37,138 nucleotides of DNA from Neoconidiobolus thromboides FSU 785 (lineage: Eukaryota; Fungi; Entomophthoromycota), in the NCBI GenBank assembly GCA_025603075.1, contig MU626448.1:1-37138 (forward strand), in the 5' to 3' direction. Shown here in pieces: positions 1 through 37,138 of this stretch. Under the pieces are notes generated by a model. That model had not been told where the DNA came from. It did not search any database and saw only the letters and a list, made by a program, of their open reading frames with translations. The stretch's first letter is position 1. Each line of letters opens with the position of its first letter. Both the position numbers and the translations under genes were made by a program.

Positions 1-32
1 TAATAAATAATATTGAAACCAATTGTATCAAA

Positions 33-3000
33 TTACTTTCTTGGCTCAGATTTTTTAGAGCTGTTTGAATTGGTCTTTGACCGTGCTAATAATCGTTGAG
101 GTTGTCTATTGACATTCGTTTGACGATTAAATGTAGTTGAGCGAATTGGACCTCCAGTAGCTCCAGTAGCTCCAGTAGCTCGAACTGGTTGAATTGGTTG
201 AACTAGCTTTGATCCATTTTTCAAATTTGAATCTTTACGAATAATACTCTTTTTTTCACTCAATTTTTCTCCACCTGATTGAACAGTAGTAACACTTGAT
301 TCGGATTTTTCTTCTTTAACTTGAGGAATTTCATTGATATCAGTTACTACATAATCCTGAGGATTAATTAAAGGCCACTCTTTTGGATATTCTTCAGTAT
401 TAATGTTGAATTGATCTGGATTACTAGTTTCGATCTAAAATAATAAAAATGATTTAAAAAACCGTTATCAAATACTATAATTTAAAATTACCATAAACTG
501 CTCATTCACAAAAGTAGTTGTAAGATTGAGATTCGTGTTATTAAGCTCACTGAGTTTTATGATTTCTGGAAGTACAGATTCATCGACATGTGTCTTGGCA
601 AGTCCAACTAGGTTGTCTTTACTCTTGTTTACTGAGTCATTGAGATGTGACATTGAAGTAACATGATTAGATTGTAGATTTTTTAAAGTTGAAGTCATTA
701 TTTCTAAATGTTTTTCTAATGTCTTATTTCCATTATCAATATGGGAATGACAAGTGTTTATTTCATCATTGTATTGATTTTTGTTGCTGGTTGTTACTTG
801 TTTCATTTCTTCATGAGATTTGTTAATGATATTTTTGTTGTTATTAGTCAAATTAGTAATGTTATTTGAGTATTCCAATGAGACTATGCGATATTTATCA
901 AGAGTCATGGAAGTATCTTCTAAAAATAAACCCTGCTTTTTGTTCTCTTTTTGATAATTATTATTGGAGTTTTCTAATGATTGAGTAAACTTTGTATAAA
1001 CATTTTCCTCATATGCCTCTCTTGAGTGTAACATACTTAAATGCTTATCCATAGCATTAGAAAGATTACTATGATGATAGGAAGAGTATTCTTTGAGAGC
1101 ATTTTCCATAGTAGAAATTACTTTGGCTCTTTGTAAAGCTTCCGACTCTTTAACATCTTTCAATAGCTTCTCAGACCATTCATATTGAGCTCTTAGTTTT
1201 TGTACTTCGATTTCACGTTCCTTTTTCAATTCCTCCATTTGATTATCATACTCCTCGGTTTTTTTTTGAAATGATAAACTATATTCCTGCTTCATATCAT
1301 TAACTTTAACATTAAATTCATTTCCTAAAGCTTCGATTTGATGACTAAAGTCACTATTATTTTGATCAATTGTAATTGAAAATTGATCTAAAGTATCACA
1401 AGTAAATAAAGTCTGTTTTTCAATTAGACCGGTAAGTTCATGGAAACAAGTTGCAAGGCTTCGAACTGATGATTTGATAAACCCAAGATTATCTTCAAGT
1501 TTATCTTTATTAGTCGATGTTAAAGCATTGAGTTGCTCAAAACAATTCTTAATATTACTAGTAATATCTGCTGATTTTATTGTAAGTGAGTTCATTAATG
1601 CCTCTGATACACTATTAATTCCATTTTTAAATTCAAGGTTAGATTTAGATAATTGTTGTAACCTTGAATTTGATTCCTCAAATTTAAAAGAAGTGTTAGA
1701 TAATAACTCATTGGCAAATTTCATATTAGTTTCAGCAGCCCTATACTTATCGCTAACAACTTTAAATAAATCTTCCAATTGTTTACTTTTCATAATAGTA
1801 GTATCTAGTAAATCTCTAGCTACTTTATCTAATTGGGCTTCACTCGATAGATAAGCATCATTTTGTCTCTTTAAAGTTTCAATCTTCAATAAAGCTTCTT
1901 CAAGTTTCTTATTGCTGGTTTCTAAATGAATCTTGGTTGTTTCAAGTTCATTGGTTTTCTCATTAAGTTCATTATCCTTCAAAATCAACTCTTTTTTATT
2001 CTCTTCAAACTTGTTACTAAGATCTGAATTTATTTGTTGTAATTCATTAATTTCCGAGTTCAATCTCTTAGTTTCAAATTCCAATTCTTTAGATCCATTG
2101 GTTAATTTTTCATAAACATCATTAGCTAAATATGCCCCATCTTTATCGCGTTGTGCCTTTAAGCTAGCTGCCATTTTTTGATATTCTGTTTTATATTCTA
2201 AATAAAGAGCAGCTTCTCCAAGAGAAATGTTAGCTCTAGGTCTGTTTTTGATAGACATTGCTTGTGAAGCATATTTAATTGTATTGATACTTTCCTTTAA
2301 ATCGTTCTCAAGTAAAGAAACAGTTGCTATCATGCGTGTTTTTGTGCCACCACCTAATGAATCTTCAAGGATACGTGTTAATTTGGAATTTCTAAATGTT
2401 AAGCCTCCAGTTGAATTAGGGTTCAATTTAGAAGAACTTCTATCAGAAAGATCTTTTATAATTTGACCTAAAGTAAGTAAAGAACGATTGATTTTACCAG
2501 CTTCAGCTGCTTGAGCTTTTTCAGCACCTGACCTTGAAATATCTTCGGATCCAGCAAGATCTACAAGATGTAATTTGCCTGTCGTGAAATACTTTTCATC
2601 GCCATTTTTTGAATTGATTTTAATTTTAAGAGTATATATACAATGAGAACGACTTGAGCTCTTATTAAGCTTTGTTGAGGCAGTATGACGCATGGCTGCT
2701 CCTTTTTCTAATAAAGCAACACCTTCAGATGGGTTAGTAATTACTGTTTCTGCTAATCCTTTAATAACAAGATCCTTTTCAAGCCCTTTAATAAGAATAA
2801 GTTTAGATAATTCAGTACCTGGTTCGTTTGCACCAAGAAGGTCATAAACCTCCTCATTATAAATTTCAATCATAGAAACCTTTATCAATGACATGTTTTC
2901 TTTGTCTGATTCAAGTTTCTCAAATATTTCATATAAAGTTCTTGGTATAATACCTGAATTACCTGAGGGCATAAACTGTACTTCGTCTAATTTTCCTTCC

Positions 3001-3416
3001 ATGGTATGAGTCTTTCCTGTACCAGTTTGTCCATAAGCAAAAAGGGTACAACTATATCCTGATAATACTTCATCGATCATTGGTGAGACTATTTCATCAT
3101 AAACTGCTTTTTGTGAGGCTGCAGGACCAAATACTCGATTAAAAGAATAAGGTCTAGTCACATAACGCTCAGAAGTTCCTTCTTTATAACTAACTTCATT
3201 ATTTTCTTCAGAAGCTTCAATGCCTATTTTTTTACCAACTAAAACACTTTCTGGACCACGACAACGAATGTAAACTTGGATAGGACAATCAATTGGTGTA
3301 TCTTTTTCTGGTTCATTTTTACGTTTTTTAAGGGCAGGTGGAGGTATACTTGAATCTAAGGACTTAACTTTATTTTCTAATTTTCTATTAAAACTATTGG
3401 TTTGTGGAATGGACAT
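33..3416 (-). CDS. bimC: Kinesin-5 (BimC/Eg5 family) motor protein, 2 exons (3416-492, 434-33), about 1108 aa
   Basis: N-terminal motor with FAYGQTGTGKTHTM (P-loop), SSRSH (switch I), LVDLAGSE (switch II) and INRSLLTLG, followed by a long coiled coil. A GT-AG intron at 491-435 joins the 982-aa ORF in frame to the 33..263 ORF. Confidence 0.9.
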
Positions 3417-3720
3417 TTTGAGACAAAGTTTATAAATAATTAATCTTTAAAAGATTCAAACATAGAACAAAATCTTATTGAAAATGTAAAAAATAATTGT
3501 TTGCCTATCTCTTTAATTGGCCAAAAGTTAAATTGGGCTGCAAATCATTGAGGTTGTAAATTTATGGGAACAAAACTTAATTCTATAATTTACCCAATGC
3601 TACTCTAATTTTTCTTTGTTTTCTAATTGGTTACGTATCCCTTCCGAAATCTATCCCTTGCTTAAATATGCTATGCTTTATTAAAAAAACATAATCATAC
3701 CAATAAATGCATCCATTATT

Positions 3721-4143
3721 ATGTCTTTGTTTAATTCACAGGAAAAATTGGTGATATATCTAAAGAAAAAATTAAAGGATCTATATATTCATACTAATTT
3801 TGTAGATTCTCATGGTTATAATAGTCTAGATGACTATGTGAGATTTGGAGATGTTTTTTTTTGATTTCATCACTTTTATTTTTTAAGCATTATTCGAGTG
3901 GAAGATTGTTAGTAAAGTTAAATAAAAAAATACATCCCGGCTTGTTGATAATGCTAATTAGTATATATACAACAATGACCAATTAATTGATGATGCTAAT
4001 AAATGCTTATATGCAAATTATAATTGTACCATATTTGAAGTTAATAAAGAGCTATTTGATTGAGATAAACTAGATGTAATGTATGCGAAGAATACAGATT
4101 TTAACCTAAATAGAAAGACACTTGGGATACTACTGGGCCAATA
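3721..4143 (+). pseudogene. Possible decayed ORF of unknown family, interrupted by a MITE
   Basis: ATG at 3721 opens 42 stop-free codons (MSLFNSQEKLVIYLKKK...DDYVRF) up to the MITE at 3847. After the MITE, about 67 codons carry 2 internal stops. No family recognised. Confidence 0.3.
3847..3938 (+). mobile_element. MITE copy (degenerate)
   Basis: ggagatgttttttt...aaaatacatccc matches the family consensus. Left flank is ATTT; right TSD is not preserved. Confidence 0.75.
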
Positions 4144-4217
4144 AATACTTTATAGAATTAATTAGAATTTCGATAATTTAAAAAGAGATGATTAAACAAA
4201 GCAATATAATAGTATAA

Positions 4218-4313
4218 GGGGATGTTTTTTTGGTTTCACTACTTTTTCCATTTTTAAGCGCTATTTGGCCAGAAAGGCTATTAATAAAATTCCTAAACAA
4301 AAGATATATCCCC
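4218..4313 (+). mobile_element. MITE copy
   Basis: ggggatgttttttt...aagcgctattt...atatatcccc; flanks ATAA / ATAT. Confidence 0.8.
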
Positions 4314-5021
4314 ATATATTAAGGCTATTTGTTAAAAAATATTTACCTATTTTATATCCTAACAAATTGTTTAAAGTCTTTATCTATTATAATAACACGC
4401 TATTTATCATACTTGTAAAAAAGTATAAAAAAGTGTAAAAATATACTTTAGATATTAAAAGAAAATATAACATTCCTATATTTCTAAAGGTGGGGGTAGG
4501 TATCCTTATAAAATCCCAAGATTTAGTACTTGTTTTTTTTGCTTTTAATTTTATAGGTGTGAAATCTGATACTCAGTGTTTAGAGTCAAGAATAGCTATT
4601 GCTGGGTTGACTACACTATAAGTCGAAAGGTCTTAGTTTATGTGACTAAGACAGACTTGGATTATGAGGAATAGCACGTAATAGGTTACAAGCTATATAA
4701 GACAAATAAAATAGACAATACTAATGTAAATCTACGTAAAATACTATTAAGAAAACTTGGTGGCTTTGTTAAATGTTTGAGATATTAGGGAATAATTCAG
4801 TTAAAAAGCCTCGAACTATTATACTCTGTAAACTCTTTTATACTCTGAAAAGTATAAATATCAAAATGAGAAGATAATATTCTTTGAGATGGAGCTAGAA
4901 GTTCTCATAGCAAATCAAAATAAGAACATGGGATTGATTTTCTCTGAACTAGAGAACACAACAGCTTAGGCGATTGTTATGCTATAATTAACCATGGGAC
5001 TGACAAAGCGATGTTTCACAT

Positions 5022-5120
5022 AGGGATGTATTTTTTTATTTGTGAACTTTACTAGCAATCTTTTCCACTCAAATAATGCTTGAAAAATTGAAAAAGTGAT
5101 AAAACCAAAAAAACACCCAC
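5022..5120 (-). mobile_element. MITE copy (reverse orientation)
   Basis: agggatgtattttt...aaaaaaacacccac, 99 bp; flanks ACAT / ATAT. Confidence 0.75.
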
Positions 5121-5362
5121 ATATACTTACTCTTTTGTTTGCAATATTATTTAGTTTTAAACTTCAAAGACATTAATTTATACAATATGATAATAACAAA
5201 ATAAAACAAACATTACAATGATAAATTTTAATTATTAAAATAACTTTGTATTATATATATATTTTTCAAATAAGCAAATTGTATAAGCTATAAACAGGTG
5301 ATTTAAAAATACCTTCAAAGTAACATACCACTTTAAAAGACTGTAGGAAAAACATAAGTAAA

Positions 5363-5461
5363 GGTATTTGTTTTTTTGACTTGATTGCTTTTTCCATTTT
5401 TTAAGCATTATTTAAGTGAAAAATTTGTTAGTAAAATCTTTAAACACAAAAATACATCCCC
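5363..5461 (+). mobile_element. MITE copy (left arm of an inverted pair)
   Basis: Ends in aaacacaaaaatacatcccc followed by ATAT; left end degenerate. Confidence 0.8.
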
Positions 5462-5511
5462 ATATAGTAAAATTTTTCAAGATAGATCAATAAAAGGCCT
5501 GAATATTATAT

Positions 5512-5609
5512 GGGGATGTATTTTTGTGTTTAAAGATTTTACTAACAAATTTTCCGCTTAAATAACGCTTAAAAAGTGAAAAAATAATGAAGTTAAAAAA
5601 AACAATCCA
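5512..5609 (-). mobile_element. MITE copy (right arm of an inverted pair)
   Basis: ATAT then ggggatgtatttttgtgttt...aaaaaaacaatcc; reverse complement of the consensus. Confidence 0.85.
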
Positions 5610-5928
5610 TGTTGTCTTTTAAAATTAGTAATCTCACTGTAATGAGTTCATATTTAAATATAATTTATAATGTCAAACCTAACTTCCAATGAAAAATTTA
5701 TTTAATTGTTATATGATATTTAAAAACTATTGTGTTTAATACCATTAATCAATAAATGTTTTTGTTTTATTTAATATTTGAATATGATATTAAAAACAAA
5801 CAGTCAATTAAAGTATTAAGTAAAAATACTAGGCAATTAATAAAAAGTATAGGTATTTTGCTAAAGATAAAACTCAAAATACTCCCACTTTGAACTTTAT
5901 TTAACTACTTTATTAAATAAGAATTTAT

Positions 5929-6195
5929 TTAACCATAACGCACTTTAGTAACAATATTTTCATGGTCAATATGGACATTAAGTCTATCTTCAACAAAGTC
6001 CATAGTGCTCATACTATCTGGTTTTAAAACTCGATGTTTATCTGGTAAATCTTGTTTGGTAACCTAAAGGAAAGTCAGTACAAACAAAACTCAGTCTATA
6101 TGAAAACATACCTGGTTACTACCACTACTTACGCTTTCTCCTTCATTAAATTTTCTACCAACTAATTTAGCTTCCCAATGTTCAATGTTTTGCAT
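5929..6195 (-). CDS. Small peptidase-inhibitor I78-family protein, 72 aa, 2 exons (6195-6112, 6063-5929); absent from the ORF track
   Basis: Spliced translation MQNIEHWEAKLVGRKFNEGESVSSGSNQ/VTKQDLPDKHRVLKPDSMSTMDFVEDRLNVHIDHENIVTKVRYG*. The pattern RVxxPxxxxTMDxxxxRLNVxxDxxxxVxxVxxG is typical of I78 / potato-inhibitor-like proteins. The intron is 48 nt, GTATG...TTTAG, phase 0. Confidence 0.8.
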
Positions 6196-6664
6196 TTTTT
6201 GAATATTTCTTGTTATAACTCTTTAAATCGTAGTTTAAGTTCTATTCTATTCTATAAATATGAAAATTATGTTTACTTTAAATAACCTAGTTTATTATTA
6301 ATTTGTTTAAAAAGATAACTCATTTTTATTTTTATTTCCTATCTTAAGCATTTTTTATATTAAGACGTCATTAGTTGATCATTAAAATTTAGTGCTGTTG
6401 CTATTTTGAGAATTTTTAAATTTTAAATTTAAATATTGCAAAATGAAACTATAAAAACAATATTGAGATTTATTAAAAACAAAAAAATATCTAAGAATAA
6501 GCTTCGAATTATATACAATAAGTTGCCGGTTATTCCAACAATGATTAGTAGATATAAGAACATTTATAACACATAAGAGCCTATATTTTAATATTTATAA
6601 AAAAACATGGTCTTACAGAAGATTTTTCCTCTTATTTCAATTACTTAATCTTATTATATAAACG

Positions 6665-7059
6665 ATGGCGGATCCTATATCGACTATTATACAACATTTT
6701 GCATTAATTATTGTAACCCTGTATGTTTATAACTCCACGTTTGATCTCGTTAGTGTGAATATATAATTGTTACCACCAATAGCAACCACATACAGAATAG
6801 AATAGTAGATAACTATTTAAAACCAAAAACAAATATCGTAGTAGCACAAAACGAGAGCACATTGAGTTTCAGGCGTATAGTTCTATATATTGCAGTATTT
6901 GATGCTTATGAATTCATTTCAAAAAAACTGGATTATAAAAATCTTATTACTTCACTTCTATTAGCTATATATACAGCTCAGACTTTGGATTATCATTTGT
7001 TTCAAATGACAAAAAAGTATCCCTCCCTATCTTTCAAAATGGTTATGATATTAAAGTAA
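6665..7059 (+). pseudogene. Pseudogenised paralog of the 125-aa membrane protein at 8965-9342
   Basis: MADPISTIIQHFALIIVTLYVY...*...RIE** followed by a frameshift. The 3' part (AVFDAYEFISKKLDYKNLITSLLLAIYTAQTLDYHL...KKYP) aligns with AVRDVYEFIFQKIGFSSFSTSLILAIYTTQALDHSL...EKYP. Confidence 0.75.
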
Positions 7060-7280
7060 TATTGCTTTTTTTAATAAAGTTAATGATTTAACCAAATCTA
7101 AAACTATATACATATTTTATTGAGAACATTATCATTTAGTCGTTTTTTTAACCTTGAAAGGTAAAAACTCAAATACTATTTCATAATAATTAAGTTTTTA
7201 ATGGCTTTAATTCTAATGATCAAGTCCTCAATATAAGTTTGCTGCTGTTTTCTAATATTTGTTGTAAATACTAAACTGGT

Positions 7281-7361
7281 TTACAAGGTTTATTCATTTT
7301 TTATATACAGCAGTGGAAGCTTCTTTGACTTAAAAAAGCAATAAAGTGGCTAGAAAGATAG
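7281..7361. repeat. Duplicated 3' flank of the tandem membrane-gene array (second copy about 8535-8620)
   Basis: tttattcattt-tatatacagcagt--aa-cttctttga-t-aaaa-ag-aataa-gtg is shared by both loci. Confidence 0.75.
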
Positions 7362-8108
7362 ATTATGTAAACTTGGAGATAAAATCAAAAATTATTATTA
7401 GAATGAAATAGGATTTGATATATAAATTTATTAAAAGCTAAAAATTTACACAAGAGCAGGTGTAATTATAGAGCTAACTTAGATTCGGATATGCAGTGTC
7501 TAGTGATAGTTTCCAATCAATGTTTTATTGAGAACTTCGAAACACAAGTTGTTTTTAGCTTTTGGGGACAGTTAAAAAAATTAAAATAAAAAAATAGATA
7601 AACAAAATAGCCTGTGCAAATTAAGCTGGATTTATCAATAGAGGACTCTCAAAATCAGAAGCTGATTTCAAATTGCATTATATTTTGAAACCAATTTCTG
7701 TTTTGATGAGTTTCTTAATAAAATTTTAAAGTATTTGGTATTAAAACAATTATATGCAAAAAAAGCACTTTTTTTCAAAATTCGAAAATATACAGCTTAT
7801 ATAATGGATAGAAAAAACTATCATTGTTTTATTTTTATCTCAAGCACTCTATTTCAATAAACTTTTATGTTTAAATTTTTAAATTTATTATCAGTTTCTT
7901 ACTAGAATTTGTATAATTAAAATATGGTTTTTTACAAAGCTTAGTGCAAATTATATTTTTTACATATTATACAACTAGAATTAAAAACTTTTAGTGCATT
8001 CATTTTCTATTTTAGTAACTATACTTGAAAAATAGTTGGTAGGTTATTTAGAGATATTAAATCATAAAAACCAGCTTTTTTCTAGTCGCTCCGTTTGATT
8101 ATAATGAT

Positions 8109-8350
8109 ATGCTAAACACTGTACCAACTATTGCACAATAATCCATGTTTGACATTATAGCCTTATACACTTACGACTTCATTTTCGATCTTCTTGGTTC
8201 TTCATCTACCAGTATTCCTTGTATGTGAGTACATTTTTAAGCAAATTGAATATAAAAAGCTATCGTCTTTATTTCTCGTTAGTATGTATGCAACAGCAAT
8301 TATTAGTAGTCGTTTGAGAAAAATAATATAAATTATATGAACCTTTCATT
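8109..8350 (+). pseudogene. Second, internally deleted pseudogene of the same membrane-protein family
   Basis: MLNTVPTIAQ*SMFDIIALYTYDFIFDLL, then in another frame EYIFKQIEYKKLSSLFLVSMYATAI. Both pieces align to the intact paralog, and the downstream flank is duplicated. Confidence 0.6.
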
Positions 8351-8964
8351 TAATAATGATATTAAAATTAGAATATTTTTTTTATTAAAGTATTTAATTA
8401 AATAATAAAAATAAATTATTCATCAAACTAGTTTTAGTAAATATTTTAAAAAGTGCTTTTTATTTAATAATTCAAGTTTATAAATATTATTTGTTCCTTT
8501 TTTTAAATATTTATTATAAACTATATTATATCGATTTATGAAGATTTTATTCATTTCATATATACAGCAGTAAAAACTTCTTTGAGTGAAAACAGTAATA
8601 ATGTGATTGTACCAGATAAGCTCTAAAATTTTAAAAACTAATAGTGAGGTATAATTTTTTAAGTAATCTCACTACAAACATCTGTAATCAAAATCAGTCC
8701 AATCATAATATCTCATCCATTAGTGTTATATTACAATATATCCTAATATCCGAGTAATTCTATCAATGAGTATAGTTCGTAAATTTGCTAAAAACGTAAA
8801 AAGTAATACTCAAATAAGGAACTAATACGCAGCAAGATACCTATCCTAGTAGTTATTAATAGCTTGGCATTTTGATAGTTAAAATTAATGCTTATTTATA
8901 TTAAAAATGTGGGTTTACAAAAGGCTCTACTCCAACTCTATTTAATAAACTTATTGTATAAGCA

Positions 8965-9342
8965 ATGGCTAATATTACGTCAACTATTATACAGTTTTCT
9001 ATAGCCCTTATAGCAGTTCCATATATATATGACTACTTTAATGGCCCCTTTCATCAAATTCTGTACTTGTTTCCAATAATAGCAGTCATCTATATGATAG
9101 AGTGCATAAGGGGCTACTTAAGATCAAAAGCAAACGACGGAACAGTACTAGGCGGAGCTATATCGATTTTCAAATACGTCGTCCTTTTTATAGCAGTACG
9201 TGATGTTTATGAATTTATTTTTCAAAAAATCGGATTTTCCAGCTTTTCCACATCACTCATATTAGCTATATATACTACGCAAGCTTTAGATCATTCTTTG
9301 AAAGAGACGACAGAGAAATACCCTTATATTTCAAAGTGGTAA
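8965..9342 (+). CDS. Hypothetical small membrane protein (125 aa, about 4 hydrophobic helices), intronless
   Basis: Intact ATG-to-stop ORF. Two decayed paralogs upstream support that it is a real gene. Confidence 0.7.
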   Translation: MANITSTIIQFSIALIAVPYIYDYFNGPFHQILYLFPIIAVIYMIECIRGYLRSKANDGTVLGGAISIFKYVVLFIAVRDVYEFIFQKIGFSSFSTSLILAIYTTQALDHSLKETTEKYPYISKW

Positions 9343-9718
9343 TGGACTAAAAAGCACATTTGAATAAAATTAGCACTTTCACATATATGTATGTATATAG
9401 TTTATTAAATGATTCTATTTGTTTTATTCTTTAAAAATTGCTTTGTTTTGAATATGCAAAATTAAAATAACTTCATAATACACTTTTTTGATCTTTATCA
9501 CATTGAAATATTATCATTGTGTTTTTTATTCGTCTCTTGCAAATATCAGTATGTCTTTCTGAACAAAAAATAGTAAAATGTTTATAGAGGTAAGCTTCGG
9601 AAATTCAAAAACAAAATAAAGATTTTATCTATTGAAATGAAACTTATTAAGTGAGCTTATTGTATATATTCCAAACTAGACATTTATCAAACAAAATAAA
9701 TACAGATATGTGGATAAT

Positions 9719-10076
9719 TTAAGTATTATTATTTTTAATGAATTTAATCTCTTTTTCAATCTTACTACTTAATTCATTCATATTAACTTCTAACTCATCT
9801 AATCGCGTTTCATTCGTACTATCAGCTGAAAAGGAAGATATATTGGAGTTCAAGTTTTGTTTCAAGTTTAAATAACTTAATACTGGAGCAATGTCATCTA
9901 TAAAAAGAAAAATGTTTAATTGCTATAAAATTTTCTTTCATAAAATGAATAAAATTTTATATCGCTGCCTTTTTATTACCTGTTTTTTCAATATTTGAGT
10001 ACGTTTCATCATTTTTTATTATTTCATTTAAGTCTTCTAATATTGAATTAAATTGTATATTTGATACTTTGTCCAT
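9719..10076 (-). CDS. Hypothetical 91-aa protein, 2 exons (10076-9980, 9897-9719); absent from the ORF track
   Basis: MDKVSNIQFNSILEDLNEIIKNDETYSNIEKT/DDIAPVLSYLNLKQN...RLDELEVNMNELSSKIEKEIKFIKNNNT*. An 82-nt GT-AG phase-1 intron keeps the frame. The C-terminus looks like a coiled coil. No family recognised. Confidence 0.5.
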
Positions 10077-10607
10077 TCTCTTTTAAAAGTTGAACTTAAT
10101 TTTCAGATATTAAATTTTTAAGTTTCATATTAGATAAATTTTGAATTTGAAATTACAGTTTTTTATAACCTAGTTTGAGCTAGAATTTTTATAGTTATCC
10201 TTACATATCCGACTAATATATCTTTTAATTAGCTTTTTTAAAATCAGATTCTCTCTATATAGAATCTATTTAATAAATTACAACGAGTATAAACAAAAAT
10301 TTAGTTTAATTAATAAAGAAGATAAAACGAAAAAACAGTTTAGAAGAGAGAGGAAGGGGTACTATAGAATAAAGTTAAACACAAAAATAGTAACAAGTTA
10401 AGCTCTTTTAGTCTCAAACTTTAGTTTTAAAGGCTGTAAAAATAATTCATTTTGACAAAAATTGGACGATTCATTAAGCTCTCTCAAATACAATGCACCT
10501 AAGACTATATAATGAATATACAAAAAAATGATAACAAAGTTAAGCTTCTTTGGGATTTTAAAAAACAATATTACAAAAAAGAAGAGAACCAAGCCCTTTT
10601 AACAAAT

Positions 10608-12670
10608 TCATTCTTCATCTTCATCTTCTAATGTATTTTGATATTCGATTGATTTTCTATATAAATCTACTATTTCTAATGCTGGGCTTCTTCGTTTTAA
10701 AAACTTATTCTAAAAATATTTTATTAATAGACGTTTTTTTAAATACATCAATTTAACTTACTTCCAAAAGTTCTGAAGCACTTGACCTTTTTTCTGGATC
10801 ACATACCAAGGCGCTATAAAGTAATTGTTTAAACTCTAAACTCCAATCATAAGGATCCTCTAACTGTGGCGGAACTCCAGATAAAATAGATTCTTTTGCC
10901 TGAATTAATTAAATATTAAAAATAGTTCTCAAAAAAATCAAATATTACCGTAACAGCATCTAGTCCCATTAATGGTGGCCCACCTTCTGCCATTTCTAAT
11001 AATAAAATACCAAAACTCCAACTGTCAGTCTAAAACAACGAATAATTTAATTTATAATGCATAATCAAATAATTATAAAGCTCACTTTGTGATTATAACG
11101 ATCTCCTCTTATCATTTCTGGTGACATCCAATATAAAACACCAATAGATTCATTTGGTTCAGCTATTCCTTGTTTAAAATCACATGCTTTAGCAAAATCA
11201 GCTTGAAGGTTAGATTAGCGTTTATTTTATTGGTCAGTACAATTAAAATACCTAGTTTAATTTGTCCATTAGAATTGATAAGGATATTGTCACTCATAAT
11301 ATCACGATGAATACGATTCAACTTTTCTAAAAAAGAGAGCGCGCATAAAATATCATAAGAAACCCTAGCAATTTGGTATTCGTTCATTCGTATCTCTGGA
11401 TAAGATGAAATTATATCTGTTAATGGTCCCATATCCATATATTCCATTACCATCTACATAAAATTATAAACTTATTTACTATACATAGAATATAAAAGTT
11501 TTACCCATAATGAAGCATCATTTATATAACAACCATCGAAGAATAAAAGGTTAGGGTGATTGTTAGTTTTCATCATAAATAATTCGTTTTTTAAAGTCTC
11601 TAGTTTTTGCTTCATATCTTTTTTGACTATTTTAATCGCAACCTATAATTTGAAGTTAATAACCTTAATTTCAAATTTACATTTCATTACCTTTTTCCCG
11701 GTTTTGTTATCAATCGCTTTATGTACATCTCCTGATTCCCCTTCAGCTATTGCTTCAATTTCGCTAAATTTAATACTCGGCTCAATAACATCAACCACAT
11801 AATCCCTTAACTGATAATCATCAACAAAGTGAGGTGTTAAAGGTCCTACTGAACTTAAAGAATCACGCGGGCTTGAGGTTGAAAATCGATCTGAGTATGA
11901 TGTAAGTGCTTTCAAAGGCTGCGGTATTTCTAATGATTCTCTTTGAGCCTTATCCAAAGCCATTTCTAAAAGAGAAGGTTCTCTACTTTGATTAAATACC
12001 TCTTCTTGATAAATCGATCGTCTTTTAGTCAAACTTGAGATTGAATTTAAACTAACTCTACGAGTTGCTTTTGCTGTGGAATAGCGAGTTGAAGTCCTGT
12101 TGAAGTTAAATCCTTTATCGTCCACCAATTTATCTGGGTAAGAAGATGGCATAAGTGAAATACCACTTTCTGCAAACTTTTCAAGCCAATCTTTAGGTAT
12201 ACCAATAGCGGATGGTGTGCCTGAAGAAAAATTTATTGACATTTCATGTTTCACTCCATAAGGAGTTCCAATTGAAACAGGATTTTCTCTAGTCCTAGGG
12301 TAGACTTCTGGGATTTTGGGTACTAAGTTAGGATCAATATAACGAGTATTTAAAAGATCCTCATGCGGGACTCTTGATTGCCAAACATCTGGGACGCCCT
12401 AAAAAATTAATATTGTATACTAATAATTCTTAAAGCTATATTTACCATAAATCTTCCAGAGTCTCCATTATACTCAATGTGTATACCATGTTCAAAATTA
12501 GTCGGACCACCTATTGAAATAGACTGACTATTTGGATCTTGACTCAATTCAGGTACAGTCTTTTCTTTTAATCCTTTGCCTTTAAATATACGTGATGGAG
12601 ATTGAAGTATATTGTACATCCATCCAGACATGGCTGGTTTTCCGTTTTGTTTTGAAGTTGAGCCAAGCAT
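10608..12670 (-). CDS. PAK/Ste20-like kinase (possibly pseudokinase) with two CRIB/PBD motifs, about 8 exons
   Basis: CRIB1 is ISIGGPTNFEHGIHI...GVPDVW and CRIB2 is VSIGTPYGVKHEMSI...GIPKDW. The kinase domain has IAEGESGDV, VAIK, MVMEYMDMGPLTD, HRDIMSDN, ADFA, IGVLYWMSPE, DSWSFGILLLEMAEGGPP and DPEKRSSASELL. Exons join through GT-AG introns (e.g. 12445-12399, 11690-11643). Confidence 0.88.
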
Positions 12671-13596
12671 AAAAAACCAAAAGTAAAATTGTGAATAAAG
12701 TACTGAATCAAAGATAAAATAAAATTATTGAATCTTCAATTATGTAGTTTATTAGTTAGAATAATTAATAAAGTAAATTTTATCGAACACTTAATAAAAC
12801 TTTTTTTTAATTTTAAACATTTAATTATAGAAATTGTCTTTATTAAGAAATATGCGGGAGAGGGAAAATAAAATTGGCCAATCAAACCACATTTGCCTGG
12901 TAAGCAGTAAATCCCCTTAAAACTATCTTTAAAAAAATCAACTAATAAATCGATAAAAATGATCTTAAAAGCTATTAAAAGTGAAATAAGTGAGATTTCA
13001 AATAATAATGGTGATTTTAATAAATTGTAGTACATTTTATAATTATATATTAAAGTAAGACCCTAATATCTTTACGATAATAAGCTTTATTCTCCTTTTC
13101 TCAAAATATACAAAAATCTTGAATTTTATTTTTAAATTAGGAACCGTTGAATACAAAAAATTAGAACAAATTCTTAAATTAATCTGAAATTTTAAGCTTT
13201 ATTTGTTAAAAAATAATACTAACAAGTTTTGATGATTGTACTTTGACTATGAGGTGAGCTTTCTAAGTTTACCTATCCATTTCAATTGTTATTACAATGG
13301 AATTTAGTATTAATAGTAAAGTTATCATAATAATATAGCGTTAATTATTATGCTTTGATACTATTAAAAGTGCTATCGAATATAAAATATACACTAGATT
13401 AAAGAATACGGTATATTTCGAGTCTGCTTAAAAATAAACTTAAGCTTTAAAGATTTACTGGTAAAATCTATGTAACAAGGATCCGGGATAAACCTGAAAT
13501 TTAAAGTTTTATTTAAAATTTCATTTGATATTTCTATAAAATTCTGAAATTAAAAAAACAACAACATTCAAAAATATATTTTTTAATTTCAAAATT

Positions 13597-13691
13597 GGAA
13601 TGTTTTTTTTGTCTTCATTACTTTTTCCATTTTAAGCGCTATTTAAGTGGAAAGATTATTGGCAAAATTCTTAAACAAAAAAATACACCCC
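13597..13691 (+). mobile_element. MITE copy
   Basis: ggaatgtttttttt...aagcgctatttaagtgg...aaaatacacccc; flanks AATT / AATA. Confidence 0.8.
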
Positions 13692-14589
13692 AATATAATG
13701 CTTTTGCTGTGTTTTATAGTATGCTAGTTTTTGAAGCAGTTTCTGTATCTAAACTATATTATATGAAAGAGATTATGTTATTTATATATTACACTAAAGC
13801 TTATTAGTCTAGCAAGGTATATAAGGTATATAAGGTATATTTATTAAAAAGATTGATAACTTAAATCAAAGCTGAGAATAATACTGGGCTTTTTAATGTT
13901 TAACAAGAACTCTTAAAATTCTTTTATTAAATGAGCAAATATTGTCAGTCTTTAAATATTCAATATTGTCAAATTTTTTCCAAAACACAGTATTGAAAAT
14001 ATATGGTAAACATAAAATAGCTCATTTATCAAAGTTAAATTATTGTTAATGTCTTTTCCTTAATAGTACAAATATCCTTTTTAAGGAGTGAGAAGAGAGA
14101 GGGTAAATGATAAACTCATGTTAGATAAGGGATGAGAGCAAAGTCATCAAAAATATCCTATGATAAGTGCTAAAATATTTACAGTTTTCGATTTTTCATC
14201 TTGGCCTAAAATTAATGTTTTCGTGGCATTAAATTTAATTTTATCCACATGTTTAATAATGGTGAGGGTTAAGGAATATTTAAAAATTACAAATGCACTT
14301 AGTAGCCTATGAATTAAATATATTAATATAAGCTATATAATTGATGTAATTATTTATTAATGTAATATTCAGTAACATGCTAGGTACTTTAACAAATGTG
14401 AGTATAGCTTTATGTTTTGAACTTTTAGCCTCATATTTAATTGCTAAAACCGAGATTTAAATTTATGCTTACTTTGACTATTACAATTAGTTTTATTTAC
14501 TAAATAAAACCCATAATAACTGATCCCAGATTATAGTCAACTAAAATAGTGTGACTGGATATTTTTTTCGAAAAAAAGAAAAATTCAAG

Positions 14590-16227
14590 ATGAGTAACCA
14601 TTCAGCCTATAATTCGCCATTAACTTCTCGTTATGCATCTAAAGAGATGTCTTACAACTTCTCAGATGATAAAAAATTTTCAACTTGGAGAACTCTTTGG
14701 TTAAACTTAGCTACTGCTGAGAAAGAACTTGGCATCGGGGGTATTACTGATGAAATCTTAAAAGAGATGAAAGATAATTTAGTAAGTGAAATATAATATA
14801 ACTGATAAGATATTGAATCGATTGTTAGACAAATATTGATTATACAATCGCTGCCGAGGAAGAAAAGCGCAGACGTCATGATGTTATGGCTCACGTACAT
14901 ACCTTTTCGATTGCTTGTCCAAACGCAGCTCCAATCATTCATTTAGGAGCAACCTCATGCTTTGTTACCGATAACGCTGATCTTATTGTTTTAAGAGATG
15001 GGTTAGATTTACTTTTATCAAAGCTTGTACCTGTTGTTGAGTCCTTAGCCAAATTTTCAGTTGATTATAAAGACTTACCAACCCTTGGATTTACCCACTT
15101 TCAACCTGCCCAGCTTACCACTGTTGGTAAAAGAGCTACTTTATGGCTCCAGGTATTGCGACTGGAATTATTTTTATAGTTATAAATTATAATAATTATT
15201 TTAGGAACTTTTATGGGATCTTAGAAATATTGGTCGTGCTCGTAATGACCTCAGATTCCGTGGTGTTAAAGGTACTACAGGTACCCAAGGATCTTTCCTT
15301 TCACTCTTCCAAGGCGATCATGAAAAGGTAAGCAAAATAATATTACTAATAATTTTTTAATTAAAGCAAATAGGTTGAAAAACTTGACGAATTAGTAACC
15401 AAACTTAGTGGTTTTGAAGTACCATATGCTGTTACTGGTCAAACCTATTCCCGTAAAGTAGATATTGATGTTGTCAATTCTTTATCTTCTTTCGGTGCAA
15501 CTGCTCATAAGATCGCTACTGATATTAGACTACTTGCTAACCTTAAAGAAATTGAAGAACCATTTGAAAAGGATCAAATTGGGTCTTCTGCTATGGCTTA
15601 TAAGCGCAATCCTATGCGCTGTGAGCGTATATGTGCCTTGAGTAGGCATTTGATGACTTTATCTGGCAACACATTAGCCACTGCTAGTGTACAATGGTTA
15701 GAACGTACTTTAGATGACTCTGCTAATCGTCGTATCACTTTAGCTGAATCATTTTTGACCGCCGATATTGTACTTACCATCCTTCAAAATGTAATTGAAG
15801 GTTTAGTTGTTTACCCACAAGTAATCCAAAGCCGTATCCAACAAGAATTACCATTCATGGCTACTGAAAATATTATCATGGCTATTGTTAAGGCTGGTGG
15901 TGACCGTCAAGTATGTCATGAAAAAATTCGAGTACTTTCTCATCAAGCAGCTTATGCTGTTAAAGCAGAAGGTAAACCAAACAACTTGATCCAATTGGTT
16001 AGAGAAGATCCTTATTTCGAACCTGTTTGGGCACAGGTAATATATTATTGATTAGGTTTTTCATTTTTTAATACTTCAATTAGCTTGATGAATTATTGAG
16101 ACCATCCACTTTTATTGGACGCGCACCTCAGCAAGTGGCTTCCTTTATAGAGAAAGAAGTCAAACCTGCTTTAGATAGTTACCCACAATTCGTTGGTAAA
16201 AGATTTGATTCCAGTTTAAATGTTTAA
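14590..16227 (+). CDS. ADE13: Adenylosuccinate lyase (multi-exon)
   Basis: [66 protein letters not shown], the fumarate-lyase signature [28 protein letters not shown] and FIGRAPQQV; short GT-AG introns. Confidence 0.97.
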
Positions 16228-16717
16228 AAGAGGCATTATAGAGATTTATAAAATAATAAATAGGTGTAAACAGCACTTTTTACCTTTATCAGTTTTGATA
16301 AGATAGCTTGTATCATAAATTTGATTTTATAGTTAATACAATTTTAGAATATTAAATTGATTAAATTGGATAGTAATTTAGTAATTAAATTTTATCATAT
16401 AAAAAAGCTTAATCTAAAATAACTTACTATACTAATATTTATAATAAACACCAAATACCCAAACATATTGTTGTTTGTAAAGTCAGTGTAAAATAAGAGA
16501 ATAAAAAACAAACAAATGGTACTTAGTTAAAACAAAGCTTCAAAGCTATTATTCAGTACAAATAATACCTGTTAAAAGTTTAAATAACATTGAGAGAATT
16601 GAAAATCCAGTGTTTTGTTCTTATTTTAACAACTCTAACATGCTAAAAAAGTCATTTAAGTTCTCTTTATTGATTCACTGGTTATTAAACGATAGTATAT
16701 GATACAAAATAGCATAT

Positions 16718-16816
16718 GGTGATGTTTTTTTTGGTTTCATTACTTTTTCCATCCTCTAAGTACTATTTGAGCGGAAAAATTATTAATAAAACCCTTAAAT
16801 ATAAAAATACATCCCC
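16718..16816 (+). mobile_element. MITE copy with ATAT TSD
   Basis: ATAT|ggtgatg...acatcccc|ATAT, 99 bp. Confidence 0.85.
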
Positions 16817-17105
16817 ATATAAGAAAAGGAAAAAAATAATAGGTTAATTTTGGTATCATTAACGAAGATAAGTAAAGTTAGAAAATAATCGACTTTAAAT
16901 GATAATTAAAGATTTTGAAGTAGATGTATTAACTAAAGGTATCTAGTAACAGGTTGGTAACAAGCTTCTATTTCATTATAAAGAACTTTAGACGATAAAA
17001 TGTTTAAACTAATTGTAAGGCTTTATTCGTTTCAATAATATCTTAAAAACAAAACTTTAACCCAGATACTAAAATAATTGATGACTAATAAGGACCATTA
17101 TTTCC

Positions 17106-18017
17106 TCAAATAGGCAAATTAGCAATAATTGCATTGATCAAATTTTCATTTCCATATCTATTTCTATCACGATAGGATTTTGAAAGTTCAATATGGATGC
17201 CACCACCATTTCTATTTGCTACATTCTTTTCATGGATTCCAGCTAAATCACTAACGCCATTCACTACAATATCATTATTTACATAATGACACGAAGGCAC
17301 GTTATCTTGGTTTTTACAATAAACAACCTTTTCATTATTACCAATAGAATTCTGAATGTCTCCAGCAACCTTTTGGACGTTTTTATAACGACCTCCAACA
17401 ATCACTTGAATATCACCTCTTTCAGCAAACCCATGCCATGAAACAATAAATTTGGATCTAATAAGGTTTGAAAGTTTAGTTGTATTAAAGACAGTGGCAG
17501 TGACATGCATGGCATTTGGATGGCAAATTTGCTTTTTAATACAATTTTCTTTGATGGTATCAGGGCATCGAGACTTGTTAAACTTTTCGTTAATAACATT
17601 CTCAATTTTTTCACAGCAAACATTTTTATTACAGTTATCAGTTCGAATCTTATTACTAGTTTCTCCATTTATACTGCAATTAAAGTTATAAAAGCTTGCA
17701 TTATCAAGTCTGCTATATAACTTATTTGCAAAGTTGTCTGAGTTTAACTCAATGAAACCCCCATGAATCGCAATTGATGCCACACTCTGACTAGAGCTAG
17801 TCTTATCTTCACGGATACCAATGAATGGGATGCTTACTTGCCTGGAGCTCGGATTAGCTTTGTGGACAGCAAATGGTGTGGCCTTTTCTTGCCTTGGTTT
17901 AATCTCAATGGTCTCGACTGCAGCGTTAGGATTTGCATTCATAGCATCGCCAACACTGGTATAAAAATCAGCAGCAAAGATAGATGATAGGAATAAGAAC
18001 ACATTGGATAGCTTCAT
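17106..18017 (-). CDS. Secreted poly-gamma-glutamate hydrolase-like zinc peptidase (PghP/DUF867-like), copy A, 303 aa, intronless
   Basis: Signal-peptide-like MKLSNVFLFLSSIFA (true ATG at 18017). Motifs VASIAIHGGFIE, MHVTATVFN, IVSWHGF, VIVGGR and NVANRNGGGIHIELS match the ordered PghP-family motifs (AIHGGxIE, HITSTxFD, SxHG, vGG, NxxNR..G.qlE.S). Confidence 0.75.
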   Translation of the reverse strand: MKLSNVFLFLSSIFAADFYTSVGDAMNANPNAAVETIEIKPRQEKATPFAVHKANPSSRQVSIPFIGIREDKTSSSQSVASIAIHGGFIELNSDNFANKLYSRLDNASFYNFNCSINGETSNKIRTDNCNKNVCCEKIENVINEKFNKSRCPDTIKENCIKKQICHPNAMHVTATVFNTTKLSNLIRSKFIVSWHGFAERGDIQVIVGGRYKNVQKVAGDIQNSIGNNEKVVYCKNQDNVPSCHYVNNDIVVNGVSDLAGIHEKNVANRNGGGIHIELSKSYRDRNRYGNENLINAIIANLPI

Positions 18018-18050
18018 CCTTAACAAAAGTTAATTCCAAAAAATGTCAAT

Positions 18051-18065
18051 TTTCTACTTTTTATA
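18051..18065 (-). promoter_or_regulatory. TATA-box-like element upstream of Pgh-like copy A
   Basis: TATAAAAAGTAGAAA starts 48 nt upstream of the ATG. The identical 15-mer lies at the identical distance upstream of copy C. Confidence 0.55.
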
Positions 18066-18539
18066 GTTGACATTTTAAGGTTTTTGTTTTATTGGCTATA
18101 TTAGGATAGATTAACTTTGGAATTATCAACAACCTTTGAATCTATTTTTATTCTTATACCAAAGCGTATACATAACTGCAACAAGAGCACTCCGATTTTA
18201 AGCATTATCCGCAAAATAGCTCTAAATCCCATAAAAAACACAAAATAAGTCATAAAGTAAGTGTAATGATTTAGAGTCTTGACATACTATCTAAAGGGTT
18301 TTATTTTATTAAAGTAATGTAAAATGTTAAACTTACTATTATTAGAATCAAGGGATGTCTCAAAACCACTTTTTAAAAAAGGTAGTTTATAAAAGTCATT
18401 TTGATCTTGAATACAAAAATTTATGCAGAAAAGTTAAAGCGCTATATTTCTACTTTATATTAAAGCATTTGATCATAAATAAAATTTTTATTATATATGT
18501 AGATAGAAACATAACCAAAAAGGGCTTTATCTTCTTTGA

Positions 18540-19445
18540 AAAAGTAAGTTTTTTAATGATTCTATCAACCATACTCTTATTTGCGTCCTTATATCTATCA
18601 CAATAGGATTTGGAGAGTCTAATATGAATATCATCGTCATTTCTATTTGGAGATGTTTTTTTCGGCTTCATTACTTTTTCCATCTTTTAAGCGCTATTTG
18701 AGCGAAAAAATTGCTAGTAAAATTCTTAAATACAAAAATACATTCTCATTTGTTACATCCTTTTTGTGCATTCTAGCAAATTCACCAATACCACTTACTT
18801 CGCTGTTATTATCAACATAATAATAGGAATACGTATTTTTTAGTATTTATAACAAACCACTCTACATTATAGTTAAGAGAGTCATGAATGTCTTTAGCAA
18901 TCTTTTAGACATTATAACGTCCTCCTCTAACAACTACTTGAATATCTCTTCCTTTGTCAAAACCATCCGATGAAACAATGAATATAAGTTTAATAAGTTT
19001 TCAAAATTTAACTGTACTAAAAATAACAGGACAATATACATAGCGTTGACAAACATCTTTTTTACTACAATATCTTCCAATGGGATCAGAGCATTGAGAA
19101 CCATGAAATTTTTATCTCCATTCCCATTAATATTTTGACAACAGACACTTTTATGCCAATTAAAAGTTCGAACATTTTTACTATCTCCATCACTTAATTT
19201 ACAATTAAAATTATAAAAAGCTCGATTTATCAAAGTCTACAAAATAGAAGGTTTGTAAGGTCATCTAAGTATTCTTCAATAGTACCTTTATGGATTGAAA
19301 TCAATGACACATACCCTCGTTCAGGACCTCGTATAATCTATTCAACTGGAGCAAAAGGATTTACATGTATCCCATCATTAGTACTAGTATAAAAATCACT
19401 AGCGAAAATGGATGATAAAAGTAAGGACACTTTAAATAGTTTCAT
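18540..19445 (-). pseudogene. Pgh-like copy B: pseudogene with stops, frameshifts and a MITE insertion
   Basis: MKLFKVSLLLSSIFASDFYTSTND...VE*...SLISIHKGTIE..., frameshift, FYNFNCKL..., DVTN[MITE]RNDDDIHIRLSKSYCDR; colinear with copies A and C. Confidence 0.85.
18649..18747 (+). mobile_element. MITE copy with ATTT TSD, inserted in the Pgh-like pseudogene
   Basis: ATTT|ggagatg...cattctc|ATTT, 99 bp. Removing it plus one TSD restores the paralog-colinear frame. Confidence 0.9.
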
Positions 19446-20455
19446 TCTATAAAGTTTAACTTAATTTAGTAAAGTCAATGTTTTGATTTTTTATACTTCA
19501 AGCCTATCGATAATCCCTTTGATCGATTTGAGTTCAATAGGGTGTAAGCAATTTAGCTGATTCTATATGCAAAAATAAATGCAGCAGTTATTATTGTTAT
19601 TTTTGGATCCTACTTAGTATAAAAAAGTTAAATTACATAGTTTATGTTTGCCTTTTACAGCTATCTAACTTTAAATGTGTAGTATTTTCTATTAGATTAA
19701 TTTAAATATGGGCTGGTCATTCTCAATTTTGTATTTGTCAAATAGAAAGATAGAAAAACTATTAAGAATAAACTCAGCTATATAAAATTCAAAATGCTCA
19801 ATCCGTACTTAAATTGGTTTAAGGGAAATACCATATATTTAAAGTTAATAGTTGTAAAAAGCTGTTTGAAATTTATTTTAAAGTCGAATTGTGAAGTGAC
19901 TATAATTTTTTACAGGATCCCAAGTACACTTTTAGATTTATACATTGTTCTCAAAAAAAAACTGTATATTTCAAAAAATAATTTTACACTCAATAAATTA
20001 AGTTAGTTTTCTAAAATCTTCAAAAGCTTTTAGTAAAGGGGGGGATATCCATTCTTGAAAAATTCCCACACTTTGAAATAACGCTGGTTTTACATACAAA
20101 TAGTTTAAGCCTGAAAACTTTTTCTCTAAGTAGATGAATGATTTTTTCTCTAAGACATGAAATATTTAGAAGCTTAAATTTTTTTTGAGTGCGCAATTTT
20201 TTCCTAAGAGTATGTAAGCTTTTTTTTAAAATCAATGTATAAATCCGAAAATGTATTTGAAACCCTCTCTATATTGAACCTTTTTCAATATTATTGAAAT
20301 ATCTTCCAAAACAGATATATAGTAAAGAACAACCACCATTATAAACATAAAAGCTAATAAAAAGGTTAAAAAAACTCAACATAGCGATGCTTTACATCAA
20401 GGCATTTTACAATAAATAATAAATTTATTTTTATTATGCAATTTTAAATATCAGA

Positions 20456-21286
20456 CTAATAAGAGCTATCAATATTACGAATAGGTAAATTGTTGATGAT
20501 TGCATTAATCATTTTCTCATCTCCGTCCTTATTTCTATTACGATAGGATCTAGACATTTCAATATGAATACCACCACCATTTCTATTTGCTACATTCTTT
20601 TCATGAATTCCAGCCAATTCACCAATATCATTAACTTTACGATTGCCATTTACATAATAACAGTAAGGCGCATTGCCTCTATACTTGCAATAAACTACTT
20701 TGTTTTCATCACCAATAGAGTTTTGAATGTCTCCAGCAACCTTTTGGATGTTATCATAACGACCTCCAACAATCACTTGAATATCACCTCTTTCAGCAAA
20801 CCCATGCCATGAAACAATAAATTTTGACCTAATAAGGTTTGAAAATTTCTTAGAATCGAAAACAGTGGAAGTAACATGCATTGCGTTTGGATGGCAAACT
20901 TGCTTTTTTGTGCATTCTTCTTTGCTATCTTTACATTGAGTTTGATCATAGTCTTCATTGTTGTTATCATCAATTTTTTTACAACAAATTTTTTTATAAC
21001 AATTATTAGTTTCAATTCCATTGCTTATTTTCTCGTCTATACTACAATTAAAATTATAAAAAGCTGCACTATCAAGACTGTCATATAACTTCCTTGCAAA
21101 GTTATCAGAATATCTTTCAATAGTACCACCATGGATTGCAATTGATGCTACATCTGGTCGTCTAGAGTTTTTATCAACAACCTCTTTTACAGCATCAGGG
21201 TTTGCTTTCATGGCATCATTAGTGCTGGTATAGAAATCAGCTGCAAAAACAGATGATAAGAGTAAGGATAATTGAGATACTTTCAT
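20456..21286 (-). CDS. Secreted poly-gamma-glutamate hydrolase-like zinc peptidase (PghP/DUF867-like), copy C, 276 aa, intronless
   Basis: Signal-peptide-like MKVSQLSLLLSSVFA. Motifs VASIAIHGGTIE, MHVTSTVFD, IVSWHGF and NVANRNGGGIHIEMS; the same 9 Cys as copy A. Confidence 0.75.
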   Translation of the reverse strand: MKVSQLSLLLSSVFAADFYTSTNDAMKANPDAVKEVVDKNSRRPDVASIAIHGGTIERYSDNFARKLYDSLDSAAFYNFNCSIDEKISNGIETNNCYKKICCKKIDDNNNEDYDQTQCKDSKEECTKKQVCHPNAMHVTSTVFDSKKFSNLIRSKFIVSWHGFAERGDIQVIVGGRYDNIQKVAGDIQNSIGDENKVVYCKYRGNAPYCYYVNGNRKVNDIGELAGIHEKNVANRNGGGIHIEMSRSYRNRNKDGDEKMINAIINNLPIRNIDSSY

Positions 21287-21319
21287 TTTTTAATATTTTT
21301 AATTCAATAGTGGTTTATA

Positions 21320-21334
21320 TTTCTACTTTTTATA
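21320..21334 (-). promoter_or_regulatory. TATA-box-like element upstream of Pgh-like copy C
   Basis: TATAAAAAGTAGAAA, 48 nt upstream of the ATG, identical to copy A. Confidence 0.55.
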
Positions 21335-21669
21335 CTTGGTTTTTCGTCAACCATGATATTGCTGGCTATGCTAGATTGGCTAAACATGTAAGCATTTAAA
21401 ACCCAATGAAATCTTAATAAGATTTTACTTTAATTTTAAAAGCTAAAACTAAATGTGGCTTATGCTAACTATAATGTCAGAGAATTAGGATAGTTTTTAC
21501 ATAACTTTAAAAAGTTAAAAATACTTTTTACTATTATTTGTTATTCACCACTATTTAGTCTTTTATAATAAAAATTGTGATTCAATAGATCTGATTAATT
21601 TAGTAGTATACGAGATAGTGTTTTGGTGTTAATGTTTAGCTACTAAAAGTAGCTCAAAATTTAAGAATT

Positions 21670-21768
21670 GGGAGTGTTTTTTTTAACTTCATTATTTTTT
21701 CCATCTTTTAAACACTATTTAAGCGGAAAATTTGTTAGTAAAATTCTTAAACACAAAAATACATCCCC
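21670..21768 (+). mobile_element. MITE copy with AATT TSD
   Basis: AATT|gggagtg...acatcccc|AATT, 99 bp. The reconstructed empty site AAGAATTCTT is palindromic. Confidence 0.92.
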
Positions 21769-23317
21769 AATTCTTTATAAAAATAGACAAAAACATATGC
21801 CCATAAATAATCTAACTTTACAAGCTTATTTTTCATTTCTTACAATTTTTGGTTAAATTTACAGCAATGTTTAATAAAACAGAATGGTTTAATAAAATAT
21901 TATCAGAAATAAAGGAAAATGGATTAAGTAAATTTAAAATAGCTATGCAATATAGGACAAACTAATGACCAAACAATAGAAGATGAATCACTCATGTCTT
22001 TATTTACAATATTCCATATCAATAAAGTTATAAACTCTCTTAATTTGATTGATGAAGGAAATGGTAATATTCTAGCCCTTTTATAATAGTTTTAATTTTA
22101 TTATTCATTAAGTTATTGTATTACCTAATTCACATCTATTTTCATATGAGGTAAATTAATTACATTAATTATAATTATTAATGATTGTAAAGCTTAATGA
22201 TAAAAATACAAAGATCTATTGTAGATTAAAACCAAAATGTTATTGTACTTGTGTCGAGTTTTATCAGCTAGGTAAAGCTGAATCATATATAAACAACTTT
22301 TTCTAACTTACTTTATAAAAAGCTATTTATAGTTCCGATGTTAAAGTGGTAAGCCTATTGCATTTTGGCTCATTTTAACTTATCTATTTCTATAGTGTCA
22401 TCATTTACTTAGTATTAATTTACTTGAAGCAATAATGGAATCTGGGAAAGAAAATAATATACAATTCAATGATAAGTCAAAAGATAAACTCACATTTAAT
22501 GATTGTCATTTTCTTTATCTAAATATTTAAAATCTCCTGCTATCACCAGATCATATTTTGGATTATTGCATGCGATTAAAGGTTATTTTCAGGAAGATAA
22601 GGAGTTAATTTTATAGTTAATAGGTTTTATTTGAAAGCGATTGAAAAATAGTATAAAAGTATTGTGATATTACTTAACCAAGTAACTGTGATTACCTTTT
22701 TGCTTTATCATTCTATCCATTTATATACAATATTAAATAAAGAATCATTAGCTGAATACTCAAACAAAGAAGACTTAAATACGTTATTATTAACCATATC
22801 TAGGCTTTATCACGTTAACATAAATTTCAGTTTTTATTATTTATTCAAATTTTGATGCTATAAAAATTCACTAAATAAATTAAATTTATGATATATTACA
22901 ATTGATATAATTATATAAAGCTAATTAAACCATAATAAATTTTATCCAATTGTAATAATACAAGTACAAGAATTATTGCTAGATTCCTCAAAAAAATAGA
23001 TATTTACATGTATTAACATATATACCTACATGCTTTAGAATCGTTGTTCTTTTAAATACAATTACATACCATTTCGCCATCGTAATTCCTTCTTGCTATT
23101 ATCAAAATGAATCAGTGCAAAAGAATATTTCATTCATTCTATAGCAGGATAAATACCTTTGCTCCATTTATTAATCATAAATGTATTCTTATTAGTAATA
23201 TGGGATTGAAGATATCCTTCGAACTTAGGCAAGTCAGATATTAATCCAGTTGATTTCTTTTGGTCCTCAGGTATGTATAGATATTGATCCTATGCTTAAT
23301 ATAAATAATACCATCAT

Positions 23318-23989
23318 TTATCTCACAAGTGACTTCAAGGTCTCCATCATTTTTATATAAAAAAGCCTATTATCAAAAACATCAATGACATCATATTCAT
23401 AGTAGTCTTCATAGCCCCTATTATCATCAGTGTCATCAATATCATCACCATCACTTTCATTGTTACTATCACCTTTGTCGCTTTTATTTTGATTGTCGTT
23501 ATTATCACTTTGCTCTTTACTACTACATTCCTCATCATTGTCTTTATCGTCATTATTGTGTATGCCTTTGTTGTCACTAATACGGACCTTTTCTTTATGT
23601 AATTTTAAGATATACTTTTTATTTTCCTGAATTTTGTTTCCATTAATATTAGTTAGAGTAAAGTTTGACACTGTCTTGACTTTAGGCCTTTTATTAGGTA
23701 ACTCTTTATCTTGAATTAATTCATCAATATTGTTAATATTTTTATTAATCATTCTAGTAACTCTTAACTTAATATTTGTGCTATACCTATAGTTCATTGT
23801 TATATCATGGATGTTAAAATATTGATACTTTTCGTTACCCAAATAAACGATAGAAAAGTGAGCTAGAACATTTCTTGATTTGGTAATATCAACAAACTTG
23901 TCAATATCTATAGCTTTATAATATTCAACAACAGTATTAGTTTCAGTTAGGTTTGGCATAATAAAACCATTTTCTCTCACAAACAACAT
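23318..23989 (-). CDS. Hypothetical protein (about 223 aa from the first ATG) with an acidic D/E/N-rich tract; may be part of a decayed larger gene
   Basis: Long stop-free frame in AT-rich DNA. The ORF-track start at 24097 lies inside a MITE, so it is artefactual. Flanking sequence reads as coding-like fragments with stops. No family recognised. Confidence 0.4.
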   Translation of the reverse strand: MLFVRENGFIMPNLTETNTVVEYYKAIDIDKFVDITKSRNVLAHFSIVYLGNEKYQYFNIHDITMNYRYSTNIKLRVTRMINKNINNIDELIQDKELPNKRPKVKTVSNFTLTNINGNKIQENKKYILKLHKEKVRISDNKGIHNNDDKDNDEECSSKEQSDNNDNQNKSDKGDSNNESDGDDIDDTDDNRGYEDYYEYDVIDVFDNRLFYIKMMETLKSLVR

Positions 23990-24060
23990 ATATGATAATG
24001 TCTTATTGGTTACTATACTGTCAACAAGGTACAAGCTACCAAATAGATAACGATATATAT

Positions 24061-24159
24061 GGGGATGTATTTTTGTGTTTAAGAATTTTACTGACAAATT
24101 TTCCGCTTAAATAGCGCTTAAAAAATGGAAAAAATAATGAAGTCAAAAAAAACACTCCC
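24061..24159 (-). mobile_element. MITE copy with ATAT TSD
   Basis: ATAT|ggggatg...aacactccc|ATAT, 99 bp; differs from the 35100 copy by about 3 positions. Confidence 0.92.
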
Positions 24160-24569
24160 ATATAGTTTTTTTAAGTAATTATAATAAACATTAAACCCAA
24201 TTACACTATTAGTCGCTAGATTCCTACAGTTTTAATCGTATTTTATCTCTCTTTAATAGATACGTATAGAGAAATAATATTCTCTTAGTGCCACGAAAAT
24301 ATCTTCGTTTATCTTCTAAATCTCAACGTCAATATCGATTACCTTCGTAAATTCACGTTTTTATCAATTAAACACTTATCAGTAATATTGATATCAACTT
24401 CAGAATAAACCACAATCATTCCTATTCCAATCATTTTATTTTATTTTATTATAAACTTAAATGGAAATGAATAGCAGCTAGTTTTGATTTATACAGTGTT
24501 AAGAACCATAATATCATTTTAAAAATCATTTGCCATTTATGTCAATGTAATTTTGGCTATAAAGAACAT

Positions 24570-24626
24570 GGGGGTGTTTTTTTGTGTTTAAGATTGTTAA
24601 ATCCTTAAATAAAAAAATACATACCC
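24570..24626. mobile_element. Short (57 bp) fold-back derivative of the MITE
   Basis: gggggtgtttttttgtgtttaag...cttaaataaaaaaatacataccc; both arms resemble the same MITE end. Confidence 0.6.
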
Positions 24627-24980
24627 ATGTTTTTCTCATCACTTTAGCCATATTTTATATAGTATGATATTGAATAATTTATAAATTAAATTAAACAGAC
24701 ATTTTTAAATTAACAACTTTTTAAAAAGATTAATAAAAAACAAAATCATTAAGTTACACCATCATAAGAAAGCATTTAAGAAAATGATAAAGATAAGGTC
24801 TAACTTGTATTCATTAAAATTTATAAATACTTTAACTATATTAATCTACTGGATTTGTACATTATATAATAAAAATCATTTCCCGATTTGAAATAATAAT
24901 AAAAGTGTAATTGAAAACCAAAAAATATAAGCTTAACTAATAAAACAAGTATATTATTTTAAATCATAACAAGATATTTT

Positions 24981-27892
24981 TTATAGACTTGCAAGTTGTT
25001 CTTGTAATTTGTGAATTTTTTCAAGGAGAGTCTTATTAATTGAATCTTTTTCTTCGTTTTGTTCATTGAGTATCTTAATTAATCCCTGTAAAAAAAACAA
25101 TTAAATTTCATGATAAAAAAAAGTCATAACAGAAACACTTACATCAAATTGAACAAGTTCATTAGTTTTAGTTTCAACTTGTTTCTTCAAACCTTCAATT
25201 TCCTCATAATGCTCCTTTTCTCTATTTGAAAGCTCCTATAATATTGAAGTTTAATAAACGGTACTATAAGTATAATATTCAATCTAATTACCTCACAATT
25301 TTTTTGTGAAACCTCAAGTTGATCAATAGTCATACTTAAAGCTTGTTTGGTACCTTCATTTTCTTTAGTAATAGAATCTAATTGATCTCTAAGTCCAGTG
25401 GCAGAAATGAGCTCCGTTTTTAGTTGCTAATATAATAAGTTAGAATTTTAACTAGTTAATAATTAAACTTACGTTCATATTTTCAAATTCAACTTCATAT
25501 TTCTTTTCCAATTCTTCATACTTTTTTAAAATCTCACCTTTTTCAGATTCAATAGTTTCAATTTGTTGTTCATTGATTCTAAGATTAGCAATTTGTTCTT
25601 TTAAAGTCTAAAACTTATAAATATAATTACGATTAATATATAAATTAATCTTACTTCAATTTCATCCTTAAATTTGCTTTCTTCTTTTTTAAGTTCATCT
25701 AATTCAAAAGATAACTTTCCTTTTTCAGAATGCAAATTTGTAATTTGCAGTTCGTAAGCTTCTTTAGATTCTTTGAATTTCGTATTTAATTCCTAAAATT
25801 ATTAAATATCAGCTCTAAAAGCTAAACCTGATTTACTTACTTCAAGTTCATTTTTACTTTGAGAAAAGGAATCAGCTTGAGAATGAAAGGATTCAAGTTC
25901 AGAAACTAAATTATTTTGTTTAATTTCTAATTTTTCCTTTTCTTCAGTAATCTTTTCAATATCTCGTTTAAGTGAATTAATTTCATTCTCGAGACCAAAT
26001 TTAACATCCTCAATATTCTTTAAATGTTCATTTTGAATATTCTACTTTTTTTTAATATACTAAATTTAAAATTAATATCTAAATTACTTCAATCTTTTTT
26101 TCGTATTCCGAAGTTACAACTGCTTCTTTATCATTGTCTTTTTTAATCACTTCCAATTCCTTTTGATGAGTCTCGTTAACTTGCTGAATCTTTTCTTCAG
26201 TTTCTTTATTTAATTTCTATGAAACAAATTAATACATGTGAAATCAATCCTAATGGCTACTTACGTTCATAGCATTATGAGCTTCTTCTACTTCATTTTT
26301 ACTTTCAGTTAATTGATTTTTAAGCTCTTCAATTTCATTTTTTAAGTCCTGTTGAGCTTGACTTTGCTGTTCCTTGGCTTCTTTAAGTAATTTAGTTAAC
26401 TCTTGAAGTTGATTCTCAAGTCCTTGAATTTTTTGATCTTTTTCAGCAATTAACTCATTATCCTTTCGATTCTTTTGTTCATTCACTTGGCTAATATCAG
26501 CAACTAAAGCCTCCTATAAAGTTATAAGTACTTTTGAAAATCTACAAAAACGAACCAACCTTCTCATCAACCAATTCCTGTTTCTCTTCATTCAGTTTGA
26601 TAATTTGAGCTTCTAAATCGAATCCTTTTTGAGTAAGAGTTTTGATGCTAGTTTCACCTTTTTGAATCAAGTTTTCTTTTTCTTCAATTGTTTCATTTAA
26701 AGTTTTACACTAAAAATATATAATTAAAACCCAATATGACAAATAAATTACTTACCTTTTCATCAAGTTTGCTAATTTCCACACGAAGTTTATTTATTTC
26801 AATAGCACTAGCGGTGGATGCTTGAGAAGTTGCGCCATTAAGTGGAGCTCTAGGCTTAACACCAGTTATAGGAGCAGTACCATTAGTTGCTTTTTTAGAT
26901 AATTCAGCTGCTACTTTTCTAACTGAAGTAGGTTGAGTAGTAGATGTAGATCTAGAGCTTGTTTTACTCAATCCACTAGAAATAGGTTTGGATATAGTGC
27001 TTCTGACTGAAGCAGAAGCCTCAGGTTTAGCTATGCTATCAGAAGAAGCTGCTTTAGTTGATACTGCTTTTCTCAATGGAGTTGAGCCCTTAGCAGCGCT
27101 ACTTGGAGTAGTCGTAACAGTAGTTCTTGATGGACGAGTTAATGGAGTTGGTCCTGGTTTGGTTCCGGAAGTACTAGCGGCTGTTGGCTTTCTTACTCCA
27201 GTAGCAGCAGATACTCTAGATGGTTCTTTTCCTACTGTACCGGTTACAGGCTTCCTTACTCCAGTAGTAATAGGCGCTTTACTTACTCCCGAAGTTGTAG
27301 GCCTTACTGCGCCTTTGGTAGCAGGTACTTTACTTGGTATTTTACTTGCTCCGGTAGTTGTTGGTTTTCTCACTCCAGTAGTAGTGGGTGGTTTGATTGG
27401 TACTTTACCTGCTCCAGTAGCTGATGGTTTTACTGCACTTTTGGCACCGGGTGATTTATTTGATATCTTGTTTTCCTCAGTAGCTGCAGGTTTATCTTGA
27501 ACTTTAGACTCTTCTTTATCTTTGGGCTCTTTTGCTTCAGTTGAAACAACAGACTCTTGTTCAGACTTTTCTTCTCCTTTAGAAGCTTCTTGTTTGTTTT
27601 CAGGGACTAAACCCTCATCTTTACTTTCATCTTTTAATTCTTCTTTATCAAAATCCTCTTCTTTATTTTCACTTTTCAATTCTTCTACATTACTTAAACC
27701 ATCAATTTTTTTATCTTCTTTAGCGTCCACATCGATCAGATTTTCATTTTGATTTTCACCATTCATTCCATTTTGAGTATTAAAGTTATCTTCATTTTTA
27801 ACCTCATGAATTGGAAAAGAATTTTGATCTTCAGTATCTAAATTGTTTTTGTTATCAATTAATGGATTACTGCTTGCTAATATATCGGACAT
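24981..27892 (-). CDS. Hypothetical long coiled-coil protein (acidic N-terminus, basic T/P/K/S-rich repeat region, multi-exon heptad-rich tail)
   Basis: A 395-aa first ORF is followed by many short E/K/L-rich exons with GT-AG introns, ending ...KLQEQLASL* at 24981. No ortholog recognised. Confidence 0.75.
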
Positions 27893-28321
27893 CTTTTAAG
27901 GGATCGGTAATAAAAATAATACTATAAAAATTGAAATTTTTTAAATAGGAATTTAAACCAATCATTAAGCTTCCCCTTGGATTTTACACGGAGTTTTTTA
28001 TTGGTTTTAAATTCAATCAGATTCTGAACACGTAGTTTGCTTTTGAGATTTAAGCCAATCATTTGGATTTAAGAAAAGCCTTATTTTTGGTCAATGTTAT
28101 ATGCTACATATTGTCCATATACTACACTTTTGTAATATTAAATTTCGACATGGCTATATATTACCAGCTTATTCAGCTTTTAAAAAACCTCTTGCTACAA
28201 GATAGATATTTAATGTTGCTATTAATGGAGTAAGCCTTTATTTTACTAACCGCACTAATAGAAATTTAGCTTAAAACCAATTATTAACAAATGTCATGAA
28301 TTTTTTTAAAAACTAGAATAT

Positions 28322-28416
28322 GGGGATATATTTTTTTAAGAATTTTACTACCAAGTTTTCCACTCAAATAGCGCTTAAAAGATGGAAAAAATAATGAAGC
28401 CGAAAAAAACACTCCC
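28322..28416 (-). mobile_element. MITE copy with ATAT TSD
   Basis: ATAT|ggggata...aacactccc|ATAT, with a small internal deletion. Confidence 0.88.
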
Positions 28417-28541
28417 ATATTATGTTATACTTAAGGTTTCACAAAGTCTTTGGGAGTAAATTTTAAAATTTAGAAAAAAAATAGCTGTAAAATAAACAAA
28501 TGCTTCTTTTATGCTTTTTTTATTATATCAAGTTTATAAAT

Positions 28542-28733
28542 GAGAATGTTTTTTTTGATTTTATCACTTCTATTTTTAGACACTATTTGAGGATGTATTT
28601 TTATGTTTAAGAATTTTACTAGTAATTTTTTCACTCAAATAGCACTCAAAAAAATGAAAAAGTAATGAAATCGAAAAAAATATCCCCATTTAGCGGAAAA
28701 GCTATTAGTAAAATTCTTAAAAGCAATAATCCC
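28542..28733 (+). mobile_element. Older MITE copy (AAAT TSD) split by a nested MITE
   Basis: AAAT|gagaatg...agacact ATTT [insert] ATTT agcggaaaa...aataatccc|AAAT. Confidence 0.8.
28589..28687 (-). mobile_element. Nested MITE copy with ATTT TSD
   Basis: ATTT|gaggatg...aatatcccc|ATTT, 99 bp, opposite orientation to its host copy. Confidence 0.88.
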
Positions 28734-29317
28734 AAATCTAAAATATAAAAAATTTATCTAAATTTCACTTTTCATTTTACGAATCAAAACAAAAGCTATT
28801 TTTGCATAAAAAAGTAAAATTTTTAACAGGATATTTGTATAAAAGTAACTTTTATCTCAAATAAAGCTATAATAAAAAAATACTGCAAAATTGTATAACG
28901 TTTTATACTATATTGATAGCTTTAAACTTTATTAAATAATAATAGAAAAATACATCCAAGACTATTACTATATGACTTTTGGTATTTTTTTGAACATTAA
29001 GAGTTTTCACTAAGTTAATTTGAAATCTTTTCATGTGCTAATTTTTTGAAAAAGTCTTAATAAATTATTAAGTTAGGCTTAGTAAATTAAAGTGAAAAGT
29101 TTTGTGATTTTGTTATGTATTGAAAATAAAGAAATTACTTTAATTTTAATTTCAATATTATATATATATCTTTCTTTATAATATTGACTATACTTAGTTC
29201 TTTAAAAAATTGAAAGATTAAATCCAAAAACAAATTTATTTATGCTTCAAAATTCTAAAATTTTCAAATCTTTTTCAACTATTCCTATTATTTCCAACAA
29301 ACGTTACACAGTATCAA

Positions 29318-29843
29318 ATGCATCAAAACAAAGTGCACTCTTTATATCGCTCATTGCTACGATCCGGTCGACAAAGTTTAGGTGATAGTAATCGAGGTTT
29401 ACGTCCAATGAAATTAAAATTACGACAGGGATTTGAAGAAAATAAAACTTTGAATCTAAAAGAAGCACAAGAAAAATTGGAAAGAGGTAACATCTATAGA
29501 TTTCAACATTAAGCACAGTTATTAATGACGATTATATTTAACCAGGCTATAAGACTTTACAATTTTTGAAAGTAGCAGCAGATAAAGATAGTACCGAACA
29601 TAGAATCGTTAAATCGTTATGTATTATGGAACATTACCAGGAGAGCTATAGTATTAGGTAAAAGAATTATTAATATTATTCTATTAATTGAAGCTAATAC
29701 CAATTTTTTACCCTACGTATAGACCACCAGTATTTGGTAAAAAAGTGAGTGAAAGTCGAAAAAAAGCATATAGTGAAAACTATGATAATTATTTAAGAAT
29801 GATTGAAATGTTAAATAAAACAGAAGGATTGGCTTTACGTTGA
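29318..29843 (+). CDS. LYR-motif-like / DUF1763-like small protein, 3 exons (29318-29486, 29546-29657, 29723-29843)
   Basis: LYRSLLR...LRQGFEEN (LYR-type), TLQFLKVAADKDSTEHRIVKSL, and a C-terminal YLRMIEMLNKTEGLALR* resembling the fungal DUF1763 ending; introns keep the frame. Confidence 0.7.
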
Positions 29844-30070
29844 TGGGTAGAAAAGAGAGATTATAGAGTGCTTTGGATTATATAGCGGAATGAATTAATA
29901 TTTATAGAACATAGAAAATAAAAGTTCAAGCTCTATTGATAGTGCATTATTTTTATTTTTAAAAATGGTTAAAATAAAATAAAAATAAAAAATAGACTTT
30001 TATTATAAAAATACGTATTTATTCATTTATTTATTACACATAGCTACTAAAAATCACTTAAGTCCCAGGG

Positions 30071-30791
30071 TTACAGTCTCGGTTTCAATTCTACATTATC
30101 ATCTAACTCTCCATTTCCAATCTTCTTTATCAATTCAATCAGCTCTATCTTAAACCCTTCACTCTCCCTCTCTTTCACTTCCTCATTAGGCTTAAGCTTA
30201 TACTCCGCAATAAAAGCCAATCTTTTTAGTTTTATAGAATAACAATTAACTATTAATTTCATCTCTTCTTTTTTCATTGAAGCTAATTTTGAAGCTATTA
30301 TTAACTAATTAAAATAATCAAAAATCCAATCAATTTATTTTTATAGTAAACAATCGAATTACTTACTTTATCTGGATACACTACTGCCGATTTATAATAA
30401 AATTCACAAGATTTCAATTGAAATGGAGAATCTTTATTTAATAAAGAATCAAACTGAAACTCGGTATTAGAAGTAAGGGATTTTATTTTTTCAATAAAAG
30501 CAATAAGACCTAAAAGTTGTACAATAGTCAGTTTTTAATATATATTAATATTAGATAAGAAATATCAAATGAAATTTACCAATTTCTCCATAATGAGACC
30601 ACCAGGCGTTATTAATGTGCTGATAAATATCCTATTTACAAATGAGGTTACAAGTTATTTGATTAGATTAAAATAAAGTTGAATTTTACTTGATGTCCCC
30701 AATGAACTGGTAGTTGAATTAAGATAGGGTGAAAGAGTATAGAGTTAGCTATTGAGTCTGGGAAAGTAGATAGTATTGATTTTATTGTCAT
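30071..30791 (-). CDS. Hotdog-fold (4HBT-like) acyl-CoA thioesterase, 4 exons
   Basis: Spliced LPVHWGHQ/DIYQHINNAWWSHYGEI matches the WGxxDxxxHxNNxxY motif; LKSCEFYYKSAVVYPDK matches the conserved ...YPD strand. The start codon is uncertain. Confidence 0.7.
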
Positions 30792-31186
30792 TTTAAATAA
30801 TGATAAAAATAATTTAGCCTTGAATTTTATTAACTTAACAGAAAAACACGTGGTAATTAATAATAGTCTACAATTAAAATTGAAATTAATTATCCTTTAT
30901 AAAACTAAATAGTTAGATGAATTATTTTGATCTAAGAAGATATATCAAAGTAAGTCATAAATCTAACAATTAAACAATAAAAGTGTAAGCTAGAAGCATT
31001 TTAAATCTTAATTAAAAACAAGCTTTATTTATTAAAAAAAGAAATATAAAAAAACTTCATTTGACTCATTATAGTTTTAATTAAGAATAAAACCATAACC
31101 CACCTTAACACATCAACTACTCGTTCTTTTTTATAAAAAAAACTGAAGTATAGTCCAATAAATCCCTTTAAAATTAAACCACAATT

Positions 31187-34100
31187 CTACAAATTATTTT
31201 CCTTATTATTGTTACTAGCAAAATCTCGCCATTGTTGTTTACTATCCGAATATTTATTATTATTACCAAAGTTATATTTCATTTTAGGTTTCATATTAGT
31301 GTTATTATTGCTACTATGATTACTATTATTTTCATAATTGGATTTATTGTGCTGATAAGTTCCTTTTGATGAATATGAATAATTTTTGTTATAATATCCT
31401 TTCCTTGGTTTGATTCGTTTTTCTATTGTTATTAATGTAAATTATCTTTATAAATTTAATATTATAATAAAAACTTACGTGTAGCTAATAATCGACGTCC
31501 TTTAAATTCCTATGATATTTATTATTTATTATTAATTGAAACTATTATTATAAATTTAATAACTTTACCTTATCATTTAATATTTTAATCATATCCTCTA
31601 CGACAGATGCGCTATTCGTTTCAATTAAAGCAAATGTTTTTAATTTAAATATGATAATTTTCGTAATCTAAAAAATAGATTCAATACATTATTTTTAATA
31701 TAAATCATAGCAATTTATAATTACTTCTTCTTTAAATTGATCAATTAAATTAAAAAAAGGTTCTTCCATTTCAAATTGTTCTCCATTATTAATATATAAT
31801 ACTTTACTTGGATCTGGCTGATTATCATGATATTGTTTATCAACCCATATTATATTATAACCATTAATAATCTGCTCATCTTTATTCAAATTTTCTTTTA
31901 ATTCTGCTTCTTCTTCAGATACTTTAGATGCCCAGTCTACTTGTTCAAATGTGTTATTTTGACTTTGATTATTATTATCGCCGATAGTATTATCTTTCTT
32001 GTTTAACCAATCATCAACTTTTGTCGTGGTATCTGATTCCATAAGCCCCCCTTTTACTTCATTCCATTTCTTTGAATTTAAAGATTTGTTTTTCTTTTCT
32101 TCCCAATTATCTCCCGATTCTACTTTTTCATTATCGGACCAACTACTCTTTGTTATAATTTTATCTTCTTTTGATTCTTCCATTTTATGTTGTTCATTAC
32201 CATCATCAGACCAACTACTCTTAGGTAATTTTCTATTCATTTTATCTTGGATCTTAGCTTCTAGTTTTTCTATTTCATAAAAATTATTTAAATTATTATT
32301 TTATTTCAATTCTTATAAATGTTATTTACCTTTCTTAGTATTATCCAATGAAGTATTATTATTATCAAGAGTCAAATTTAAAGCTTCCGTTTCTAAATCA
32401 TTACGTAATTGATTCTCTTTAGGTTTTAAATTTCCGTTTTCATCTGGCCATGTATATGAATTATGTTTTCCTACTTTCTTTTTACTTTGTACTGAAGTTG
32501 GTTCTAAAATAAAATGAAATAAAGTAAAGTTAATTTATATAATATTAAAATGATAATAAAATCTTACCAATAATAGAAGACTGTCCATTGCTATTATTTG
32601 TCCCGTTTTCCATTTTACTTTTGTTCTGATTTAAATTGATTTTGTTTTTAAACTTATTGTTCTTTTTTGATGAAGTTTCCGTTTTAATTGAATTAGTATC
32701 CGTATTGAATGTAGATGATTCAATAGCTTGATTCAATTCCTTTATATTATTTTTAATATTAAAATTCTTAACCTTTGGAATTTTGTGACTATAATCAAGT
32801 ACTATAATAAATTTGATTAATATCATAAAATTTAAATTGAGGTTAAAGAAAAAATATTACTATGAGACCTAGTTTCAAAACTAACTTTAACCCCGCAAAA
32901 ATTTAAATTAACAAAACCAAATGGAAAGTTAGGTGCTGTTAATTGAATAATACTATCAAAATAAGGCGTTTCATAAAAGGAATTTAAATCCTGTGGTGGG
33001 GGTATAATATCCAATAAAGAGATAGCTGTTTCGGCTATTCTTTTTTGTTCACTTCTTCGTAAAAATATTTAAAAAACATACATAAATAGAGTGATGTAAA
33101 ATTACTTTGACTTTCCTGAAAAATGAGGACGTACCACTTCCCAAAGTTTGATAAAATCCTCTCTTGATTTTTCCAATCTTTCTTTTAATAATTCATTATC
33201 AAATGCAGTTACACTTTGACTACCCATAGAAGCAAGACGTGGTTCTAAACTAGGTGATAACACATAATCGATCTAAAATTATTATTATTAAAAAATATTG
33301 AATTTGTTAACTAAAAATTAAGTTTACCTTTAATTTTGAAGCTAATTGAGAAATTATGGGTTCTTTGTTTAAATTTGTATGAGTAAGTAAAATTCGAATT
33401 TCGCATGTATCAACAATCTTTAGTATAAACAATTAATATTGATAAATAAATAATAGAGTTTAATTACCTTATTTGACATTTCAATTAATTCTCCAATCTG
33501 CAATAAAGTGACCCAAGCACCATCTTCATTACCAGCTAAATAACCACTACCTATATTTAATATAAAAAAAATTGAAGTATTAATAATTAAACTAAACTAA
33601 TTACTTACCAGTACCATGATCAAATAACTTATTTCTAACGAATGCTCCTCCAAGTCCAAAAAACCTCACTTTTAATTCTCCAATTTCTAATATCGGGGAA
33701 TATTGTTGATCAATAAAATATAAATTATCGATATTATGTGTGGATGTTAAACTTTGTAATACGGTTATATTTTCAAAGGATCCATGGATCGTGTAAATTG
33801 GCACGGAAAATTTTCGATTTCCATTTAGATATTCTGGAAACTCTGAAAGTTCTTCAATTTTAATTTCAGAACGTAGAAGTTGAGAGGGGAAAGAGAGTAA
33901 CATGCTCTTCCTTTGATGATTCATCAATGTGCTACTACTGATTAGTTGTCTCAAGATCCTAATTTGAAGTATTTTGTTAAATAAAAGTGATTGTATTTAT
34001 ATTTCATTCTCATTACCTCTCACTCATTGTTTTAATTGATTCTGCAGCTAAATGGATTAATTAAATTAACCATCCTATTCAAATCATATTAAAAATTACT

Positions 34101-34399
34101 TACAATGAAACCCAAAAGAACCAGAATGTATTACAGCTCTGGATTTGTTTTTTTTAATTAAACTTTCTAACCTAGTGAAATCACCTATTGAGAAATTGAA
34201 TTTAATATTTAAATTTTCAATTAATTAACATTTATTTATTTAAAATCCAACTTACCATTGATATTAGCTACAAATAATACTTTTTCTAAAGTAGAATAGT
34301 TGAAGTCGGTATCTATAAAATGAAAACGAATTGTATCAATTTCATGCTTTTTAATATATAGTGAATAGAATTACTTTCATTCATTTCTGAAAGATTCAT
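31187..34399 (-). CDS. DUF2433-like fungal protein (metallophosphoesterase-like N-terminus) with a degenerate C-terminal RRM and Asn-rich tail, many exons
   Basis: VLFVANIN/GD, AVIHSGSFGFH, LSEFPEYL, PIYTIHGSFEN, RFFGLGGA, KLFDHGT, WVTLLQIGELI, IRILLTH, LEKSREDFIKLWEVV and NFPFGFVNL follow the order I recall for DUF2433 proteins. RNP-like KVLYINN and KTFALIET...EFKGRRL lie near the C-terminus. Start and some junctions are approximate. Confidence 0.7.
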
Positions 34400-35099
34400 A
34401 ATTTGATTGAAAATTTTTTTTAAAGTATTCAAGTATTTTTACCATTTGGTTACTTTCTTATTATTGGTAGCCAATGATATTTTGGATTGAAGGTAGTGAC
34501 CAATTTTTCTCATATTTGTAATAAAGATAGTAATAAGTCTTCTTTTATTAAGTGTAAAGACCTAAATGGTTAATTGTGTGATAATAAATACTTATTTTTG
34601 AGTATTATACATTTGACAATGGAATACTTGTATATCGTTTATAAGGAGAATGACTTTGAATGTTTTCATTTTTTCAATACAATACTAGAATCTATTTCAT
34701 TAGAATAAGTTATGACTTTAAACACTTTTTTATGACGACACCAATTGGAAAAAAGATAACCAATTTTCAATATAGATTTTATTAGTAAAATTTTAAAAAA
34801 TAGTGTAAAAACAGAGATAACTATCAACATTAAGGGAATACTTATCTTATGATAAATTGTATTATTAAAAAACCTAACAAAAACAACAATATAGTTATTA
34901 TTTCAACTCTTTTCTATAACAACTAAAGTTCTTAATAAAAAATGTAATAATGGTTTTATACCACTATCGTAGAGAATCACTTGTAAAAATAGCTGTACTT
35001 TTTAAATAGAAAAATAGTGTAAGTTATTTATCAAATATTCTAATCTTAACCTAAAATTGAGATTAACTTAATATTTAAACTTAATCAATTTCTACATAT

Positions 35100-35197
35100 G
35101 GGAGTGTTTTTTTAACTTCATTATTTTTTCCATTTTTTAAGCGCTATTTAAGCGGAAAATTTGTTAGTAAAATTCTTAAACACAAAAATACATCCCC
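35100..35197 (+). mobile_element. MITE copy with ATAT TSD (near consensus)
   Basis: ATAT|gggagtg...acatcccc|ATAT, 98 bp. Confidence 0.92.
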
Positions 35198-35442
35198 ATA
35201 TATTGTAGAGTTTAAAATAATATATTACTTTCTGATAAATAAAATTGCCCTATTTTTTAGCCTTGATTTCAAATATTCAAACTAATTCAAAATAGAATCT
35301 ATAATAACAACGTTTAACATATATATTATTATAATATTGTTAAACATAGTTGCAAAAAAATGCTTCATTTACTAGTCATTAGGAAATGAGTGTTTAAAGT
35401 CAAATGCTTCAATTATAGGATTATTTTTATAGATAAGTATAT

Positions 35443-35532
35443 GGGAAAATCTTTCTGCTCAAATAGCGCTTAAAAAAGGAAAAAAGTGATAGAATCAAAA
35501 AACGGCTTGAAATTCTTAAAAAATACGTCCTT
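35443..35532. mobile_element. Rearranged/chimeric MITE remnant abutting the next copy
   Basis: ATAT|ggg...ctcaaatagcgcttaaaaaagg (reverse-orientation part), then aaattcttaaaaaatacgtcctt (forward-type end) |ATAT. Confidence 0.6.
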
Positions 35533-35536
35533 ATAT

Positions 35537-35635
35537 GGGGCTGTTTTTTTTTGCTTCATTATTTTTTCCATCTTTTAAGCGTTATTTGGGTGGAAAAATT
35601 GTTAGTAAAATTCTTAAATACAGAAATACATCCCC
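35537..35635 (+). mobile_element. MITE copy with ATAT TSD
   Basis: ATAT|ggggctg...acatcccc|ATAT, 99 bp. Confidence 0.9.
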
Positions 35636-36214
35636 ATATACTGAATTTTTTATGTATCTTCAATAAAAGTACAGATGTAATAAATTAAACTTGATTATTA
35701 AATATTTTTCTAGTATATTAACTAAATGTCATTATTTTTAGAACTTCAATTTTATTTGTTTATTTAAATTGGACGTGAAAATTCAGCTTTTATATAATTA
35801 TTTAATATTATTAGTTTTAACCTTTAAGGTTGTTTTTGTTAATATCCATCTGTATGCAATTGTTATATACTAAAGATTTTGAGTATCAATAATTCAATCT
35901 GTTGCTAACGCATTTATAATGATATATTACAAAAACAAAAGATACTAAAGTTACTATATACCATTTAATAGTAAAATGTGGATTTATAATATTAACACTT
36001 TAAAGCAAATAAAGCAATAGCCCAAGTTTAGAAATACTTTAAAACTTACAAATCAGCTTAAAAAACAATAAAATATTACTGACTTAAATAATTAAATCAA
36101 TTCAAAATTCCAATTTTTACATAATCAGAAATAAAAATCTATAAGTATAAATAACATTAAAAAAGTCACTTTTAAAATAGTTATACTCAACTAAAAACAG
36201 TTTTAAAGTAAAAA

Positions 36215-37132
36215 ATGAGTAATAGAAAACTCAACTTAATTTTACGTAAAGTAGTTCAACAAATAGTATCGATTGAACAATCAGAAGGTGTAGGTGGCAG
36301 AGTACGACGTAGCATCGGTACTTCTAGATTAAGAAATCTTGATCCCTTCTTAATGTTAGATGAATTCCATATACAATATCCAGGAGGCTTCCCCGATCAT
36401 CCACATCGAGGATTTGAAACTGTCTCCTATATATTCACTGGAACTAATCAACATGAAGACTTTATTGGAAATCAAGGTATCATTGGACCAGGTGACTTAC
36501 AATGGATGACTGCAGGAAAAGGAATAGTTCATGCAGAAATGCCATTACCACAAACTAAAGGACCAGTCACTGGTTTACAACTATGGATTAATTTACCAAA
36601 AAAAGAAAAAATGTGTGAACCTAGATATCAGGATTTCAAAGATAATGAAATACCTAGAGTAATACCAGAAGTAGGAGTGGAGATTAAAGTAATTGCTGGT
36701 GAGGCTTATGGAACTCAGTCATCTATTAAAACCAGTAATTCAGTTTATATGATGGATTTTAAAATGGAAGCAAATAAATCAGCTTATCAAATCTTACCAG
36801 CTGGATTTAATAGTGCATTTATTTATACTATTAAAGGCCAAGTGGAAGTTGCACAAAATGGGAAATTAGTTTTACCTCATACAATAGTAGTATTTGATAA
36901 AGAAGGTGGGGATGAAGTTAGTCAAATCTTAATTAATAGTCATAATGAAAAGGTTCATTTTGTTTTGATTGCTGGTAAACCTATTAATGAACCTATTAAA
37001 CAATATGGTCCTTTCGTTATGAATGATCAAGAAGATATTAATAATGCTTTTTTGGATTACCAGTTTAATAAAAATGGGTTTGAGAAAGCAAAGAACTGGA
37101 AATCGATTATTGGAAGAAGAACTTTTATTTAA
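36215..37132 (+). CDS. Pirin (bicupin, iron-binding), intronless, 305 aa
   Basis: LDPFLMLDEF, GFPDHPHRGFETVSY, QWMTAGKGIVHAEMP, GLQLWINLP and GKPINEPIKQYGPFVMN. Confidence 0.95.
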   Translation: MSNRKLNLILRKVVQQIVSIEQSEGVGGRVRRSIGTSRLRNLDPFLMLDEFHIQYPGGFPDHPHRGFETVSYIFTGTNQHEDFIGNQGIIGPGDLQWMTAGKGIVHAEMPLPQTKGPVTGLQLWINLPKKEKMCEPRYQDFKDNEIPRVIPEVGVEIKVIAGEAYGTQSSIKTSNSVYMMDFKMEANKSAYQILPAGFNSAFIYTIKGQVEVAQNGKLVLPHTIVVFDKEGGDEVSQILINSHNEKVHFVLIAGKPINEPIKQYGPFVMNDQEDINNAFLDYQFNKNGFEKAKNWKSIIGRRTFI

Positions 37133-37138
37133 GTATAT

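Follow-up and report, generated by a model that had tools for sequence, protein, structure and literature searches.

The window, a stretch of 37,138 nucleotides from the AT-rich fungus Neoconidiobolus thromboides FSU 785 (contig MU626448.1), carries a tandem gene array (positions 17106-21286) that, on balance, probably encodes a family of secreted zinc gamma-glutamyl peptidases of the PghP/PghL type, an old acquisition whose likeliest substrate is bacterial poly-gamma-glutamate (gamma-PGA). Three co-oriented paralogs lie on the minus strand; copies A and C are intact and the middle copy is dead (Table 1). The genes are intronless, whereas the surrounding genome is intron-rich. A preliminary description of this DNA had proposed such an array, and the open reading frames, alignments, and translations bear it out: the motifs AIHGGxIE, HVT(S/A)TVF, SWHG, VGG, and NVANRNGGGIHIExS are present in both intact copies.

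In the explanation that we favor, the common ancestor of this fungus and Conidiobolus coronatus would long ago have taken up a single gene of bacterial type. Once in the fungi, this gene would have gained or kept a signal peptide, acquired a TATA promoter, and adopted the AT-rich codon usage of the host, and two insertions, one of them Cys-rich, would have arisen in loops walling the substrate cleft. Local duplications, independent in each lineage, would have given rise here to copy A, copy C, and the dead middle copy. After cleavage of its signal peptide, the enzyme would bind zinc through H52, E57, and H161 (copy C numbering), use E243 as general base, hold substrate carboxylates with H137, T139, S140, and R249, and cut gamma-glutamyl amide bonds outside the cell. 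Bacterial poly-gamma-glutamate might serve as substrate either for nutrition or in the stripping of Bacillus-type slime or capsule.

To our knowledge, few enzymes degrade gamma-PGA, and in family PF05908 the characterized ones are those of Bacillus phages and prophages. A branch that is eukaryotic, secreted, and disulfide-stabilized would be a clean case of old bacterium-to-fungus transfer followed by structural elaboration. It would point to a fungal way to feed on or dismantle slime, biofilm, or capsule of the Bacillus type in soil, cadavers, or guts, and would offer naturally secretion-competent enzymes with remodeled clefts for studies of gamma-PGA processing. This significance is limited by the fact that Pfam already tags these proteins and that PghP-like genes in fungi have been known since 2015.

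Table 1. Features of the array and its eukaryotic flanks (positions in the window)
Feature	Position	Strand	Description	Basis
Kinesin-5	468-3416		eukaryotic flank gene	
Adenylosuccinate lyase (ADSL), C-terminus	15593-16051		eukaryotic flank gene, followed by a 47-nt GT..AG intron	
Copy A	17106..18017	-	intact PF05908 gene, 303 aa (protein P0002)	ORF, Pfam, RNA contigs, dN/dS
Copy A, insertion 1	17517..17681	-	Cys-rich, beta3-alpha3 loop, between YxF strand and HVT(A) motif	alignments
Copy A, extra segment	17808..17906	-	99 nt in frame (33 aa), copy A only, 46% GC	A/C alignment
Copy A, N-terminus	17973..18017	-	signal-peptide-like, residues 1-15, ..SIFA/ADFY	by eye from translation
TATAAAAA element	18058..18065	-	48 nt upstream of copy A ATG	upstream-region alignment, sequence
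Dead middle copy	~18546..19445	-	pseudogene-like remnant in register with A and C	tblastn of copy C; repeat families D1, D5-D8
MITE	18647..18754	.	108 nt, inside dead copy	repeat family D4
TATAAAAA element	19488..19495	-	50 nt upstream of dead copy's ATG	upstream-region alignment
Copy C	20456..21286	-	intact PF05908 gene, 276 aa (protein P0001)	ORF, Pfam, AF2 model
Copy C, insertion 1	20888..21049	-	Cys-rich, residues ~80-133	alignments; model pLDDT 43-79 here
Copy C, N-terminus	21242..21286	-	signal-peptide-like, residues 1-15, ..SVFA/ADFY	by eye; alignments
TATAAAAA element	21327..21334	-	48 nt upstream of copy C ATG	upstream-region alignment
Pirin	36215-37132		eukaryotic flank gene	

Family, fold, and catalytic residues

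Both intact copies match the PF05908 profile above its curated cut-off of 22 bits (copy A, E 1.3e-13, 51.3 bits; copy C, E 3.8e-16, 59.6 bits). Pfam reported no other family for them, and a search of NCBIfam gave no match. The best sequence matches among solved structures (phmmer) are YndL/PghL and a phage PGA hydrolase. The AF2 model of copy C (pLDDT 78.7, residues 1-17 disordered) points the same way: the best three Foldseek hits are PghL of B. subtilis (5onj), the phage PM1 hydrolase (21dc), and PghP of phage phiNIT1 (3a9l), with E from 7e-9 to 9e-7. In VIA-align, these structures reach Z scores of 20.3, 20.7, and 20.9, respectively, at an rmsd of 2.1-2.4 A over 181-184 residues, and the next fold scores Z 11 only. 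The predicted fold, open alpha/beta and carboxypeptidase-like, is thus the same, with ~182 of ~205 residues superposed, although the fungal copies are only 14-26% identical to these enzymes.

Residues were mapped through the phmmer alignment of copy C to 5onj, with the roles of the PghL residues taken from the literature (PMC6506827). The zinc ligands H41, E46, and H102 of PghL correspond to H52, E57, and H161, with equivalents in copy A, and are invariant in 19/19 aligned sequences. The catalytic E165 (IQIEMS) aligns to E243 (IHIEMS), which lies in model strand 240-245, and the substrate-carboxylate binders His77, Thr79, Ser80, and Arg171 to H137, T139, S140, and R249; copy A has Ala at the Ser80 position. 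None of the nine aligned fungal members deviates at the zinc ligands, H137, or the catalytic Glu, and R249, invariant across a six-row alignment, reads R in 9/9 of them. Copy C would therefore have the HxxxxE...H zinc site, the catalytic Glu, and the His/Thr/Ser/Arg carboxylate binders of PghP, PghL, and PM1. By profile, modeled fold, and putative catalytic residues, the intact copies belong to the PghP / Gamma_PGA_hydro family (PF05908, MEROPS M86), in agreement with the preliminary description.

Read by eye, the N-termini of copies A and C consist of MK, ~12 hydrophobic or small residues, V/I-F-A, and then ADFYTS, and this MK-hydrophobic-VFA/ADFY type of pattern is kept in 9/9 fungal members. 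That of copy A lines up with signal peptides of its bacterial homologs and, like these, ends just before the D-x-Y motif at which the mature enzymes of the PghP/PghL type also start. The cysteine content of the fungal members (9-12 Cys, against 0-2 in many sampled Bacillota homologs, a count to which the solved enzymes do not belong) is consistent with secretion. The N-termini and the succession of copy A, dead copy, and copy C agree with the secretion signal and the tandem amplification that had been proposed.

Substrate and cleft-loop insertions

By analogy with the characterized enzymes, gamma-PGA is a likely substrate. The PghL residues that contact it are conserved across the whole PF05908 family, among whose bacteria are many that are not known to encounter gamma-PGA (PMC4497714), so that their conservation in itself proves no substrate. 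Moreover, the fungal enzymes differ from PghP, PghL, and PM1 by a Cys-rich insertion of 48-70 aa in the beta3-alpha3 loop (insertion 1) and a second one of ~20 aa in the beta6-beta7 loop, the two loops that form the substrate cleft of PghL (PMC6506827). The His-to-His spacing is 85-109 aa in 9/9 fungal rows vs 30-56 in 62 bacterial rows, the latter being the sampled rows in which both flanking motifs could be located; insertion 1 was absent from all of the ~60 sampled bacterial homologs with locatable flanking motifs. In copy C it contains cysteines at positions 81, 96, 101, 102, 118, 125, and 131. The insertions are modeled with only moderate confidence (pLDDT 43-79) and could alter specificity. 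Because they are specific to the fungi and sit in both cleft loops, gamma-PGA is a likely but unproven substrate.

It is possible, though less probable, that these secreted members of the same family act on something else. They might be antibacterial lysins that cut the gamma-D-glutamyl bonds of peptidoglycan stem peptides, or might act on a different gamma-glutamyl or polyanionic amide encountered in soil, in guts, or on insect cadavers, the cleft insertions then marking a change of specificity. The placement of both insertions in the cleft-forming loops speaks for this reading, as do the next fold neighbors (peptidoglycan amidases and the D,L-carboxypeptidase Csd4, Z ~10), the occurrence of most family members in bacteria without known gamma-PGA, and the extreme divergence of the fungal clan. 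However, the sole biochemically characterized members (PghP, PghL/YndL, and YoqZ) cut gamma-PGA, the carboxylate-binding set of PghL, including Arg171, is kept in full save for the Ala of copy A, and the Z of 20-21 to PGA hydrolases is twice that to cell-wall amidases. A bolder reading, which we deem unlikely, is that the fungal Conidiobolus-type lineage built a new class of secreted effectors on the scaffold of a bacterial gamma-PGA hydrolase, retargeted by the disulfide-rich insertions in both cleft loops away from free gamma-PGA. Their targets would then be, for example, gamma-D-glutamyl bonds of bacterial cell walls or a polymer associated with a host or with insect guts, and the repeated, independent tandem duplications would reflect an arms race with bacteria sharing the niche.

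Relatives and origin

An exhaustive HMMER search of 1.84 billion cluster representatives returned two non-self matches below 1e-10 and no more, one being a eukaryotic metagenome contig and the other KXN70638 of C. coronatus. Among these representatives, the eukaryote-type relatives come from Conidiobolus or Conidiobolus-like contigs only, with the proviso that such indexes may miss members. A profile search of 5.8 billion sequences returned this window, C. coronatus, and further contigs only. All other matches in the analysis were bacterial, with sixty bacterial loci across many phyla, and a scan of viral contigs found no relative. The family is thus of bacterial type and rare in eukaryotes, as anticipated, and its known members of this kind in fungi are of Conidiobolus type rather than broadly distributed.

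The closest relatives (28-32% identity) are at least three C. coronatus genes and Conidiobolus-like metagenome contigs, one of which (L002) has its own tandem triplet adjoining an HSF gene. All fungal relatives have the signal peptide and the Cys-rich insertion. The proteins of C. coronatus NRRL 28638, namely KXN70638 (CONCODRAFT_170587), CONCODRAFT_170031, and its neighbor, belong to the same derived subfamily, with both insertions, six aligned Cys of insertion 1, and the full catalytic set. Their genes are likewise intronless, multi-copy, and placed amid ordinary eukaryotic genes. Within the fungal clan they make up the second of its two deep branches. Their insertions are longer, and they have additional Cys, in a GCG close to the catalytic Glu and in a C-terminal ..IC; the copies are dispersed or convergent, in contrast to the co-oriented array described here.

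A quick ML tree of 76 rows unites the 9 fungal ones in a single clan (SH-aLRT 99), whose stem of >1.3 changes per site joins an unresolved bacterial base; the tree contains no bacterial sister group, and the clan is nested in no bacterial clade. Within the clan, the two subclades have diverged at 68-72% of their residues. On the sequences sampled, none of the bacterial or phage clades stands out as the donor, and the direction of transfer and the donor rest on the distribution of the family, not on tree topology. The array genes appear to be old, fungal in composition and regulation, and held in common with Conidiobolus. One old acquisition followed by independent local duplications is most likely, because the relatives share the signal peptide and an insertion 1 that is absent from the sampled bacteria. 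Of the horizontal acquisition put forward earlier, the patchy distribution supports the transfer itself, but a recent or lineage-private import does not fit the occurrence of the same subfamily in C. coronatus and Conidiobolus-like contigs.

We find it quite improbable that an ancient eukaryotic or fungal gene was lost nearly everywhere instead of being horizontally acquired, or was passed between fungi. The missing bacterial sister group, the full amelioration of the genes, and the age of the family within fungi implied by its divergent subclades would suit such a history. Yet both large searches gave no eukaryote-type relative beyond those named above, all other matches being bacterial, the genes lack introns despite the intron-rich genome, and vertical descent would need very many losses.

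Bacterial/phage-type PF05908 genes in fungal genomes have a precedent in the PghP-like genes of Aureobasidium melanogenum and A. namibiae (Mamberti et al. 2015, PMC4497714), which were read as a horizontal transfer giving glutamate from environmental gamma-PGA (PMC4497714). Aureobasidium belongs to the Ascomycota, and the published description sets its genes apart from the copies in the window: they should be much closer to the bacterial enzymes, because they were found by direct BLAST with PghP, and are presumably an independent acquisition. The array had been put forward as a candidate for an undescribed system, but PghP-like genes as such were thus on record for fungi before. As described in a later paper, Myrothecium sp. 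TM-4222 has an extracellular poly(gamma-glutamic acid) endohydrolase (Tanaka et al. 1993, cited in PMC4914496), a precedent, by its activity, for the secretion of such an enzyme by a fungus.

Genomic setting and remaining alternatives

That the genes belong to another amidohydrolase family, e.g., N-formylglutamate amidohydrolase (FGase, PF05013), with a superficial likeness to PghP, is very improbable: the FGase-like structures 2odf and 2q7s occur in the fold lists, and one FGase cluster came up at rank 38 in the Atlas feature search, but Pfam gives PF05908 alone and no FGase profile, their Z of 10.8-11.0 is about half that of the PGA hydrolases, and their Foldseek E is 3e-4 vs 7e-9. PGA hydrolases are thus best by both profile and fold.

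The array is single-copy fungal DNA, free of contamination, because it has eukaryotic flanks, host-like GC3, TATA boxes, and single-copy depth in independent DNA runs. The kinesin, ADSL, and pirin genes lie with it on a single 37-kb scaffold, and RNA contigs show splicing of the ADSL intron, in line with the intron-rich eukaryotic setting described before. GC3 is 0.22-0.29 in the array genes vs 0.16-0.26 in neighboring genes. In two independent DNA runs (X2 and X4), the contigs extend from the flank through copy A and the dead copy to copy C, with breaks at repeats only and with the same depth in array and flank (~35 in X2, 20-35 in X4). Alignment of the three upstream regions places a TATA box at fixed spacing, 48-50 nt before every ATG. 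Unlike PghP, PghL, and PM1, the fungal copies appear to have a eukaryotic signal peptide (by eye), promoter, and genome context. The lack of introns, in a family that is mostly prokaryotic, and the draft state of the assembly might suggest a chimera or contamination by bacterial or phage DNA. This is hardly credible against the evidence above, to which are added the host's own MITE in the dead copy and beside the live copies and the eukaryotic surroundings of the closest C. coronatus relatives.

State of the individual copies

Copies A and C are 68% identical, with a dN/dS of 0.24 at dS 0.85, which speaks for retained function; copy C, itself intact, appears to evolve under purifying selection. 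In the available RNA, analyzed as assembled contigs irrespective of strand and growth conditions, only copy A of the array shows clear expression. In data set X5, the word depth over copy A is 1140-3583, with 1294 for the neighboring ADSL exon. In X6, contigs of 137-209 nt have a depth of 471-998 over 17119-17753, and the summed bin depth is up to 2654 vs 363 for the ADSL exon bin. Copy A hence equals or exceeds its housekeeping neighbor in both data sets, and intergenic stretches are at 0. With a depth of merely ~2-3, copy C is nearly silent in this RNA.

RNA contigs span 16762-17972 colinearly and with no joint, so copy A has no intron. Its extra 99-nt segment is kept in these contigs and is therefore exon, not intron; no source for it was found within the window or the loci compared. 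A start of copy A at TTG 18026 (ORF 17106-18026) was rejected as an artefact of the ORF listing, the real ATG being at 18017.

Aligned by tblastn with copy C, the dead copy shows at least three shifts of reading frame and, at ~codon 36, an in-frame stop. It lacks the HxTS motif (His77 equivalent), its frameshifted stretch showing no recognizable residue; the zinc ligands are lost or altered (the third by a change of SWHG to SSDG), and the catalytic Glu is gone (IHIE to IHIR). The MITE is inserted between the equivalents of codons N234 and R235 of copy C. This element has ~14 copies in the window, and its word depth in the DNA runs is ~1e5 vs ~35 for unique sequence.

Family assignment and architecture of the array

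The three genes between 17106 and 21286 are, as the preliminary description held, a tandem array of co-oriented paralogs: three minus-strand copies of one gene, the middle one decayed. Alignment of copies A and C shows 68% identity. The HxTS motif is gone from the dead middle copy, as are its third zinc ligand and catalytic Glu. All three, the dead one included, carry the element TATAAAAA 48-50 nt 5' of the ATG. The window, scaffold MU626448.1 (37,138 bp) of the fungal assembly GCA_025603075.1, is rich in AT, with 22-37% GC in each kb.

Assignment to the PghP family, Gamma_PGA_hydro, is borne out by profile and by fold. PF05908 was the sole family reported by Pfam for the two intact copies (E 1.3e-13 and 3.8e-16), an NCBIfam search gave no match, and the best PDB sequence matches were YndL/PghL of Bacillus subtilis (2e-7), then a phage poly-gamma-glutamate hydrolase. 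Copy C was modelled with AlphaFold2 from a 19-sequence alignment (mean pLDDT 78.7), and the model retrieved PghL (5onj), the PM1 hydrolase (21dc), and PghP (3a9l) at the top of the Foldseek ranking. With VIA-align, these three gave Z 20.3-20.9 and rmsd 2.1-2.4 Å over 181-184 residues. N-formylglutamate amidohydrolase (FGase), which had been named as the alternative identity, is ruled out: no family other than PF05908 appears in Pfam, and FGase-like structures reach only Z 10.8-11.0, below which come cell-wall amidases and Csd4 (about 10).

Features of the array, its surroundings, and related loci
Feature	Position	Strand	Remarks
kinesin-5	468-3416		
ADSL intron	16035-16081		47 nt, GT..AG, directly after the ADSL ORF
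MITE family (~100 nt)	16716-16823, 18647-18754, 21668-21775, ~11 more sites		copy at 18647-18754 is 108 nt and lies within the dead copy
Copy A	17106-18017	-	303 aa from its ATG
Near-identical tract of A and C	17328-17489 / 20699-20860		codons 151-180
Two X4 contigs	17635-17940		5' half of copy A
Extra segment of copy A	17808-17906		99 nt, in frame
Dead middle copy	~18546-19445	-	stop near codon 36, at least 3 frame changes
RNA contigs over dead copy	18719-19599	+	
Piece skipped in RNA	19421-19469		49 nt, GT..AG when read on + strand
Copy C	20456-21286	-	276 aa
Metagenome triplet (JGI 3300042649)	L002:2348-10199		co-oriented, adjoins an HSF DNA-binding gene
C. coronatus pair (KQ964479.1)	L064:10001-15347		convergent, both intact, 3.4 kb apart

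In one tract, copies A and C share 94% nucleotide identity, against 58-80% elsewhere, which suggests either gene conversion or that the surroundings of the SWHG zinc ligand are very strongly constrained; short-read assemblies break at this tract. Copy A alone has an extra segment of 33 aa (46% GC). Neither copy C nor the dead copy has it, nor do the Conidiobolus homologs, and we found no source for it in the window or in the fetched loci. It is not a retained intron: the RNA contigs keep it, and it is thus exonic.

Residence in a fungal genome

The scaffold that carries the array also carries eukaryotic genes, namely kinesin-5, the last exon of adenylosuccinate lyase (ADSL), and pirin. The GC3 of the two intact copies (0.29 and 0.22) is host-like, the neighbouring genes having 0.16-0.26. 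Two more DNA samples, X2 and X4, gave Logan contigs that extend from the ADSL flank across copy A and the dead copy into copy C; their depth over the array equals that of the flank, and they break only at MITEs and at the stretch common to A and C. Assembly chimerism, raised in the preliminary description, is therefore not borne out, and contamination and chimerism of the array are excluded for practical purposes. The X4 sample, which bears another organism label and is a few per cent diverged, has two contigs of similar depth over part of copy A, with 1 and 26 differences. Allelic or haplotype variants may explain them, as may an additional paralog in that strain.

MITE copies are inserted in and around the array. 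The window has about 14 of them, roughly one per 2.6 kb. In the DNA runs they reach a word depth of 1e5-2.7e5, where unique DNA has about 35; this implies copies in the thousands across the genome. The sequence is also abundant among RNA contigs. It was not found in 41 kb of Conidiobolus-type DNA, with which the window shows no similarity by blastn.

For kinesin-5, the closest sequence comes from Neoconidiobolus thromboides, at 39% identity and 97% query coverage (E 8e-168); Entomophthora and Basidiobolus come next. The best 120 matches include neither the genome's own protein nor the kinesin-5 of Conidiobolus coronatus. The host lineage seems to be poorly sampled or fast-evolving. The missing C. 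coronatus kinesin-5 and a GC equal to that of C. coronatus raised the possibility that the window is C. coronatus itself. We reject this, as the record belongs to a separate assembly and blastn gave no similarity to the Conidiobolus-type DNA; the lack of the MITE there is weak evidence by itself. The host is most likely an entomophthoralean-type zoopagomycete and not C. coronatus.

Relatives and hallmarks of the fungal subfamily

The two proteins are highly isolated in sequence. A word-indexed search with copy C alone matched only the window's own two proteins. Exhaustive HMMER over 1.84 billion cluster representatives gave 14 matches at E<=1e-3, and only two non-self matches fell below 1e-10: KXN70638 of C. 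coronatus and a protein encoded on a JGI metagenome contig of 22 kb. A profile search brought in another C. coronatus protein and three further proteins. A search of JGI metagenome contigs with the fungal alignment gave no matches. The C. coronatus proteins were deposited as hypothetical and already carry the Pfam tag. That species has at least three copies: KXN70638, set among SURF4, mitochondrial-carrier, rhomboid, and SOD genes, and a convergent pair on another scaffold. The metagenome contig bears an independent tandem triplet of the subfamily, one member of which is the ortholog of C. coronatus CONCODRAFT_170031.

All nine fungal sequences have a signal-like N-terminal peptide and an insertion in the β6-β7 loop. 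A further insertion, in the β3-α3 loop, has six aligned cysteines with a C-x4-CC core, invariant in a six-row alignment and conserved in all nine rows. The spacing from the first to the second His is 85-109 residues in the nine fungal rows and 30-56 in 62 bacterial rows. From the third His to the catalytic Glu, it is 82-100 residues in fungi and mostly 59-72 in bacteria, five rows of which reach 82-98: three Cys-rich cyanobacterial ones, one acidobacterial, and one from a deltaproteobacterial MAG, where the value seems to stem from a motif mis-hit.

Seven of the fetched loci (L048, L050, L053, L056, L058, L059, and L062) form a cyanobacterial/acidobacterial PF05908 subgroup in which there are 6-10 cysteines, the N-terminus bears Cys-rich extensions, and the stretch ahead of the catalytic Glu is longer. 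This is the only sampled bacterial group with any fungal-like elaboration, and the tree does not resolve it as sister to the fungal clan.

Origin and history

A quick maximum-likelihood tree, built from 76 sequences, unites all fungal rows in one clan (SH-aLRT 99), which has a long stem and no resolved bacterial sister and splits deeply into the window pair and the Conidiobolus-type group. The tree includes no phage sequences because a search of viral contigs with a four-sequence bacterial alignment, which did find bacterial loci, returned no relative. In our searches, bacteria carry the family widely but eukaryotes hardly at all, and from this distribution, not from nesting in the tree, we infer a horizontal origin of the fungal genes. 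The simplest history would start from a single old acquisition of a bacterial-type gene, continue with fungal elaboration in which insertions, cysteines, and a promoter were gained, and end with local duplications, independent in each lineage. The claim that the genes were horizontally acquired and then amplified holds for amplification and, judging by distribution, probably for acquisition; a recent import does not fit such old, domesticated genes.

PghP-like genes were listed in 2015 in two Aureobasidium species and read as horizontal transfer giving access to glutamate (PMC4497714). The family goes unmentioned in the text and accessible supplements of a survey that covered 44 early-diverging fungi for horizontal transfer (PMC11291939). 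What is new here is a distinct, putatively secreted subfamily with a Cys-rich insertion, confined within the reach of these searches to Conidiobolus-type fungi, its repeated tandem amplification, and the evidence that it is old and domesticated as opposed to recently imported. We consider its interest to be moderate.

Active site and substrate

A phmmer alignment of copy C to 5onj, with residue roles from PMC6506827, places the zinc ligands at H52, E57, and H161 (PghL H41, E46, and H102), the substrate-carboxylate binders at H137, T139, and S140 (H77, T79, and S80), the catalytic Glu at E243 (E165), and the substrate-anchoring arginine at R249 (R171). Copy A differs only by an Ala in place of Ser80. 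A complete PghP-type zinc site and, by modelling, a PghP-type fold are thus shown. The mapped residues are conserved in all fungal members, and most of them family-wide, which indicates a competent enzyme and not a particular substrate. The signal-like N-termini point to secretion, the 9 cysteines presumably form disulfide bonds, and the enzymes would be expected to hydrolyze gamma-glutamyl bonds. Since the characterised members all cleave gamma-PGA (PMC4497714, PMC6506827) and Myrothecium offers a precedent for fungal extracellular gamma-PGA endohydrolase activity (cited in PMC4914496), gamma-PGA is our best guess for the substrate, one we would expect to prove right about half the time. The substrate cleft is built by the β3-α3 and β6-β7 loops (PMC6506827), exactly where the two fungal insertions lie, so specificity may have shifted, e.g., to peptidoglycan gamma-D-glutamyl bonds.

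Expression and constraint

Copy A is covered colinearly and without joints by contigs of two RNA data sets, X5 and X6, and is therefore intronless. As the contigs come without information on strand or growth conditions, their depths are to be read qualitatively: in X5, a word depth of 1140-3583 over 16762-17972 (ADSL exon 1294), and in X6, 471-998 in contigs of 137-209 nt over 17119-17753, with a summed bin depth of up to 2654 (ADSL exon 363). Intergenic bins have zero depth and the ADSL intron is spliced out, as an RNA joint in X6 confirms, so the contigs represent transcripts. Copy C is nearly silent (depth 2-3). The A-C pair has a dS of 0.85 and a dN/dS of 0.24; the duplication is thus old, and both copies have been under purifying selection.

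RNA contigs also span the dead copy (depth 54 in X5, 16 in X6). They record low-level transcription antisense to the pseudogene, with splicing that in X5 removes the former start codon region as an intron; no plus-strand ORF is evident in this region. Taken with the ADSL intron, this one indicates that the genome uses very short introns.
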